Shown: piece after piece, positions 1-64,000 of the stretch | Position numbering within the stretch: position 1 is the first letter of the stretch | How the letters are laid out: the number at the start of each line of letters is the position of its first letter | Assembly: GCA_963705505.1 (NCBI GenBank) | Contig: CAVPJU010000010.1 | Span: 96,001 to 160,000, forward strand | Direction of reading: 5' to 3' | Source of the DNA: an uncultured bacterium | GTDB lineage: Bacteria; Desulfobacterota_D; UBA1144; Nemesobacterales; UBA2774 | Length of the DNA: 64,000 nt | Program-made: the position numbers and the translations under genes | Notes under the pieces: generated by a model | What the model saw: only the letters and a program-made list of their open reading frames with translations | What the model was told of the DNA's origin: nothing | The model's database searches: none

Positions 1-691
1 TTTCGTATTTCGTCTTTATCTTCCCGACCCTCTCCCGGAGCTCCTTTACCGATTGCTTTATGACGATGTCGAGCGCTCCCGCGGGTATGTCCTGAGCGTA
101 CATATCGAGCCTCAGCGCGTATACCGCGGTCACCTGAGCGCCTGCCAGGCCCGCGATGTCGAGCGCGTAGATGAGCGCGGTCTCGTTGTCGTCCGCAAGG
201 TCTATGGGTACGAGTATGTTCCTGAATTTGATTTCCTGTTGGGGGTCGGTTCTCTTGACGGCGAGCACGGGGATGTGTGAGCTCTTGAGCACCTTCACTG
301 TTTCGCTCCCGACCATCACGCTCTCCATGATTCCGTGTCCCTGTTTCCCCATGACTATAAGGTCCGCCTTTTTCCGGAGTGAGAATTCCCTGATCTTGTC
401 GCTTGGTATTCCTTTCAGAATCTCGCCGTCGAATTTTATCCCGGAATGCAGCAGCTCGCTCCGCACCTCGACGAACCTGTCGCTCACCCTCCTTTCCACC
501 TTCGACTGCCATTCACGGAATTCCTCGTCCTCTTCCCGGAGCGATTCGAAGAGCAGCTGTACCGGAAGCGGTATGACGTGCACCCCGATGATCTCGGCCC
601 CCGAGAGGCCGGCAATGTATTTCGCGTATCCCAGAGCAAGCTCCGCTTCATCCGATCCGTCAGTCGCCCAGAGAATCCTTTTTATCTCCAT
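1..691 (-). CDS. Universal stress protein (tandem Usp domains), 3' end runs off the window
   Basis: Manual reverse-strand translation from ATG at 691 gives MEIKRILWATDGSDEA..., with ADLIVMGKQGHG..MVGSETVKVL; paralogous to the USPs at 2790-6139. Absent from the ORF track because it has no stop in the window. Confidence 0.9.
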   Translation of the reverse strand, partial: MEIKRILWATDGSDEAELALGYAKYIAGLSGAEIIGVHVIPLPVQLLFESLREEDEEFREWQSKVERRVSDRFVEVRSELLHSGIKFDGEILKGIPSDKIREFSLRKKADLIVMGKQGHGIMESVMVGSETVKVLKSSHIPVLAVKRTDPQQEIKFRNILVPIDLADDNETALIYALDIAGLAGAQVTAVYALRLDMYAQDIPAGALDIVIKQSVKELRERVGKIKTKYE

Positions 692-797
692 ATTCGTTTA
701 CCTTTCGAGCAGTATTTTTCGTTTCTCCCTTTTATAGTCCCTAAGACAAAGGTGTTTATTCTACCACATTAAATTCGGATCCGACGGAAGCGTTTCG

Positions 798-1247
798 TCA
801 GAGCACTTTGGATTTGCTGCTGAGGGCCATGGCGAGGTTTACGAGCTCGGTCGCCACGACGACTATAAGGTCGTCGACGGATACTATGCCTTTTAACTTA
901 TTTCCCCGTGTGACCGGGAGCCTCCTTATCGAATTCTCGGAAAGTATCCGCAGCATCTCGAATATATCCGCATCCTCGTCGATCATTATGAGCTCTTTCG
1001 TCATGACTTCTTCGACGGTCACTTCATCGGGATTTTGCCTCTCGGCCATTGCCGACACTACGAGGTCCCTGTCCGTTATTATGCCCACCGGCCTCGATTC
1101 GCTGTCTATAACGACGAGCGCGCCCACGTCCTCGTTCATCATCATATAAGCGGCCTCCGACAGCGGGGACGAAGGAGAGACCGTTACGACGTTCTTGTTG
1201 ATTACCTCGTTCAGAAGCTCGGACTGGCTCTTTCTTTTTGCGTTCAT
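798..1247 (-). CDS. CBS domain-containing protein
   Basis: Paired CBS motifs (VGALVV..PVGIITDRDL; IRRLPV..LKGIVSVDDL). Confidence 0.92.
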   Translation of the reverse strand: MNAKRKSQSELLNEVINKNVVTVSPSSPLSEAAYMMMNEDVGALVVIDSESRPVGIITDRDLVVSAMAERQNPDEVTVEEVMTKELIMIDEDADIFEMLRILSENSIRRLPVTRGNKLKGIVSVDDLIVVVATELVNLAMALSSKSKVL

Positions 1248-1304
1248 TATTACCTCTCTACTTTGTGAAGTATACTCAATAAAAGACTCGGCTCTTTAGT
1301 ATAA

Positions 1305-1320
1305 TGCAACATTAATGCCA
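1305..1320 (-). promoter_or_regulatory. sigma54 (-24/-12) promoter for the CBS-USP genes
   Basis: Minus strand TGGCATTAATGTTGCA = GG-N10-GC, ~60 nt upstream of the ATG at 1247. Confidence 0.7.
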
Positions 1321-1458
1321 TTGCGAGGACGGGCATATAACACCGGGAAACCCGTACTATTCGAATAAACACGGTGCGGATTATGTCGTTTGTCGGATTT
1401 TCAGACAGACGCACAGCAGTATATATATAATATGCCTTGTGCAGGGGCATGCGGCGGG

Positions 1459-1473
1459 TGGCACCGTTATTGC
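1459..1473 (+). promoter_or_regulatory. sigma54 (-24/-12) promoter for the 1504 gene
   Basis: TGGCACCGTTATTGC = GG-N10-GC consensus, 30 nt upstream of GGAGG-preceded ATG 1504. Confidence 0.7.
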
Positions 1474-1503
1474 CACTTAATACGACTAAGACCGGAGGCT
1501 TCC

Positions 1504-1737
1504 ATGTCCGATTACGGCACGATTTACATGATCGATACGCAGTATAACGCGGAGAGGGACGCGACCGAGGTCTCTTTCGGGTATATAGAGAAGGAGGAGC
1601 AGGTGAAGGGCAGGATCAGGACGCTCAGGATCATAGTCAATGTGCCGGGTCACAGGGATGATAAAAAGGGCGCTGTCGACGAGGGGCTCAGGATTGCGAG
1701 GGAGTTCGTTTCGAGGGCCGCTCAGGCTCCCATTTGA
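1504..1737 (+). CDS. Small hypothetical protein (77 aa)
   Basis: GGAGG RBS before ATG 1504 (MSDYGTIYMIDTQY...); host-like codon usage; sigma54 site upstream. Confidence 0.7.
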   Translation: MSDYGTIYMIDTQYNAERDATEVSFGYIEKEEQVKGRIRTLRIIVNVPGHRDDKKGAVDEGLRIAREFVSRAAQAPI

Positions 1738-1757
1738 GTCCGATTGATGAGGGGCTG

Positions 1758-2756
1758 CTATTTGCCCGATATCCCTTCGAGCGCTTTTAATTTCAATTTA
1801 TCTCCGAGCGCGATCAATGTGTCTCCCGGGTTTATGACCGTCCTCGAGGTCGGATTGAACTGCATCGTGCCGTCGGGCTTTTTTACGGCTACGATAATGA
1901 TCCCCAGGTCACGGCCTATGCCCGATGCCTCGAGCGTTTTCCCCGAGAGCGCCGAGCCCGGGCGTATCTCAATTTCCTCGATCTGAATCTCGAGGTTCCC
2001 GCTCTTAGTCGCAAGCTCGATAAAATCGACTACGGCGGGCTTGAGTATCATGTTCGCTATCCTCAAGCCTCCAGTGTGGTAGGGCGATACGACCCTGTCC
2101 GCGCCCGCTCTCAGTATCTTCCGTTCGGAGCCTTCGTCACCCGCTCTCGTATAGATGAGCAAATGCGGGTTCAGCACACGGGCGCTCAAAACGACGAAAA
2201 GGTTTTCAGCGTCGGTGGGAAGGACGGATATGAGTCCCCGCGCCCTTTCGATGCCGGCCCTCATCAGCACTTCGTCTTTTGTAGCGTCGCCCTCGATCAA
2301 GACCAGCTCTTCATTATCCTCAATATCGACGGGGTCTTTTTCTATCGCTATGACATCCATGCCCTTCGAGGAGAGCTCCTTTACGACGGTCTTCCCCATC
2401 CTGCCGTAGCCGCATACGATGTAATGGTCTTTCAGATATTTTATTCGTCTTTCCAATCTCGACCTCCCGATTATCTGTTTCAATTCACCTTCAAGGACGA
2501 TCTTAGCCAGGGCGCTCAGCAGATAAAGGATTGTGCCGACACCGAGCGTAAGAAGCACCATCGTAAAGACCTCGCCCGCGGGCGTGAGGTCGTGCACCTC
2601 TCCGTACCCGACCGTCGTGAGGGTAGTCACGGTCATAAAGAGGGAATCACGGAAATTCCACCCCTCAATGACCATATAGCCGGTCGTGCCGATCGTATTT
2701 ATAAGAATTATCAGTAAAATAGGTATGAAGAGCTTTTTTCTGATTGCAGAAAACAT
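1758..2756 (-). CDS. Potassium channel protein with RCK (TrkA-N/TrkA-C) domains, MthK/Kch-like
   Basis: TTVGYGE selectivity filter, two TM helices, Rossmann CGYGRMG motif, C-terminal TrkA-C. Confidence 0.93.
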   Translation of the reverse strand: MFSAIRKKLFIPILLIILINTIGTTGYMVIEGWNFRDSLFMTVTTLTTVGYGEVHDLTPAGEVFTMVLLTLGVGTILYLLSALAKIVLEGELKQIIGRSRLERRIKYLKDHYIVCGYGRMGKTVVKELSSKGMDVIAIEKDPVDIEDNEELVLIEGDATKDEVLMRAGIERARGLISVLPTDAENLFVVLSARVLNPHLLIYTRAGDEGSERKILRAGADRVVSPYHTGGLRIANMILKPAVVDFIELATKSGNLEIQIEEIEIRPGSALSGKTLEASGIGRDLGIIIVAVKKPDGTMQFNPTSRTVINPGDTLIALGDKLKLKALEGISGK

Positions 2757-2789
2757 CTTGCTCCGTCGAAACGAATTTCGTGTATAAGG

Positions 2790-3659
2790 CTACACGGGCT
2801 TTACGGTGATAACGGGGCAGGGGGCTTCCTGAACGACTCGTTCAGCGACGCTCCCGATGAAGTCCTCACGCCTGAATTTGTAGCCCCCGTATGTGTTCAT
2901 CATTATGAGGTCTATGTTCTTCCGTTTTGCGTAATCCACGATCCCGATCCAGGCGTTCCTAGCCGTCTCCACGGCGGTCTCTACCCTGTCCTCGAGCTTC
3001 GCTTCCTCCACCTGCTCGGTGAGCTTATTGTATGCGTCCCCCCTCATGAGCTCTACGAGCTTCGGAGGGTATTTCCCCTCTCCGGTCGCGACTATATTGA
3101 GGCTGTATATATCTGCGTCCAGGTCCTTCGCCAGACCTAACGCCAGCTGCAAGTCCCTCGACAGTATATTGTAGAGGTCAGTCGGGACGAGTATCCTTTT
3201 AATACCCTTGTGCGCGGCGCCTTTTCTCACTATAAGTATCGGTATCCTCGAGCGTCTCAGCACCTTGAGAGCGGTCGCCCCGAGTATGTTTCTCTCCTCG
3301 GCCCTCCCTTTCCCGAGAACTATGAGGTCGGCGTTTTCCTCCTCCCCCGCCTCTATAATCTTGAGGTAGGGCACGCCTTGAGTTATGAGCGTCCTGAAGC
3401 GGAGCCCTTTCGATTTGAGCTCCTCCGATATATTGTTGAGCCTGTCGCTGCCCTTGGATTCCTTTTCCTTTATCCAGTCCGCAAGGAGGTCGAGCTCCCG
3501 GGGCGGGAACTCATCGAGCGCCTTCACTTCGAAGTAGTCCGGAATGACGTATAGCCCTATGATCTCCGAGTCCAGGGGCCGCGCGATGTTCTCGGCAAAC
3601 GTGAGCGCGTCGACCGAATCCTTCGAGCCGTCTGAGGCCCAAACAATTTTCTTTATCAA
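2790..3659 (-). CDS. Universal stress protein (tandem Usp domains)
   Basis: IVWASDGS, ADLIVLGKG, IGSVAERVVQEAPCPVITV motifs. Confidence 0.93.
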   Translation of the reverse strand: MIKKIVWASDGSKDSVDALTFAENIARPLDSEIIGLYVIPDYFEVKALDEFPPRELDLLADWIKEKESKGSDRLNNISEELKSKGLRFRTLITQGVPYLKIIEAGEEENADLIVLGKGRAEERNILGATALKVLRRSRIPILIVRKGAAHKGIKRILVPTDLYNILSRDLQLALGLAKDLDADIYSLNIVATGEGKYPPKLVELMRGDAYNKLTEQVEEAKLEDRVETAVETARNAWIGIVDYAKRKNIDLIMMNTYGGYKFRREDFIGSVAERVVQEAPCPVITVKPV

Positions 3660-3755
3660 GATGAGATCCTCCTTGTCCGCATCGGTTTGGGTTTTATTTT
3701 AATCGATATGAGCGGCGTTGAAAACGCGGAAGACGTATTTTGTGATAATTCCGCA

Positions 3756-4361
3756 TCATTTTCCCGTTTTTTTATCCGGGAGAGGGACGGGTTTGGGGAC
3801 AGCGTTTTTCACCGGGGTTATCGTCATAAGGTAGGCGAATATAGCTTTAAGGTCTTCGTCACTGAGCTTCCCGTAATCCTGCCAGGGCATCGGCGGGAGC
3901 ACGTCCCTTTTGAAGTCTATATGCTTCCCGGTCCTCATCGTCTCTATGAATACCTGCTCCGTCCACTTCCCTATACCGGTCTCGGGGTCGGGCGTAATGT
4001 TTTTTGAGAATGTGAGCCCCCACGGGCCCGCCCATTCCGTCGAGTCGAGCGTGCCCAGGAACTCTATCCACTCCCCGGAGCCGACCTCGGCGTCCGGCAA
4101 ACGGGGGATCTCCGCGTCCTGGGGGTGGCCAGAGAGCCGCCTCTTCATATCGGGCACGGGGCCTTCTTTGGTCTCGATTAGCGGCGTGTGGCAGTAATCG
4201 CAGTTCCCTTCGGTGACGAGCTGCTTTCCCCTCTCCGCGTATTTGTTCCCCGCGGAGTACGCATCTTTTTCACCCGCTCCCGTCCGCAGGCATGTGATTA
4301 TGAAAAGGCACAACGTGGCCGAAATAACGGTCTTAATCATTGTCTTCATGCGGTTATCCAT
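3756..4361 (-). CDS. Exported c-type cytochrome (single CxxCH)
   Basis: Signal-like N-terminus, CDYCH heme motif, NITPD..TGIG-W and PPMPW (distal Met) motifs. Confidence 0.85.
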   Translation of the reverse strand: MDNRMKTMIKTVISATLCLFIITCLRTGAGEKDAYSAGNKYAERGKQLVTEGNCDYCHTPLIETKEGPVPDMKRRLSGHPQDAEIPRLPDAEVGSGEWIEFLGTLDSTEWAGPWGLTFSKNITPDPETGIGKWTEQVFIETMRTGKHIDFKRDVLPPMPWQDYGKLSDEDLKAIFAYLMTITPVKNAVPKPVPLPDKKTGK

Positions 4362-4364
4362 ATC

Positions 4365-5279
4365 TCAGGGCTTAAATGCGAGAACGGGCGAGTGTGCTTC
4401 GCGTATGACCTTATCGGTTTCGCTGCCGAGTATTACCCTCTCGAGACCCTTCCTGCCGTGAGTGCTCACGGCTATCAGGTCAAAGCCGTTTTCCTGTGCG
4501 TAGTCGGTGATGGTAAGAGCCGGGCTTACGCCTGTAAGGACGACGGTCTCGACCTCGATACCCGCAGCCGCGTCATTGACCCGGGAGCATCCCGCCTTGA
4601 TCTCGTCCACCCTCCGTCTTAACTCATTTGAGGAGTGCGCCGTAAGCTCGTCCACGAGCTGAGGGCTTAGCTCGTAGACGTTTGCGTCTATCCAGAAGAC
4701 GTAGACGGCGGTTATGGAAGCCCCGAGCTTCGCGGCAAGGCCGATCGAGTACGATAGCGACGACTCGGCAGTGTCCGAGATATCGAACGGGACGAGTATT
4801 TTTTTTATATCGTATTCTTTTTTGTCGCTGTCCGGTTTGACCGAGAGCACCGGGACAGGGGAGTTCCTCAGCACCTTGAGCGTATTGCTGCCGAGAAGAG
4901 CGCTCCCTATGAGACCGTGGCCCTTCTTGCCCATAACGATTAGCTGGGCTCCCTCGCTGCGCGCCGTCTCTATTATCCAGTCTACAACGCTCCCCCTCAC
5001 GATTCTGGAGGAGATCCTCACACCCGGGTTTTCCCCTTCTATGCGCTTGAATTCGTTCCCGAACCTCTCCTCGGTCTTCTTGAGGATGTCCATAACAACG
5101 GTTTCATAGGTCGGGTAGAGGTCTGTTACGGGGATTTGTATCTCGCTCACGTGGAGGCACATGATCTCGGCAGAGAATTTACGTGCAAGATACAGTGCCA
5201 TTTTGAGGGATTCTTCCGCTTCCTTCGAGCCGTCCGTCGGCCAGAGAATTTTTTTAATGTCCATGTTTTCGCCGGTCAC
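4365..5279 (-). CDS. Universal stress protein (tandem Usp domains)
   Basis: ILWPTDGS, LIVMGKKGHG..LLGS, STHGRKG..LGSETDKVIR motifs. Confidence 0.93.
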   Translation of the reverse strand: MTGENMDIKKILWPTDGSKEAEESLKMALYLARKFSAEIMCLHVSEIQIPVTDLYPTYETVVMDILKKTEERFGNEFKRIEGENPGVRISSRIVRGSVVDWIIETARSEGAQLIVMGKKGHGLIGSALLGSNTLKVLRNSPVPVLSVKPDSDKKEYDIKKILVPFDISDTAESSLSYSIGLAAKLGASITAVYVFWIDANVYELSPQLVDELTAHSSNELRRRVDEIKAGCSRVNDAAAGIEVETVVLTGVSPALTITDYAQENGFDLIAVSTHGRKGLERVILGSETDKVIREAHSPVLAFKP

Positions 5280-6139
5280 GGAGTCATGGTGATTACGGGG
5301 CAGTGAGACTCCTGTATAACCTTTTCCGAGACGCTGCCTATAAACTCCTTTTTGAACCTGCCTCCGCCGTAAGTCATTATAACAATTAAATCAGCTTTTT
5401 TGTCAAAAGCAAAGTCCACGATTCCGCGCCACCCGTTCACGGCTATGACGGTGTATATTTCGAGGTTGTCTTTCAGCCTGGTCGTGCCCACAGTCTCCTT
5501 TAATTCCCTGTGCGCGAATCCCCTCAACTGCTCGCCCAGCTCGGGCGGGTATTTCTGGTATCCTGTCTCGACGACGTTCACGACTTCGACGCGGGCGCCG
5601 AACGCGACCGCGAGTTGTATCGCGTAATCGAAGCTCCTTCCGAGCCCGTGGGAGAGGTCGACCGGGAGAACTATTTTTTTGATTGTCCCTTTGAATTTAT
5701 CCCCCCTGGCCGTCAGAACCGGGACCCTCGAAGTCCTCAGCACTTTAAGCGCAGTCCCGCCAAGTATAGTCTTCTCAACGGAGCGCCCCCTTCCGAGCGC
5801 TATCAGGTCTGCGTCCTGTTTAGCCGCAAAATTGGTAATGGTCTTCGAAGGGATGCCCTTTACTATATCGTATTCGAAGTTTATCCCCTTCTTCGAGAGG
5901 TCACGTTTGACCTTCTCCATCGTCTCCCTCCTCCCCGTAATGAGGTTGAGGTCTATCCAGTCGCGGAACTTGGCTTTCTCAGTCGGGGGGAAAAGGTTTA
6001 CGACCGTGTAGTATTCGGGGATTACCGAAATGCCGAGAATCTGGGAATTGAATTTAACCGATATCGCCTCGGCGATTTTAAGTGCATGCTCGGAGTCGCT
6101 CGTCCCGTCTGCTCCCCAGACGATCTTATTTATTTTCAA
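5276..6139 (-). CDS. Universal stress protein (tandem Usp domains)
   Basis: IVWGADG, ADLIALGRG, IGSVSEKVIQESHCPVIT; close paralogue of 2790-3659. Confidence 0.93.
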   Translation of the reverse strand: MKINKIVWGADGTSDSEHALKIAEAISVKFNSQILGISVIPEYYTVVNLFPPTEKAKFRDWIDLNLITGRRETMEKVKRDLSKKGINFEYDIVKGIPSKTITNFAAKQDADLIALGRGRSVEKTILGGTALKVLRTSRVPVLTARGDKFKGTIKKIVLPVDLSHGLGRSFDYAIQLAVAFGARVEVVNVVETGYQKYPPELGEQLRGFAHRELKETVGTTRLKDNLEIYTVIAVNGWRGIVDFAFDKKADLIVIMTYGGGRFKKEFIGSVSEKVIQESHCPVITMTP

Positions 6140-6206
6140 GGTGGCCTCCTCGTATTTTTCAGTCGGAGCGGGAGCCGCGCTTATGGCGACCCCGCCCCGG
6201 CGCCTG

Positions 6207-6662
6207 TTACTTTATATCGACCTTGATCTCTTTCGCCTTCGATTCGGCCGCCTTGGGGAGGTGGACTTCAAGTATTCCGTCCTTGAATTCAGCCGATATC
6301 TTGCTCTCCACGACCTTAGCTGGAAGGGTCAACGACCGGGAAAAGCTGCCGTACGACCTCTCGGAATAATAGTAGTCCTCTTCCTTGACCTCCTCTTCCT
6401 TCTTCACTTCCCCCTTGATCGTAAGCGTATTGTCCGATACCGAGATCTTTATGTTCTTCTTGTCTATCCCCGGCACCTCCGCCTTGACAACTATCTCGTC
6501 TGCCTTGTCGAACATATCGACAGCAGGGGAAACCGCCTCGAATTCAGTCATCCATTTAAACCTTGGGAATCTCCTTAAAAACCTCGACGGAAAATTTTCT
6601 TCGAACATATCCTCGAAGAACTTCTCCATACTCTTTGTCGGTTCCCATCTTTTTAGCGCCAT
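6207..6662 (-). CDS. Small heat-shock protein (Hsp20/alpha-crystallin)
   Basis: PAVDM..AEVPG, ERSYGSFSRSLTLP, AEFKDGILEV motifs; GGAGG RBS. Confidence 0.96.
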   Translation of the reverse strand: MALKRWEPTKSMEKFFEDMFEENFPSRFLRRFPRFKWMTEFEAVSPAVDMFDKADEIVVKAEVPGIDKKNIKISVSDNTLTIKGEVKKEEEVKEEDYYYSERSYGSFSRSLTLPAKVVESKISAEFKDGILEVHLPKAAESKAKEIKVDIK

Positions 6663-6706
6663 GATTCTGCCCTCCTGATAGTTGGATTTATATTAAATAA
6701 TTATAA

Positions 6707-6721
6707 TCAAGTTCCATGCCG
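6707..6721 (-). promoter_or_regulatory. Possible variant sigma54 promoter upstream of hsp20
   Basis: Minus strand CGGCATGGAACTTGA: GG-N10-GA, correct spacing but -12 GA instead of GC. Confidence 0.4.
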
Positions 6722-6965
6722 TAAAAAGAACTATAGAATGTTTAGGGCACAATTGCGCGTATAATTTGAATTACGGCTATAATAATTGATGTCCGTTGTA
6801 TGATAATATGACAGAAATGGCGGCATATACATTCAGCGAGCGCTCCGGGTCATTGTCCCGGAGAGAAGCGAAAAACACCCGGGCGGGCCGCCACAATTTA
6901 TAATCCGGGGAGACTCGTACGGGCCTTGCATATTACGAAAGAATTGTATATTTCCGGGTGAATAA

Positions 6966-8087
6966 ATGAACAGAAAGTACATATTGATCCTCCTCTCCGC
7001 TGCTGTTATAGCCGTCCTCGCTTACCTCTTTCTCGTTAATAACAAGAACGGGCCTGCGGAAAACGCGAAGGTCGAGAAAAAGAGATACATCAAGTCCGTA
7101 TATGCTTCGGGCTACGTGGACAGCGTCAACAAGGTGCAGATAAAGCCCGAGGTGTCGGGGTATATAGATCATATTTACGTCAAGGAAGGGGACAAGGTAA
7201 AAAAGGGCGAGGTAATCGCCACTATTAAAAACGACAAACTGAAAGAGCAGCTCAGGGAAATATCCGCGAAAAGGGAGCTCACCGAGAGCAGAATGAAAGA
7301 AGACTCACCCTTCCTCAAGGCTCTCAAGGACGAAATAGGCATATGGAAGATGAATACGGAGATCGAGAGGAGGAACTTCGAGAGGAGGGAGTCCCTTTTC
7401 AAGAAGGGGATAATTTCGAAGGAATCGTTCGACCAGGCAAAGCAGAGCCTCGAGGTGACCGAAAAGACGTACACAAAATCGCTTGAGAGCTTAAACGACC
7501 AGCTCGCGTCCCTTAAGTCCGAGCTCAACTCCCTCACTGCGTCCGAGCAGGCAGTCGTGCGCGAGATGGAAAAGCACGAGATCAAGTCCCCTGTCGACGG
7601 CGAGATTCTCAGGAAGTTCGCGGAGGAAGGGGATTACGTCAACAGCGTGCTCAAGGAAGATGTCATGTTCTCGATCGGCAACCCCGGAGAGCTTGAGACC
7701 GACCTTCTGGTCGATGAGGAATATATTCCGCTCATAAAACCCGGCCAGAAGGTGCTCATAACGACTGACGCCTACCCGGACAAGGTTTTCGAAGGAAAAA
7801 TCAGGGTCATAGAGAGGGAATCCGACAGGGTCTCCCGGACCGTGAAGGTCAAAGCCGATACCGACTATCCCCCCGACATACCCGTCGGCATAACGGTCGA
7901 GGCCAATATCATAGTGACCGACAGGGACGGGCTATTCATATCCAAAGAAGCCTACAAGGACGGGTATATCGAGGTCGTAAAGGACGGGAAGACGGTCAGG
8001 GTTCCCGTTGAGACCGGCGTCGAAGAAGACAGCTACATAGAAATCAAGGACGGGGTCACTGAGCAGAAGGAGATTCCGACCCGTTGA
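6966..8087 (+). CDS. Efflux membrane fusion protein (MacA/HlyD-like)
   Basis: N-terminal TM anchor, VSGYI..VKEGDKVKKG lipoyl half-motifs, coiled coil, IKSPVDG. Confidence 0.9.
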   Translation: MNRKYILILLSAAVIAVLAYLFLVNNKNGPAENAKVEKKRYIKSVYASGYVDSVNKVQIKPEVSGYIDHIYVKEGDKVKKGEVIATIKNDKLKEQLREISAKRELTESRMKEDSPFLKALKDEIGIWKMNTEIERRNFERRESLFKKGIISKESFDQAKQSLEVTEKTYTKSLESLNDQLASLKSELNSLTASEQAVVREMEKHEIKSPVDGEILRKFAEEGDYVNSVLKEDVMFSIGNPGELETDLLVDEEYIPLIKPGQKVLITTDAYPDKVFEGKIRVIERESDRVSRTVKVKADTDYPPDIPVGITVEANIIVTDRDGLFISKEAYKDGYIEVVKDGKTVRVPVETGVEEDSYIEIKDGVTEQKEIPTR

Positions 8088-9337
8088 GATCCATCCTGTT
8101 CATCGCGTTAAAGCTCCTCACCGAAAGGAAAAGGCAGGCTTTCGTCTCGATTGTCGGCGTTGCCATCGGTGTGGCTGCTTTCATAGCGATGAGCTCCGTT
8201 ATGAACGGCTTCCAGATCTACTTCATAAAGCAGGCGGTCGATATAAACGCCCATATCACTCTCAAGGTCGAGGAATCGGATGATCCCGACAGGATACTAA
8301 AAGAGGCCTACGGCGATAATATCGTTGCAGAGGTGCTCGGCTCCAAACCCAAAGACCTGAAGGATAAGATCACAGGCTACAAGCATTTCATAGACAAATA
8401 CGAAAAGGACGACAGGGTGCTCGGCATAGCGCCCCACCTCACGGGGCAGGCAATAATCAATTACGGCACGAAGGAAAAGAGCGCGACACTTATAGGCATC
8501 GACCCCGTTCTCGAGAGGAACGCGTCTGTCGTGGACAATTACATCGAGTTCGGGAACCTGGACAAGATAGTGACCGACAGGAACAGCATCGTTATAGGGA
8601 AGCTCCTCGCGAGGGACCTCGGTATTAAGGAAACCGGGAAGAAAGTGACCCTCGTTTCGCCGAGCGGAGGCATCTATACGCTAAAGGTCGTCGATTTCTT
8701 TAACTCGGGAATAACCAGCATCGACCAGTCGAGGGTTTATATGAACCTCCGCACCCTGCAGGCGATACTCGATAAACCGAATCAGGTGAACGAGCTCATA
8801 ATCAAGGTAAAGGACGTCGATCAGGCGGAGAGCCTCGCGAGCGAGATGTCGGAGGATACGGGGTATTACGCGGAGAGCTGGCAGAGGGCTTTCAGCAACT
8901 TCCTTCAGATATTTAAAATGCAGAACTGGATAACGTACATGATGGTATTCGCAATCCTTATCGTCTCCGCGTTCGGTATCTTCAACATCATGATGATGAC
9001 CGTGCTCGAGAAAAAGAGAGATATAGCGATCCTGAAGGCGATAGGATACGAGGACGGGGAGATAACGAGGATCTTCGTGTTCCAGGGACTCCTCGTGGGA
9101 CTTATCGGCGCGCTCATCGGGTGTCTCCTCGGGTATCTCATTGAGGTATGGCTCGCGTCGCTAAAGTTCGATCTGGTGGGCATAATCAGGGCGAGCGGGT
9201 TCGTTCTCGACAGGAGGCCGCGTTATTTCGTGCTCGGCTTCATATTCGCGATGATATTCGCGTTCTTCGCCTCATTTTACCCCTCCTGGAGGGCATCCAA
9301 GCTCTTCCCGGTGGACATATTCCGGTCAAGCGTATGA
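8084..9337 (+). CDS. ABC transporter permease (LolC/E / MacB-FtsX family)
   Basis: GVAIGVAA N-terminal TM, periplasmic domain, VLEKKRDIAILKAIG motif. Confidence 0.92.
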   Translation: MRSILFIALKLLTERKRQAFVSIVGVAIGVAAFIAMSSVMNGFQIYFIKQAVDINAHITLKVEESDDPDRILKEAYGDNIVAEVLGSKPKDLKDKITGYKHFIDKYEKDDRVLGIAPHLTGQAIINYGTKEKSATLIGIDPVLERNASVVDNYIEFGNLDKIVTDRNSIVIGKLLARDLGIKETGKKVTLVSPSGGIYTLKVVDFFNSGITSIDQSRVYMNLRTLQAILDKPNQVNELIIKVKDVDQAESLASEMSEDTGYYAESWQRAFSNFLQIFKMQNWITYMMVFAILIVSAFGIFNIMMMTVLEKKRDIAILKAIGYEDGEITRIFVFQGLLVGLIGALIGCLLGYLIEVWLASLKFDLVGIIRASGFVLDRRPRYFVLGFIFAMIFAFFASFYPSWRASKLFPVDIFRSSV

Positions 9338-9996
9338 GCGTAATCCTCGAAGGCAGGGACATAAAGAAGTCCATAGGCGAGAGCGCGATACTGAATGGAA
9401 TATCGATCAGTATCGCGAAAGGGGACTTCGTCAGCATCGTAGGGGCTTCGGGCTCGGGCAAGAGCTCTCTCATGTACATACTGGGGCTCCTGGACGCGCC
9501 GACATCAGGGGATGTCATCATAGACGAAAAAAAGATCGATTTCGGCGACGCCAAGCTGCTCTCGCGAATAAGGAACAGGAAGATAGGGTTCGTGTTCCAG
9601 TTCCATTACCTCATTACCGAGCTCACCGCTTATGAAAACATACTCATACCCATGCTGAAGAACGGCGCAAACGACGGGGGCCTCGCGAAGGAGAAGTGTT
9701 ATAATCTCATCGAGAGCCTCGGGCTCAAGGGCAAAGAGGACAGGAAGCCCTATCAGATGTCGGGCGGGGAGCAGCAGAGGGTGGCGATCGCGAGGGCGCT
9801 CGCGAACGACCCCGAAATAATCATGGCCGACGAGCCCACGGGCAACCTCGACTCCAAGAACTCCGCCGTCGTAATGGACGTGTTCCTGGAGCTAAACGAA
9901 AAGGGGAGGGCTATACTCATGATCACGCACGAAATGCACCTCGCCAAACTGACTAAAAAAATATTGGAAATAAAAGACGGTCTTATGGTGAGCTGA
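9334..9996 (+). CDS. ABC transporter ATP-binding protein (LolD/MacB-like)
   Basis: GASGSGKS Walker A, IGFVFQFHYL, MSGGEQQRVAIARAL, DEPTGNLD; ATG overlaps the permease stop. Confidence 0.95.
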   Translation: MSVILEGRDIKKSIGESAILNGISISIAKGDFVSIVGASGSGKSSLMYILGLLDAPTSGDVIIDEKKIDFGDAKLLSRIRNRKIGFVFQFHYLITELTAYENILIPMLKNGANDGGLAKEKCYNLIESLGLKGKEDRKPYQMSGGEQQRVAIARALANDPEIIMADEPTGNLDSKNSAVVMDVFLELNEKGRAILMITHEMHLAKLTKKILEIKDGLMVS

Positions 9997-10022
9997 AGGG
10001 CGAAAGTGCGGAGGGAATTCGT

Positions 10023-11051
10023 TTGAGAGCGATGGTGCTTGAAAAAATAACATCCGTTCACGAAAACACGGAGCCGCTCCGTCTGAAAGACGTACCCGTG
10101 CCTTCCCCCGGCGAGGGCGAGGTGCTGATACACGTCTCTGCGTGCGGGGTGTGCCACACGGAGCTGGACGAGATAGAAGGCAGGACGCCTCCCCCGAAAT
10201 TTCCCGTCATACCCGGGCACCAGGTGGTCGGCACCGTCGAGAAAGCCGGTAAAGGCGTTACTCGCCACAAAGAAGGGGACAGGGTAGGCGTCGCGTGGAT
10301 ATTCTCCTCCTGCGGGAAATGCGGCTACTGCCTCGAAGGGAACGATAACCTCTGTCCCGATTTCATGGCTACCGGAAGGGACAGGGACGGCGGCTATGCG
10401 GAGTATATGATAGCGAAAGAGGACTATGCGTTCCCGATTTCCGGTTCGTTTTCAGACGCTGAAGCTGCGCCCATGCTCTGCGCAGGGGCGATAGGCTACA
10501 GATCACTCAGGCTCACAGGCATTGAGGACGGCCGGAATCTGGGATTAACCGGGTTCGGAGCCTCGGGCCACCTCGTATTGAAAATGGCGCGTTATATGTA
10601 CCCCCGGACGGGGATATATGTTTTCGCGAGGAGCGCGGCCGAAAGGGAGTTCGCGAAGGAGCTGGGCGCTGTATGGGCCGGCGATACCGGGGACCTCCCT
10701 CCCGAAAAGCTCGACGGCATCATAGATACCACGCCCGCCTGGAAGCCTGTAGTCGAGGCGCTTAAGAACCTCAACCCTGAAGGGAGACTCGTCATAAACG
10801 CGATAAGGAAAGAGGACGCAGATAAGGACTATCTGCTCAGGCTCGATTATCCCCTGCACCTCTGGATGGAGAAGGAGATAAAGTCGGTCGCAAATGTGAG
10901 CAGGAGGGACGTCAGCGAGTTCCTCACTCTCGCGGCGGAAGTACCGATAATACCGGAAGTCGAGGAGTACGCGCTCGAAGATGCGAACACTGCGCTTATC
11001 GAATTGAAAGAAGGAAAGATAAAAGGGGCCAAGGTGCTGAGAATGGTATAA
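10023..11051 (+). CDS. Zinc-dependent alcohol dehydrogenase family protein
   Basis: CGVCHTE, PGHQVVG, structural Zn CxxCxxC-x7-C, GFGASG. Confidence 0.93.
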   Translation: MRAMVLEKITSVHENTEPLRLKDVPVPSPGEGEVLIHVSACGVCHTELDEIEGRTPPPKFPVIPGHQVVGTVEKAGKGVTRHKEGDRVGVAWIFSSCGKCGYCLEGNDNLCPDFMATGRDRDGGYAEYMIAKEDYAFPISGSFSDAEAAPMLCAGAIGYRSLRLTGIEDGRNLGLTGFGASGHLVLKMARYMYPRTGIYVFARSAAEREFAKELGAVWAGDTGDLPPEKLDGIIDTTPAWKPVVEALKNLNPEGRLVINAIRKEDADKDYLLRLDYPLHLWMEKEIKSVANVSRRDVSEFLTLAAEVPIIPEVEEYALEDANTALIELKEGKIKGAKVLRMV

Positions 11052-11086
11052 TAAACGTGATACGACTGTTATACGCTTTTTCATTT

Positions 11087-12654
11087 ATGAATTCGTCAAG
11101 AGAAGAAAGCCGCAATAAGTCCGCATACTTCATTCTGAGCGGTCCTGAGTACCGTGACGATATAATTGCGAAAATCAGGAACGATATTTCTATAAGCCCC
11201 GACAGCTCCCGTGACATCAAACAGGTCTTCTTCGATACCTTCGATCACAGGCTTTATAAGAAGGGGTATCTGCTTACTATGGAAGACGGACACTATGCAC
11301 TCCGGAATTCGGCAAATGAAATGGACCTTTCTTCCCCATGCTCAGGTACCGACGACCGCCCCAGATTCTGGCGGGACTTCCCCGAAGGCCGTTTCAGGGA
11401 GGAGCTCCGCCCCGTGATCGATATAAGGGCGCTCATTCCGATTATAAGCGTGAAGAGCAGTGTGAAAGAGCACCATGTGGTCAACGAAGACGAGAAGACG
11501 GTCGTACACCTGAATTTCGAGGAGATCACAGTCGATATCGAGAGCTATGAGAGTAACCCCGTTTATGTGCTGGAAGCGGCGCCCGTCAGGGGTTATGCGG
11601 ATGAATTCAGCGATATGATACGTTACCTCTCGGACATGGGACTCGAGCGGGAGGAGGGGAATATACTCTCTATCGCGCTCAGAGCGGCGGGCAGAAAGAC
11701 CGGGGATTATTCGTCCAAGGTCACCGTCGCGCTCGATCCCGACATGGGTGCGGCGGCCGCGCTCAAGCTAATATTGACCAGTCTGCTTGAAACGATGAAG
11801 AAGAATGAAGAGGGGATAATCCGGGACATTGATACCGAGTTCCTTCACGACTTCAGAGTAGCGGTCAGAAGGACGCGCTCGGCTCTCACGCTCATAAAAG
11901 GCATATTTCCCGACACGATCAAAGAGAGGTTCAAAACCGATTTCGCAGGTATAGGCAAAAAGTCAAACGAGCTCCGCGATCTCGACATCTATCTCCTGAG
12001 AAAAGAGCAGTACATGGAAATGCTCCCGCCCGGACTCAGGCCCGGTCTCGAGAATCTTTTCGAAATAATACGCCTCGAAAGGGAGGACGCGCACCGTGAA
12101 TTCGTGAGAGAGCTCGAGGTCCGATTCATACAGGCACAGCATCGAGTCCTGGGAAAATTTTCTGAACGAGCCGGTTAACAGCGAAGGCGTCACGGAAGCG
12201 GCGGGCGCGCCTGTAATCGGTCTCGCGAAAAAACGCATTCGCAAAAGGTACAAGCAGGCCGTCAGGCTCGGGAAGGAAATAGACGAGAGCTCGCCCGACG
12301 GGGACCTCCACGCGCTCAGGATAGAATGCAAGAAGCTCAGGTATTATCTCGAATTCTTCGAGTCCCTGTTTCCCGAGAGCGAGGTAAGGGACGTCATAAG
12401 GCACCTCAAGATATTGCAGGACAACCTCGGCGATTTTAACGACCTCCGCGTTCAGCAGGACAGGCTCAGAGGCTATATATCGAAGATGGATTCCTCTGAA
12501 AGAGCAGGTTACAGCATCGCGGCTGCGGGCGGGCTCATATCACGGCTCTACGAGACGGCAGAAGGAGATCAGGTCCGAATTCTCTCAGAGGTTCGAGGAA
12601 TTCTCGGGCAGTGAGATGAAAGAGCTGTTTGAAAAATTGTTTTCCGGCAATTAG
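11087..12654 (+). CDS. CHAD domain protein with N-terminal CYTH-like region (two apparent +1 frameshifts, ~12118 and ~12555)
   Basis: EFLHDFRVAVRRTRS, LHALRIECKKLRY and LQDNLGDFND CHAD motifs spread over three frames; removing one base at each site restores a single ORF ending TAG 12654. Confidence 0.88.
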
Positions 12655-12666
12655 AGTATTCACTCT

Positions 12667-13437
12667 ATGATTACGATCGCTCTCTACAGCATGAAGGGCG
12701 GAGTCGGCAAGACCGCCGCCGCGGTGAACCTCGCCTACCTCGCCTCCGCATACGGCTTCCGTACACTGTTATGCGACCTCGACCCGCAGGGGGCGTCTTC
12801 TTATTATTTCCGCATCAAGGCGTCCCGGAGCTTCAATTCGAGCAAGTTCATAAAGGGCGGCAGAAACATAGACGAGAATATAAAGGGGACGGATTATCCG
12901 AAGCTCGACCTGCTCCCCTCCAAGCTCTCATTCCGGAACCTCGACCTCACTCTCGACGAGATGAAGAAATCCAAGTCGCGTCTGAAAATGGTTTTTCAGG
13001 AGATCGAGCACGAGTACGATTATCTGTTCCTCGACTGCCCGCCAGGCATATCGCTCGTCTCGGAGAACGTTTTCGTAGCTGCGGAATATATACTCGTTCC
13101 TCTCATACCTACGACTCTCTCCGTCATGACTTACGAGAAGCTGCTGGAATTTTTCAGGAAGAAGGAATACGACATAGGGAAGCTCTACGTCTTCTTCTCG
13201 ATGGTGGAGTCGAAAAAGAGCCTCCATATAGAGATTATGGAGAAGATCGAGTCGGGCGGAGAGAGAATACTCAGGTCACGCATACCGTACCGCTCTGATA
13301 TCGAGAGGATGGGCGTGTATCGCGAGCCGCTTCCCGCATATCTCCCAAAATCCGATTCGGCAGTGTTCTTCATGGACCTATGGGAAGAGGTCAGGAGGAT
13401 AACCGGGACGAGAGAGACTCAGGAGTCCGAGTCTTGA
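12667..13437 (+). CDS. ParA/Soj/MinD-family ATPase (orphan, no adjacent parB)
   Basis: Deviant Walker A KGGVGKT, DLDPQG, LDCPPG. Confidence 0.93.
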   Translation: MITIALYSMKGGVGKTAAAVNLAYLASAYGFRTLLCDLDPQGASSYYFRIKASRSFNSSKFIKGGRNIDENIKGTDYPKLDLLPSKLSFRNLDLTLDEMKKSKSRLKMVFQEIEHEYDYLFLDCPPGISLVSENVFVAAEYILVPLIPTTLSVMTYEKLLEFFRKKEYDIGKLYVFFSMVESKKSLHIEIMEKIESGGERILRSRIPYRSDIERMGVYREPLPAYLPKSDSAVFFMDLWEEVRRITGTRETQESES

Positions 13438-13465
13438 GGGTTCGAAAAATTAAATACGAGCTGAT

Positions 13466-13937
13466 ATGCCGAACGAGATAGAAAGGAAATTCCTTGTGAA
13501 AGAGATGCCCCGGGGGCTCGGGGATTACCTCGCGAGCGAAATAAATCAGGGCTATCTCGCCGTCACCGACGACGACACTGAGATAAGGATTCGTAAAAAG
13601 GGGGATGGGTATTACGAGACGGTGAAGTCGGGGAAGGGGCTCAAGAGAAAGGAAGTAGAGATCGAGATCGGGGAAAAAGTGTTTAACGCCCTCTGGCCGC
13701 TAACGGAGGGCATGAGAGTGGAGAAGACGCGCTATGACATCCCCTACGGCGGGCACGTCGTGGAGCTCGATGTGTATTCAGGCGGTCTCGCCGGCCTCGT
13801 CGTAGCCGAGGTCGAGTTCGCCGACGGTGGAAGAGAGCGGAAAGTTCACCCCTCCCGCGTGGCTCGGCAGGGAGATAACGGACGACATCAGATACAGCAA
13901 CAGACACCTCGCGCTTTACGGCAAACCTGTCGATTAA
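13466..13937 (+). CDS. CYTH domain protein (triphosphate tunnel metalloenzyme), +1 frameshift ~13827
   Basis: EIERKFL, QGYL, EIRIR, EKTRY, ELDVY, AEVEF; the shifted frame continues PPAWLGREITDDIRYSN to TAA 13937. Confidence 0.9.
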
Positions 13938-13996
13938 TAGGTGCAGAATCTGCACACATATACGGTTTCTCCCTTTCCCCTCAGCCTAACCAATCG

Positions 13997-14172
13997 TGTC
14001 ATTGCGAGCGCAGCAATATTAAGAAAAAAGATGAGATCCTGAATCAAGTTCAGGATGACGAAAGAGAGATCGCCACGGCTATAAGACAGCCTCGCGATGA
14101 CAAAAAAAGTTGTCATTCCCGACACCGATCGGGGATCCAGTTTTTTGATCGCAACTGGTAGCCGCTCCTGCA
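13997..14172. repeat. Cluster of nested REP-like palindromes
   Basis: TGTCATTGCGAG (13997) pairs with CTCGCGATGACA (14091-14102) around GAGATCCTGAATCAAGTTCAGGATGAC; followed by TGTCATTCCCGAC..TCGGGGATCC and a GTAG-like unit on the minus strand (14146-14172). Confidence 0.75.
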
Positions 14173-14229
14173 AGGTGTTGGCGAGATATTTTCAGACGCA
14201 GGTCAAAAAACTACCCTCTTTGACTTAAA

Positions 14230-15541
14230 CTACTTCCCTCCGAACGGGTCCTTCATCTCCGGGTGCCAGAGCTTGAAGTGGTTCTTGTGTACGTCCGTAT
14301 ACGCCCCTTCGGTGTAGTACTTGTCGTAGAATTCGAGGTCTAAATGGTGCGCCTGGAAGACGAGCCTCGTGAACATCGGGATCCAGGAACGCGGGGAACC
14401 TCCCGTAATTCTCATAAACGTATGTGCAGAAATCCTTCACTATCTCTATCCTGACCTCGCTCGGGTGGTACTCGTCCGCGAGCACGCCCCCGGGGTTCTT
14501 GTAAGGGTAGGGGTTGTCCTCCTCCCAGAACCTCCCCCTCATGCGGAGGAATTTGTCCACCGCCTCGCCCATGTCCTTCACATACGGCGGGCATAGCGCC
14601 TCGAACACACCGTCCCTCCCCACCGGCACAGGAGGCTTAGCGCTCCTCACGGTCTTCTCAGGGTTAGTGAACCTGAACCCGAGCCCCTTGTAATCGGGGT
14701 GAACGCCCAGAGCATAGTGCGGAAGAAGTCCAGTAAATGCCCATCCGCCCAATCCCAACCCCTGTAATGCGAGGTTCATGTTCTGGCAAATGAACGCCTG
14801 CTCCACGTTGAGCGTGGTCAGTACCCTCAGCTCAAGATCGAACAGCGACAGCTCGACGTCCTTCCTTATGTATCCCTTCTCTATCCATTTATCGAGACCG
14901 CACGACCTCCCGCCGTTTAACTCGTCGATGATGTTAAACCCGTACTTCGCGCCGAAGTAAATAAAGAGCAGCACCATGTACTCGACCGTCGTGTTCGTTA
15001 CCGGGACGAAGAACGTAGTCCCCGGACGGTTGCAGTTCCACGCGTTGAAATCGAATAATCCCGGCTCGCCCTTCGGCAGATCAGCCCTCCCGTCTTCGAG
15101 CTTTATCAGACTCTTTCTGAAGAGCTCGAGCACCTTCCCGAGCTTCTCCTCGTCCGACATGCCCCGGAAGATCAGGCTCTTCCCTTCTTCGGGCATAACG
15201 TCGTGGAGCCTCACCATATACACGCCGCTGTCGTTCGTGTAGAAGAGCTCCGTAGAATGAGAATTGCAGGAGCAGGGCCAGCTCCTCCCGGTCCATTGGA
15301 ATAGCCAGGAGATTCCGGTACGCGGAAGGTCGCCTAAAGAGAGCCCCGTCATGCCCGTCCCCGCCCAAATCAGGAACGCTTCTTCTAATTCGGAGAGAGG
15401 CACAGGCTCGTGTCGGGACTTGTGACTGAGAGTCCCCTCCTTTATCTCCATCCCGAGGCCGAACCTCCGCGACCGCCTCGTGAATATGGCGTCCATGAAT
15501 CCGAAATTAAGCGCGGCTTCAAGTCCTTCGGGGATGCTCAT
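14230..15541 (-). CDS. Nitroreductase-superfamily-like hypothetical protein (+1 frameshift ~14378)
   Basis: N-terminal RRSRRF FMN-binding-type motif and CQNMNLALQGLGLGGW; C-terminus (PMFTRLVFQAHHLDLEFY) lies in the adjacent frame ending at 14230. Confidence 0.7.
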
Positions 15542-15601
15542 AACGGTCTCCTATTCAGGGTTTTTGAATAGAATTACACGATTATGGGGCGATTGGAAAT
15601 A
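15513..15601 (+). repeat. Direct repeat copy 1 (~89 bp: first codons, RBS and upstream region of the 15541 gene)
   Basis: Near-identical to 16390-16478 (GCGGCTTCAAGTCCTTCGGGGATGCTCATAACGGTCTCCT...GATTATGGGG). Confidence 0.9.
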
Positions 15602-15659
15602 GGGGCGTGTGAGAATAAGGAGTAGTATCGCGGCTCGAAGCCGTTCCTAGAAGGTTAAA

Positions 15660-15765
15660 GGCGAAGCCGCTTTTCTCGCCTTCTTTCAAGGCCTGGCGTA
15701 AAGCGTTCAATTTGACTTCCCTCTATTCGAGTAGCCCCAACCCCGCCCGTATAGCTTCGCGTGAG
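15660..15765 (-). pseudogene. Remnant of a ParD-family (RHH) antitoxin gene
   Basis: Translation SREAIRAGLGLLE*REVKLNALRQALKEGEKSG matches the ParD pattern SEVIRAGLRLLEExEAKLxALRxAL.EGExSG; in-frame stop and missing N-terminus. Confidence 0.7.
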
Positions 15766-16262
15766 TTTATATCCCTATCCTCTGTCGGCACCGCCACCTT
15801 GTTGGAAGCAATCCGGAACACAGGAAATGCCGCCGCGATCTTTTCGAATTCCGCAAGAGCTGCATCCTTGTTCACCGGCACGTGGGGTCGCGCTCCCGGC
15901 GCCCGCTGCAGGTAAGCCCTCAAGATGGGTGCGCGCCGGTCGGCGGGAATCTCTTCGAGTTGTATGTCCTCGCGACCGCCGCTCCGGAGAACCGCTCTTC
16001 CACCGGCTGCCCGCACGTTCCGGACCCATTGCACGTTATCTCCGAGCATCGACACCAGGTAGCGCTGCCCATCGACGACGGCTATGACCACCGGCAACGA
16101 GAAGGTCTTCCCCGACTTTCGTCCGGTCACTTCCAATGTCTCCATGTAGTTGGAGGTGACGCCCGACGAGGCCACAGCAGCCGACGCTCGATTCAGAATC
16201 CTCGCAATCCAGTTGGGTCGCCTGCCACGGTACAACCATCGAGAGAAGTCGCTTAGAGTCAT
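15723..16262 (-). CDS. Deazaflavin (F420)-dependent nitroreductase/Ddn-like split-barrel oxidoreductase
   Basis: LEVTGRKSG, YLVS..G...WVRNVRAAG, FPVFRI motifs; the C-terminal tail reads into the ParD remnant. Confidence 0.8.
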   Translation of the reverse strand: MTLSDFSRWLYRGRRPNWIARILNRASAAVASSGVTSNYMETLEVTGRKSGKTFSLPVVIAVVDGQRYLVSMLGDNVQWVRNVRAAGGRAVLRSGGREDIQLEEIPADRRAPILRAYLQRAPGARPHVPVNKDAALAEFEKIAAAFPVFRIASNKVAVPTEDRDINSREAIRAGLGLLE

Positions 16263-16389
16263 CCAGGCCTCAGTACCTCTATGTCTTTTTATCTGACTTC
16301 TGACTACTTATTATACGGAAAGCTTCCATATTATTTTATAATTTTACCTTAAGTATCAGTTTACCATACCATCTGTTATCGCACCGGGG

Positions 16390-16478
16390 GCGGCTTCAAG
16401 TCCTTCGGGGATGCTCATAACGGTCTCCTTTCCGGTGTTTTTGAATAGGATTACATGATTATGGGGTGATTGGGAATA
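16390..16478 (+). repeat. Direct repeat copy 2
   Basis: Matches 15513-15601 with a handful of substitutions. Confidence 0.9.
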
Positions 16479-16580
16479 TTTGATTTGTGATCTTTGTATT
16501 ACGCTGGAACAGAAACTAGTGGTTAATATATAGCTCCATGCTCGGTAAGACGGTATAGTTTTCAGTTAGGAGGGGATGTA

Positions 16581-16808
16581 TTGAAAAAGAGGTATGATGA
16601 AGAACTAGCAAGGTCTGCGTTCACCAAATTCCTGAACACACGGCCAGAACAATATACAATCACATGGGAAACTGTTCCACAAGAGTTCGAGCCTCCAGAT
16701 TACTACATCAACATTAGAGGCATACGCTATGCTGTAGAGGTAACCGCTATTTTTGACCAAATTGAAATTAATGGAAAGGACTACTCCTTTCGTACTAAAA
16801 TCCAGTGA
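16581..16808 (+). pseudogene. Short/truncated protein with a PD-(D/E)xK-like motif
   Basis: AGGAGG RBS; PPDYYI...YAVEVT resembles a restriction-fold core; only 75 aa; AT-richer than the core. Confidence 0.4.
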
Positions 16809-16865
16809 GAAAAGTTGGATATTGTGTTAAGGTGGTGTCTGGTTTGGAATTGAGGATACTAATCA

Positions 16866-17336
16866 ATGAATGACCAAGAAAAAAGAGAACGCTACGAAGC
16901 TTTGGAGGCCCGTCGCGCTGAAGAGAGTGAACGGTTTTGGGATAGAAAAGCGCGCCTAAGCTACTACACCGTCTCCCTGCCAATCGCTATCTTCGGTGTT
17001 GCTATCGCTTCATATCCGTACACTAATGGTGCGGTTTATTCTGCTATGTTTGAGATCATGGCGTGGGTGCTATTACTCATATCTGGTGGGGCGGGTATTA
17101 TAGCGAAGTGGGGTGAAGCGGAGCAGTCGAGACAGTCATCCATCATAGCCTCAGCTGAAATACAACGTTATATGCAACATGGCGATAAGTTCACCCCTGA
17201 GTATTCAAAGGCTGTGTTAAATAAACAAGAACGGCTGTTTGAAGCAGAGGGCTGGGAATCACATGGCACTAAGTGGCACCTGATACTTTTAAGTAAACTC
17301 ATTACCTCCGAAACGTGCCATTTGTATTCTCCCTAA
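16866..17336 (+). CDS. Hypothetical membrane protein (2 TM helices + coiled region)
   Basis: GAGG RBS, two hydrophobic segments, atypical codon usage; C-terminus may be truncated. Confidence 0.6.
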   Translation: MNDQEKRERYEALEARRAEESERFWDRKARLSYYTVSLPIAIFGVAIASYPYTNGAVYSAMFEIMAWVLLLISGGAGIIAKWGEAEQSRQSSIIASAEIQRYMQHGDKFTPEYSKAVLNKQERLFEAEGWESHGTKWHLILLSKLITSETCHLYSP

Positions 17337-17501
17337 TTTTTATATAAAAATTAATCCGCACAATAATTATCGTGCATTTATTATTATTCGAATAATTTAA
17401 ACTATGAAGCATATCAAATCAATAGTCGACATAAGTTAAATTATCGGACATGCAAGATTGCTATGATCCAAGGTGGAATCTACCTTGAGGGGGCTGCCGC
17501 T

Positions 17502-18329
17502 TCACACCACCATGCGGGGGTAAAGGCGGGCTGCAAGTAAAACCAGAGCTGCGAAGATCACGGCCAGGATGCCGAAATCGAACGCAAGCCCGAATTCCGG
17601 CTTTACGCCCTGTATCATAAGCGATCTCAGGGCATCGACTTGATAAGTAAGCGGATTGAACGATGAAACGGTGCGCAGCCATCCGGGCATAAGCGAGATC
17701 GGATATATGGCGTTGCTCGCGAAGAAGACCGGCATTGTGATGAGCTGACCTATCCCCATGAACCGCTCGCGCGTCTTGACGAGGCAGGCGATAATCAGCG
17801 ACAGGGTAGAAAAAAGTCCGCACCCGAGCGAAATCAGAACGACGACGCCGAGAATATGAAGAGTGACGAAGCTGAGGTCTGCGCCCATTAGCCCGGCTAC
17901 GGCGTAAACTATAGCGCCCTGAAGGAGTCCCCGCACGCTTGCGGCAAGGGCCTTGCCGATTACGATGGCTGTACGCGGCGCGGGACTGACCAGCATCCGG
18001 TGAAGAATGCCCAGATCGCGGTCCCAGATGGCGGATATACCGAAGAAAATGGCGACGAACAGAACGCTTTGCGCGAGTATGCCTGCCGAGAGATAGTCGA
18101 CGTAGCTTATGTTGCCCGGAGACAGCCCCCGGACCCGCGCCATGACCTCTCCGAAAAGCAGCAGCCAGAGGAGCGGCTGCACGGCGCGCGACACAAGCTC
18201 TATCGGGTCGTGCCTGACCTTCTGAAGCTCCGCGCTCAGGACGCCCAGGACCTGCATGCAGTAATCGGCTGCCATCCCGGGGATTTTAGCTGCGGGATGC
18301 AATAGACCTGCGGTTTCGGCGTACTTCAC
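17502..18329 (-). CDS. ABC-2 type exporter permease (DrrB-like)
   Basis: QPLLWLLLFG, DRDLGILHRMLVSP, PVFFASNAIYP, NPLTYQVDALR. Confidence 0.9.
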   Translation of the reverse strand: MKYAETAGLLHPAAKIPGMAADYCMQVLGVLSAELQKVRHDPIELVSRAVQPLLWLLLFGEVMARVRGLSPGNISYVDYLSAGILAQSVLFVAIFFGISAIWDRDLGILHRMLVSPAPRTAIVIGKALAASVRGLLQGAIVYAVAGLMGADLSFVTLHILGVVVLISLGCGLFSTLSLIIACLVKTRERFMGIGQLITMPVFFASNAIYPISLMPGWLRTVSSFNPLTYQVDALRSLMIQGVKPEFGLAFDFGILAVIFAALVLLAARLYPRMVV

Positions 18330-19102
18330 GATAACCTCCTTCCTGCTGTTCGTCTGTCGTTTCTATGAGCCCGGAAAAAACATCGTCGAGTGTGGCATCC
18401 GCCCCCAGCCCGGCCTTCAGCTCGGACGGGGTGCCTGTGGCGATTATCTTACCTTTGTGGAGGAGAGCCATGCGGTCGGCGAGCTCTTCGACCTCCTCCA
18501 TATAATGTGTCGTCAGGATGATCGTCATCTGATGCTCTTCTCTCAGCGCCTGCACGTGCTCCCACACAGCCTTGCGGGCGACCGGGTCGAGCCCGACCGT
18601 CGGCTCGTCCATAAAGATGACGGAAGGCTGATGCAGCATGCTCTGCGCGATTTCAAGCCGCCGTATCATGCCGCCCGAATAGCTCTGTACGAGATCGTCG
18701 GCTTCTTCAGTAAGCTCCATGAATTCCAGAGCTTCTTTGATGCGCCCTGACTGCTCCGCACGCGGAATGGCGTAAAGCCGCGCCGAAAGAAGGAGGTTCT
18801 CCCGTCCCGTGAGCGCGCCGTCGGATGACAGGAGCTGCGGAATGTAGCCGATGCTCCGGCGCACATCCGTCGCCTGCCTGACGATATCGTAGCCCGCAAC
18901 CCTGGCCGTACCCGAGGCGGGGGGCAGCAGTGTCGTCAGCATCTTGATGATTGTGCTCTTGCCGGCGCCGTTCGGGCCTATGAGGGCAAAAATCTCCCCC
19001 GCGTCAACAGTGAAGGACACGGAGTCAACGGCTGTGAATTCGCCGAAAGTTTTGCTCAGGTTTTCAACATATAACAGCAGACTCTTTAACGTAGCTCAAC
19101 AT
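18286..19102 (-). CDS. ABC exporter ATPase (DrrA-like); true start probably ATG 19102 with a +1 frameshift ~19070
   Basis: GPNGAGKS, YSGGMIRRLEIA, DEPTVGLDP; the upstream VENLSKTFGEFTAVDSVSF region connects to ATG 19102 after removing one base. Confidence 0.9.
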
Positions 19103-19298
19103 TAATAAGATTACCCTATATACCAGTTATGAGAGAGAATTTTGTTAAATGGATGCAGGTGAATTGCTCAATCCGTAAAAGGAGCATCGTTCGCCCGTCA
19201 ACTCCGGGTTGAAGGAGAATGCCAAAATAACGCGTATCGATACATATAATGTGGTGAAGCTCGATGAATTGACTGATGTGGGCCCGGAAGGTGTTTGC

Positions 19299-19748
19299 TC
19301 AGCTAACCCGGCAGTCTTTGCAGACGCCGTTTAGGAGTATGGAGTAGCCTTTGATGTGGTAGTCGCCGAGGGTCTTGTCCGAGACGTCGAGCGTCGAAAG
19401 CGACTCGTCGTATATGTCCTCGACCTTCTTGCATTCGATGCACACGATGTGGTTATGGGGTGAGAGGTTCGCGTCGTAGCGAGCGGCGTTATAGAGCACG
19501 TTCACAACCGAAATCAGCCTCAGCTTCTCGAATGTTTCTAAAGTCCTGTAAACGGTAGTGAGCGAGATATTGGGGTAATAGTCCTTGATCTTCTTATAAA
19601 TAGTTTCAGTGCTCGGGTGCTGGTCGGTGGATGCAAGCTCCTTGTATATGGCTACCCTTTGCGGAGTAACCTTTATGCCGAGCTCCTTGCTCCGTTCAAT
19701 GAACTCATGAACCCTTTCCTTTATCATCTCTTCGGTGATAAAACTCAT
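19299..19748 (-). CDS. Fur/PerR-family transcriptional regulator
   Basis: TPQRVAI, HPSTE, ISLTTVYRTL, HNHIVCIEC and CKDC motifs. Confidence 0.92.
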   Translation of the reverse strand: MSFITEEMIKERVHEFIERSKELGIKVTPQRVAIYKELASTDQHPSTETIYKKIKDYYPNISLTTVYRTLETFEKLRLISVVNVLYNAARYDANLSPHNHIVCIECKKVEDIYDESLSTLDVSDKTLGDYHIKGYSILLNGVCKDCRVS

Positions 19749-19885
19749 TCTACACTCCCTGCTGAGATAATATTACACAATAAAAATAAAATATCCAGAG
19801 ATATAAATCAATAACGTATGGTGATTAATGGATAAATTTTACGGATTTCATGCCGCTCGGCACGGCCACTTGCATCTAATCGCCT

Positions 19886-20539
19886 GTGTCTGTTAAGGTA
19901 ATCCCTGTGAAGAGTCTCGAAGCCATCAGGAAGAATAAGATATTCGCCGTCATACGTGCGGAGAACACGGAATCCGCGCTCGAGTTCGCCGAGGGGTGCA
20001 TACGCGGCGGACTAAGGCTCATCGAGATCACGTTTTCCTTCCCGGGTGCGGAGGAAGCGATATCGGCGCTCAGCGGAAGGCTGGGCGTGCTCGTCGGGGC
20101 GGGAACTGTGATCGACATGGGAATGGCCGAGAGGGCATTGAAAGCCGGAGCCGCGTTCCTCGTGTCTCCCCATACCGACAAAGACCTCATCGGTTTCGCG
20201 AAAGAAAACGGAGTTGCATCGATACAGGGCGCCTTCACGTCCTCCGAGATAGTGAACGCGTGGAAGCTTGGCGTGGACATGGTGAAGATATTCCCCGTGA
20301 GCTCGGTCGGGGGGCCGTCTTACGTAAGGGCGATAAAGGAGCCTCTCCCTTTCGTCGATATAATGACGACCGGAGGGGTCAGCCTCGATAACTTCATCGA
20401 GTTTATAAATTCCGGCGCCTCGGCAGTCGGAGTTTCGAGCGCGCTCCTCGGGAGCGGAAAGAAGATCGACCCCGACGTGATCGAGGAAAACGCGGAAAAA
20501 TTCGTCAGCAGGCTCCGCGAAATTGAAAAAGGTGAATGA
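19886..20539 (+). CDS. eda: KDPG/KHG aldolase
   Basis: AVIRA, IEITF, VGAGTV, FLVSP, VKIFP, TGGV. Confidence 0.9.
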   Translation: MSVKVIPVKSLEAIRKNKIFAVIRAENTESALEFAEGCIRGGLRLIEITFSFPGAEEAISALSGRLGVLVGAGTVIDMGMAERALKAGAAFLVSPHTDKDLIGFAKENGVASIQGAFTSSEIVNAWKLGVDMVKIFPVSSVGGPSYVRAIKEPLPFVDIMTTGGVSLDNFIEFINSGASAVGVSSALLGSGKKIDPDVIEENAEKFVSRLREIEKGE

Positions 20540-20609
20540 ATTTTCTTTACTGGTAATATAATTAACTGAGACTCTGCAGGAAATATTTCATCGGCTCTTT
20601 AATCGAACA

Positions 20610-22112
20610 ATGAAAATCCTCTTCGTAGCCTCCGAAATGGAGCCATTCGTCAAAATCGGCGGTCTGGCGGATGTAATAGGCACTCTGCCCAAGCGGCTCG
20701 CCGGCCTCGGCTGTGAAGTCAGGGTCGTGATCCCCTATTACAGGAGGATTAGGGCGAAGCTGTCCAGGCTCGGAATAAAACCCAAAACCCTCCCGAAGGG
20801 GATCGATATCTGCATCGACTGGCTCCCGGTGAAGGGCAGGATAAAGGAGATAGAATTCAACGATATCAAGGTTTATTTCCTCTCGAACGATGAGTATTTC
20901 GGAAGGAGATATATCTACTCGACGCCTAAGGGGGATTACGAGGACAACGACCTCAGGTTCGGCTTCCTTTCCCTGGGGGCGCTCGAGATCGCCAAGGCGC
21001 TCGACTTCAAGCCGGATATTATCCACTGCCATGACTGGCAGACGGCGCTCCTCCCCATATGCCTCAGGTGGCGGAAACATCTGAAGGACGACCCTTTCTT
21101 CAAGGACACGAGGGTCGTGTTCACCATACACAATATCTCGTACCAGGGTCAGTACGATAGGAACGTACTCGACAAGTTCGGCCTCCCCGAATTCCTCTTC
21201 ACGTCCCAGGGGATCGAGCTCTACGGCAAGGCTAACCTGCTTAAGGGGGGGATAATCTATTCCGACCTCGTCACTACCGTGAGCCCTACATACGCGGCCG
21301 AGCTTAAGAAGAGGGAATTCGGCTACGGCCTCGACGCCGTGCTCAAATGGATTTCCCGGGACCGGGACAACCTGCTGGGGATATTGAACGGCATAGACTA
21401 CGAGGGATGGGACCCGGAGAAAGACGAGTCCATATTCGAGAACTACGGCGCGGGGAGCATCGATAACAAGTCCGGGAACAAGGTCAGGCTCAAAGAAGAG
21501 CTGGGACTCAAGCCCGACGCGGACAAGCCGCTCTTGGGAGTTGTATCCAAGCTCACGGAGCAGAAGGGGATAGACCTCTTTCTCGAATCCATTCAGCAGA
21601 TACTCGACCTGGGTTATCAGGTCGCTGTGGTCGGGGCCGGGGTCGAGAGGTACGAGCTCCTGCTCGGGAAAGCCATGCAGAGGTGGAAGGGGAACCTGTC
21701 CGTGACCGTAGCCGTGAACAACGACGAGCTCGAGAGGAGGGTATATGCGGGCTCCGACATGTTCCTGATGCCGTCCCGTTTCGAGCCGTGCGGTCTGGGA
21801 CAGATAATAGCGCTCAGGTACGGCGCCATTCCCGTCGTCAGAGGGACGGGAGGGCTCCTCGATACGGTGAGGGACTATACCGAGGACAGGGAGGCCGGGA
21901 ACGGCTTTATCTTCTACGAATTCTCCAAAGTCAGCATGCTCGATGCGCTGCTGCGCGCAATAGCCGTTTACGAGGATAAGGAGCAGTGGCGGGAGCTCAT
22001 ATCGAGGGGTATGAAGGAGGACTTTTCCTGGAAGAGCTCAGGCAAAAAGTACCTCAAGGTATACGGAGAGCTACTTGAAAGGAAGCGCCACCTAACCAAC
22101 CAGAAACACTAA
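20610..22112 (+). CDS. glgA: Glycogen synthase
   Basis: KIGGLADV, IHCHDWQT, FTIHNISYQG, PSRFEPCGLGQ. Confidence 0.95.
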   Translation: MKILFVASEMEPFVKIGGLADVIGTLPKRLAGLGCEVRVVIPYYRRIRAKLSRLGIKPKTLPKGIDICIDWLPVKGRIKEIEFNDIKVYFLSNDEYFGRRYIYSTPKGDYEDNDLRFGFLSLGALEIAKALDFKPDIIHCHDWQTALLPICLRWRKHLKDDPFFKDTRVVFTIHNISYQGQYDRNVLDKFGLPEFLFTSQGIELYGKANLLKGGIIYSDLVTTVSPTYAAELKKREFGYGLDAVLKWISRDRDNLLGILNGIDYEGWDPEKDESIFENYGAGSIDNKSGNKVRLKEELGLKPDADKPLLGVVSKLTEQKGIDLFLESIQQILDLGYQVAVVGAGVERYELLLGKAMQRWKGNLSVTVAVNNDELERRVYAGSDMFLMPSRFEPCGLGQIIALRYGAIPVVRGTGGLLDTVRDYTEDREAGNGFIFYEFSKVSMLDALLRAIAVYEDKEQWRELISRGMKEDFSWKSSGKKYLKVYGELLERKRHLTNQKH

Positions 22113-22246
22113 TGATCGCAGTAACCTAGGACTTGCAACCATCCTTTTCCGTTTGCATCTAAAACATTAGGAACCTAATTTGTACATACAAGAGTGTGTG
22201 AAATGAAACAGTGTGTGTGTAATAGCAAACATTTTTTTACACAGTG

Positions 22247-22272
22247 AAACAATCCGTATGTATGGATTGTTT
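22247..22272. promoter_or_regulatory. Inverted repeat (operator-like) upstream of the 22298 gene
   Basis: AAACAATCC-N8-GGATTGTTT, perfect 9-bp arms, 25 nt before the start. Confidence 0.5.
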
Positions 22273-22297
22273 GATATGGTAGGTTAGTTCATAAGGA

Positions 22298-24010
22298 GTG
22301 AGTACGAAAACAATGAGAAGCAGATTAGCAGTTTTGGTATTGGCATTTGCGTTATTTGCAGGCGGGGAAATAGCGGATATAGGTGATTTTGAAGAGAAAG
22401 CGCATGCGGACAGCGCATTCAGCTTTAACCTCTTTTTCGATTCATTAGCGCCCTACGGCAGCTGGGTGCCCGTAGAGGGTTACGGGTACGGTTGGTATCC
22501 GGCCCAGGTCGGTCCGAACTGGCAGCCGTACATGGACGGTCAGTGGGCGTGGTCCAATCAGGGCTGGACATGGATATCCTATGAGCCCTGGGGATGGGCT
22601 ACCTATCATTACGGCAGGTGGGTATTCGACAGCTATTACGGGTGGACATGGATTCCGGGCGCAACGTGGGCCCCGGCCTGGGTGTCCTGGTATCAGGCGC
22701 CGGGTTATGTCGGATGGTCTCCTCTTCCGCCGGACAATAATTTCTTCCTCGAGATAGGGATAAGTTTCTCCAATTACGGATACGGATACGACAACGGTTA
22801 CTACGGCGGCTATTATGGCGGTTACGACGGAGGATACAACGGGCATCACCACCACCACGATCACGGACATTATTACGACAACGATTATTACGCTCCGGGA
22901 GAGCACTGCGTTTTCGTGCCTCAGGATCAATTCACGGGGAACAACGCGAAGCTCGTTGCACTGCAGGGTCCGGACAGGCTGACCGTTATGAGGAACGTTA
23001 AAAACGTGACCAACATCAAGGTCGATAACAATAAGATTTATAACTTCGGTCCTGATAAAGCGGTGATCGAGCGCGCCGAGAGGGGGAAACTGACCTCCGT
23101 TAATCTCGTTGACAGCGACCTCAGCACGCTTAAGGGCGGCAAGAACCCGAACAGGATGAAAGGTAACGACTATTCCGTTTTCAGGCCGAATATCGAGAAG
23201 AAGGCGGACGATTCTCCTTTTATGAGGTCCGGCTTTGACAACACGGGCATCAAGAACGGATACACCTCTTCAGACTCCGACAAGTTTGGCGGGCAGGGTC
23301 TCGTTCAGGACAGGAGCACGAGGACGGGGAGAAGCAATCCTTACGGCAACAGCACTCCCGACGGGTTCGGCGTTATCAGGAAGGATAATACGAACAGCCT
23401 CAGGAGCAACATGGGTCCCGATACGGGCAAGCGGCGGGAAACAAACGGAGACACGTTCACCCCTGCGATTAACAACCCGAGAGCGAATGAAAATACCGGA
23501 GCCGCTGATACAAGCAGGCAATTCAGGTCGTATACCGGCCCTTCGGTCAACGACCAGCCTGACGAGCCTATACACATCAAGAGCAACCCGGCCGGGAACA
23601 TCAGGCAGAGGAACAATTATGAGGCTCCGACGGCCGTGGAAAGGCAGGCGGTGATCAGGAACCCTTATGATCACAACGCGCCGAATAACAGGACGTTGAG
23701 CCAGCCCTCGAATCAGGCGAACAGGCGGGCTATCAACAGAGCGCCCGTCCAACAGAGAAACAATTACAATCCGAACGTGTACAACATGCAGAGGCCTTCG
23801 AACAACCATCAACCCGCGCAGAATACGGAGAGGAATTACTCGAACACCAGGAGATCGAATAGTTCGAATAATAACCGGAACACGAATACAAGGCCTCAGG
23901 AGTTCACAAGCCCGCCTATGAATAATACGGGCATGCGGAACTTCAACCCGGGAAATACGAGGTCTTATAACAACAACTCGTTTGTTCAGGATTCGGGACG
24001 CGGCAGGTAA
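22298..24010 (+). CDS. Exported DUF6600-like Trp/Gly/Pro-rich protein with long low-complexity tail
   Basis: Signal peptide; YGSW..WQPY..GWTWISYEPWGWATYHYGRW..WAPAWVSW..GWSPLPP; GYY/His repeats; N/R/Q/S-rich C-terminus. Confidence 0.75.
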   Translation: MSTKTMRSRLAVLVLAFALFAGGEIADIGDFEEKAHADSAFSFNLFFDSLAPYGSWVPVEGYGYGWYPAQVGPNWQPYMDGQWAWSNQGWTWISYEPWGWATYHYGRWVFDSYYGWTWIPGATWAPAWVSWYQAPGYVGWSPLPPDNNFFLEIGISFSNYGYGYDNGYYGGYYGGYDGGYNGHHHHHDHGHYYDNDYYAPGEHCVFVPQDQFTGNNAKLVALQGPDRLTVMRNVKNVTNIKVDNNKIYNFGPDKAVIERAERGKLTSVNLVDSDLSTLKGGKNPNRMKGNDYSVFRPNIEKKADDSPFMRSGFDNTGIKNGYTSSDSDKFGGQGLVQDRSTRTGRSNPYGNSTPDGFGVIRKDNTNSLRSNMGPDTGKRRETNGDTFTPAINNPRANENTGAADTSRQFRSYTGPSVNDQPDEPIHIKSNPAGNIRQRNNYEAPTAVERQAVIRNPYDHNAPNNRTLSQPSNQANRRAINRAPVQQRNNYNPNVYNMQRPSNNHQPAQNTERNYSNTRRSNSSNNNRNTNTRPQEFTSPPMNNTGMRNFNPGNTRSYNNNSFVQDSGRGR

Positions 24011-24044
24011 TCACGTCCCGGCCGAAAGTGAATATGATCCGAAT

Positions 24045-24076
24045 GACGGGGCGCTGATGAAAACCGGCGTCCCGTC
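24045..24076 (+). terminator. GC-rich hairpin after the 22298-24010 gene
   Basis: GACGGGGCGCTG-loop-CGGCGTCCCGTC; weak U-tract. Confidence 0.45.
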
Positions 24077-24094
24077 TGATATCATATCCCTCCT

Positions 24095-24479
24095 GTGAGC
24101 ATAGTCCGCGATAACCTCTTTACGATCCATATCACAGGAATAGACGAATTCCTGGCGGCTCGCCTCGTCGAAGGGGAGAAACCCCTCTCTTTCACCGTGT
24201 CCGGAACGGATTCCGAAGGGAATATCACTCTTGCTGAGACTCGATACGCCGGCGGAAGACCATCCCTCCGGAGAAGGGGTCGATTTCGAGCTCTTTACGT
24301 GTGAGTGCCGTGGACTCGATGCGGCGGATATAAAGGATTATCTTGAAAGGCCCGTCTATACGAGCTCCGCTTACGAGTTCTTCGACTTCCTGCTCGGCTA
24401 TCTCTCTTCTTTCGACTGTTTTATCGAATTCACCGGAAACGCGTGGAGGATCAGGGTCTTAAACCCTTTAAGCTCTTAA
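24095..24479 (+). CDS. Hypothetical protein (frameshift ~24229 joins two ORFs)
   Basis: ORFs 24095-24304 and 24231-24479 join with a one-base removal; host-like codon usage. Confidence 0.55.
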
Positions 24480-24596
24480 TAAAAATGTGCAGTTCGTCCA
24501 TACTCTCAATTCCTTTCCCCTGTTAAAGGAGAATGAGTCCGGGCAGGCGAGGGCGAATTTTATTGCAGTAAGGTTTCCGTCAGGTCTCAAGGAAAA

Positions 24597-25675
24597 TCAG
24601 AAGCGGTTGAGTATCTGGTAGTAGGTATCCCTCTGGGCGGGCACGAACCCCGCCGACCTGATCATGTGTACGAGCTCGTCGACCGTGGACCTAAGTCTGT
24701 TCTCGGCGCAGCAGAGCACGTTCTCGTCAAAAAGGGTGCCGCCCAGATCGCTCGCGCCGTAGTACATGGAGAGCGAGCCTATTTTAGCCCCCTGAGTGAA
24801 CCACGAGCCCTGAATGTGGACGAAGTTGTCGAGGTAAATCCTCGAGAGCGCCAGCACCCTCAAATACCTGTCCCCGCCCGTCTCGTTCGGGAGCTTCCGT
24901 TCAAGGAATGTGTTCTTAGGCTTAAACGTCCAGGGGATGAACGCGAGGAAATTCCCCGTCTCGTCCTGGAGCGCCCTTATTCTGTCCAGATGCTCGAGGA
25001 TGTCCTCGTCCTCCTCGAAATGGCCGAACATCATCGTCGCAGTGGTCTTGAAGCCAATCAGGTGCGCCTCACGCGTGACCCTCATCCACTGGTCGGCGTC
25101 TATCTTGAGCGGGCTTATCTTCTTCCTCACACGGTTCGACAAAACCTCGGCCCCTCCTCCGGGAATAGTCCTGAGACCGGCTTCCCAGAACCTTCTCAGC
25201 ACTTCTTCCGTCGTAAGGTCGGAATATTTTGCGATCGCGCTTATCTCGGGAGCCGAGAAGGCGTGTAGATGGAGACCGGGTATCTCTTTCCTCGTTCTCC
25301 TTATTATTTCTATGTAGTAATCGAGCGTGATCTCCGGATTGTGCCCTCCCTGGAGGAGAACGGTCGTGGCCCCGTTGTGGTAGGAGGTCCTCATCATCTC
25401 TATTACTTTGTCGACACTATGTGTGTACGCATCGCTTGCGCTCCTGCGGGGCGCCAGAATGCGCAGAAAAGGCATTCGGTGTCGCAGACGTTCGTGTAAT
25501 TCGGGTTCGTATCGGCGACGAACGTAACTATCCCTTCAGGATGGTGCTTCCTTCTCACTGCATCGGCGAGAGAGCCCATCTGTATGGTGTCCGCGTTCTT
25601 AAGAAGGACCAGCCCCTCGTCCCTGCCTATCCTCTCTCCCGCAAATACCTTTCCGAATATTTCCCTTACTTCCAT
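24597..25675 (-). CDS. mqnC: Dehypoxanthine futalosine cyclase (radical SAM, CofH/MqnC family), frameshift ~25440
   Basis: NYTNVCDTECLFCAF CxxxCxxC in the 5' ORF; LLQGGHNP, IPGGGAEVL, TATMMFGH, FIPWTF in the 3' ORF. Confidence 0.88.
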
Positions 25676-25785
25676 CGCACATTTAGTGAACCTTATACCA
25701 CCTTTTATGTCAATTTAAGTATAGGGGGCTTAAGAAGGGTATATATCTTTCCCTTCTTAAGCACTTGATCCTCTCCTTTCCTGTC

Positions 25786-25950
25786 AATTCCTTCCCCATA
25801 AATAGGGGGAAGGTGAGGATGGGGGTGTATAAGCCCGTTCGCCCTGAGCTTGTCGAAGTGTCGAAAGATGTCATTTCGACCCCAGGGAGAAATCTATCCT
25901 TTATTTTTCTACTCTATAAATACAGATTTCTCGCGTTGCTCGAAATGACA
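25786..25950. repeat. Composite REP-like element
   Basis: AATTCCTTCCCC..GGGGGAAGG..GGATGGGGGTG + CCCGTTCGCCCTGAGCTTGTCGAAG + TGTCATTTCGA...TCGAAATGACA; modules recur at 39077-39150, 42500-42526 and 52532-52574. Confidence 0.8.
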
Positions 25951-26114
25951 GTGTAGGTTAGATGGAGGGTAAGAGAGTAAGGCGGAACTGAGCTCCTCCC
26001 ACTCCGCCGCCAAGGCGGGGGGTATATATCTGTCGGACTGTCGGAAGGTCCGCGAACCTGAAATCTCAAAACTATTGAGACCCTCGGCAAACGTGTGTAG
26101 ATTATTCCCGTAAC

Positions 26115-27545
26115 ATGCCATACCGCAAAGGCGCTTTGATCCTTTCAGCCCTCCTCTTATTTATTCTCGCATCGAATCCAAACGTCAACTCAGGCTCATT
26201 CGACGAAAACCTCCTTTCCATATATTCCCAGGGGCGAAAGGTCGGATATCAATACGATTCCGAAAAGTCTGTAGGGGACATTACCGAGGTAACCGAAAAG
26301 ACAAAGCTCAAGGTCAAGCTCCTCGACAATGTTGAGGACCTCGTGACCGTTGCCCATTACAGGCTCCGCGGCTACCGTCTCCTCTCGTTTGATTTCAGCT
26401 ACACGTCCACGTCGGGGAACGTGACGGCAAGCGGGGAGAGAGAAGGGCAATCTCTCCGAATAAAAATAAATTCCGTATCCGGGAAATCGGAGCTGGTTAT
26501 TCCGGCGGGTGAAGACCTCATTCCGGTCTCGCTGCTCCCCGCATGGCTCACGGCGAAATCGCCCCGGGCGGGACGCGAATACAAAGTCCCTGTGCTCGAC
26601 CCTCTTACTGTCATCGCGGGCTCGGGAGGAGCTATCCCCGAATCCGTTAACAGGATAGCCGCACGGGAGCGGGTCGATATCCCCTCATCGGGCAGCTACG
26701 ACACATGGAGGGTGGAATCCGAAATCTCGGGCGTGCGTATCACGTCCTGGATCACCGACAGCGGCCAGTTGATAAGGCAGTCGACTCCTCCCGGCATGAC
26801 GGCACTGAGGGACAAGGAAGGCAGCGCCCCTGATGAAGGGATTACGGAATACGACGTTACCGCCTCGACCTCCATACCTTCCGATACGGAGATTAAAGAC
26901 GCGAGGAACCTCAAGTACCTCAGGGTGGAGATAAAGGGTATCGAGCCCGGCGACGGGTTTGAGCTCAGCGACGGCTACAGGCAGTCCTCCCGGGGGAGCG
27001 TCGTCGAGATCAGGGCGGGAGACCTCGCTCATCTGAATACGTACAAGATCCCGAATAAAGACCCGGCGCTCGCTCGGTACCTCAAGCCCGATAACCTCAT
27101 TCAGAGCGGGGACCCGGAAATAATTTCCAAGTCGCGGGAGATACTCGGCGGGGAGACCGATTCACTCCAGGCGGCTGAGAAGATAAACAGATGGGTCTAC
27201 GGGTATCTGGAAAAAACCGGCACGGCGAGCATCCCTAACGCAAAGGACGTGCTGAAGGCCGGCTCGGGCGACTGTAACGAGCATTCCGCCCTTTTCGCCG
27301 CGCTTGCGCGCGCTGCGGGAATCCCGACAAAAACAGTGTCGGGTACAATATATCTCGACGGGAGATTCTATTACCATGCCTGGAACGAGGTCTACGTAGG
27401 GGAATGGGTGGCGGTCGACCCCACTTTCGGGCAGATACCCGCGGACGCGACTCATATAAAACTCGTCGAAGGGGATTTGACGAAAAGCTCCCTCATAATG
27501 AATGCAGCGGGTAAAATAAATCTCAAAATTCTGGATGCCTCCTGA
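26115..27545 (+). CDS. Exported transglutaminase-like domain protein
   Basis: Signal peptide; Cys-His-Asp triad GDCNEHS / YYHAWNEV / WVAVDPTF. Confidence 0.88.
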   Translation: MPYRKGALILSALLLFILASNPNVNSGSFDENLLSIYSQGRKVGYQYDSEKSVGDITEVTEKTKLKVKLLDNVEDLVTVAHYRLRGYRLLSFDFSYTSTSGNVTASGEREGQSLRIKINSVSGKSELVIPAGEDLIPVSLLPAWLTAKSPRAGREYKVPVLDPLTVIAGSGGAIPESVNRIAARERVDIPSSGSYDTWRVESEISGVRITSWITDSGQLIRQSTPPGMTALRDKEGSAPDEGITEYDVTASTSIPSDTEIKDARNLKYLRVEIKGIEPGDGFELSDGYRQSSRGSVVEIRAGDLAHLNTYKIPNKDPALARYLKPDNLIQSGDPEIISKSREILGGETDSLQAAEKINRWVYGYLEKTGTASIPNAKDVLKAGSGDCNEHSALFAALARAAGIPTKTVSGTIYLDGRFYYHAWNEVYVGEWVAVDPTFGQIPADATHIKLVEGDLTKSSLIMNAAGKINLKILDAS

Positions 27546-29334
27546 AATGAACGGAAAAAATAAGCTCTTATATATAGCCGTATCCGCATTATTCGCGGCA
27601 CTGCCCTTACTGTCGTGCGCGCAGAAGAACGTCTACAAAACCGACCCCGCGCAGGCCGATCAGCCTATACTCTCGGCTGCGAAGCCTATGAACGACGCTT
27701 ACTATCATTTCATGGTTTCGAGGATGCTCTACCTCGACAACAAGGTACCGGAATCTCTGTCCGAGCTCGAGCTCGCGGAGCAGTACGATCCGTCCTCCGC
27801 GTACCTGAAATACAACCTGGCCCTCATGTACATGTCGGTAGGCAGGATGAACGATGCGCTCGCGAAGCTCGATGAATCGATCAAGACCGATCCCAACTTC
27901 GCTCCTTCCTACACGCTGCTGGGGAAAGTGTACGCCTCGTCCCAGGACCCGAAGGAGAGGGAGAAGTCGGTAGGGTTACTGAATAAGGCAGTGGAGCTCG
28001 ACCCCAATGACGCGGAATCGCTCCTGTTCCTGGGGATCATGGATACGGAGGCGGGCAACTACGACAGCGCGGAGATCAAGTTCAGGAAGATAACGGAGCT
28101 CTACCCCGACAACGAAAGGGGTTATTTCTTCCTCGGGAAGCTCTATTTCCAAAAAGGCGACTATGCTTCAGCGGAGGCGAACTACAAGAAGGCGCTCGAT
28201 ATAAACCCGAGCTTCGGCTCGGCGCTCATCGAGCTCGCGGTGGTCTATGAGCAGGAGGGGAGGATAAAGGAGTCGGAGCAGATATACAAGGACGTCATAG
28301 TGCTCTTCCCCCACAGTCTCGAGTCCTACGTCCGCTACGGCAACTTTCTCTTCAGAGTGAACCGTATCGAGGACGCGAGGGCTCAGTTCGAGAAGGCGGA
28401 GAGCCTCGATGTCGAAAACCCGGATCTCAAGCTCAGACTCGGTCTCCTTTACATCGAAAACGGTGAGTATGACAAGGCGATAGAGGAGTTCAGGGTCATC
28501 CTCATGGGGAACCCCAAGGACGAGAGGGCGAAATATTACCTGGCGCTCGGGTACATCGAGACGGGACGGTACGATACAGCCATCCAGATATTGGATTCCA
28601 TACCGCAATATTCAGAATTTTACGACGAAAGCCTCGTCCAGAAGGCTTATATATTCGAAAAGCAGAATATGCTTCCCGAGTCCCTCGCCCTGATGGAGCA
28701 GGTATACGGGCACGAGCCTAATAATGAAGTAATCGTAAATTACCTCGGGAACGTTTACAGGAAGCTGGGCAGGAACGAGGACGCGATCAACCTTTATAAG
28801 AAATTCCTCGAGTCCAATCCCGGTAACGAGACGATATACTACTCCCTCGGCGTGACGTATTACCTCATAGATCAGGAAGACAAGTCGGTAGAGACGATGA
28901 TGAAGCTGATCGAGATCAACCCGAAGCACGCGGACGCCCTCAACTTCGTCGGCTATTCCTACGCGGAGAGGGGCATTAAACTCGACGAAGCCGAGTCGCT
29001 CATAAAGAAAGCCCTCGCCATTTCCCCCAATAAGGGTTATATACTCGACAGCCTGGGCTGGGTCTATTACAAGAAGGGGAATTACAGCGAAGCGATAAAA
29101 ATGCTCAAGGAAGCGGCAGCACTTCAATCTGACGACCCGGCCATACTCGAGCACATAGGCGACGTTTACAAGGATATGGGGGACAGCGGCAGCGCGCTCG
29201 AATATTACCGTAAAGGCGTTAAAATGCTGAACGGCGCGCCGTCGAATGACCCCGATGAAAAGGAGCTCAGAGACAGGCTCCAGGAAAAGATAAATCAGCT
29301 CTCACAAAATCCTAAGGTCCAAAGCAAGAATTGA
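27535..29334 (+). CDS. Tetratricopeptide-repeat lipoprotein
   Basis: Lipobox LLSC, many TPRs, ALNFVGY..ILDSLGWVYY..ILEHIGD C-terminal motif. Confidence 0.9.
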   Translation: MPPEMNGKNKLLYIAVSALFAALPLLSCAQKNVYKTDPAQADQPILSAAKPMNDAYYHFMVSRMLYLDNKVPESLSELELAEQYDPSSAYLKYNLALMYMSVGRMNDALAKLDESIKTDPNFAPSYTLLGKVYASSQDPKEREKSVGLLNKAVELDPNDAESLLFLGIMDTEAGNYDSAEIKFRKITELYPDNERGYFFLGKLYFQKGDYASAEANYKKALDINPSFGSALIELAVVYEQEGRIKESEQIYKDVIVLFPHSLESYVRYGNFLFRVNRIEDARAQFEKAESLDVENPDLKLRLGLLYIENGEYDKAIEEFRVILMGNPKDERAKYYLALGYIETGRYDTAIQILDSIPQYSEFYDESLVQKAYIFEKQNMLPESLALMEQVYGHEPNNEVIVNYLGNVYRKLGRNEDAINLYKKFLESNPGNETIYYSLGVTYYLIDQEDKSVETMMKLIEINPKHADALNFVGYSYAERGIKLDEAESLIKKALAISPNKGYILDSLGWVYYKKGNYSEAIKMLKEAAALQSDDPAILEHIGDVYKDMGDSGSALEYYRKGVKMLNGAPSNDPDEKELRDRLQEKINQLSQNPKVQSKN

Positions 29335-30134
29335 AAAACGCCTCTAAGAAATTTTACTTTCTCGCCGGAATAATACTGCTCCTGGCCTCATCGTGCGCGC
29401 CCAGAGTCGCCGAGATAGACGTGACCGGAGCGGACGCCGAAAATATAATAAAAAAAATCGAGCTTTTTGAAAGCGGCGTAAGGTCCGTAAAGGGACTCGC
29501 GAGGGTCAGGATAGAGACCGCCGCGGACAAGGTCTCCTATACCCAGGTCACGATAGCCGAAGAGCCAAACCTGATCCGCCTTGAAGCTCTCAACCCCTTC
29601 GGGAGCACGGTGGGGTTCATATCGTCCGACGGACGTCATATTTACATCATGTCCTCGGGCGAAAAGGGGATTTATGACGCCGCAGAGGAATTCGACCTCT
29701 CATACGTCTACCCGGGGCTCGATATAAGGATAACGGCTGAAAGCCTTGTGAATCTGGTCATGGGACGCCTGCCACTCAGGATCTACGAGGCGGCGGAGAA
29801 ACCCGCGATTGCCGCCGACGCGGGCCTGATAAAGCTCACGTGGAAGGGCGCGAAGTCGGGAGAAGAGAACATACTCTGGGTGAACCACGAGAATTACAGG
29901 GTCGAGAAAGCCGACTTTACGCTCGGGAACGGCGAGAGGGCGAGGCTCCTCTACGAATATTTCGGAGGACTTGTTGACGGGCACTATTTCCCCAGGAAAA
30001 TTGACTTTGCTACCGGGGGGCTTTCGATTAATATTGTCTATGAGCCGGACCTGGAGCTTAACGGGGGTGTGGACAGGGCACTCTTCACCCCATCGGCGTC
30101 GATTGAAAAAGCCGGCGCACAAAATTATAATTAG
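29331..30134 (+). CDS. LolB/DUF4292-like outer-membrane lipoprotein
   Basis: Lipobox ASSC, RLEALNPFG motif, position after the TPR gene typical of lolB loci. Confidence 0.6.
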   Translation: MKNASKKFYFLAGIILLLASSCAPRVAEIDVTGADAENIIKKIELFESGVRSVKGLARVRIETAADKVSYTQVTIAEEPNLIRLEALNPFGSTVGFISSDGRHIYIMSSGEKGIYDAAEEFDLSYVYPGLDIRITAESLVNLVMGRLPLRIYEAAEKPAIAADAGLIKLTWKGAKSGEENILWVNHENYRVEKADFTLGNGERARLLYEYFGGLVDGHYFPRKIDFATGGLSINIVYEPDLELNGGVDRALFTPSASIEKAGAQNYN

Positions 30135-30211
30135 TACGGATGACATTACATGCTCATACTCGTCCGCGATCAACAGAATCTAATTTACTAATCATTTGAG
30201 GTTGCCATCCG

Positions 30212-30493
30212 GTGTCGGGAACTGAAGTCGTAAAGGTATTTACGATAAAAAACAAGCTGGGTCTCCATGCACGCGCAGCGGCGGTGTTCGTCAGGCTGTC
30301 GAGCAAACTCACGTGCGAGGTAAAGATCGTAAAGAACGGCTACGAGGTAGACGGCAAGAGCATACTCGGTGTGCTGTCGCTCGCGGCCGCGAAAGGGAGC
30401 GAGATAAAGGTGATAACGAGGGGCGAGGGATCGGAGAGCGCAATGGCCGAGATCGAAGAGCTTATCGAGAGCGGGTTCGGAGAGGGCATATGA
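30212..30493 (+). CDS. ptsH: Phosphocarrier protein HPr
   Basis: GLHARAA (His15) and DGKSILG (Ser46). Confidence 0.95.
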   Translation: MSGTEVVKVFTIKNKLGLHARAAAVFVRLSSKLTCEVKIVKNGYEVDGKSILGVLSLAAAKGSEIKVITRGEGSESAMAEIEELIESGFGEGI

Positions 30494-32250
30494 GGGTCGA
30501 GAGGAAAGGTATACCCATATCCCCGGGGATCGCGCTCGGAAAGGTCGTGCTGCTCGACCGCTCGAGGATGATAGTCGAAAGGACTCAAGTCGACGAGCAC
30601 CAGATCGATAACGAGAAGCAGAGGTTCCTACAAGCCGTCAGGCGCTCGAAGGATCAGCTGCTGTCCATCAAGGACGAGCTCGAGCCTCTCGAGGGCGGAG
30701 ACCATCTTCAAATCCTGAACATAAACATAATGATGCTCGAGGACGAGATCCTCACGGAAGAGGTGCTCAGGTTCATAGAGGACGAGCGGGTAAACGCCGA
30801 GTGGGCCGTGAACCACATACTTTCGAAGAAGAGCGAGGCTTTCAGGAAAGTCGAAGACCATTACATGAAGGAGAGACTCGCCGACATCTACTACATGGGC
30901 GAGCGGATACTCCGGAACCTCCACGGCGTCTCGGAGGATATCCCCGACCTCGGATACGACTCGATACTCGTAGCCCACGATATATCCGCCGTTGATGTCG
31001 TGGCGTTCGCCAAGCACCACGCGATCGGTATCGCCACCGATACCGGCGCCTCCACCTCACACAGCGCCATAGTTGCGAAGTCCCTCGGCATACCGACCGT
31101 CATGGGTCTTGAGGACATCACTCTCAGGGCATCCCCCGGAGACACTATATTCATCGACGGCTTCAAGGGGGTAGCGGTACTCGACCCCGAAGAGGATGAG
31201 CAGGAGGAGTTCAGGCAGCGGAAGACTAGCTACATAGCGCTCGAGAAGAAGCTGCTTGAATACGCGAAGCTCCCCGGCAGGACGCTCGACGGCAGGGAGA
31301 TAAAAGTAAACGCAAACATAGAGATAACGGAAGAGCTCAACCACGCGGTCTGCTACGGAGCCGAAGGCATCGGCATGTACCGCACCGAGTTCCTTTTCAC
31401 GAAGTCAGGATACTTTCCCGACGAGGATGAGCAGTACGAGAGCTACAAAAAGGTAATCTCGGCGCTGAGCTCCCCGCTCGTTACGATAAGGACGCTCGAC
31501 ATAGGCGGGGACAAATTCCCCCCCGGCATGGAACCTTCCACGAGGTTAAACCCGGCGCTCGGGCTCAGGGGCATAAGGTTTTCGCTCAAGGACGAGGGCA
31601 CGTTCAGGACTCAGATAAGGGCCATATTGAGGGCGGCTGACAAGAGGAAGGTACGGATACTCATCCCGATGGTCTCGGATATGGCCGAGATAACGGAATC
31701 AAAATCCATAATCTCGGAAATCGCTGCCGAGCTGGGCAGGCAGGATTCGTGGGATATAGGCGTCATGATAGAGACACCATCCGCTGCCGTAACGGCGTCC
31801 GACATTTCAGAAGAGGTAGATTTCCTGAGCATCGGCACTAACGACCTCATCCAGTACACCCTCGCCGTGGACAGGGTGAACGAGCACGTCTCCTACCTCT
31901 ATACGCCGTTCCACCCTGCTGTGCTCAGGCTCATAAAGGGCGTTATAGACTCCGCGCATTCGAAGGGCATACCGGTGAGCGTGTGCGGCGAGATGGCGAG
32001 CCAGCTGCCGTGCGTACCGCTTCTCGTGGGCATGGGGGTCGACGAGCTCAGCATGAACACTTACTCGATACCCAGGGTCAAGAAGCTCCTGAGCGCGATA
32101 ACCTCGAAGGAGTCGAGGGAAATTGCCGACAAATGCCTCCGCTTAAAGACAGGGCCCGAGATAAGGGACCTCGTATCCAGGTCCATTATAGAGAAATGGG
32201 GGGAGAGCTTCCCTCCTGATTTCATCGTCGAGATCGCTGCAGGCGGCTGA
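30490..32250 (+). CDS. ptsI: PEP-protein phosphotransferase (Enzyme I)
   Basis: TSHSAIVA, GMYRTEF, RTLDIGGDK, NPALGLRGIR, SIGTNDLIQY, VCGEMA. Confidence 0.95.
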   Translation: MRVERKGIPISPGIALGKVVLLDRSRMIVERTQVDEHQIDNEKQRFLQAVRRSKDQLLSIKDELEPLEGGDHLQILNINIMMLEDEILTEEVLRFIEDERVNAEWAVNHILSKKSEAFRKVEDHYMKERLADIYYMGERILRNLHGVSEDIPDLGYDSILVAHDISAVDVVAFAKHHAIGIATDTGASTSHSAIVAKSLGIPTVMGLEDITLRASPGDTIFIDGFKGVAVLDPEEDEQEEFRQRKTSYIALEKKLLEYAKLPGRTLDGREIKVNANIEITEELNHAVCYGAEGIGMYRTEFLFTKSGYFPDEDEQYESYKKVISALSSPLVTIRTLDIGGDKFPPGMEPSTRLNPALGLRGIRFSLKDEGTFRTQIRAILRAADKRKVRILIPMVSDMAEITESKSIISEIAAELGRQDSWDIGVMIETPSAAVTASDISEEVDFLSIGTNDLIQYTLAVDRVNEHVSYLYTPFHPAVLRLIKGVIDSAHSKGIPVSVCGEMASQLPCVPLLVGMGVDELSMNTYSIPRVKKLLSAITSKESREIADKCLRLKTGPEIRDLVSRSIIEKWGESFPPDFIVEIAAGG

Positions 32251-32663
32251 CCCTCTTTCCGACGGTAAACTAAAACCGGGAACTCGCACCCCAACCCGGA
32301 AAAACCCTCATCTAATCCGCTTCCGCCATAAATACATCACCCCAATGTTGGAAAAAAGACTGAGCTGATTCCGACCGGTTGATCTTTGTATAATTAGCTA
32401 TTAATCGATAATAAATACTCGAAATATTAACAGAAAAAGATAATTGATAATAATTCGGAATGGGTATAAGTTTAGGATTATTAACGAAGAACTTTGATTA
32501 CTCGCAATACCGGTTTGCGGATTCAATAAGTGGATCTCAAAGTCCTTTATTCTTCCGACGGGTAAATAAAAGAGGGAATGAAGACGCCGATGCATTCAGT
32601 ATCCGAAGACAAACACACCGTGTTCATAGCTCCGCTTGATGTTATATCCCCGGGGAGGGTGTC

Positions 32664-34436
32664 ATGACTACCGGCTCCAGTACGGATTTCATCGCCTCGC
32701 TCAGGCGGTCATCAAACGTAGCAGGCATTGCGGTCATCGCAATCGGCTGCCTCGTGCTTATCGGCTGGGTGTCCGATATCGGTTTCTTGAAGAGTGTCTT
32801 TTCCGGATACGCCTCGATGAAATTCAATACAGCCTTTGCTTTTATACTGGGCGGCGTATCCCTTTGGCTGATCAACAGCGGACAGGAGAAGGAATGGTCC
32901 CGCCGCTCAGCGCAGGTGTGTGCGCTCATCGTTTTCGTGATAGGCCTGCTTACCCTAGCCGAGTATATTTTCGATTTCAACATAGGGATCGACCAGCTCC
33001 TGGTCAGTGATACGGGAGGCGACGCGCAAACGTCTCAGCCGGGCCGTATGGCTCCGATCGCCGCACTCAATTTCTTCCTCCTCGGCTCAGCCCTGCTGCT
33101 GCTTTCGATTAACTCACTCCGTTACCAATATATCCACCTCGTCACTCTGATAGCGGCCTTTTTAAGCCTCGTGTCCGTCGTGGGATACCTTTACGGGGTC
33201 CGTTCGTTTTATAACTTCTACTCGTACTACTCGCCCGTCGGTCTCAACACCGCGCTCACGTTTATCCTCCTCTCGGGAGGCATCCTGTTTGCGCGCCCTG
33301 ACCGCGGCTATATGGCCGTCATAACGAGCGACCGCCTGGGCGGCTTCCTGGCGCGCCGTATCCTGCCCTTCGCCTTGATAGTTCCGTTAGCGATAGGCTG
33401 GCTCAGGCTGCGGGGAGAGCAGTCCGGGTACTACAATACCGAATTCGGGATCGCGTTATTCGCGACATCGACAATGGTCATTTTTACAGCGCTCATCTTG
33501 CTGAGCGCGAGGTTTCTGAACGCGGCGGATACAGAGCGTAAGCGCGTCGTGGAAGAGATATGGGAGCTCAACGAAGGACTCGAGCAGAGGGTCAATGAAC
33601 GCACAAGGGAGCTCGAAAGCGTAAACAAGGACCTCAGGAAAGAGATGTTCGAGCGCGGCCGTGTCGTGGAAGCGCTCAAGCAGTCGGAGCAAAAAATCCG
33701 TACGCTAAACGAAGAGCTCGAACAAAGGCTCTCGGAGCTCACCGACGTCAATAAAGAGCTCGAGGCGTTCAGCTATTCCGTATCTCACGACCTCCGCGCC
33801 CCGCTCCGCGCGATCGACGGGTTCTCCCGTATCCTGCTCGAGGATTATTCCGACAAGCTGGACGACGAAGGCCGGCGACTCTTCTCGGTCATCAGGAAGA
33901 ACACCCAGAACATGGGGGAGCTAATTGACGACCTCCTCGCGTTTTCCCGCCTGGGCAGGCAGGAGGTTATGCCGCTTGAAATCGATATGTCCAAGCTCGC
34001 GCAGTCCATATTTGACGAGTTGAGGTCCGGGCTCCAGGGGCAGGCTCTGAAATTCAACATCGACTCGCTTCCCAATGCATGCGGCGACAGAGCGATGATC
34101 CGTCAGGTGATCGCCAATCTTTTATCAAACGCCATCAAATTCACAAGACCTAAGGGAGAGTGTGCGGTCATAGAGGTCGGGAGTTCCGCTAACGGAACCG
34201 AAAACGTTTACTTTGTCAGGGACAACGGCATAGGGTTCGATATGAACTATGTGGATAAGCTTTTCGGCGTATTTCAGAGACTCCACAGCCAGAACGAGTT
34301 CGAGGGGACGGGAGTAGGACTCGCCCTCGTAAAGCGCATTGTTAACAGGCACGGCGGGCGGGCGTGGGCCGAAGGCAAGATAGGGGAGGGAGCGACATTT
34401 TACTTCAGTCTTCCAAAAGAAGGAGGCGCGGAATGA
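32664..34436 (+). CDS. Membrane-bound sensor histidine kinase
   Basis: Multi-TM N-terminus, coiled coil, [14 protein letters not shown]-box, N/G1/F/G2 boxes. Confidence 0.93.
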
Positions 34437-34876
34437 CCGATATGAACGAAGTGGAGATACTTCTTGTCGAAGATAACCCGAGCGACGAAGAGCTTACGCA
34501 GAGAGCGCTCAGGAAAAACAACATTGCGAACAGCCTTCATGTGGCGAGGGACGGGGCGGAAGCCCTCGAGTTTATATTTGCGACGGGAGCGTACACCGGG
34601 AGGAAGGTCGAGAACGGGCCGAAGCTCATACTCCTCGATTTAAAGCTTCCGAAGGTGGACGGCCTGGAAGTCCTCAAGAGGGTCAAGACCGACGAAAGGA
34701 CGATGTCGATTCCCGTGGTCGTGCTGACTTCCTCGAAAGAGGAACGGGACATAGTCGACAGCTATAAGCTCGGCGTGAACAGTTACATAGTGAAGCCCGT
34801 CGATTTCGATAAGTTCGTAGAGGCTGTCGCGCAGCTCGGCCTTTATTGGCTGCTTCTAAACCAGTCGCTCAGATAA
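34433..34876 (+). CDS. Single-domain response regulator (Rcp1-like)
   Basis: [31 protein letters not shown]. Confidence 0.93.
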
Positions 34877-34954
34877 TTCTTAGCTATGCGGAAGGGGACA
34901 AGGTTATGAGTACGGAAGTCAGCCTCGCCATTGTTTACGAGACGGAGATTACAT

Positions 34955-36952
34955 ATGGATAAAGAGCTTCGCATACTGATAGTGGAAGACATGCCCACGG
35001 ACATAGAGCTCCTCGAGCGGGAGCTCCGCAATGCAGGGATCACATTCCAGTCAAGGAGCGTGGATACAAGGGAATCGCTACTGAGGGAGCTTGAAGGTTT
35101 CAGTCCGGATATCGTTTTATCCGATTATACCCTTCCTTCATTCGACGGTATGAGCGCGCTGAAAATAGTTCGTGAGAAGAGTCCCAATATACCATTCATA
35201 TTCGTTTCAGGAACGCTCGGGGAGGAAAAGGCTATCGAGACGCTGAAAGCGGGCGCTACGGACTACGTGCTCAAGGAAAGGCTCTCGCGCCTCGTACCGG
35301 CGGTGCACCGGGCATTGCGCGAAGCCGAGGAGAGGCGGGAGCTCGAGAGGGTCGAAAACACGCTCAGGGAGAACCTGGTGCGTATCAGCGAGCAGGCTGC
35401 GCTCCTCGATATAGCCGCCGACGCGATAACGGTCAGGGACATGGATCAGAATATCGTGTTCTGGAGCAAAGGCGCCGAGAGGATCTACGGCTGGAAGGAA
35501 CACGAAGTCATAGGCGGGAAAGTAACCGAGCTGCTCTATAGCGAAGAAAGCCCCGAATCCGGGGAAGTCCACGAGGTTCTCATGGAACACGGGCAGTACA
35601 AAGGGGAAATGCAGCATGTGACCAAAGACGGGCGTGAAATCATCGTGGAGTCCCGTCTGACTCTCGTTACGGACGATGAGGGGAAACCCGAATCGATACT
35701 CTCCGTCAGCACCGATATAACGGACAGGAAGCTGTTCGAAGCGCAGCTCCTCCGGGCGCAGCGCATGGAAAGCATAGGGACACTCGCCGGAGGAATAGCG
35801 CACGACCTTAATAACGTTTTCCAGCCCATGCTTATGTCGCTCGAGATTCTCAGAATGAGGTCTCCCGATAAACAATCCATGAACCTCATACATACGATCG
35901 AGACGAGCATTCAGCGCGGCAGCAATCTTGTGAAACAGGTACTGTCGTTTGCAAAAGGGCAGGAATGCGAGCGGACCGACCTCCATATAAAACACATAAT
36001 CTCCGAAATTACGGATATGATAAAGGAGACATTTCCGAAAACGATAGAATTCCGCTCCGACCTCCCGGCTGACCTCCTGACCATATCGGGCGATTTCACT
36101 CAGCTCAATCAGGTGCTTATGAACCTGTGCGTTAACGCTCGCGACGCAATGCCGGACGGCGGAAGCCTGTCAATTACCGCTGAGAACTTCCATATCGACG
36201 AGAACTTCGTAAAGATGAATATCGATGCCAAAGTCGGACCGTACATTGCCATAACCATCTCCGATACCGGTTCGGGCATTCCGCCCAAGGTGCTGGACAA
36301 GATATTCGAGCCGTTCTTCACGACGAAAGAACCGGGTAAGGGTACAGGGCTCGGCCTCTCGACCTCATTCAGGATAGTCAAAAACCACGGGGGCTTCATC
36401 GACGTGTGGAGCGAGGCGGGAAAAGGGACGAAATTCACGATCTATCTGCCCGCTCTCGAATCTGCCGAAGCGGTATCCACAGGGGTAAATAGTTCAGCCG
36501 GGCTCCCCCTGGGACAGGGAGAAATGATACTCGTTGTCGACGACGAACCCTCGATCCGCGAGATTACACAATACACATTGGAGACTTACGGTTACAGGGT
36601 TATGACGGCGGATGACGGAGCTCAGGCAGTATCGAAGTATTCGCAGAAAAGGGAAGAAATAAAAGCCGTTATTATGGATATATCCATGCCTGTGATGGAC
36701 GGGCATACGAGCATCAAATCAATACGGGAGATCGATCCCCAGGTCAAAGTTATAGTCATGAGCGGATTAAAGAATAATAGCGGGAACAGGGAGATCGGTC
36801 CAGGAGAAACCGACGTGTTCTTGCCCAAGCCCTATACCGCGGAGGCGCTTCTCAGGACCCTGCGCGAAGTCATAAATTCCGACCCGGGGTTCAGGCGCGA
36901 CAACATATACGCTGACAATCCGGCTAAGACCGTTCATTACGAGCCGAATTAA
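34955..36952 (+). CDS. Hybrid histidine kinase (REC-PAS-HisKA-HATPase-REC)
   Basis: N- and C-terminal receivers, PAS, GGIAHDLNN, FEPFFTTK..GTGLGL. Confidence 0.93.
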   Translation: MDKELRILIVEDMPTDIELLERELRNAGITFQSRSVDTRESLLRELEGFSPDIVLSDYTLPSFDGMSALKIVREKSPNIPFIFVSGTLGEEKAIETLKAGATDYVLKERLSRLVPAVHRALREAEERRELERVENTLRENLVRISEQAALLDIAADAITVRDMDQNIVFWSKGAERIYGWKEHEVIGGKVTELLYSEESPESGEVHEVLMEHGQYKGEMQHVTKDGREIIVESRLTLVTDDEGKPESILSVSTDITDRKLFEAQLLRAQRMESIGTLAGGIAHDLNNVFQPMLMSLEILRMRSPDKQSMNLIHTIETSIQRGSNLVKQVLSFAKGQECERTDLHIKHIISEITDMIKETFPKTIEFRSDLPADLLTISGDFTQLNQVLMNLCVNARDAMPDGGSLSITAENFHIDENFVKMNIDAKVGPYIAITISDTGSGIPPKVLDKIFEPFFTTKEPGKGTGLGLSTSFRIVKNHGGFIDVWSEAGKGTKFTIYLPALESAEAVSTGVNSSAGLPLGQGEMILVVDDEPSIREITQYTLETYGYRVMTADDGAQAVSKYSQKREEIKAVIMDISMPVMDGHTSIKSIREIDPQVKVIVMSGLKNNSGNREIGPGETDVFLPKPYTAEALLRTLREVINSDPGFRRDNIYADNPAKTVHYEPN

Positions 36953-37128
36953 TCCACTCTCATCCTCCTTTTTTAAGCGCCTGATGTGCAGGCGCCTCAT
37001 CAAGCTTTCCGCCGAAAATTCGTGTAAGATCAATCCATAAGCTTCCACCGTCAGCCGTTTCCGGGTCAGTTAATCAGGGGTGGGCAAATTCGTTTCTATT
37101 CGGGTATATTGTTACCTGAGTTTCAGGT

Positions 37129-37758
37129 ATGGATTTAAACTTTTTTATCAAAGGGATCATAGTCGGCATAGTGATCACCGCCCCGATTGGGCCGGTGGGA
37201 GCTCTTGTCGTTCAGCGCACTATAAACGAGGGCAGGGCGTCGGGCATCGTCTCGGGGCTCGGCTCCGCGGTCGGTGACACGTTATACGCTATCGTTGTGG
37301 CGTTCAGCCTGACGTTTATCTCGGAATTTCTCATACATCACGAAGCATGGGTACACGTAATCGGAGGAATCATATTATTGGTCTTCGGGATAAGGGTGTT
37401 TCTATCTAAACCTGCTTCATATACCTCATCTAAAACCGGCAGAAGCCACTTCGGGACTTTCGGCTCGGCGATGCTGCTCACGCTATCGAACCCCATGGTC
37501 ATACTGTCCATACTCGCGCTTTTCGCCATCCTCAGCATCCACGAGCCCGCCGACTACTACAGGACGGCGGCTCTCCTGGTGGCGGGCATATTCACGGGCT
37601 GCACCGCTTTATGGATCGTCCTATGTTATGTGATTTCAAACATCCGCGGAAGGTTGAGCGAAAGGGGTCTCGTGCTTATAAACAAAATCACGGGCATAGT
37701 CATACTCGCCTGCGGCGCCTACGCGTTCATAAGCCTGATCAAACTTCAAGCGGTTTAG
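37129..37758 (+). CDS. LysE-family translocator
   Basis: APIGPVG, GLGSAVGD, LTLSNP motifs; hydrophobic. Confidence 0.88.
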   Translation: MDLNFFIKGIIVGIVITAPIGPVGALVVQRTINEGRASGIVSGLGSAVGDTLYAIVVAFSLTFISEFLIHHEAWVHVIGGIILLVFGIRVFLSKPASYTSSKTGRSHFGTFGSAMLLTLSNPMVILSILALFAILSIHEPADYYRTAALLVAGIFTGCTALWIVLCYVISNIRGRLSERGLVLINKITGIVILACGAYAFISLIKLQAV

Positions 37759-37870
37759 ACATCCGGCCGATACAGGCCCTGCTAAATTCCCGTTTATATT
37801 CAAATTGAAACCTATAGCGTCATTTAATTCCCTGCTTTGTAAAGAACGAATGCTCACTCGTTCGTATTAG

Positions 37871-38797
37871 TTACTCCCCCTCGCCCAAATCCTCGGGCTT
37901 TTCCCCTCTGAATATGACCAGGAATATCACCCCGATTATTATCCCCGCGCCCCCTATGAGCTTTATCACCGAGGGTATCTCGTGGAATATGAAGTACGAG
38001 AATAGTACAACGAATATGGATTCGAGCGGGAGTACGGCCGTTGTCCGCGACACGTCTATCAGCTTTATCGCCTGGAACTGGCACGCCTTCGCAATATACG
38101 CTCCGTTAATCCCCCCGAGAGCCATGAATATCAGGTCCCTTAATCCCGGCTTCTCGAGCGTACCCGTTGCGAGGAGGTAGATTAGCAGGCATAGCGCCAC
38201 ACCCAGCGCCCTGACGTTAGCGACAGTCAGCATATTGAGCTTCTGGCCGACTTTTTTGACTATGAACGACAGGCTCGAGTAGAAAAACGCAGCCCCTATC
38301 GCGGTGAACGTGCCTACGAGGAGAGAAAATTCCCTCTGGTAAGCGACTATGATCCCGCCCGTGATAGTAACCACGATACCCACGCTCTCCCATTTATTCA
38401 GCCTCTCGCCGAGGAAAATCATTCCCAGGAGCAATGAGAACAGCGTCTGAGCCTTCATGAGGAACGACGTGAGCGGTATTCCGATGGTCTTGATCGCAGA
38501 GATCCAGAGCGCGGCGCCTATAGCGGTAAGTATGGAGCTATATATGAATATTTTCGTGTATTTTCTCAGGTGCCTGATCTCGGTCCTCTGTGACGGGATC
38601 GCCAGTACGACGAGCACCGAGCATACGAAGGCGCCCGAGAACCAGTAAAAAGTGATGACGGTCGGGTGCAGGCTCCTGTCTATCGCCCTCCCGAACACGT
38701 AGGACAGGGCGGTGAATAAGGCTGTCCCCACGAGGTAGAGATAACCCGCTATGGGGAATTTTTCTTTAGTTCTCTTGACTTCGCTTAGTCCGTTCAT
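37871..38797 (-). CDS. DMT/EamA-family transporter
   Basis: ~10 TM helices, LGERLNKW, FHEIPS motifs. Confidence 0.85.
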   Translation of the reverse strand: MNGLSEVKRTKEKFPIAGYLYLVGTALFTALSYVFGRAIDRSLHPTVITFYWFSGAFVCSVLVVLAIPSQRTEIRHLRKYTKIFIYSSILTAIGAALWISAIKTIGIPLTSFLMKAQTLFSLLLGMIFLGERLNKWESVGIVVTITGGIIVAYQREFSLLVGTFTAIGAAFFYSSLSFIVKKVGQKLNMLTVANVRALGVALCLLIYLLATGTLEKPGLRDLIFMALGGINGAYIAKACQFQAIKLIDVSRTTAVLPLESIFVVLFSYFIFHEIPSVIKLIGGAGIIIGVIFLVIFRGEKPEDLGEGE

Positions 38798-38897
38798 TGC
38801 TGAAATCCGGGCCTTTTCACCGTGTGTGCCTCCTCCACCACCACGCTATAGCGGAGCCCGATAGATTGTGCCATACGCTGAATATAGCCGCGGGGAG

Positions 38898-38996
38898 GGT
38901 TGAAGAACGCGATTGTCGATAACAGGATTATCCAGAACGTGAAATAGTCGGTTACGACACTGTTTAAATATGAAAGATATTTCAATAGAGCTTCAT
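38898..38996 (-). pseudogene. Truncated N-terminal fragment resembling a bile acid:Na+ symporter
   Basis: M(K)LLKYLSYLNSVVTDYFTFWIILLSTIAFFNP resembles BASS N-termini, then breaks off into unrelated sequence. Confidence 0.4.
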
Positions 38997-39076
38997 TTCA
39001 GGTCGAATTTTCTAAGCTGGCAAAAGTACATAAATATCGATGGAGTGTCAATTTGATCATTCTCTCCCTTCAGTCT

Positions 39077-39150
39077 AATTCCTTCCCCCTAGAGGGAGGA
39101 AGGGTAGGATGGGGGTGAACAACCCGTTCATCCTGAGCCCAGTCGAAGGA
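39077..39150. repeat. REP-like element (same modules as 25786-25858)
   Basis: AATTCCTTCCCCCTAGAGGGAGGAAGGGTAGGATGGGGGTGAA + CCCGTTCATCCTGAGCCCAGTCGAAGG. Confidence 0.8.
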
Positions 39151-39212
39151 TGTAACTCCATCACATCCAAATATTGCATTTAACCGCCAAGTCGGTAATT
39201 TATACGGCTGAT

Positions 39213-40920
39213 ATGAGATACTCGCAATACTTCATTCCGACGCTGAAGGAAGACCCCGCAGATGCCGAAGTCGTGAGCCAGAAGCTCATGATAAGGGCGG
39301 GGATGATTAGAAAAGTCGCAGCCGGCATCTATAACTACCTGCCTCTCGGTCTCAGGTGCCTGAGCAAAGTGGAAAACATAGTCCGCGAGGAGATGAACAG
39401 GGCAGGGGCCATAGAGCTCCTCATGCCCGCCGTCGTGCCCGCCGAGTTATGGAGAGAGAGCGGCAGGTGGGATTATTACGGCAAGGAGCTTCTGCGCTTT
39501 AAAGACCGCGCCGAGAGGGAATTCTGCATCGGTCCCACTCACGAAGAGGTTGTCACGGACATAGTGAAGCGGGACGTGCGCTCCTACAAGCAGCTCCCGA
39601 TAAACCTCTACCAGATACAGACGAAGTTCAGGGACGAGATACGCCCCCGCTTCGGTGTCATGCGCGCCCGCGAGTTCATAATGAAGGATGCCTACAGCTT
39701 CGATGCGGACGTCGCCGGAGCGGAGAAGTCCTATCGGCTCATGTACGATGCCTATTGCCGCATATTCGAGAGGTGCGGCCTCGAATTCAGGGCGGTGCTC
39801 GCCGATACGGGGAACATAGGCGGGAGCTTCTCCCACGAGTTCATGGTGCTCGCCCCGACTGGTGAGGACGTCGTGATGAGCTGCAGCAAGTGCGATTACG
39901 CGGCAAATCTGGAGCTTGCCGAGATAGACTGGCACGAGAAGGGGGTTAAGCCCCCGAAAGACGGGAAGGCTGTCCACGAAGTCCACACGCCTGACCTTAA
40001 AACAGTTGAAGAAGTAGCTCAATTTTTGAATGTACTTGCCCTCTAATCTCATAAAAACTATGATCGTAGAGGCCGACGGCATACCCGTAGCCGCCCTCGT
40101 CAGGGGAGACCACGAGCTAAGCCTCACGAAGCTGAAGAAAGTGCTCGGAGCCGCTATTGTCGAGCTTGCGAATGCCGCGACGATAGAGAATGTAACGGGT
40201 GGTCCGATGGGATTCAGCGGCCCGGTCGGGCTCAAGATCAGGGTCGTCGTCGACAGGTCGGTCGTGGGGATGGGAAGCTCGGTAACCGGAGCCAATAAAG
40301 GCGATTACCACATCGTAAACGTCGTCCCCGGCAGGGACTTTGAGATAAAGGAAATAGCGGATATACGCGTTGCTATAGAAGGGGACAAATGCCCCAGGTG
40401 CAAGGAAGGCTCGCTCACATCCACGAGGGGGATAGAGGTCGGGCACGTATTCATGCTCGGCACGAAGTATTCAGAAGCGATGAACGCGACTTTCGTGGAC
40501 GCCGACGGAAAAGAGAAGCCATTCATAATGGGATGCTACGGTATAGGCATAGGACGCACCGTAGCCGCGGCGATAGAGCAGAACCACGACGAGAACGGGA
40601 TGATATTCCCCAAATCCCTCGCCCCGTTTCAGGTCACGGTATTGCCGCTCAAGGTCAAGGACGAGGAAATAATGTCCGCGGCAGAGAAGATTTATTCGGA
40701 GCTAATGGAAAAGGGTTATGAAGTCATAATAGACGACAGGGACGTCGGACCGGGGTTCAAGTTGAAGGACGCGGAGCTCATAGGCATACCGGTACACATC
40801 GCCGTCGGACCGAGGACAATCAAGGAAGGGGAGGCGGAGCTGAAAGTCCGGAAGGGCGGCATTTCCAGGAACGTCAAATTCGAAGAAGTGGTAAAAGAAG
40901 TAGAGTCGCTCCTTTCATAG
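39213..40920 (+). CDS. proS: Proline--tRNA ligase (+1 frameshift ~40035, probable sequencing error)
   Basis: [45 protein letters not shown], split over two overlapping ORFs. Confidence 0.95.
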
Positions 40921-40938
40921 ATATATAATTCTATCCAA

Positions 40939-41662
40939 ATGGCGAGACCCGACCTCAAACCCAAGGAACGCATAATCCTCGCTCTCGATTTTGCCGAGCT
41001 GAGGATAGCCAAGTTCTGGGTCGAGAGCCTAAAGAGCAAAATAAAGACGTTCAAGGTAGGCCCCATACTCTTCCTCGACGCGGGGCCCATAGGAATAAAG
41101 GAGTTCCGCGACATGGGGGCCGACGTATTCCTCGACCTCAAGTTCCACGACATACCCTCGACTGTTGAATTGTCCGCGAGGCAGGTCGTCCGCTTCGGGG
41201 TCAGGATGTTCACGATTCACTCCCTCGGCGGTCTAGAGATGATGAAGGCGGTTGCTGACGCAGTGACCGAGGAATCGGATAAGCTCAAGAGGCATAAACC
41301 TCTCGTCCTCGCCGTCACTGTTCTCACGAGTCACGACGAGGCAAGCCTCAAGCGTATCGGTATAAATTCATCGACGAAGGATACGGTGCTGAGCCTCGCA
41401 TCACTGGCGGATAAAGCGGGCGTTGACGGGCTAGTGTGCTCGGGGATGGAAGTAGAGATGCTGAGGAAGGAATTCGGGGACAGGTTCACGCTGGTCGTTC
41501 CCGGAATACGCCCCGGCAGGAGATAAGCACGATCAGAAGAGGGTAGTGACCCCAGCCGAAGCAGTCGCCAGCGGAGCCGACTACCTCGTCATCGGCCGCG
41601 CAATAACCGAGGCGGAGAATCCGGGTTTAGTTGTGGATGAGATTGTGAAATCTATTTCGTGA
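40939..41662 (+). CDS. pyrF: Orotidine-5'-phosphate decarboxylase (+1 frameshift in C-run ~41511-41514)
   Basis: FLDLKFHDIPSTV, AVTVLTS, PGIRP; the shifted frame gives DQKRVVTP..GADYLVIGRAIT to TGA 41662. Confidence 0.94.
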
Positions 41663-41803
41663 ATGTTTAAATCCCCCTGTAATTTGGTTTTAATAACCTA
41701 GCCACTTCAGTCAAGGGCTCCGTTGTTTTTATCCAAGTTCGACCAATTCCTCTTATTCATCGGAATTGTTCCCCTTTACAAAAGGGGAAAATAACTTGTA
41801 GTA

Positions 41804-41847
41804 TTCTTAATTCCCTCCTTAGAAAAAGGAGAGTCAGAGAGGGTTTA
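41804..41847 (+). repeat. REP-like unit, direct repeat of 42541-42583
   Basis: TTCTTAATTCCCTCCTTAGAAAA(A)GGAG.GT.AG.GAGG.TTTA at both sites; inverted split copy at 52355-52480. Confidence 0.8.
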
Positions 41848-41876
41848 CTTAATAATATAGGGCGATTAACTTTGGA

Positions 41877-42092
41877 CTAGTTATGAAAGGTGAAAACTGG
41901 CGTTTCTACAAGACGAGAGGGTTTTTTCTTGCTCCATACAGTTTCCTGAATCTTTTCAACTGTTTCGGGAGAGAAAAACTTCTCGCCCGTTTCCAGACAT
42001 ACCCTTGCAGGCACATTCTCGATAATGATAACCTTGTTATCTAATTCGAGTACATAGGTCACTATTTTCTCAACTATTGTTTCTTTATGCAT
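41877..42092 (-). CDS. YgiT-type zinc-finger-like (MqsA-N-like) small protein, putative antitoxin
   Basis: IIENVPARVCLETGEKFFSPETVEKIQ motif; AGGAGG RBS; lacks most Cys ligands. Confidence 0.8.
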   Translation of the reverse strand: MHKETIVEKIVTYVLELDNKVIIIENVPARVCLETGEKFFSPETVEKIQETVWSKKKPSRLVETPVFTFHN

Positions 42093-42105
42093 ATGTGCTA
42101 TTAGT

Positions 42106-42411
42106 TTAATTCCTCCTAAACTTGTTTTCAACCCATTGGTTTAGATCAGGCTCGTAGACTGTAATGATTTTTATTATTGGTCGCGAAGGATAACTACATT
42201 GAATGTGTATCGGTCTTCCCAATTTAGTGATGCCTAGTATCAGGCAGCTAGGTCCGCGGTTGTCGTCCGGGTAGTCTTCGATTATTTCCCCATTCGAGAA
42301 AGCCTGACGAATCTCCTCGACGGTTATATGACGAAGAATAGATTGATCGACGGCATGCTTTGAAAACTCAAAGAACCCTTCTGTGATCTTGGTTTGAATA
42401 TCACTAATCAT
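42106..42411 (-). CDS. DUF4258 domain protein, putative toxin
   Basis: FSKHA..., GEIIEDYPDDNRGPSCLILG, RPIHIQC, IITVYEPD. Confidence 0.85.
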   Translation of the reverse strand: MISDIQTKITEGFFEFSKHAVDQSILRHITVEEIRQAFSNGEIIEDYPDDNRGPSCLILGITKLGRPIHIQCSYPSRPIIKIITVYEPDLNQWVENKFRRN

Positions 42412-42499
42412 TTTAATAATGAGTAGAGTTTGATAAACGACTTGTCAAGCTTTCATGACAAAAATATTACCCCGCGGTTTCTCGATGATAGAGAAGTAG

Positions 42500-42583
42500 T
42501 GTCATTTCGACCGGAGGGAGAAATCTATTTTTTACTCTTTTTCTTAATTCCCTCCTTAGAAAAGGAGGGTTAGGGAGGATTTA
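42500..42583. repeat. REP-like modules
   Basis: TGTCATTTCGACCGGAGGGAGAAATCT (cf. 25869-25895) and the TCCCTCCTT unit (cf. 41804-41847). Confidence 0.75.
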
Positions 42584-42586
42584 TAT

Positions 42587-42625
42587 TAAAACCTCGGCAC
42601 TCCCCCATCGCTGAGGGAGTGCCCG
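42587..42625 (-). terminator. Intrinsic terminator of clpB
   Basis: GGCACTCCC-loop-GGGAGTGCC hairpin followed by TTTT on the minus strand, just after the clpB stop. Confidence 0.6.
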
Positions 42626-42634
42626 GTTCAATGC

Positions 42635-45271
42635 TTACTCATTCGCCGCTTTACTCTTCTTCTCTTCCTTTTCCTTCTTCGGAGGCTTCACTTCCCTGGT
42701 CAGGACGAGGTTCTTGTCCTTACCGACATCCACTACGACATGGTCTCCCTCTTTGAAAATCCCCTTGAGTATCTCGTTCGCTAGCGGGTCCTGTATCAGC
42801 TTCTGTATGGTCCTCTTGAGCGGCCTCGCGCCGTAAACCGGGTCGTATCCCTTCTCCGCAACGAGCGCCTTCGCCTCGTCCGTGAGGTCAAGCTCTATCT
42901 TCCTCTCGGTGAGCCTCTTCCTCAGGTGCTCTATCTGTATATCGACGATCTGCTTGATCTGCGCCATTCCGAGCGCCTTGAATATGACGATCTCGTCTAT
43001 CCTGTTCAGGAACTCGGGCCTGAACGTGCTCCTCAGCACCTCCATGACCCTCTCTTCCATCGTCTCAGGCCTGTTTATGAACTCGTGTATGTACTCGCTC
43101 CCGAGGTTGGACGTCATGATGATGATCGTGTTCTTGAAATCTACAGTCCTCCCCTGACCGTCCGTCAATCTGCCGTCGTCTAATATCTGAAGGAGCACGT
43201 TGAAGACGTCCGTGTGCGCCTTTTCTATCTCGTCGAATAGAACGACGGAGTAGGGGCGTCTCCTCACCGCTTCGGACAGCTGTCCGCCCTCCTCGTACCC
43301 CACGTATCCCGGAGGCGCGCCTATGAGCCTCGACACGGTGTGCTTCTCCATGTATTCGCTCATGTCTATCCGTATCATTGCGTGCTCGTCGTCGAACATG
43401 AACTCCGCGAGCGCCCTTGCTAACTCCGTCTTTCCCACCCCCGTGGGTCCCAGGAATAAGAATGAGCCTATGGGCCTGTTCGGGTCCGATAGACCGGCGC
43501 GCGAGCGCCTGAGTGCGTTCGATACCGCCGTGATCGCCTCGTCCTGCCCTATAACCCTCACGTGGAGGTTATCCTCCATGTGTATCAGCTTCTCGACTTC
43601 CCCTTCGAGGAGCCTCGATACGGGGACTCCCGTCCACTTGGAGACGATAGACGCGATGTCCTCGGCATCGACCTCCTCTTTCAGCATCTGCTTCCCTTTT
43701 TGTACCTCGGCGAGCTCCTTGCTCAGCTTCTCCAGCTTCTGGTTGAGCTCGGGCAGCTTGCCGTAGAGAAGCTCAGACGCCCTCGAAAGGTCGCCCTTCC
43801 TCTGGGCTATCTCGGCGTCCGATTTAAGCTGGTCTATCTCCTCCTTGATCTTGCGTATCTCGGTAATATGCTCCTTCTCCCTCTTCCACTGCGCCTTGAG
43901 CGTGTTGGATTCCTCTTTCAGATTAGCGATGTTCTTTTCGATTTCCCTGAGCTTTTCCTTCGAGGCCTCGTCCTTCTCCTTCTTGAGCGCTTGCCTTTCG
44001 ATCTCGAGCTGCATTATCCGCCTCTCGATATCGTCTATCTCGGTCGGCAGGGAGTCTATCTCCATCTTGAGCTTCGCCGCCGCCTCGTCTATGAGATCGA
44101 CAGCCTTATCCGGCAGGAACCTCGCCGTGATGTAGCGGTTGGACAGGACGGCAGCCGCGATAATGGCTTCGTCCTTTATCTTCACGCCGTGGTGCACCTC
44201 GTACTTTTCCTTTAATCCCCTCAGAATTGAAATCGTCTCCTCTACCGAAGGCTCATCGACGAAGACCTGCTGGAAACGCCTTTCGAGCGCCGCGTCCTTC
44301 TCTATATATTTCCTGTACTCATCGAGCGTGGTCGCGCCTATGCAGTGCAATTCCCCCCTCGCGAGCGCAGGCTTCAGCATGTTGGATGCGTCCATCGCCC
44401 CTTCGGTCGCCCCCGCTCCTACGACGGTATGTATCTCGTCTATGAAAAGTATTACGTCGCCGCCGGCTTCGGTCACTTCCTTCAGCACGGCTTTTAACCT
44501 TTCCTCGAACTGCCCCCTGTATTTGGCTCCCGCGATAAGTGACCCGATGTCGAGCGCTATGAGCTTCTTGTTCTTGAGACCTTCCGGAACGTCCCCGTTC
44601 ACTATCCTCTGAGCGAGCCCCTCGACGATCGCAGTCTTACCGACCCCCGGCTCGCCTATAAGCACCGGGTTGTTCTTCGTCCGGCGGGATAGCACCTGAA
44701 TGACCCGCCTTATCTCCTCGTCCCTGCCGATCACAGGGTCTATCTTCCCCCGGCGCGCAAGCTCTGTGAAGTCCTTGCCGTATTGTTTCAATGCCTGTAA
44801 CGTGTCTTCGGGGGACTGGCTGCTCACTGTCTGGCCTCCCCTTATGTCTTTCAGCACACGAAGTATGCTGTCCCTCGTTATCCCGAGCTTCTTGAATTCG
44901 TTCTTTAGATCCCCTGTCGCTTCCTCGGCAATCCCCAGGAGCAGGTGCTCCGTGCTTATATACTCGTCGCCGAGCGACTTCGCTTCCTTCTCCGCCGCCT
45001 TGAAAGCCTTGCTCAGCTCGCGGCTGAGATATACCTGGTCGGATTCCCCCTGCACCTTGGGGAGCTTCCCCGCTTCCCTCAGGGCGATCTCACGGACTAT
45101 CCCCGTGTTGACCCCGAGCTTCCCCAGTATCTGTATGGGGATACCGCCCTCGGATAGGAGCGCCACAAGCACGTGGGGTATATCAACGACCTGGTTGCTT
45201 CCCTCCTGTGCGAGAGACTGGGCCTCCGAAAGGGCTTCCTGGGCTTTTATAGTCAGTTTGTCGAATTTCAT
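42635..45271 (-). CDS. clpB: ATP-dependent chaperone ClpB
   Basis: Two AAA+ domains ([16 protein letters not shown]), middle coiled coil, GAPPGYVGY. Confidence 0.98.
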
Positions 45272-45500
45272 ATTTTCACTCTCTCCCTGGATGTTCTTAT
45301 TACCTTAATAAATAATAGTAATCAAAGCGGGGAATTCAACCCTGAATTATTAAATAATTTGAGACTTTTGTATGTTGTAAAGGAAGGGGTATAAGCCCGT
45401 CGGGACGCGACCCCGCGGCTCCAACCGGCAGCGTTGAGCCGCGCCTGTCGGATTTGATAGAAAAAATTAGTACTCACGGTCCTTATATTGCACGAATAAC

Positions 45501-45529
45501 TTGACTTTTTTTTGCGGAAATAATAATAT
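45501..45529 (+). promoter_or_regulatory. sigma70-type promoter
   Basis: TTGACT-N17-TAATAT upstream of AAGGAGG/ATG 45577. Confidence 0.6.
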
Positions 45530-45576
45530 GGTTGATTGTCTGGTAAGAAAAACATAATTTACATAAGGAGGCCGAA

Positions 45577-46606
45577 ATGAGTACATTGATTTCCGATGGT
45601 CTTCCTCAGGCTAGTCAGGTAAAACCGCTCAATACTTTCGAAGCGATTGGCTTGAGAAGATCAATAAGATGGTATGAACCCAATAAGCCTGTCGAAAGAT
45701 GGAAGATACAGGCTATGCTTGAAGCTTCAAGGATTGCCCCGTCCGCCGGAAACTTCAACGGACAGAGGGCTATCGTAGTTTACAGAGACGAAGACCCGGA
45801 GATTTGGGAATTCATCTCGGACTGGAGCCAGATCACGACGCAGATGGCTCCGATACTTGTTTTCTGGTGTTATGACTTGTCCTCGTACGACGTCCAGGGT
45901 CAGCAGCTCCACGACCTTATGAGGACAGGCGCCCTCGATAAGGCTCACGGATGGGAATACGACCGTGTGAACAGGCTGTTCCCGCTGCCTGCTCTTCTCC
46001 CGGATTTCGTTCTTCACAGACTCGCATGTATCGACCTGGGCAATGCAATACAAAACTCGATTCTCACGGCAACATCCCTCGGTTTGGGCTGCTGCCTAAA
46101 CGGAGCAAGCGGCGGCGCGAGGAGGAACATAAAGGATAAATTCAACCTCCCGCCATCATACGTATTCTGCTGGCTCATGACCGTTGGGTATCCGTCGGAG
46201 AACCTCGACGGCGGCGGAACCAGAGGGACGCCCCCCGTTCGAGACCATGTTCTTCAAGGGCAAGGTAGGACAGCCCTTCGAAAGGGACGCCAAGACCGTT
46301 GAGCTCCTAAAAGAGCTGAAGATGATTCAGGAGCCGGGACCGAAGCCGGGAAGGCTCGAGGAGATCAACAAGCTCACCAAGAGGTTCGGACTCGGAGACG
46401 AGTGGCTTACCGATTGGAAGCTCGGACCTTCACAGCTTAACGACCCCAAAATGGCAGTTGATACGAAGCCGGAACCCCTCCCCGCAGATCAGGTTAAAGC
46501 CTCTGCCGCAGGAGCGCCGGCCAGTGACTTTCAGCTGAATCCGACTGTTAAGAGAGAGGTCCTCGATCAGTACAGGAAAGAAAAAGGTATCGGCGACGCC
46601 GACTAA
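45577..46606 (+). CDS. Nitroreductase-family protein with C-terminal extension (+1 frameshift ~46226)
   Basis: RRSIRWY, APSAGN, IDLGNAIQN..ATSLGLGCC, TVGYP; continues RPPFETMFF.. in the next frame to 46606. Confidence 0.85.
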
Positions 46607-46626
46607 ATCAAAGGAGGTTCTAAATC

Positions 46627-46824
46627 ATGGCAGAAGTAACGATTCAGATACCGGATCCGATATTGAATATAATAAAGAAAAGGGCCGAAATGACGAAGTC
46701 CACGCCCGAGCAGCTCATAGCTACGACGGCTATCCTTTGCTACGCGTCGGCACACTATGATTCGTCCAAGTGGCTCAAGTTCCAGGACCCGAACAAGGGC
46801 GAGATGACAGCCCCCTGGAAATAA
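46627..46824 (+). CDS. Small hypothetical protein, possible ribbon-helix-helix N-terminus
   Basis: Strong AAGGAGG RBS; VTIQIPD strand + helix + STPEQLI helix pattern. Confidence 0.7.
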   Translation: MAEVTIQIPDPILNIIKKRAEMTKSTPEQLIATTAILCYASAHYDSSKWLKFQDPNKGEMTAPWK

Positions 46825-46874
46825 GGTCATTATCAGGATCTGAAAATTAAATAGGGTTACGATAAAGAACATAA

Positions 46875-46920
46875 AAAAAGCGGGGACACATCAGCCGATG
46901 CGTCCCCGCTTTTTATTTTT
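46875..46920. terminator. Bidirectional intrinsic terminator
   Basis: AAAAAAGCGGGGAC..GTCCCCGCTTTTT between convergent genes. Confidence 0.85.
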
Positions 46921-46963
46921 GGATTAATATATTCCGGTTAAGGCCCGGTAAAGCCGTTTCGGA

Positions 46964-48106
46964 TTAGATACCCAGCTCGCGCGCAATGACTATGTGCTGT
47001 ATCTCCGAAGTGCCTTCGGTGATGGATGCGAGCTTGGCGTCCCTGTAATACCTCTCGACCGGGAATTCCACGCCGTACCCGTATCCCCCCAGCACCTGCA
47101 CGGCCTCTGTCGCGACCCACTGCACCACCTCGGCCGCATGCAGTTTAGCCATGGACGCTTCCTTGAGCGCCTTCTTGTCGTTGCTGTAGAGCCAGGCCGC
47201 CTTATAGACGAGGAGCCTTGCGGTTTCTATCTTGACCGCCATCTCCGCGAGCTTGAAGCTTATCGCCTGGAATTTCGATATGTGCTTCCCGAATGCCTCC
47301 CTCTCCTTCGAATAATTGAGCGCAAACTCGAACGCCGCCTGCGATAGACCGACCGATTTCGCAGCGTGCGTTATACGCGCTCCGAGCAGCGTGTCCATCG
47401 CCCCGTTAAAGCCGCCTTCCCCGACCAGGAGGTTCTCTTCTGGTATTTCGCAGTTCACGAACACGAGCTCGGCCGTATCGGCCGACCTGTGCCCGAGCTT
47501 GTGTATCTTGTTCTTCTCCGTAAACCCCGGGGCGTCCGCATCCACTATAAAGAGGCTTATCCCGGTTCCCTTCTTCGTTTTGTCCGTGTACGCGGCCACT
47601 ATGACGTAATCGGCCATCGTGCCGTTCGTGATCCAGGTCTTTGTTCCGTTGAGATAGTATTTCCCGTCCTTCTTTGTCGCCGTGGCGCGTATGCTCCTGG
47701 CGTCGGAACCAGCGTCGGGCTCCGTCAATCCGAGAGCGCCTATGACCTTTCCCTCTATCCCCGGTATGAGGTATTTCTCCTTTTGTTCCTTCGTTCCGAA
47801 TTTGTACACCGGCACGCATGAGAGGCTGGTGTGTGCGTTGATACACATGGCGATCCCCGCGTTTATGCGTCCCATCTCCTCGGCGAATATACATTCCGTT
47901 ACTTTATCGAGGCCCACCCCCCCGTACTCCTCCGGGAATGAGATACCCAGAAAACCCATTTCCCCGAGCTTCGGGAATATCTCCTTGGGGAATTTTTCGT
48001 TCTTCTCCGCTTCCTCCACAAGGGGCGCTATCTCGTTTTCGCCGAAGTCCCGGATCGTATCCCTGAACATCTGCTGTTCTTCCGTAAACTCAAAATCAAT
48101 AGGCAT
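46964..48106 (-). CDS. Acyl-CoA dehydrogenase
   Basis: LTEPDAGSD, NGTKTWITNG, REAFGKHI, VERYYRDAK..EGTSEIQ. Confidence 0.95.
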   Translation of the reverse strand: MPIDFEFTEEQQMFRDTIRDFGENEIAPLVEEAEKNEKFPKEIFPKLGEMGFLGISFPEEYGGVGLDKVTECIFAEEMGRINAGIAMCINAHTSLSCVPVYKFGTKEQKEKYLIPGIEGKVIGALGLTEPDAGSDARSIRATATKKDGKYYLNGTKTWITNGTMADYVIVAAYTDKTKKGTGISLFIVDADAPGFTEKNKIHKLGHRSADTAELVFVNCEIPEENLLVGEGGFNGAMDTLLGARITHAAKSVGLSQAAFEFALNYSKEREAFGKHISKFQAISFKLAEMAVKIETARLLVYKAAWLYSNDKKALKEASMAKLHAAEVVQWVATEAVQVLGGYGYGVEFPVERYYRDAKLASITEGTSEIQHIVIARELGI

Positions 48107-48307
48107 AGGACCCTCCTGAAAATATAAAATTATGTCCTTTAAAAACGGGTGTCTTTTTTTGTGAGATTGATTATAGCATGATTATAAAATTTGTGTAATA
48201 AAGTCAACCGGTGGGGATAAATTTACCTTGACTTTTTTTCCACATTTTTATTATAGTAGTAGGGGGGGCGAGTCGGCGGTGGCGTAACAAAAATACATAA
48301 GGAGGTA

Positions 48308-48520
48308 ATGGCTATGGCTGTTGCTAGGATCACAGAGATAATAGGTTCATCTCCCAAATCATGGGACGACGCGGTAAAGAACGCTCTCGACAGGGCGAAC
48401 AAGACGCTCCGCGGCCTAACCGGCATAGAGGTCACGAAGATGAACGCCGCTGTCGGCAAAGGCGGAAAAATCACCGAGTACAGGGCGCACATCAGGATTA
48501 CGTTTATATTAGAGGGCTGA
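48308..48520 (+). CDS. Dodecin (flavin-binding)
   Basis: EIIGSSPKSWDDAVKNAL.RA.KTLRG, EYR..I.ITF; TTGACT-N18-TATAGT promoter at 48228-48257. Confidence 0.92.
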   Translation: MAMAVARITEIIGSSPKSWDDAVKNALDRANKTLRGLTGIEVTKMNAAVGKGGKITEYRAHIRITFILEG

Positions 48521-48880
48521 GAAGGCTGAATTCCGCCTTTTCCGAGGCAATACATATTTGAGGGGAGCGGATATTAAGCCGCTTTGAGAGATATAGGAAA
48601 GAGGTGCTTGTACAGTTATAAAGAGGGACACCCGGCTGCAATTTTACGAGGGTCATTCCTTCGGGCGTACTTCCGCTCCCCGCAGTAAAGACGGGATATA
48701 ACGTAACGGTGGCATGCAGCCGATACGCATGTAATATCTCCATAACCGCCCATTCAAAACAACTTATAATGCCTCTTCCTGCTTGCCAATGAGCGGGAAT
48801 AAACGATAGCCGGTCTCTCAGACCCTTGACTTTTATCCGTCTGGTTTATAATAGTCTTTAAAACGTTTAAGGAGTCCGAC

Positions 48881-49288
48881 ATGGCAAAGAAAGAAGGCGG
48901 CGAAAATATGTTTGCGGAATTCCTCAAAATCCTCGAGACGCAGAAGAACGAAATCGAGAAGATTACGAAGCCCATCCTGGAGAGCCAGAAAAAGGCCCAG
49001 GAGATGACGAAGCCCATGATCGAATACCAGCAGAGGCTCTTCCTGGAATCTATAGAGCTCCAGAAAGCGCTCATGGAAAACATCATGGAAACGACGAAGA
49101 GGATGCTGAGGATTATGTCCGAGAGCCCGATGAAATACGGAAGCGGAAGCCCGATGTCCGGACTGGGTATGGCGGAGGACAAGTTCTCCGAATACATGAG
49201 GAACATGCAGAAAATCCAGGATAGCTGGATGGAGCAATTAAAGAATACAGCATCCATGTTCCAGGACTTCATGAAAAAGGGTTCTTAG
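48881..49288 (+). CDS. Hypothetical amphipathic helical protein (phasin-like)
   Basis: AAGGAG RBS; all-helical, Met/Gln/Glu/Lys-rich, internal repeat EKITKPILESQ / QEMTKPMIEYQ. Confidence 0.65.
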   Translation: MAKKEGGENMFAEFLKILETQKNEIEKITKPILESQKKAQEMTKPMIEYQQRLFLESIELQKALMENIMETTKRMLRIMSESPMKYGSGSPMSGLGMAEDKFSEYMRNMQKIQDSWMEQLKNTASMFQDFMKKGS

Positions 49289-49554
49289 CAATTATTAAGC
49301 ATGTGTTGGTAGTCAGTTATAAGGCATTCTTCAAGTCTTTACATGCCTGAGAAGATTAAAGGTAATTATACCCTTTGTGTTTTTGTCCATTCTGTTCCCG
49401 CCCATATATCCCTGTTAAAATCCTTACTATGCATGAATGCTGACGCCAGGAAATATAAGCTCCCGCATAACAATATTTCCCGGTAAAATTATAATAATCA
49501 GCAATCACGGGCGGATATGAACATTAAAATCTTCGCATCTGCGTACAAAAACCC

Positions 49555-49583
49555 TTGACAACCCGATTCCGAGCCTTTATATT
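49555..49583 (+). promoter_or_regulatory. Near-consensus sigma70 promoter
   Basis: TTGACA-N17-TATATT upstream of AGGAGG/ATG 49617. Confidence 0.75.
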
Positions 49584-49616
49584 AAATTTATATCACGACT
49601 CCAGGAGGTCATTAAG

Positions 49617-50036
49617 ATGGCAACAAGCAAAAATACTTATGATGTAAAAGATTTTACCGAGCCTGTAAAGGAATTATCCAAGCTCGTAAAGGATACATAC
49701 CTTAACACGCTTGATTTCTCTATTTCGGTAGCCGAGGAAAACAAGAAGGTATTCAACAAACAGCTCGACTACGTTATCGAAGCGGAGAAAGAATACATCG
49801 GCACGATGAAGGACTTCTACGGCTCGCTGCCGAAGGAAGAATATCCCTTCGCCAAGATCGATTCCAGAGCGTTCGAGGAAGGCCTGGAAAGGGTTTTTGA
49901 GTTTCAGAAAAACTTGGTAGACTCTTTTAAGGGTATTTCGGACAACGTAGCCGCTGAAAGCCGCGAGTTCGCAAAGAAGAATATGCTTAAAGCCTTTTCG
50001 ATGTTCGATGAAGCGCTCGACTCTATAAAGGCTTAA
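49617..50036 (+). CDS. Hypothetical amphipathic helical protein (phasin-like)
   Basis: Strong RBS and promoter; helical amphipathic pattern; hairpin at 50066-50093 downstream. Confidence 0.65.
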   Translation: MATSKNTYDVKDFTEPVKELSKLVKDTYLNTLDFSISVAEENKKVFNKQLDYVIEAEKEYIGTMKDFYGSLPKEEYPFAKIDSRAFEEGLERVFEFQKNLVDSFKGISDNVAAESREFAKKNMLKAFSMFDEALDSIKA

Positions 50037-50244
50037 TTCAGCTTGAAACGTTAAAGGAAATTAAAGGGGAGAGCCCTTATCCCGGCTCTCCTCAATTTAT
50101 CAGATACTACCGTTATTACTGTTTATCCGGTTTCAAATAAGAAATTGAATAAAACCCGGAAACAGCGGGTACCCTCATATTCGTAAGGGATATTGAAGGA
50201 GCGTATAGTTTTGACTCTATGAAGAAACACCGGTCGTATCAAGG

Positions 50245-51453
50245 ATGAAGGGGAATATGAAAAAGCACAAAGCTCTGGAAAAGCTGACTCCGAGGCTCGT
50301 GGAAATCGAATCCGGCGCCCGGGATGAGGATTACGAAATATATTCTTACGAAAGGGATGAGGGGTTCGATCTCGGGGACGGAGAGTTCGATCCCGATTAT
50401 GCATCAGGCGGACACGCACCCAGGCAGAAGAGGAACCGCAAGCCCAAGCTCGAGGAGCATCTGAGGCTTCTTCACGTTTATTTCAAAGACCTCGAGTACG
50501 AAACTTCCCTCCTCTCGCCCCAGGAAGAGCTCAGGATCGCGGCGAATATCAAGAAATGCGAGAACAAGGCCGAGGCTATAAGGGCCGTTCTTTCCGAGAT
50601 TGCCAGAAACACCGAAAAGAAAAAAAGCGGCCTCAAGAGATACCCTGTCCATACAGGGACCGACATAATTGACTACATGGGCAGGTTGAATACTCTTTCA
50701 AACGCCTATGTCAAAAGATCATCCGAGCTCAAAAACAGATTCATAAAGTCGAACCTCAAGCTCGTCATAAGCATTGCGAAGAACTACATGGGAAGGGGCC
50801 TTCCGCTGGCAGACCTGATACAGGAAGGGAACCTCGGGCTGATGAGGGCGGTAGAGAAATTCGACTACACGCTCGGGTACAAGTTTTCGACCTATGCGAG
50901 CTGGTGGATTCAGCAGGCCGTATTCAGAGCGCCTTTCGAGAAAACCAAAACGATCAGAATACCGGTATATCTCTACGAATGGGCAGGCAAGGTCAGAGCG
51001 GTCACCACTATGCTGACGAAGGAGCTTGGCCGGGAGCCGACGTGCGAGGAAATAGCAAAGGAGCTCGAAATCTCCCCCGCTGTGGTGAAAAGGATAATCC
51101 AGACCGCCTCCGACGTCATGAACAACGTACAGTCCCTCGACACCCCCATCTCGAACGAAGACCAGAGAGCACACATCGAATTCGTTGAAGACAACAAGAT
51201 ACCGCCCCCCGACTCCGCGATACTGAAGAGGACGGTCCAGAACAGGATAGAGGACATACTTTCGCTGCTGACTCCGAAGGAGCGGGAGATAATCAGGATG
51301 CGTTTCGGTATCGGCATTGAAACCACTTACACTCTTAACGAGATAGGGGACAAGTTCGGCGTTACCCGCGAGAGGATAAGGCAGATAGAGAAATCCGCTC
51401 TCGACAAGATAGCGTCTTCATACATCGGGGATTATTTAAGGGACCTGGTTTAG
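50245..51453 (+). CDS. RpoD/SigA-like alternative sigma70 factor (no region 1.1)
   Basis: NLKLVISIAKNY, DLIQEGNLGLMRAVEKFD, KFSTYASWW, TRERIRQIE. Confidence 0.92.
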   Translation: MKGNMKKHKALEKLTPRLVEIESGARDEDYEIYSYERDEGFDLGDGEFDPDYASGGHAPRQKRNRKPKLEEHLRLLHVYFKDLEYETSLLSPQEELRIAANIKKCENKAEAIRAVLSEIARNTEKKKSGLKRYPVHTGTDIIDYMGRLNTLSNAYVKRSSELKNRFIKSNLKLVISIAKNYMGRGLPLADLIQEGNLGLMRAVEKFDYTLGYKFSTYASWWIQQAVFRAPFEKTKTIRIPVYLYEWAGKVRAVTTMLTKELGREPTCEEIAKELEISPAVVKRIIQTASDVMNNVQSLDTPISNEDQRAHIEFVEDNKIPPPDSAILKRTVQNRIEDILSLLTPKEREIIRMRFGIGIETTYTLNEIGDKFGVTRERIRQIEKSALDKIASSYIGDYLRDLV

Positions 51454-51803
51454 GGGACGGTGCCGCTCAGGAGGTAGGGGCGCCATTTATTCACGTAGGC
51501 GTCGAGGTCAAAAGGCGGGGTCCAGTCCTGATCCACATAGACGTAAAGCTCCTGACCCGGGTATATCTTATTCGGGTTCTGGATTGTGCCCATGTTGGCC
51601 TGATATATCTTCACCCACTGCCTGCAGTCGAGGAAATAGTATCCGGCCAATAGATGAAGCTCCTCACCGCTCTTTACGGTGTGCACGATCATCTTCTTCG
51701 GCGGCTCCGGCGGGAATTCGATGGAATTTGCAACCCGCTGTCCCAATCCCAGAACAACCAAAGTTATTATCAAAGCGGTCGTAATGCGTATCATCTTTCC
51801 CAA
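51450..51803 (-). CDS. Exported LysM domain protein
   Basis: Signal peptide; HTVKSGEEL..LAGYY..WVKIYQAN..NPNKIYPGQEL. Confidence 0.85.
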   Translation of the reverse strand: MGKMIRITTALIITLVVLGLGQRVANSIEFPPEPPKKMIVHTVKSGEELHLLAGYYFLDCRQWVKIYQANMGTIQNPNKIYPGQELYVYVDQDWTPPFDLDAYVNKWRPYLLSGTVP

Positions 51804-51901
51804 TTATAATACAATATCACTATATGGTCACCTGTTTTTTATGTTTGTAATATTCGTGATGTAAAATATCAGTCCCATAATAGAGTCAAGACAACAATTT
51901 C

Positions 51902-52351
51902 ATGCGAGCCATAATCCAGCGGGTAAAAGAGGCGAGGGTCGAGGTCGAAGGCGAGGTCGTGGGCCGGATAGGGGAGGGTATGCTCATTCTCCTTGGGGCA
52001 GGGAAGGACGATACAGAAGAGGATGCCCGGTATCTCGCGGAGAAGATTTTGACGCTTCGCATATTCGAGGACACAGAAGGGAAGATGAACCTTTCCGTCA
52101 CGGACACAGGCGGCGGTGTGCTGGTCGTCTCCCAGTTCACACTCTACGGCGACTGCAGGAAGGGGAGGCGTCCCTCGTTCGACAAAGCCGCTCCCCCCGA
52201 GCTTGCGGAGAGGCTCTACGAGCTCTTCGTGAGTGAAATCAGGGAGCGCGGAGTGAAAGTCGAGACCGGCAGATTCCGCGCCATGATGGACGTGCATCTG
52301 GTCAACTGGGGGCCCGTGACGCTTATGCTGGATAGTAAGAGGGAGTTTTAG
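51902..52351 (+). CDS. dtd: D-aminoacyl-tRNA deacylase
   Basis: [25 protein letters not shown]. Confidence 0.97.
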
Positions 52352-52354
52352 AAT

Positions 52355-52574
52355 TAAATCCTCCCTAAGCTGACATCAGCAAGTTTCCTGCGGTTTATGA
52401 GGCTTGGGTGCTCCTTAGGAAGTGTGACCGGTTCTTGCGCACGCTCAGAACCGTACCCTCCTTTTCCTAAGGAGGGAATTGAAAGATTAAAGATGAAATT
52501 CCCGATAAAAACATACGGGAATCACAGGCTGTTCACCCCCATCCTTCACCTTCCCCCCTCAAGGGGGAAGGAAT
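52355..52574. repeat. Inverted-orientation REP-like modules
   Basis: Reverse complements of the 42541 unit (split by an ~85-bp insert) and of the 25786/39077 unit (52532-52574). Confidence 0.75.
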
Positions 52575-52620
52575 CAAACGGTAAAGTTGATTTCCCCCGC
52601 TCAGGCATTATATTAAAAAA

Positions 52621-53070
52621 ATGGAGAAGGTAGTCTGCACACATCCCAGAGCCAAGAGGGATTACGACATTGAGGAGAATTACGAGGCCGGCATCGAGCT
52701 CAAGGGCTCCGAGGTAAAATCACTTCGCGAAAATCAGGCGAGCATAAAGGAGAGCTTCGCCATGATAAGGGACGAGGAGGTCTTCCTCGTCAACAGCTAC
52801 ATAGCCCCTTACGAGGCTGCGAACATATTCAACCACGACCCGCGCAGGGAAAGGAAGCTCCTCCTGAACAAACGGGAGATCAGCCGGCTCATGGGCAAGA
52901 CCCTGATAAGGGGATACACGCTCATCCCCTTGAAGATTTATTTCAAGCGGGGGAAGGCGAAGGTCGATCTGGCGCTCGGGAAGGGTAAGAAGGTCCACGA
53001 TAAAAGGGACGACATTAAGAAGAGAGAGGCGGACAGGGAGATGGAGAAGGCTATGAAGAGGCGTTACTGA
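52621..53070 (+). CDS. smpB: SsrA-binding protein
   Basis: EAGIELKGSEVKSLR, RERKLLL, GKGKKVHDKR. Confidence 0.98.
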   Translation: MEKVVCTHPRAKRDYDIEENYEAGIELKGSEVKSLRENQASIKESFAMIRDEEVFLVNSYIAPYEAANIFNHDPRRERKLLLNKREISRLMGKTLIRGYTLIPLKIYFKRGKAKVDLALGKGKKVHDKRDDIKKREADREMEKAMKRRY

Positions 53071-53206
53071 TCCTGTTAAGTGCCCTAAAAGTAAGGTAAA
53101 CTAAGTACGGATCCTGAACAAGTGAAGGGATTGACATTATCGAAATAATAATTATTGTATCAGAATGAGTTACACTGCATTATTGAAGCATCACATTCTT
53201 TGACAC

Positions 53207-53562
<356 letters not shown>

Positions 53563-53749
53563 CCCTTCGCTCTTCGAGCTTCGGGTGGCTTACGCCGCGA
53601 AGCAAACCCGGGCTTACACTGTAAAGACATTTAAGAATAGTGCTAAAGAAGGGTGGTGTCGCCCGTAGCCTTTAATTCCCAGAAGCTTTTTCGGTCGAAG
53701 TAGAACTTCAGCGTAGGGGAGACTTCAATATTATTAGAGAACGAAAAAC

Positions 53750-53992
53750 ATGTTCTATGTATATCTGATCAAGAGCGAATCTCATCCGGACCAACGATAC
53801 ATAGGTTCTACCAAGGATTTAAAACAACGTCTAGAAGCACATAATTCAGGCAAATCAAAGCATACTCGCAAAATTTGTCCATGGAAACTTGTAACCTACC
53901 ACGCTTTCTCCGACAAACTTAAAGCACAGGAGTTCGAACGCTATCTGAAATCCGGTTCCGGACAGGCGTTTGCCAATAAGCGCTTCTGGTGA
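53750..53992 (+). CDS. Small stand-alone GIY-YIG nuclease
   Basis: YVYLI..RYIGST..LKQRL..HN.G.S..T...PWKLV..FERYLKSG. Confidence 0.92.
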   Translation: MFYVYLIKSESHPDQRYIGSTKDLKQRLEAHNSGKSKHTRKICPWKLVTYHAFSDKLKAQEFERYLKSGSGQAFANKRFW

Positions 53993-54025
53993 TGAAACGC
54001 GTTAAACAGTTTCAATCATGGCTTC

Positions 54026-54527
54026 TTACAAAGTCTTTACAAAAGCGACCAGCTGATCGAGGGCTGTACCCCATCCTTCGTGAAATCCTCTTTCCTCGTG
54101 GACCTTGCGGCTTTCCTCGTTGGGGTGAAGCGCGATAGCCGTATACTTCGTCCCGTCTTCGTGCGACTCCAGTATAATTATCGCGGTGAAGAAGCTGTCT
54201 ATACAGTCGTTCGGCTGATTCGGACGGCCGATAGCCTTGCTCGAGCGCGTCGGTCCAGACGAGCTTTTCGTTCTCGACGACTTCCAGGTAACAGCCGGTA
54301 TTAGGATGATCCACACCTTCAGGCGAGCGCATAACCGTGCGGAATACCCCGCCCGGGCGCAGATCGATCTCACACTCTACTGTCATCCACGGTACGGGCG
54401 TAAACCATTTCATCAAGTACTCGGGCGTTGTCCAAGCCTTCCAGACGAGCTCTCTCGGCACATCGACTATTCGCTCGAGAACGAGGTCGAGCCGGGGATC
54501 GGGTTTATATTTTGTACGTGTCATCAC
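54026..54527 (-). CDS. SRPBCC/AHSA1-like protein (+1 frameshift ~54221)
   Basis: [28 protein letters not shown]-terminal [13 protein letters not shown] in the next frame. Confidence 0.9.
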
Positions 54528-54859
54528 TTTTTCTCCTTTAGTTCCTTTAGGTAATTGTCCAATTGATCCAGCCGCAGCTCCCAAAGCACGCGCCGCTTCT
54601 CTATCCAGTTCTCCGCAGCTTTAAGCGGCCCGGGCGTCAGCCGATATGTGCGTATCCGTCCCTTTTTTTGCGAGCGGACTAACCCGCACTCCTCCAGAAC
54701 ACCCAGATGCTGGATGAAAGAGGGTAACGCCATATCGAATGGGCGTGCCAGCTCGCTCACCGGAGCCGGGCCGTCGCTCAGCCGCGTTAAAACGGCACGG
54801 CGTGTAGGATCGGATAAAGCGTGAAAAACTCGGTCGAGCTGAACAGTATTGTTAGGCAT
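54524..54859 (-). CDS. ArsR/SmtB-family transcriptional regulator
   Basis: [40 protein letters not shown]. Confidence 0.93.
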
Positions 54860-54896
54860 ACACCTAACTATAAATCAGAGCTGATACTTATGTCAA
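54851..54896 (-). promoter_or_regulatory. arsR promoter and operator palindrome
   Basis: Minus strand TTGACA-N18-TATAGT ending 7 nt before the ATG; GTTAGG-N6-CCTAAC palindrome overlaps the start codon. Confidence 0.6.
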
Positions 54897-54930
54897 TGCC
54901 TAAGTTATTTTTGAAGCTCCAGGGAGAGGA

Positions 54931-55123
54931 CGACGGCTCCTTAAACCCCGCTCGCGGGTTTAAATGAGGCGACATCAAAGCGGGCTGGTCTCCGGGCGAC
55001 GCACTGAACGCCTGAGGACGAGAAAACATTCGGAGCTGGCGGTGAAAACCCTGTCTATCGGTAACTTCACTGCGAGAACTAATGATAGACTAAGCATGTA
55101 GAGGCCTTGTGAGTCTCTTTCTC
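54931..55123 (+). repeat. 193-bp internal duplicate of ssrA (copy of 53338-53530)
   Basis: Alignment by eye shows one mismatch (CCC vs CTC); lacks both tRNA-like ends and the tag ORF. Confidence 0.95.
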
Positions 55124-55239
55124 TTGACAACAGTCTTTTTTACTGAAGAATCATCAGGAAACCACGCGTTAACACCCATGAACGTTCTTACAAAAGCATT
55201 TAATCCGCCAGTACGGTATAACCTGCCGAAAACTTTGTC

Positions 55240-55449
55240 ATGCAATAATCCAAACTTAAAAACAGCTAAAAGCTTGAAGAAAACCCGTCGGGATAACGGC
55301 ATCTCGCCAGACGGCCTGTCCATACCGCCGGATTCGCCGCTTAATACCGTCGTTACTGTGGAATCCGGCGCAAATTCGGATACAACTATTGAAACCCTTC
55401 ACAAATCGCAAAAGCGTTTGATGTCGGCGTTGATGATTTAATCAAATAA
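55240..55449 (+). pseudogene. Decayed XRE/Cro-family HTH regulator
   Basis: TAKSLKKTRRDNGISPDGLS...LNTVVTVESG....TIETL, then IAKAFDVGVDDLIK* in another frame; Pro substitutions in the HTH helices. Confidence 0.7.
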
Positions 55450-55453
55450 GAAT

Positions 55454-55993
55454 ATGTTCAGACTTTATTACAAAATTTTTTCGACTCCGAAGACGGTCAT
55501 AGATGTTCGGTCGTTGCGGTGCGATGCGGACATTAACATCATAGGGAAAAAACTTGAAGCCATAGTACAGCGGTCATTTCGCGGCTCGCTCGCGATCCGG
55601 GCCGTCGATGCCGGATCGACCAACGCGTGCGAGCAGGAGCTTACCGCGCTTGGCAACTCCTATTACGACATCGAAAGGTTCGGCATCCGTTTTGTGGCTT
55701 CCCCAAGGCATGCGGACATGCTGATGGTTACAGGCCCCGTTACCAGAAACATGAAAGAAGCGCTCGTAAGGACATACGAAGCCGTTCCTGATCCGAAAAT
55801 TGTCGTGGCACTTGGCAATGACGCGATAGACGGAGGCATTTTTAAGGGTTCTTACGGAGTCTTGGACGGAGTGCACAATGTCATTCCCGTGGATTTCCAA
55901 ATTCCCGGAGACCCGCCGTCTCCGAGAATAATACTTTGCGGCTTGCTGCAAATCCTTGAAATGCTTGATTCTCGCGCCAAGGCTGCTCAATAA
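55454..55993 (+). CDS. NuoB/HyfI-like small subunit of an Ehr/Hyf-like complex, lacking 3 of 4 Fe-S cysteines
   Basis: DAGSTNACE, ASPRHAD, VTGPVT, ALGNDA, IPGDPP (canonical GSCNGCE / GxCA / PGCPP). Confidence 0.9.
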   Translation: MFRLYYKIFSTPKTVIDVRSLRCDADINIIGKKLEAIVQRSFRGSLAIRAVDAGSTNACEQELTALGNSYYDIERFGIRFVASPRHADMLMVTGPVTRNMKEALVRTYEAVPDPKIVVALGNDAIDGGIFKGSYGVLDGVHNVIPVDFQIPGDPPSPRIILCGLLQILEMLDSRAKAAQ

Positions 55994-55995
55994 AT

Positions 55996-58041
55996 ATGTT
56001 TAGCACGCTCATTTCATCAAATATATTTTTTCTGTCACTCCTCTTATGGATAGCAGGGGCGGTCGGGGCTTTGGTTTTGAGCAAAAATGACCGCTTGGCA
56101 AACTGGTGGGGAAATTCTTTTGCGATTCTCGGATCCTGCGTTGGATTATCGTTTTCTCTGTCGGTGCTGATTCTCGGCTCCACATTTTCTTTTAACATCG
56201 ACTCCACTCTGCCTCTTCTGTCGTTATCTTTCAGCGTGGATAAATTATCCGCTTTTTTCATTTTCGTTATTTCGCTCATCGCTTTATTTGCTTCCATTTA
56301 TGCACTGGGATACGTAAAGCATTATTACAAAAAATATAATATCGGCGCGCTCGGCTTTTTTTATAATACTTTCCTGGCCGGAATGGTCATGGTCGTCAGC
56401 GCCCACAACGCCCTTTTCTTTCTCGTCGTCTGGGAAATAATGTCTCTCGCCTCGTATTTCCTTGTCATTTATGAAAACAAGGAAAAAGAAAATGTGCAAG
56501 CGGGATCGCTTTATTTCATTATGACCCACGTCGGAACGGCCTTCATAACGCTGGCTTTTTTACTCTTGTACCTTGCTACCGGGTCTTTAGACTTCGGCGT
56601 AATAAAAGAAACTATCGGAAACAGCTCGCCGCTCATAACCAATACGGTTTTCGTTCTTGCGCTTATAGGGTTTGGGACCAAAGCGGGCATTATCCCTTTT
56701 CACATCTGGCTGCCGAACGCTCATCCCGCCGCCCCGTCTCATGTTTCCGCCCTGATGTCAGGTGTGATGATCAAGACAGGCATCTATATGTTTATCCGGA
56801 TGTTCATGGATATACTGCCGGACGCGCCGCTCTGGTGGGGAGTCGTTATTTTGATACTGGGCGCTATATCATCGCTGTTAGGGGTTTTGTATGCTCTCAC
56901 CGAACACGATATCAAAAGACTTCTGGCTTACAGCAGCATCGAGAATATCGGGATTATTTTGTTGGGACTCGGCAGCTCCCTTGTGTTTTGGTCGCTGGAT
57001 ATGAAGCCGCTGGCCGTCCTTAGCCTGGTAGCGGCGCTTTTTCATACTCTCAATCATGCGATATTCAAAGCATTATTATTCCTGGGAGCCGGTTCCGTTA
57101 TTTCCCAAACCCATACCAGAAATATGGAAGAATACGGCGGCTTGATAAAATATATGCCGCAAACTGCGCTTTTCTTTCTTGCCGGCTCGATGGCGATATC
57201 GGCACTGCCTCCTTTGAACGGTTTTTTCAGCGAGTGGATGACGTTTCAGTCTCTTTTTAGCGGGATCATGGCATCGAGTATCTCGGTGCGCTGGGTATTT
57301 TTGTTGGCGGCGGGATCGCTTGCGTTTACCGGAGGGCTTGCGGCAATGTGTTTCGTGAGAGCGTTCGGAATTACATTCCTGGCCAGACCGAGAAGCGAGC
57401 ACGTCAGGCACGCCCGAGAGTCCGGTTTTGCGCTTCGCATAGGCATGGCTGTCCTCGCGGCTCTCACTTTAATCATAGGATTTACCGCCGGCAGCATCAC
57501 AAATACGGTATCAGGTGTTGTGAGCGATTTGAGCGTCTTTAATTCTTCCGAACCGGCATTTTTTTCGAATATGTATACGGTCGGACTGCGCAGCGGCTTT
57601 GCTTCAATTTCAATGCCGCTTATCCTGGCAAGTTTTATCGTAACTATGGCATTGACGTTTTTTGCCGTGTATCTCGCCTCGCGCAACAGAAAAACGAAGA
57701 TCGGCCGCACCTGGGATTGCGGAACAACTCTTGGCCCGAGGATGGAAATCACCGGTACGGGTTTCTCCCACTCTATCGTTACTATTTTCCGCGGGGCGCT
57801 CAAGCCGACTAAGCAAACGAGCATCGAGTATCGGGATGAAGATATGCGCTATTTTCAAAAATCAAGCACGGTCGAGCTTGGCATTCAGGATATTTACAAC
57901 AGATATTTTTATCAGCCGGTGCATATGATAACCATCAAAGCTTCCGAGTATGTGAAAAGAATCCAGAGCGGCAATATCAATCTGTACGTACTGTACATAT
58001 TGGCGATACTCATTGCCCTTCTGTTCGCTTCGGGTATGTAG
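55996..58041 (+). CDS. HyfB/NuoL-like antiporter-type membrane subunit
   Basis: WEIMSLAS, KAGIIPFHIWLP.AHPAAPSHVSALMSG, KRLLAYSSIEN, WDCG. Confidence 0.92.
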   Translation: MFSTLISSNIFFLSLLLWIAGAVGALVLSKNDRLANWWGNSFAILGSCVGLSFSLSVLILGSTFSFNIDSTLPLLSLSFSVDKLSAFFIFVISLIALFASIYALGYVKHYYKKYNIGALGFFYNTFLAGMVMVVSAHNALFFLVVWEIMSLASYFLVIYENKEKENVQAGSLYFIMTHVGTAFITLAFLLLYLATGSLDFGVIKETIGNSSPLITNTVFVLALIGFGTKAGIIPFHIWLPNAHPAAPSHVSALMSGVMIKTGIYMFIRMFMDILPDAPLWWGVVILILGAISSLLGVLYALTEHDIKRLLAYSSIENIGIILLGLGSSLVFWSLDMKPLAVLSLVAALFHTLNHAIFKALLFLGAGSVISQTHTRNMEEYGGLIKYMPQTALFFLAGSMAISALPPLNGFFSEWMTFQSLFSGIMASSISVRWVFLLAAGSLAFTGGLAAMCFVRAFGITFLARPRSEHVRHARESGFALRIGMAVLAALTLIIGFTAGSITNTVSGVVSDLSVFNSSEPAFFSNMYTVGLRSGFASISMPLILASFIVTMALTFFAVYLASRNRKTKIGRTWDCGTTLGPRMEITGTGFSHSIVTIFRGALKPTKQTSIEYRDEDMRYFQKSSTVELGIQDIYNRYFYQPVHMITIKASEYVKRIQSGNINLYVLYILAILIALLFASGM

Positions 58042-58048
58042 AAACACT

Positions 58049-58975
58049 ATGTCAATTATAATTTGGACAATTCAATTAGCGCTAGTGCCGGCCGTGTCGC
58101 CTCTGTGTATCGGTGTCGTCAGAAAAATAAAGGCGAGATTTCAAAACAGAGTAGGCGCGAGCATATTTCAGCCCTATAGAGACTTGTGGAAGTTATTCCA
58201 TAAGGATGAGGTGATAAGCGAGGACGCTTCCTGGATTTTCAAATGCGCTCCCTATATTATTTTTTCAACCACAGTGATTATAGGAGCGAGCGTTCCGCTT
58301 TTTACCACAATTTTTTCCATCAATGCCCTCGGCGACCTGCTCGTCGTAATATATTTGATTGCTTTTGGAACTTTCTTTCTCGCACTTGCCGGCATGGATG
58401 TGGGGAGCGCTTTCGGAGGGTTCGGATCAAGCCGGGAAATGACGGTTGCCGCTTTAACTGAGGGCGGTTTGATGTTTTCCATTCTCGTTCCTGCGTTATC
58501 GGCTCATTCCACGAATCTTTTTGCAATCTCGGGTGCCGTCGCTTCGTTTTCGTTTTTTGCTTTTGCCCCGATGATTCTCGCGCTTGCCGCGTTCATAATC
58601 GCCATGCTCGCCGAAACGGGGCGCTTCCCCTTCGATAATCCTGCTACACACCTTGAACTTACGATGATCCACGAGGCAATGGTTTTGGAATATTCGGGAA
58701 AGAGACTGGCGCTTATCGAATGGGCGGCGGCAAATAAGTTCTTTATCTTCCTCGCATTGGGGGCAAATCTTTTCTTCCCCTGGGGGATGTCGTCATCGGA
58801 GCGTCTCGGGGATGTTCCGCTTGCCTTGATCTTGTTTTTTGCAAAAATTCTGGCGTTTAGCGTATTCGTTGCTGTCCTGGAGTCCACTATCGTCAAATTC
58901 CGGTTTTTCAGACTGCCGGATTTATTATTCACATCGTTTATTTTAAGCATCATTGCTATGAGTTTGACTATCTAA
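58049..58975 (+). CDS. HyfC/NuoH-like membrane subunit
   Basis: RVGASIFQPYRDLWKL, GSSRE, ETGRFPFD, ELTMIHEAMVLEYSG. Confidence 0.92.
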   Translation: MSIIIWTIQLALVPAVSPLCIGVVRKIKARFQNRVGASIFQPYRDLWKLFHKDEVISEDASWIFKCAPYIIFSTTVIIGASVPLFTTIFSINALGDLLVVIYLIAFGTFFLALAGMDVGSAFGGFGSSREMTVAALTEGGLMFSILVPALSAHSTNLFAISGAVASFSFFAFAPMILALAAFIIAMLAETGRFPFDNPATHLELTMIHEAMVLEYSGKRLALIEWAAANKFFIFLALGANLFFPWGMSSSERLGDVPLALILFFAKILAFSVFVAVLESTIVKFRFFRLPDLLFTSFILSIIAMSLTI

Positions 58976-58979
58976 TACC

Positions 58980-59639
58980 ATGATTCCTATTACGCCGCAA
59001 ATATTATTCTTTCTCGAGACGATGCTGTTCGCATCGGTCGTATTTATGCACATCGCCAAGAAAAATTCAGGGGTAATATTTCTTTATGCGGCACAGTCTT
59101 TGATCATAGCCATCGCCTTGTTCTATTCGTCCCTCACCGAGTACTCATTGTTGCTTGTGGTGGTGGCTGTAGCGACTTTTTTGGTCAAAGTGATAATCGT
59201 TCCGTATTTCTTTTCCGGGCTCATTAAAAAACACCGGCTGCAATTTTCCGTCAGCACTTATTTGAATACCCCTATGACGCTGATCGTCCTGGCGTTATTA
59301 ACCGCGTTTTCCTACTCGCATTTTTTCGGGCCGTTAACTATTCTCGCCCCGGATAAGGAAAACGCCTTATCGCTCGCCATAGCGATGGTGCTCATATCAA
59401 TATTTTTAATTATTAACCGCAAAGGGGCTCTGTCTCAGATGGTCGGTATTTTGTCATTGGAAAATGCCATCGTTTCATTCGCGTACGTTGCCGGGCTTGA
59501 GACAACTGCCGGGCTGCAAGTAGGCATCCTGTTCGATATTTTTATCTGGGTCGTGATCGCGACCGTTTTTGCGTCAATGATATACCGGCACTTCGGCTCG
59601 CTTAATGTGAGCATACTGAAACATTTAAAAGAGGAATAA
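58980..59639 (+). CDS. HyfE-like membrane subunit
   Basis: Hydrophobic; SQMVGILSLENAI, GILFD motifs. Confidence 0.88.
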   Translation: MIPITPQILFFLETMLFASVVFMHIAKKNSGVIFLYAAQSLIIAIALFYSSLTEYSLLLVVVAVATFLVKVIIVPYFFSGLIKKHRLQFSVSTYLNTPMTLIVLALLTAFSYSHFFGPLTILAPDKENALSLAIAMVLISIFLIINRKGALSQMVGILSLENAIVSFAYVAGLETTAGLQVGILFDIFIWVVIATVFASMIYRHFGSLNVSILKHLKEE

Positions 59640-59643
59640 CTAT

Positions 59644-61089
59644 TTGGCCTTATTTTTAATTATCATCATTCCGCTTGTAGGCTCCCTCGCATCTTTTTTT
59701 GTGAAGAAAGATGTGCGGGTGTTGAGCTTTATCGCTGTCTCCGCCTCTTTCCTGGAATTGATAGCGACAATGGTAACGGTCGCCTCGGTTATGGATAGCG
59801 GATTATATCGTTTAAACGGCTATTTTTCGGTCGACGCGCTCGGGGCCGTCATAATCACACTGGTCGCGGTCATAGGCGCCATGGCGTCGTGGTACTCGAC
59901 CGGCTATCTGAAACTTGAGGTGGCGAAAAGAATCATAGGATTCAGCAGGGTACGGCAGTATTTTATTCTGTTGCACTTATTTCTCCTGGCGATGTTTTTC
60001 GCCGTTATGTCCACGAGCCCCATTTTGACCTGGATTGCGATTGAAGCGACCACGCTCTCTACAGCGTTCCTTATCAGCTTCTATAACAAACCGTCGGCGA
60101 TAGAAGCAGCCTGGAAATATTTGATGATTAATTCGGTCGGACTGTTGCTGGGATTCTTCGGCACCTTTCTTTTCCTCTACCCGTCCATACATGCCGGTCT
60201 TCCGGGATTGATCAGCTGGCATGACATGTTATCCAATGCTTCTGCGCTCGATCCGTTTATAGCCAAGATGGCTTTCATTTTTATTTTAATCGGGTACGGC
60301 ACAAAGGTCGGCTTGGTTCCCATGCATACATGGCTGCCGGATGCCCACAGTAAAGCTCCGGCACCGATCAGCAGCCTGCTTTCGGGCGTATTGCTTAATG
60401 TCGCTTTTCTGGCGCTTTTACGGTTCAAATCCGTCGTTGATGTTGCGATAGGTCCGCATTTTTCCCGGGAGCTGCTCGTATTTTTCGGCGTTATCTCGAT
60501 CTCCGTCGCGGCTTTGATCATTTTTAGTCAAAGAAACTATAAACGGCTGCTGGCGTATTCCAGTATCGAGCATATGGGGGTTATAGCCTTAGGGTTCGGG
60601 TTCGGAGGCGCGGGGGCGTTCGCGGCTCTGCTTCATATGATCTATCACGCGCTGACAAAATCGGTTCTATTTTTATCGGCGGGCAATATATTAGTGAAAT
60701 ACGGTTCCACAAAAATAAGAAACGTGAAAGGCGTTCTGACGGTCCTGCCTGTGACCGGCGTCCTGTTTTTCATCGGATTTTTGGCAATCACCGGCGTTCC
60801 TCCGTTCGGGACATTTATAACCGAATTTTCGATATTGTCGGCGGGCATTAAGACGCATCCGACAACGGTGATTATTACCTTATCGGTGCTGGCCCTGGTA
60901 TTTGTCGGTTTTTTGCGGCATGTCGTCTCGATCACGTTTGGAAACAGCGATATTCCCATGGCAAAGGGCGAGAGCGGATTGGATACAATTGTTCCCATTA
61001 TGCTTCTGGCCGCTCTTTTAATCATTGTCAGCTTTTTCATCCCGGAGAGTATGCGGTCGTTGTTACATTCAGCGACAATAAATTACTGA
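59644..61089 (+). CDS. HyfF/NuoM-like antiporter-type membrane subunit
   Basis: WIAIEATTL, EAAWKY, GTKVGLVPMHTWLPDAHS, KRLLAYSSIEHMG. Confidence 0.92.
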   Translation: MALFLIIIIPLVGSLASFFVKKDVRVLSFIAVSASFLELIATMVTVASVMDSGLYRLNGYFSVDALGAVIITLVAVIGAMASWYSTGYLKLEVAKRIIGFSRVRQYFILLHLFLLAMFFAVMSTSPILTWIAIEATTLSTAFLISFYNKPSAIEAAWKYLMINSVGLLLGFFGTFLFLYPSIHAGLPGLISWHDMLSNASALDPFIAKMAFIFILIGYGTKVGLVPMHTWLPDAHSKAPAPISSLLSGVLLNVAFLALLRFKSVVDVAIGPHFSRELLVFFGVISISVAALIIFSQRNYKRLLAYSSIEHMGVIALGFGFGGAGAFAALLHMIYHALTKSVLFLSAGNILVKYGSTKIRNVKGVLTVLPVTGVLFFIGFLAITGVPPFGTFITEFSILSAGIKTHPTTVIITLSVLALVFVGFLRHVVSITFGNSDIPMAKGESGLDTIVPIMLLAALLIIVSFFIPESMRSLLHSATINY

Positions 61090-61093
61090 TACC

Positions 61094-62662
61094 ATGAAAC
61101 GAGAAATAATAGAAAATTATATTCCCGCTAAATTTGAGATAAGAATAGAGGGCAATGTCGTCGCCTATGATGTTCCCGTCGACGAAATATCCGTGATCGC
61201 TAACCAGCTCTATTTTGCTCACACGTTACAGCTCAAAACGATAACCGCGGCTGACGAACGTAACGAAGGCGGAGGTTTCAAGATCTACTACGTGTTTGGG
61301 GTACCTAAGGAGAATATTTTTCTCGTCCCCTACATAACCCTGACGGATCAGGAAAAGTTTCCTTCGATCACCAAAGCCATTCACGAGGCTTCCGGCTACG
61401 AAAGGAAGATCGAGAGCTTTTTCGGTTTAAAGCCGGCAAATCACCCCCATCCGCGACCGGTCATTCTTCACGAAAATTGGCCTGATACCGTTTTCCCGCT
61501 GAGAAAAGATTTTAACTGGCGGGACCGGCCGCCGGAGGCGCACGGATCGTATGAATTCCATAAGGTTGAAGGAAAAGGAATTTACGAAATTCCCGTAGGG
61601 CCCGTGCACGCCGGCATCATTGAGCCCGGGCACTTCCGATTCAACGTCGTCGGAGAGGAAATAGTGTCGCTCGAGCCGAAGCTGGGATATACACACAAAG
61701 GCGCCGAAAAACTCTTCGAGGTTTTAACGATGGAAGACAAGATCAGATTATCCGAGAGGGTTTCGGGAGATACTTCGTTCACTCATTCGCTGGCATTTTG
61801 TCAGGCCGTGGAAAGCCTGTCCGGCATTAAAATTCCTGAGAGGGCAAAGTATCTGAGAGTTGTTTTTTCCGAGTTGGAGAGACTGGCAAACCACTTGAAC
61901 GATATCGGTCTCATTATGCTGGACGCCGGCTATAATTTCGGCGGCAGCAACGGCGCTCGTCTTCGCGAAATCATTATGCAATGCTGTGAGCGTCTTGCCG
62001 GAAACCGTTTCTTACGGGGCATAAATACGATCGGCGGGGTAACGCGGGATATCACAAGCGAGATGAGCGCGGGACTCTTAAGCGACCTAAACAAAGTACA
62101 CCGGGATTTTAACGAAGTGATCGAAATCGCCGAAAGCAGCTTTTCTCTCTCGAACCGTCTTTCGGGTACCGGCAAGCTTGACCGTCAGATAGCCTTTGAC
62201 CACGGGGTTATCGGCGTAGCCGGCAGGGCAACAGGTATCGCGCACGATGCACGCATTGAATACCCCTACGCGGCGTACGACAAATTAAAATTTGAGATCG
62301 TCCTGGAAGATGAAGGGGACGTTCGGGCCAGATGGTCCGTGCGTGTCAAGGAAGTGCATTCTTCCATGAATATTATAGAGCAGGCGCTCCGGACTATTCC
62401 TTTGAACGAAGAATTAAAATCCGGCGAAAAAATGGTATTGAGGAGTCATAGCTACGGCGTCGGAGTGGCGGAAGGATGGCGGGGCGATATCGTTTATTTT
62501 GTAGCGACGGATGCAGCCGGTGAGATAAGCAGGGTAGATGTGCGCGACCCCTCATTCATAAACTGGACTGTATTGGGTCACGCGGGGAAGGGGAATGTGG
62601 TGCCCGATTTCCCCCTGATTAATAAAAGCTTCAATTTGTCGTATTCCGGAAATGATTTATAA
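61094..62662 (+). CDS. HyfG/HycE-like (NuoC+NuoD fusion) large subunit without NiFe-binding cysteines (Ehr-type)
   Basis: GPVHAGIIEPGHFRF, ELERLANHL, EGWRG, RDPSF; L1 reads ERVSGDTS and L2 reads SFNLSYSGNDL. Confidence 0.92.
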   Translation: MKREIIENYIPAKFEIRIEGNVVAYDVPVDEISVIANQLYFAHTLQLKTITAADERNEGGGFKIYYVFGVPKENIFLVPYITLTDQEKFPSITKAIHEASGYERKIESFFGLKPANHPHPRPVILHENWPDTVFPLRKDFNWRDRPPEAHGSYEFHKVEGKGIYEIPVGPVHAGIIEPGHFRFNVVGEEIVSLEPKLGYTHKGAEKLFEVLTMEDKIRLSERVSGDTSFTHSLAFCQAVESLSGIKIPERAKYLRVVFSELERLANHLNDIGLIMLDAGYNFGGSNGARLREIIMQCCERLAGNRFLRGINTIGGVTRDITSEMSAGLLSDLNKVHRDFNEVIEIAESSFSLSNRLSGTGKLDRQIAFDHGVIGVAGRATGIAHDARIEYPYAAYDKLKFEIVLEDEGDVRARWSVRVKEVHSSMNIIEQALRTIPLNEELKSGEKMVLRSHSYGVGVAEGWRGDIVYFVATDAAGEISRVDVRDPSFINWTVLGHAGKGNVVPDFPLINKSFNLSYSGNDL

Positions 62663-62838
62663 AACAGGTCAGGCGCGGACAAAATAGCCAGTCGGCCCGG
62701 CCGCTCTCCGCAATGGAGCGCTCGGACCTCTGTTGCAAGGAAATCTGATAAAACCAAAGAAGGCGAAAACAGCTAATCGATAGCAGCAGGTTTCCTGTAT
62801 GTTATTATTTGAAATCCGAAATTGCGAGGTACCGGAAC

Positions 62839-63555
62839 ATGCGGCCCGACGGCAGAGACTGGGACGAGCTCCGTCCCGTAAAAATAACGAGAGGAATAAT
62901 GAAATACGCTGAGGGATCGGCCCTCATTGAGACAGGAGAGACCAAAGTCCTGTGCACGGCGACGATTGAAGACAGGGTGCCGCCGTTCCTGAAAGATACG
63001 GGCAGGGGATGGGTGACGGCGGAATACTCGATGCTCCCGCGCTCGACAAAGGAGAGGATAACGAGGGACAGCGTAAGGGGGAGGATAGGCGGGAGGTCCC
63101 ACGAGATACAGAGGATAATCGGCAGGGCGCTCAGGTCCGTGATTGACCTCGATAAGCTCGGCGAAAGGTCGATCACGATTGACTGCGACGTGCTCCAGGC
63201 CGACGGCGGTACGAGGACGGCGGCTATCACCGGGGCCTTCGTCGCGCTTTCGGACGCGGTACTCAATCTCATAAGGGAAGGCGCTATAGAGGAGAACCCC
63301 ATCCTCGATTTCATCGCCGCCGTAAGCGTCGGCATCATAGGGGGCAAGCCCGCGCTCGACCTCAACTACGAGGAGGACTCGAAGGCTGAGGTCGACATGA
63401 ACGTCGCTATGACGGGGTCCGGACTTCTGGTAGAGGTGCAGGGTACGGCGGAAGGGAAGCCGTTCTCGAAAAGGAAGCTCAATTCCCTCTTAACGATGGC
63501 GGAAAAAGGCATATCCGAGCTTATCGGCAAGCAAAAAGAAATCCTCGCCGAATGA
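62839..63555 (+). CDS. rph: Ribonuclease PH
   Basis: [41 protein letters not shown]. Confidence 0.97.
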
Positions 63556-63574
63556 TCTTCATCCGGGCCTGACC

Positions 63575-64000
63575 ATGATAGAAGAGATAGTGCTCGCTAC
63601 GGGCAATAAGGGGAAGATAAGGGAGTTCACCGGGCTCCTCGAAGGCGCATTCGGGAAAATTGTTTCTCTTAACGATCTCGAATCGCCCCCAGAAGTAATT
63701 GAAGATGGCAAGACTTTCAAAGAGAACGCGCTAAAAAAGGCACGCGCGATAGCCGTTTATTCGGGCATACCCGCCCTCGCCGACGATTCCGGCCTCGAGG
63801 TCGAGGCTCTCGGGGGGAGGCCCGGGGTGTATTCGGCACGGTACGCGGGGGAGGGAGCGACGGACAGGGACAATATCAATAAGCTACTCCTTGAGCTTCG
63901 CGGCGTCGAGAACAGTAAGGCGAGGTTCGTATGCGTTCTCGCGCTTGTCACTCCGGAGGGAAAAGAGATCGTCGCCGAGGGAAGCTGCGAAGGAGTCATA
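63575..64000 (+). CDS. rdgB: Non-canonical purine NTP pyrophosphatase (partial, runs off the window)
   Basis: LATGNKGK, FKENALKKA, ADDSGLEVEALGGRPGVYSARYAG; follows rph. Confidence 0.93.
   Translation, partial: MIEEIVLATGNKGKIREFTGLLEGAFGKIVSLNDLESPPEVIEDGKTFKENALKKARAIAVYSGIPALADDSGLEVEALGGRPGVYSARYAGEGATDRDNINKLLLELRGVENSKARFVCVLALVTPEGKEIVAEGSCEGVI

Follow-up and report, generated by a model that had tools for sequence, protein, structure and literature searches.

A clade of orphan ParA-fold ATPases linked to a polyphosphate-binding TTM+CHAD protein: a candidate organiser of polyphosphate granules

Results

We found that a separate clade of ParA-fold ATPases is encoded beside a long TTM+CHAD protein, a member of a polyphosphate (polyP)-binding family, and that this CHAD-ParA arrangement recurs far beyond chance. 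We tentatively propose that the two proteins may form an ATP-driven organiser of polyP granules, a reading that we regard as quite possible. In the window, which is the whole 64,000-nucleotide stretch of DNA analysed here, the pair is followed by a small CYTH enzyme (Table 1).

Table 1. Positions of the operon's genes and domains in the window
Feature	Positions	Strand	Remarks
Gene 1, TTM-fold + long CHAD protein	11087 (ATG)..12654 (TAG)	+	Three frames, two one-base insertions
N-terminal TTM/CYTH fold domain of gene 1	11087..11700 (end approximate)	+	From the model of orthologue L015
CHAD domain of gene 1, polyP-binding module	11771..12470	+	Pfam-matched part
Orphan ParA/Soj-fold ATPase	12667..13437	+	256 aa, frame intact, AAA_31
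Small CYTH enzyme, gene 3	13466..13937	+	Pfam CYTH; one-base insertion near 13821

Operon structure and assembly

Gene 1 and the ParA gene are spaced by 12 nt, and the ParA and CYTH genes by 28 nt. In Pfam, the two large pieces of gene 1 both matched CHAD (E 2e-24 and 8e-26), the ParA matched AAA_31 (E 2e-35) and gene 3 matched CYTH (E 3e-7). The tight, co-oriented trio of the preliminary description keeps its coordinates and gaps, but only when three frameshifts are read through, two of them caused by surplus bases in gene 1 (one near 12117-12119, another near 12556-12558) and the third lying in the CYTH gene. Three frameshifts across two of three genes could point to a decaying pseudogene cluster in this genome, a reading that we consider highly improbable: at each of the two gene 1 sites, close contigs from 3 of 4 independent runs lacked the insertion, and all 9 of 9 same-genus relatives carry a single-frame CHAD domain. 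Moreover, among 22 checked matches the four with frameshifts (two of which belong to the same CHAD gene) all fell within a 7-kb stretch of this contig, C10, where unrelated genes were affected too. The insertion in the CYTH gene was judged solely against relatives L001-L003. All three one-base insertions are probably assembly errors.

The ParA frame is intact and no ParB was found within the window, in agreement with the earlier account of a deviant-Walker-A ParA without a parB nearby. The parA-parB pair of the same genome sits on contig C6, and a second ParB_N match on C10 is weak (E 1e-5) and lies ~99 kb from the operon. No match to a parS consensus was found within the window at 3 mismatches. 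A promoter scan was uninformative (2 sites versus 3.2 expected). A terminator-like stem is present at 14115-14136.

The TTM+CHAD partner and the small CYTH enzyme

When read through its frameshifts, gene 1 encodes about 520 residues. The crystallised polyP-binding CtCHAD protein is its orthologue by sequence, and 6QV7/3E0S is matched at E 8e-65 by L007, an orthologue with an intact frame. The columns equivalent to CtCHAD His253, Arg256, Arg260, Arg296 and Arg418 are invariant in 39 orthologues, that of Tyr419 is at least 90% conserved, and the motifs HDFRVAVRR, LRDLD and KKLRY were found in the window's CHAD gene, which thus shares with the CHAD phosins both the domain and its basic polyP-binding residues. 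The CtCHAD report gives KD values of 147 nM and 1.9 µM for polyP (PMC6537752), so that polyP binding by the CHAD domain, as first suggested, is a property of the partner's family. We came across no coupling with a ParA in the CtCHAD and phosin literature that we consulted.

Pfam gave no match for the N-terminal part of gene 1, and a search of the partner N-domain sequence against solved structures gave a single chance match (E 0.44). A model of the intact orthologue L015 (pLDDT 91.5) matched TTM/CYTH structures in Foldseek, which, together with the CHAD matches, upholds the proposed CYTH-like + CHAD architecture. YgiF-type CYTH-CHAD fusions have the same domain order, whereas in the case of CtCHAD the CHAD part alone was crystallised and the gene 1 family also carries the TTM domain. 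Unlike those fusions and the phosins, most gene 1 orthologues have the tunnel fold without ExExK, the N-terminal metal-binding motif of active CYTH/TTM enzymes; a loose E.E.K pattern in the first 45 residues occurs in 2 of 39. The TTM domain of gene 1 is probably catalytically dead, and it is a candidate ParA-docking domain.

The third gene encodes a CYTH enzyme, as originally described. Its N-terminus carries an intact EIERK motif, as expected of an active CYTH/TTM enzyme, and its intact orthologue L001 matches NE1496 (2FBL), presumably the N. europaea triphosphatase, at E 9e-40. Gene 3, being close to Nitrosomonas NE1496, is likely an inorganic tripolyphosphatase. A specific N. europaea triphosphatase is named in the reference list of PMC4641920.

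A separate ParA clade with altered surfaces

In a tree from which 3 truncated ParAs and 10 duplicate loci were left out, the operon's ParA fell into a clade separate from Soj (100 SH-aLRT). Clustering with chromosomal Soj, the outcome that the preliminary description had regarded as fatal to its proposal, was thus not what the tree returned. The protein has a deviant Walker A (KGGVGKT), lacks an N-terminal HTH and carries a basic stretch at residues 47-67. Across 147 clade ParAs, K10 and K15 are present in all and D39 in 146; with the signature lysine, the catalytic Asp and a Soj-like fold, the ATPase belongs to the deviant-Walker-A ParA/MinD family, and it shares the motif and both lysines with Soj. 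Its model (pLDDT 92.5) aligned to Soj/ParA at Z 30-32, the closest fold being 8RAY (Z 32.3, rmsd 2.0 Å, 246 aligned, 24% identity). All of the best matches were Soj, ParA or McdA (Z 28-32), among them Cyanothece McdA (Z 28.2, rmsd 2.4 Å, 247 aligned, 19% identity), and FleN/BcsQ followed at Z 25-26.

The ParA scored below every NCBIfam cut-off (for MinD, 39-51 bits versus 202-213), and identities as MinD, BcsQ, Mrp, RepA/SopA or PrgP were rejected on these curated cut-offs. No amphipathic membrane tail was evident, the C-terminal tail being acidic and unstructured in the model, so that on helix and score alike the protein differs from the MinD/FlhG membrane ATPases. Chromosomal Soj was rejected as well: the clade is separate, the genome's parAB lies elsewhere, and a ParA of that kind is encoded with parB and acts on parS, neither of which was found beside this gene.

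The surfaces that Soj uses are also changed. In M. xanthus ParA, an R-to-E change at R238 removes DNA binding (PMC12462528). With residues mapped through the 8RAY alignment and that paper, the R238-equivalent is R/K in 1/147 clade ParAs and D/E in 88/147, and the Motif-2 Asn (N64) is kept in 0/147. The Y81/E82 and D110 positions are replaced, which removes the acidic pocket for the ParB arginine; the D110 position is Ser in 131/147, and R90 is present in 144/147. Other basic features remain, including the R189-equivalent (R/K in 112/147), K/R184 (147/147), R/K219, and a median net charge of +2 over residues 178-222 on the C-terminal DNA side, equal to that of Soj. Overall, 136/147 clade proteins are net basic, with extra basic surface compared with Soj (median net charge +8 versus -4).

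Linkage and predicted docking

The survey of gene neighbourhoods for CHAD, ppk, ppx and sixA that had been recommended returned clear linkage. In 48 of 80 related loci a TTM+CHAD gene immediately precedes the ParA on the same strand, and in 4 more it is convergent; this pairing is spread over about 11 NCBI-labelled phyla, often with overlapping stop and start codons. In 34/80 loci the ParA has an enzyme gene nearby (ppk1, ppk2, ppx, sixA, Nudix or CYTH). Among 41 relatives, CHAD is present in 28/28 clade carriers (adjacent in 26), and the 11 genomes without CHAD lack the clade. The partner is adjacent in 28 of the best 30 ParA loci of one phylum (that of genome G301), and in 251 Pseudomonadota all six strong copies of the partner N-domain (6/6) adjoin the ParA. 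Genome G461 has ppk1, an unknown ORF, the partner and the ParA on one strand, with a partner CHAD identical to crystallised CtCHAD over 315 aligned residues after the first. The ParA of a Paracoccus marcusii plasmid sits behind pst-phoU-phoB. A dependence on PPK1 was rejected, PPK1 being found in 0/28 clade-carrying relatives; PPK2 is in 27/28 of these, yet 6 genomes that lack the clade have it too.

Complex prediction for ParA and partner gave a score of 0.57, versus 0.01 for the best control. This score lies in a band (up to 0.60) into which only 18 of the 157 solved complexes fell, together with the two mismatched pairs that passed (2/215); the pass mark itself was reached by 116/157 solved complexes. 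The runs agreed in at least 81% of contacts, with partner pLDDT of at least 84. R49 and D/N76 are present in 89/89 partner-adjacent ParAs versus 9/34 and 3/34 of those without a partner, counting L084 and L145, tagged 'none' in the tree, as partner-holding because their genomes hold it. This covariation with the partner is suggestive, not significant (p 0.25, 3 independent pairs, columns picked after seeing the data). ParA positions 211, 184, 47 and 133 displayed no such pattern.

ParA copies without the partner

The clade occurs in 62 of the 251 Pseudomonadota that were sampled and, in another phylum, in 48 of 201 genomes, but only 5 of those 62 Pseudomonadota carry the partner family. A partner alignment search of 10 stand-alone-ParA genomes gave no match in 9, and 4/5 tested genomes of this kind had no Pfam CHAD match. 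Sphingomonads and an 11-row Pseudomonadota branch keep the ParA alone, and 46/118 clade rows lack any polyP gene at distances up to 1.5 kb, in some cases owing to contig ends. Among the 25 top loci without the pair, most are flanked by unrelated genes (e.g. truA, cysM-like, RnfH-like). PPK2 takes the place of CHAD as upstream gene in 4/30 loci, and the CHAD-less loci among the first 80 have ppx in 3 and ppk1, sixA and ppk2 in 1 each. No other recurring neighbour or cargo gene of the stand-alone ParA was found among 67/158 and 55/89 candidate-ORF proteins. An obligate CHAD adaptor is therefore rejected on these counts. The proposal that CHAD is the cargo adaptor keeps the support of conserved linkage and weakly predicted docking but fails as a general rule, and the McdAB-type arrangement of an orphan ParA beside a cargo-binding protein holds in the paired lineages only, not in most Pseudomonadota carriers.

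Discussion

In the granule organiser that we propose, the TTM+CHAD protein would coat the polyP granule through its CHAD ring, as has been shown for the family. The ParA, judging by its fold and motifs, would dimerise on ATP and, as the complex model weakly predicts, attach to the coated granule, the dead TTM domain being the probable docking site. Cycles of binding and release would then set the place of granules or prevent their fusion, and daughters would inherit them. The CYTH enzyme, going by its homology, may be an accessory that clears tripolyphosphate left from polyP turnover. The ATPase could move over polyP itself or over the nucleoid, which it would contact by a basic patch at a shifted position; in lineages without the partner, it may reach the granule directly or via a different granule-associated protein, for example PPK2 or a short CHAD.

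FleN and BcsQ are models for ATPases that act as nucleotide-gated regulators. The main rival, which we consider less likely, is that the ATPase regulates polyP turnover in such a manner and positions nothing: it would bind either a PPK2/PPX enzyme or the TTM+CHAD protein as a scaffold, and switch polyP synthesis or degradation in response to the level of ATP. Its place among polyP enzymes in 34/80 loci, behind pst-phoU-phoB on the Paracoccus plasmid and downstream of PPK2 where PPK2 stands in for CHAD would fit this role, as would the loss of N64 and of the acidic pocket. However, the fold is nearer to Soj/ParA/McdA than to FleN/BcsQ, the C-terminal DNA-side segment keeps Soj's charge, and none of the enzymes is found beside the ParA throughout. 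A weaker case can be made that the ParA handles some other cargo and that its polyP genes are an inherited operon without direct contact, which we think improbable. Whole lineages with the ParA alone, the rows without a nearby polyP gene and the stand-alone genomes without a CHAD match favour it; against it, the pair is conserved in many phyla, often with overlapping stop and start, the partner N-domain is strong only beside the ParA in the Pseudomonadota sample, and the neighbour proteins yielded no alternative recurring cargo gene.

The module could also be a plain copy of McdAB, in which the ATPase binds the nucleoid with the patch that is canonical in Soj, and hydrolysis is triggered by a basic, ParB-like peptide at the N-terminus of the CHAD protein. 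The gene logic of ATPase plus cargo binder is the same, the 189 and 184 positions and the net charge remain basic, and in other ParAs different basic residues serve DNA binding (PMC9178275). We nevertheless find such a copy rather unlikely, because the DNA-binding arginine and the Motif-2 Asn are lost and the surface, including the former acidic pocket, has gained basic residues; in addition, no conserved basic N-terminal peptide was seen in the partner. Since residues for DNA binding and for ParB-triggered hydrolysis are replaced, a McdAB-type nucleoid walk is uncertain, and it is not supported in the form first suggested. ATP-dimers of MinD bind to membrane, those of ParA to DNA. It is conceivable, although rather unlikely, that the working surface of this ParA is polyP itself, the Soj DNA arginine and acidic pocket having been traded for basic residues. 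Similarly speculative is the corollary that the ATP-dimerised ParA binds the granule and that the dead-TTM+CHAD protein there gates its release.

The granule organiser that we favour resembles McdA-McdB in its orphan ATPase encoded beside a cargo-binding protein. It differs in that the partner is an about 510-aa polymer-binding TTM+CHAD protein, not a small coiled-coil, the putative cargo is a polyanion condensate, and the ATPase is often partner-less. The nucleoid tethers AlgP, PhaF, PhaM and PhaH have the same proposed job of storage granule spacing, but are single DNA-binding proteins without an ATPase (PMC13052382). A ParA is not generally needed for spacing polyP granules, since S. elongatus spaces them without its only ParA (PMC13081873) and AlgP does so in P. 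aeruginosa (PMC13052382). An Acidithiobacillus folD-ppk-parA-CHAD cluster, compared here by drawn gene order only, likewise brings together ppk, parA and a CYTH-CHAD gene, with the ParA labelled a plasmid or chromosome partition protein; those papers propose no granule role (PMC10892726, PMC6416229). Our literature search found no ParA-driven polyP positioning, and may have missed an earlier mention of the pair.

How bacteria place and pass on polyP granules is a stated unresolved question in recent papers: a 2025 review asks whether energy or ATP is spent on placing them (PMC13052382), and for E. coli, Caulobacter and S. elongatus the mechanism is described as undefined in a preprint of 2026 (PMC13081873). 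The ParA clade and its TTM+CHAD protein offer a named two-gene candidate for an energy-driven organiser, with the partner's polyP-bound structure already solved and cultured carriers in Paracoccus marcusii, Marinospirillum celere and Desulfuromusa kysingii. If the working surface of the ATPase were indeed polyP and not DNA, this would explain its partner-less occurrence in about a quarter of the sampled Pseudomonadota, and it would add a third kind of matrix to the ParA/MinD family and widen what these ATPases can do.

A CHAD-ParA-CYTH operon with probable assembly frameshifts

The window encodes three close-set genes, with gaps of 12 nt (gene 1 to parA) and 28 nt (parA to gene 3), as the preliminary description had stated.

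Coordinates of the three genes in the window
Feature	Position	Strand	Pfam
Gene 1 (TTM-fold + CHAD; "partner")	11087 (ATG)-12654 (TAG)	+	CHAD on both pieces
ParA	12667-13437	+	AAA_31
Gene 3 (CYTH)	13466-13937	+	CYTH

Genes 1 and 3 are interrupted as assembled. Compared with relatives' loci L001, L002, L003 and L015, the window carries extra bases near 12117-12119, 12558 and 13821; the first two are absent from close contigs in three of four runs at each site, and the third, shown by none of these contigs, rests on the relatives. Frame changes occur in 4 of 22 matches to relatives' proteins (two of the four being gene 1), all within one 7-kb stretch of contig C10. We infer that the three extra bases are assembly errors, and this stretch is probably poorly polished. 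The cluster spans contig positions ~104,900-111,500 (window ~8,900-15,500), with matches elsewhere free of frame changes, and involves an ABC-transporter ATPase gene (9148-9996 region), the CHAD and CYTH genes, and a gene at 14225-15541. A zinc alcohol dehydrogenase gene (10023-11051, same strand) ends 35 nt ahead of the CHAD start. Since it is directly adjacent in L004 but 2-3 kb off in L003, L005 and L015, it is probably a local passenger.

The ParA belongs to a widespread clade distinct from Soj

Clustering with chromosomal ParA (Soj) would have spoken against the proposed granule-positioning role, and the window's ParA falls elsewhere, in a widespread, distinct clade linked to polyphosphate (polyP) genes. 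A tree of 127 rows, built by quick search with SH-aLRT support and no bootstrap, places a long branch (support 100) between 118 clade rows and 9 Soj-like rows. Among 41 genomes (the window's own and 40 relatives), clade ParAs share 56-100% identity and the next ParA matches at most 33%; the parA-parB pair of the window's genome sits on contig C6. No NCBIfam model reached its cut-off for this ParA. Its structural model (pLDDT 92.5) aligned best with ParA/Soj (8RAY: Z 32.3, rmsd 2.0 Å, 246 aligned), and with McdA at Z 28.2. By record labels, with those of MAGs taken as deposited, the clade spans ~11 phyla.

CHAD linkage is conserved but partial

Conserved linkage of this ParA to CHAD genes was borne out by a neighborhood survey of the best 80 of 546 loci, a sample biased toward the query's kin and its Walker A spelling. 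A CHAD gene was present at 53 loci (48 directly upstream, 4 convergent, 1 distant), and ppk1, ppk2, ppx, sixA, Nudix or CYTH genes lay within 6 kb at 34. The convergent loci (L031, L033, L035 and L040) are rearranged with adjacency to ParA kept. Among the 41 genomes, 28 carry the clade; all 28 have CHAD, adjacent in 26, and the 11 CHAD-less genomes all lack clade ParA. The remaining two, G031 and G037 (loci L143 and L144), lack clade ParA and carry, next to ppk1-ppx, another CHAD gene of ~510-520 aa whose N-terminal part differs. In the phylum of G301, 48 of 201 genomes carry the clade, and the partner is paired at 28 of the best 30 loci. Nine of 72,556 plasmid records matched. A Paracoccus marcusii plasmid carries pst-phoU-phoB, then CHAD-ParA-CYTH-Nudix-CYTH; on the Marinobacter nauticus VT8 conjugative plasmid pMAQU02 (L096), the clade ParA is near phbB and a CHAD gene lies 6.5 kb off. 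Because kin are not independent, all these figures are counts, not tests.

Pseudomonadota present a different picture: the clade occurs in 62 of 251 genomes, and the partner's N-domain is strongly matched in only 5 of these 62 carriers. The six strong N-domain copies in the 251 genomes all flank ParA; two weak matches do not. At the best 30 loci, the partner is present at 5, PPK2 lies directly upstream at 4, and the rest have mostly unrelated neighbors. Any CHAD gene was found in 54 of 62 carriers versus 70 of 189 non-carriers (hand count from two tables). In genomes with stand-alone ParAs, several of them incomplete MAGs, no partner-alignment match was found in 9 of 10 and no Pfam CHAD in 4 of 5. 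From these counts, the partner seems to depend on ParA more than ParA on the partner. In one branch (L102, L103, L104 and L106), PPK2, two-domain in L103, replaces the CHAD gene directly upstream while ParA residue R49 is kept, and may serve as partner instead. In another branch, whose ParAs stand alone and have Cys at residue 49 (L113, L114, L116, L118-L121, L123-L125 and L127), truA, cysM-like and RnfH-like genes lie nearby; these genomes mostly encode a separate CHAD protein of 310-350 aa elsewhere.

The partner belongs to a polyP-binding family and is weakly predicted to contact ParA

In the model of an intact partner orthologue (pLDDT 91.5), a triphosphate-tunnel domain at the N-terminus is followed by a long CHAD domain. 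The motif looked for in triphosphate-tunnel domains is ExExK; even a loose pattern occurs in just 2 of 39 orthologues, so this domain is probably catalytically dead. The fold is known without catalysis in Med18/Med20 (PMC4641920). The CHAD part is orthologous to the crystallized CtCHAD (E 8e-65), whose published polyP binding requires His253, Arg256, Arg260, Arg296 and Arg418/Tyr419 (PMC6537752); the matching columns are invariant or almost so in the 39 orthologues, in keeping with the preliminary attribution of polyP binding. A basic N-terminus was not conserved in the orthologue alignment. In G461, the partner's aligned CHAD domain is identical to the crystallized chain, and its frame overlaps that of ParA two genes behind ppk1. 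Between ppk1 and the partner gene lies an ORF (L178:8534-9379, minus strand, at most 282 aa) with no Pfam match. Gene 3, queried with an intact orthologue, is near Nitrosomonas NE1496 (E 9e-40).

For a ParA dimer and full partner (the L001 pair, no ATP), complex prediction scored 0.57 versus 0.01 for the best control, with runs agreeing in at least 81% of contacts and partner pLDDT at least 84. Of 157 solved complexes, 116 reach the docking mark, as do 2 of 215 mismatches; since the band up to 0.60 holds 18 of the solved complexes and both passing mismatches, the ParA-partner contact is weakly predicted. R49 and D/N76 occur in 89 of 89 partner-adjacent ParAs, and in 9 and 3, respectively, of 34 without partner, the columns being chosen post hoc and representing only three independent pairs.

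The ATPase surfaces are rewired

We mapped M. xanthus ParA numbering onto the clade via the 8RAY alignment, using the D60A change to infer the offset. In M. xanthus ParA, R238E abolishes nonspecific binding to DNA, Mg and the attacking water are held by D58/D60/N64, and an acidic pocket made up of Y81/E82/D110/E117 receives the arginine of ParB (PMC12462528). In a 147-row clade sample, in which a few lineages are over-represented, the R238 position is R/K in one row and D/E in 88, versus R/K in 6 of 9 outgroup rows; N64 occurs in 0 of 147 versus 9 of 9. Ser stands at the D110 position in 131 rows, and a new arginine, R90, appears in 144. Where the Y81/E82 helix would lie, the clade has a basic stretch at residues 47-67 (median net charge +5 versus -1). 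The whole protein is net positive in 136 of 147 clade versus 3 of 9 outgroup rows, with only +3 in the window's own ParA. These substitutions suggest an activator other than an arginine peptide of the ParB kind; polyP, or an acidic surface on the partner, would fit better. Clade ParAs may still bind DNA nonspecifically, because basic residues predominate at the R189-equivalent (residue from PMC3778016), K/R184 occurs in every row, and the median charge of residues 178-222 equals that of Soj. Other ParAs bind DNA through other basic residues (PMC9178275).

Candidate roles in polyP biology

It is likely that clade ParAs act on polyP granules, and positioning of granules is our best single guess for the window's system, held tentatively. 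The ATPase would dimerize on ATP and cycle on granules, the cycling would affect granule position or number, and CYTH would clean up tripolyphosphate. PolyP would come from PPK2 in this lineage, as ppk1 was found in none and ppk2 in 27 of the 28 carriers. Across all 41 genomes, ppk1 was found in 2 and ppk2 in 33, often in 2-4 copies, and PPK2 may be the only route to polyP in this order.

The original proposal that CHAD is the adaptor linking ParA to granules is favored by linkage, a polyP-binding family and weak docking, but not by the partner's rarity in Pseudomonadota. A simple "CHAD = McdB" picture needs two corrections, one for the partner's frequent absence and one for the rewired ATPase surfaces. 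Organization of granules by any route falls a little short of an even chance; it includes a canonical McdAB-like positioner and a system with polyP as the ATPase's matrix, each unlikely taken singly. Regulation of polyP enzymes is doubtful, though less so than either of those two. Service to an unrelated cargo is improbable.

ParA/MinD cargo systems are established (PMC10241942, whose available text mentions neither CHAD nor polyphosphate). An Acidithiobacillus ppk-parA-CHAD cluster has already been drawn, its ParA labeled a partition protein (PMC10892726, PMC6416229), so the linkage is not new for one genus, and the pairing is partial. Searches of open-access main text turned up no paper that proposes or tests ParA-driven polyP positioning. 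AlgP is the sole polyP-granule spacer known from the available text of PMC9239181, PMC11894788 and PMC13052382, and S. elongatus spaces its granules without McdAB (PMC13081873). How polyP granules are placed is a question raised in print, and the clade makes it testable by two deletions.

Follow-up and report, generated by a model that had tools for sequence, protein, structure and literature searches.

The operon at positions 55454-62662 of the window (the whole 64,000-nt stretch of DNA that was analysed) is assigned by its sequence to the known Ehr (energy-converting-hydrogenase-related) family, within a clade typical of CPR/Patescibacteria, and the alignments showed that the encoded complex has neither a complete Ni-Fe site nor a complete [4Fe-4S] site. 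As the nickel-iron and iron-sulfur sites are lost, the complex probably moves ions and not electrons, a function deduced from sequence and genomic context. The explanation taken as a whole, i.e., a cofactor-free CPR-type Ehr complex that acts as a redox-free ion translocator and was horizontally acquired by this bacterium, is given an even chance of being correct.

The operon consists of six intact ORFs in the order S-A-B-C-D-L, with no stops and, as the preliminary description had stated, no frameshifts. Pfam and NCBIfam assigned NuoB-, HyfB-, NuoH-, HyfE-, HyfF- and NuoCD-like subunit types, which together make up a complete group-4-like set of one small, one large, one NuoH-like, one HyfE-like and two antiporter-like subunits. 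The comparison of homologue lengths indicates that the true start of EhrB is likely the ATG at 58049, M13 of the listed ORF.

Table 1. Features of the ehr operon and of the region upstream of it (positions in the window).
Feature	Position	Strand	Remarks
tmRNA gene, genuine	53207-53562	+	ARAGORN; edge of the variable region holding the operon, after smpB (52621-53070)
193-nt duplicate of an internal tmRNA part	54931-55123	+	99% identical to 53338-53530; directly upstream of the leader
Non-coding leader upstream of ehrS	55124-55453	+	No family match; no Rfam family besides the tmRNA fragment
EhrS, NuoB/HycG-like small subunit, 179 aa	55454-55993	+	Oxidored_q6/NuoB; T56, C59, D123 and D153 at the four [4Fe-4S] ligand columns, plus N122
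EhrA, HyfB/NuoL-like antiporter-like subunit, 681 aa	55996-58041	+	NCBIfam HyfB equivalog, 703 bits (cut-off 667)
EhrB, NuoH/HyfC-like subunit	58013-58975	+	NADHdh/NuoH, PF00146
EhrC, HyfE-like small membrane subunit, 219 aa	58980-59639	+	NCBIfam hydrogenase 4 membrane subunit, 65 bits, E 8.5e-18, below cut-off
EhrD, HyfF/NuoM/N-like antiporter-like subunit, 481 aa	59644-61089	+	HyfF-like; aligned to NdhF and MBS chains
EhrL, NuoC-NuoD/HycE-like large subunit, 522 aa	61094-62662	+	Complex1_30kDa and Complex1_49kDa; S224, T227, S516 and G519 replace Ni-Fe cysteines

The alignment of EhrS to HycG (7z0s_G) and MbhJ (6cfw_J) showed that T56, C59, D123 and D153 fall exactly on the four cluster cysteines. 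The codons are ACC (55619), TGC (55628), GAC (55820) and GAC (55910), each replacement being two bases off TGC/TGT. Likewise, S224, T227, S516 and G519 of EhrL fall on the four Ni-Fe cysteines of HycE (7z0s_E). These results bear out the earlier claims of a large subunit without Ni-binding cysteines, of a small subunit keeping one of its four [4Fe-4S] ligands and of changed codons that each lie two bases from Cys. Read errors are ruled out as the source of the changes because the 120 closest database homologues carry the same residues; in addition, an independent metagenome contig covers the whole operon with 311 substitutions and zero indels. Among EhrS and its best 120 database homologues, T56 occurs in 114/121, C59 in 118/121, D123 in 121/121 and D153 in 120/121 sequences.

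No NuoI/HyfH-like ferredoxin (4Fe-4S dicluster) gene was found by Pfam and NCBIfam among the six operon genes or the neighbouring ArsR/SRPBCC, RNase PH and RdgB genes, and the whole genome (93.6% complete) yielded neither HypD nor a true [NiFe] large subunit, which agrees with the absence of ferredoxin and maturation genes noted before. With all four Ni-Fe ligands substituted and neither Hyp maturation genes nor a ferredoxin subunit detected, the predicted complex cannot be a [NiFe] hydrogenase, in agreement with the earlier conclusion from the sequence.

The best solved matches are those of E. coli Hyf/FHL (7z0s), S to HycG with E 4.6e-31 and L to HycE with E 1.6e-78; with respect to E. coli hydrogenase-4, EhrA reaches the HyfB equivalog cut-off, and EhrC and EhrD match HyfE and HyfF. 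However, the Hyf/FHL systems have Ni-Fe and Fe-S ligands, ferredoxin-like HyfA/H and HycB/F subunits and Hyp maturation, none of which was found here. The assignment to the group 4 membrane-bound [NiFe] hydrogenases (Hyf/Hyc/Mbh/Ech) was rejected, as the Ni-Fe CxxC motifs are missing, the set of four small-subunit cysteines is incomplete, and neither HypD in the genome nor a NuoI/HycF-like protein in or beside the operon was found. Respiratory complex I (Nuo), with an N2 cluster, NuoI, an NADH-input module and 11-14 subunits, was ruled out because the operon has only six genes and the cluster ligands are lost; the host has a normal complex I, with a separate canonical NuoB/NuoD pair on another contig (C6). 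The complex may work like an Mrp-type Na+/H+ antiporter, with which it shares MrpA/D-like subunits with conserved Lys/Glu and the proposed redox-free mode, but it is not a member of that group (MrpA-G set, no peripheral arm): Mrp has MrpB/E/F/G and lacks the NuoH-, NuoB- and NuoCD-like subunits that are present here, and no MnhG was found in the host genome.

Classical Ehr complexes were reportedly described by Coppi in 2005 and by Marreiros in 2013. An example is that of Geobacter sulfurreducens, encoded by GSU0739-45 (PMC7894505). Classical Ehr complexes have the same six subunit types and L motifs and also lack the Ni-Fe cysteines, and their subunits are 30-63% identical to those encoded here. 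However, the nine sampled classical loci are ordered A-B-C-D-L-S, and their small subunits have all four cysteines (9/9), in accordance with the earlier statement that Ehr normally keeps the NuoB-type cysteines; in the operon studied, one of four is kept at this feature, which is classical but perhaps not defining. The L motifs SGD[ST]...H and NLSY[SA]G.DL are common to EhrL and these nine loci. As operons with a four-Cys small subunit carry the same large-subunit motifs, a redox-linked role of that site is possible in the wider family.

The quick ML tree of 57 L sequences (SH-aLRT support) showed that 49 clade sequences form one group (SH-aLRT 96), separate from the Ehr type whose small subunit has four Cys, and that EhrL lies inside an 11-row group (support 99) of CPR (Magasanikbacteria, Moraniibacteriota) and Lentisphaerae sequences. 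EhrL, nested among CPR sequences and without Ni-Fe cysteines, therefore resembles the CPR-type clade whose large subunits lack these cysteines according to section 9 of Jaffe et al. 2020 (PMC7304191), although the host here is not a CPR bacterium and has a 2.9-Mb genome with its own complex I. That section treats only the large-subunit cysteines and does not mention the small-subunit cluster loss, the atp linkage or the carbonic-anhydrase neighbours.

In 66 public loci, mostly from CPR/Patescibacteria, the genes have the same S-A-B-C-D-L order, and the best 120 of thousands of sequence relatives share 69-96% identity. All six genes are under purifying selection, with dN/dS of 0.06-0.19 against two relatives; the preliminary description had named dN/dS as a means of recognising decay, and the values obtained point to maintained selection instead. 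The chamber subunits are the most conserved, as shown by the fractions of invariant residues: 27% in S, 21% in B, 19% in L, 17% in A and 12% in D, with EhrC the least conserved at 4%. The EhrL replacement motifs are conserved in 47-49 of the 49 clade members (S224 48/49, D226 49/49, S/T227 49/49, H231 47/49, S516 48/48, G519 47/48), and the P167-F183 loop is invariant in the clade alignment. The transport machinery is intact, with the antiporter-type Lys/Glu residues kept: E147, K229, K260, K358 and E413 of EhrA are invariant in 49 sequences; E134, K221 and K339 of EhrD are invariant too, and its position 394 is E in 25/47 and K in 22/47. The EhrB motif of the TM5-6 (NuoH) loop, E201..R204.P206.D208...E215..E221..E226, is invariant in 52 sequences.

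Positions 59 and 123 of the former cluster pocket vary. Among 61 clade members, position 59 is C in 38, E in 15, A in 5, V in 2 and P in 1, and position 123 is D in 46, G in 13, E in 1 and A in 1, while position 153 is D in 57 and N in 4. A conserved Cys/Asp/Asp mononuclear metal site, as suggested previously, is therefore not supported, and the T/C/D/D set, which had been considered as the mark of a conserved clade, holds among the close homologues (114-121 of 121) but not across the clade. Only D153 (D/N), D/N122 and an O-donor at position 56 (T/D/S) are constant in the clade. Judging from the alignment, the conserved feature of the pocket is a group of 2-4 carboxylates, as 47/47 small subunits have 2-4 Asp/Glu among positions 56, 59, 122, 123 and 153.

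The host is a soil or groundwater bacterium, likely one of the Dadabacteria, and its locus is 92% identical to that of a Dadabacteria MAG. Genome comparison indicates that the operon is a horizontally acquired, low-GC and patchy cassette in a variable region next to the tmRNA gene. Its GC content of 0.480 is below that of all 97 other 7.2-kb segments (minimum 0.489), orthologues occur in 4/10 genomes of the genus and in 0/110 other genomes of the phylum, the ssrA-rph interval varies among genus members in the synteny comparison, and in the tree EhrL is nested (support 99) among Magasanikbacteria, Moraniibacteriota and Lentisphaerae sequences. The partial Rfam tmRNA match at 54887-55103 scored 29.8 bits, under the gathering score of 47. 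A 110-codon ORF at 55109-55441 was rejected as a gene, as it has no family match, and its substitutions against relatives show no preference for any codon position (14/20/11, 15/18/10 and 13/21/13) and are accompanied by indels; in one locus (L006), part of the leader region is missing.

In 21/66 loci, the ehr operon is located beside or inside the atp operon, with F1Fo genes no more than 5 kb away. Of the 53 loci with 2 kb or more of sequence upstream, 14 have F1Fo genes there on the same strand. L042 and L051 have the operon inserted between atpG and atpD, with gaps of 6-28 bp, and in L031, L049 and L056 it follows immediately on atpC or atpG. In 7/66 loci, a carbonic-anhydrase-type gene is located 88-919 bp away from the operon, and three unrelated classes are represented: a CsoSCA-like gene in L015, L057, L062 and L064 (PF20686, E 3.4e-10 and 3.1e-07), a gamma-class gene in L018 (CcmM-type, E 4e-54) and L013 (E 1.5e-48), and DabA in the Scalindua locus L017 (PF10070, E 1e-218; opposite strand), where a SulP-family gene lies 368 bp upstream. 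In L015 and L018, the atp genes come first, followed by ehr and then by carbonic anhydrase. As related loci inherit synteny by descent, these counts overstate independence. It is worth noting, against the preferred explanation, that the atp and carbonic-anhydrase linkages occur in relatives and not in the host genome, where the atp genes are on a separate contig (C3).

DabAB and cyanobacterial NDH-1 CupA are energy-coupled CO2-hydration systems that pair a complex-I-type antiporter-like subunit with a carbonic-anhydrase-type protein. The same principle could apply here, if the ion gradient made CO2 hydration vectorial through a carbonic-anhydrase partner or a chamber metal site. The neighbours in 7/66 loci, including one DabA, and the gene order in L015 and L018 speak for such an inorganic-carbon pump. 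Nevertheless, it is an unlikely explanation: the other 59/66 loci have no such neighbour within the flanking sequence covered, the DabA gene of L017 is on the opposite strand, S has no conserved Zn-type Cys/His ligand set and C59 varies, and a shared role in pH homeostasis alone can co-locate carbonic anhydrases and antiporters. In the host, the operon is not flanked by a DabA, CupA or carbonic-anhydrase gene, and the search of the whole genome gave no CsoSCA-like gene, an absence that weighs little because the control genomes were silent for that family too. The DAB analogy drawn previously thus finds some support in relatives and none in the host genome. Membership in the DAB/Cup type was rejected, as no dedicated carbonic-anhydrase-type subunit is encoded alongside, and DAB lacks the four membrane and two peripheral subunits of the Ehr complex.

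The complex could also be a partner of the F1Fo ATPase or the membrane with a structural, assembly or regulatory role, e.g., a gradient or pH sensor that keeps the fold without pumping. Such a role would suit the insertions in and after atp genes and the peak of conservation in peripheral and junction subunits. It is improbable, since a scaffold would not need the invariant channel Lys/Glu and NuoH loop, and purifying selection persists in the host, where the operon is unlinked to atp. Electron transfer through an unconventional cofactor or an Asp/Cys/Thr-held cluster, fed by a dissociable partner such as formate dehydrogenase, is considered very improbable. In its favour, an FDH-Ehr complex was proposed for Margulisbacteria and Saganbacteria (PMC6349859), Geobacter Ehr subunits were more abundant on formate (PMC7894505), the large-subunit motifs are shared with four-Cys Ehr, and C59 is kept among the close homologues. 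However, only one of the four ligands is left and even this one varies across the clade, a NuoI/HycF-type subunit for electron entry is missing, and the neighbourhoods of the 66 loci contain no conserved redox partner gene. The loss of all canonical cofactor ligands and the patchy distribution in the genus would fit a decaying hydrogenase relic heading for loss, but this reading conflicts with what the analysis of selection and conservation has already shown, i.e., the low dN/dS in six genes free of frameshifts and stops, the thousands of relatives and the ligand substitutions conserved across phyla, and it is hardly credible.

In the preferred explanation, the redox-free ion translocator would pass no electrons and would work as an ion-motive machine, in which the antiporter-like A and D and the NuoH-like B would conduct H+ and/or Na+. 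As a plain antiporter, the complex would duplicate the function of the NhaA and the two CPA-type Na+/H+ exchangers that the host genome encodes, although no Mrp MnhG was found there, and the stronger conservation of the peripheral subunits compared with the antiporter-like ones points to chemistry or specific binding at a peripheral site and not to mere transport. The S-L-B junction holds the former redox chamber, to which S contributes 2-4 carboxylates and L an invariant set of Ser/Asp/His/Tyr; this chamber may serve as a proton- or cation-binding gating site, providing a conformational trigger in place of redox chemistry. The driving force would be the ion gradient from the F1Fo ATPase in CPR relatives or from the respiratory chain in the present host, and the output would be cation/proton exchange or, in lineages with a neighbouring carbonic anhydrase, possibly gradient-coupled CO2/bicarbonate chemistry.

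The six contiguous ORFs of the Ehr operon contain no stop codons or frameshifts and encode the NuoB-, HyfB-, NuoH-, HyfE-, HyfF- and NuoCD-like subunits S, A, B, C, D and L. The best matches of S among all solved chains (phmmer) were HycG of the E. coli formate hydrogenlyase (7z0s_G) and MbhJ (6cfw_J), and in both alignments the four cluster-cysteine columns of these chains correspond to T56, C59, D123 and D153. The best solved match of L was HycE (7z0s_E), whose two CxxC pairs fall on S224/T227 and S516/G519. A complete Ni-Fe site and a complete Fe-S site are both absent. These results bear out the preliminary description of an intact operon whose large subunit lacks the Ni-binding CxxC motifs and whose small subunit keeps one of four cluster cysteines, and the ligand-column codons read as it had reported. 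As it had also claimed, family scans found no ferredoxin or maturation gene next to the operon, where an ArsR/SRPBCC pair precedes ehr and the genes of RNase PH and RdgB follow it; neither HypD nor a true [NiFe] large subunit was found genome-wide (2.88 Mb, 93.6% complete). A separate canonical NuoB/NuoD pair is present on a different contig of the same genome. The subunit names 'hydrogenase' and 'NADH dehydrogenase' are unsuitable for the annotation of these six genes.

Coordinates and assignments of the features in the window and in the public loci that carry ehr
Feature	Position	Strand	Assignment or remark
ehr operon	window 55454-62662	+	order S-A-B-C-D-L
S		+	NuoB/Oxidored_q6 (family scan)
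A		+	hydrogenase-4 subunit B, equivalog level (703 bits vs cut-off 667)
B	58013 (listed TTG start)	+	NuoH (family scan); start overlaps preceding gene end by 29 nt; product length from the ATG at 58049 agrees with most homologues
C		+	HyfE-like (65 bits, below cut-off)
D		+	HyfF-like (family scan)
L		+	NuoC-NuoD fusion (family scan)
Codon of T56	55619	+	ACC
Codon of D123	55820	+	GAC
Codon of D153	55910	+	GAC
tmRNA gene (ssrA)	53207-53562
Internal tmRNA segment	53338-53530
Direct copy of segment	54931-55123		193 nt, 99% identical
ArsR-type regulator and SRPBCC/AHSA1 pair	54012-54859	-	upstream of ehr
Candidate seventh gene	55109-55441		rejected
Mrp, SulP-family and DabA genes	L017:400-9633 and 17938-20508		flank ehr
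Two Ehr clusters	L013:3399-17996		one nested in the other
MIP/aquaporin-family gene	L053:17265-17918		75-84 bp 3' of ehrL, same strand
MIP/aquaporin-family gene	L059:17264-17998		75-84 bp 3' of ehrL, same strand
rve-type integrase core gene	L021:17299-18147	-	about 100 bp downstream of ehr

The dN/dS ratio of each of the six genes, calculated against two relatives with the Nei-Gojobori method, was 0.06-0.19. The best 120 homologues of S in a large protein collection were 69-96% identical to it, and the ligand-column residues are common among them: T56 in 114/121, C59 in 118/121, D123 in 121/121 and D153 in 120/121 sequences. That the operon is a decaying relic, with the cysteines lost by simple decay, has a practically negligible probability, because both the low dN/dS values and the shared residues stand against it. 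An independent metagenome contig covering the entire operon differs by 311 substitutions and no indels. Among 40 of the 600 difference rows of the metagenome contigs compared, none lies at the four ligand codons.

In species-representative genomes, the scan identified 76 loci. The order S-A-B-C-D-L was found in 66 of them, comprising 65 of the window's clade and a divergent Acidobacteriota locus (L071), in which subunit C was not detected. The hosts are in the majority CPR/Patescibacteria; other labels are Dadabacteria, Lentisphaerae, Scalindua, Thermoleophilia, Syntrophales and Bdellovibrionales. The second small-subunit type, found in eight loci (order A-B-C-D-L-S where flanking sequence exists) and in a second cluster of the Lentisphaerae locus L013, is labelled Proteobacteria, Acidobacteriota, Planctomycetota and Lentisphaerae. 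It keeps all four cysteines in 9/9 sequences, as had been expected of classical Ehr complexes. A quick ML tree built from 57 large subunits places all 49 L sequences of cluster-less complexes in a single group (SH-aLRT 96); the small-subunit cluster was therefore lost long ago, probably once. The best 150 of the 50%-identity representatives contain about 25 clusters without the cysteines, with varied, polar or acidic replacements, the remainder being four-Cys proteins.

The ligand columns themselves vary among the 61 small subunits of the clade: T 25, D 24 and S 12 at position 56; C 38, E 15, A 5, V 2 and P 1 at position 59; D 46, G 13, E 1 and A 1 at position 123; D 57 and N 4 at position 153. 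The adjacent position 122 holds D in 54 and N in 7. Since these counts vary, the T/C/D/D pattern proposed as the mark of a conserved clade holds for a subclade and fails for the clade as a whole, and the lone retained cysteine is not a family feature. The suggested conserved Cys/Asp/Asp metal site is not supported by the same counts at positions 59 and 123. The constant feature is acidity, with 2-4 Asp/Glu among positions 56/59/122/123/153 in 47/47 rows. A carboxylate is present at 59 or 123 in 46/47 rows; compensation between these positions was considered and set aside, as only two independent pairs lie on supported branches, too few contrasts for a test.

Constraint is strongest in the subunits that form the former redox chamber, with invariant fractions of 27% for S, 21% for B and 19% for L, compared with 17% for A, 12% for D and 4% for C. 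In L, the residues replacing the ligands and their surroundings are nearly invariant (S224 48/49, D226 49/49, S/T227 49/49, H231 47/49; towards the C-terminus S516 48/48, G519 47/48, D521 47/48). Polar or acidic residues, themselves conserved, occupy the replaced positions of the chamber. Constraint extends to the transport and coupling elements, which are intact: the P167-F183 loop of L and the NuoH-type loop E201-E226 of B are invariant, as are the antiporter-type charged residues E147, K229, K260, K358 and E413 of A and E134, K221 and K339 of D, where position 394 is E or K. By the usual motifs, these residues would lie on TM5/7/8/11/12. The motifs SGD[ST] and NLSY[SA]G.DL of L are also present in the four-Cys type; the large-subunit site is therefore an Ehr family feature common to cluster-bearing and cluster-free complexes, and the small-subunit cluster is all that separates the two types.

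Linkage to the ATPase was observed in relatives. The operon has F1Fo ATP synthase genes no more than 5 kb away in 21/66 loci; in 14 of the 53 loci having at least 2 kb of upstream sequence, such genes precede it on the same strand. In L042 and L051, the operon separates atpG from atpD, the gaps being 6-28 bp (atp identities confirmed at the equivalog level), while in L031, L049 and L056 it begins 6-35 bp past atpC or atpG. The c-subunits beside ehr in CPR loci (n = 4) have E-A in place of the Na+ motif Q...E-S/T and so give no sign of Na+ coupling. Carbonic-anhydrase-type genes of three unrelated classes occur 88-919 bp from the operon in 7/66 loci (CsoSCA-like in four, gamma-class in two and DabA in one, the last also with a SulP-family gene), and L015 and L018 have the order atp, ehr, carbonic anhydrase. 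The atp and carbonic-anhydrase counts take in related genomes and are not independent, but the arrangements vary by locus and the carbonic-anhydrase classes are non-homologous.

Other arrangements were observed in individual loci. In the Candidatus Scalindua MAG (L017), ehr is flanked by DabA, a SulP-family permease and Mrp genes (MNHE plus two antiporter-like ones), so that genes for the transport of ions and of inorganic carbon are clustered there. In the Lentisphaerae MAG (L013), the cluster-free operon is nested in a second, divergent Ehr cluster exactly between its L and four-Cys S, giving the order A-B-(C)-D-L, S-A-B-C-D-L, S, with a gamma carbonic anhydrase 919 bp downstream. The table also lists MIP/aquaporin-family genes and an integrase core gene, the latter in a locus labelled Gammaproteobacteria. 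In the MAG G076, the ehr genes are split into several ORFs on two contigs (L008 and L009); this MAG has three small-subunit copies and 7% contamination, and the broken genes probably reflect mixed strains or errors of assembly or long reads, not pseudogenes.

The host is a respiring non-CPR bacterium that acquired the operon horizontally. Orthologues (92% identity) are present in 4/10 genomes of the genus; the phylum's remaining 110 genomes have none, their matches being NuoB-type proteins of 32-47% identity. The window's L falls inside a group of 11 rows (support 99) that it shares with Magasanikbacteria, Moraniibacteriota and Lentisphaerae. The GC content of the operon is 0.480 vs a minimum of 0.489 among 97 other 7.2-kb windows, and GC3 is 0.53-0.59 in its genes vs 0.68-0.77 in neighbouring housekeeping genes.

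The operon occupies the interval between the tmRNA gene and rph, which measures 4.3 kb in a genus member without it. This interval is rearranged among genus members: a comparison with L085 and L087 shows that the ArsR/SRPBCC pair, upstream of ehr in the window, is downstream of it in G077, the order of pair and operon being inverted there, whereas in G072, a member without ehr, the pair immediately precedes rph. The copy of the tmRNA segment sits between this pair and the ehr leader, and the corresponding place in operon-bearing genus members holds a fragment of about 40 nt with 83-88% identity; the copy may be a recombination scar at a tmRNA-linked variable region or an assembly artefact. The candidate seventh gene was rejected on account of substitutions spread evenly over codon positions, indels and the lack of a family match. 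In the 870-bp upstream region, no riboswitch or other known RNA was found beyond a sub-threshold tmRNA fragment. Promoter and terminator scans gave 9 promoter-like sites vs 11.2 expected from shuffles.

We give about an even chance to a complex that works without electron transfer, in which A, D and B would conduct ions, with protonation or cation binding inside the old chamber as the gate and a pre-existing gradient as the driving force. A plain antiporter role is disfavoured, because it would be redundant with the NhaA and two CPA-type exchangers of the host and because the peripheral subunits are more constrained; MnhG was not found in this genome, and its antiporter-like genes other than A and D are three of nuo-type. 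A gradient-coupled CO2/bicarbonate device, which the carbonic-anhydrase neighbours would suit, seems unlikely. The CsoSCA family gave no match in the host genome, with a profile that was silent in control genomes too. A non-transport partner of the ATPase, consistent with the linkage in relatives, is quite improbable given antiporter-type residues that are invariant; the atp operon of this genome lies away from ehr. A cryptic redox enzyme, to which the cysteine kept in the subclade might point, is very improbable with both cofactor sites incomplete.

Beyond this ion-gated complex, a wider reading is conceivable, though we consider it unlikely. The electron wire of a hydrogenase/complex-I ancestor would have been rebuilt for protons or cations, with carboxylates replacing the [4Fe-4S] cluster and the invariant Ser/Asp/His/Tyr set replacing Ni-Fe. 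Protonation or cation binding, not reduction, in the old redox chamber would drive the antiporter-like subunits. The machine would belong to the F1Fo ATPase system as one of its modules and, in several lineages, form with carbonic anhydrase a new gradient-coupled CO2/bicarbonate device; CPR-like bacteria would have been its source for the present host, whose respiratory chain is normal.

Debate continues over the way in which complex I and related enzymes link peripheral-chamber chemistry with ion movement at distances of tens of angstroms. In the parts of the papers drawn on here, Ehr complexes are described with unknown function (PMC6349859, PMC10284858, PMC7894505), and a CPR clade of Ehr large subunits without metal-binding cysteines is published (PMC7304191). 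Loss of the small-subunit cluster was not found described in the literature covered (Ehr, small-subunit cysteines, CPR and ATP synthase), nor, within the same scope, were atp embedding or linkage and carbonic-anhydrase neighbours. The Ehr complex studied here occurs naturally, is strongly conserved and retains the chamber, coupling loops and antiporter-like channels of its relatives, with the ancestral redox cofactor sites incomplete, and it offers a means of studying complex-I-type coupling without electron transfer. It may explain how ion gradients are managed alongside the ATPase in CPR, bacteria without respiratory chains, and the arrival of the module in a respiring lineage from soil or groundwater shows that it is useful beyond the CPR lifestyle.
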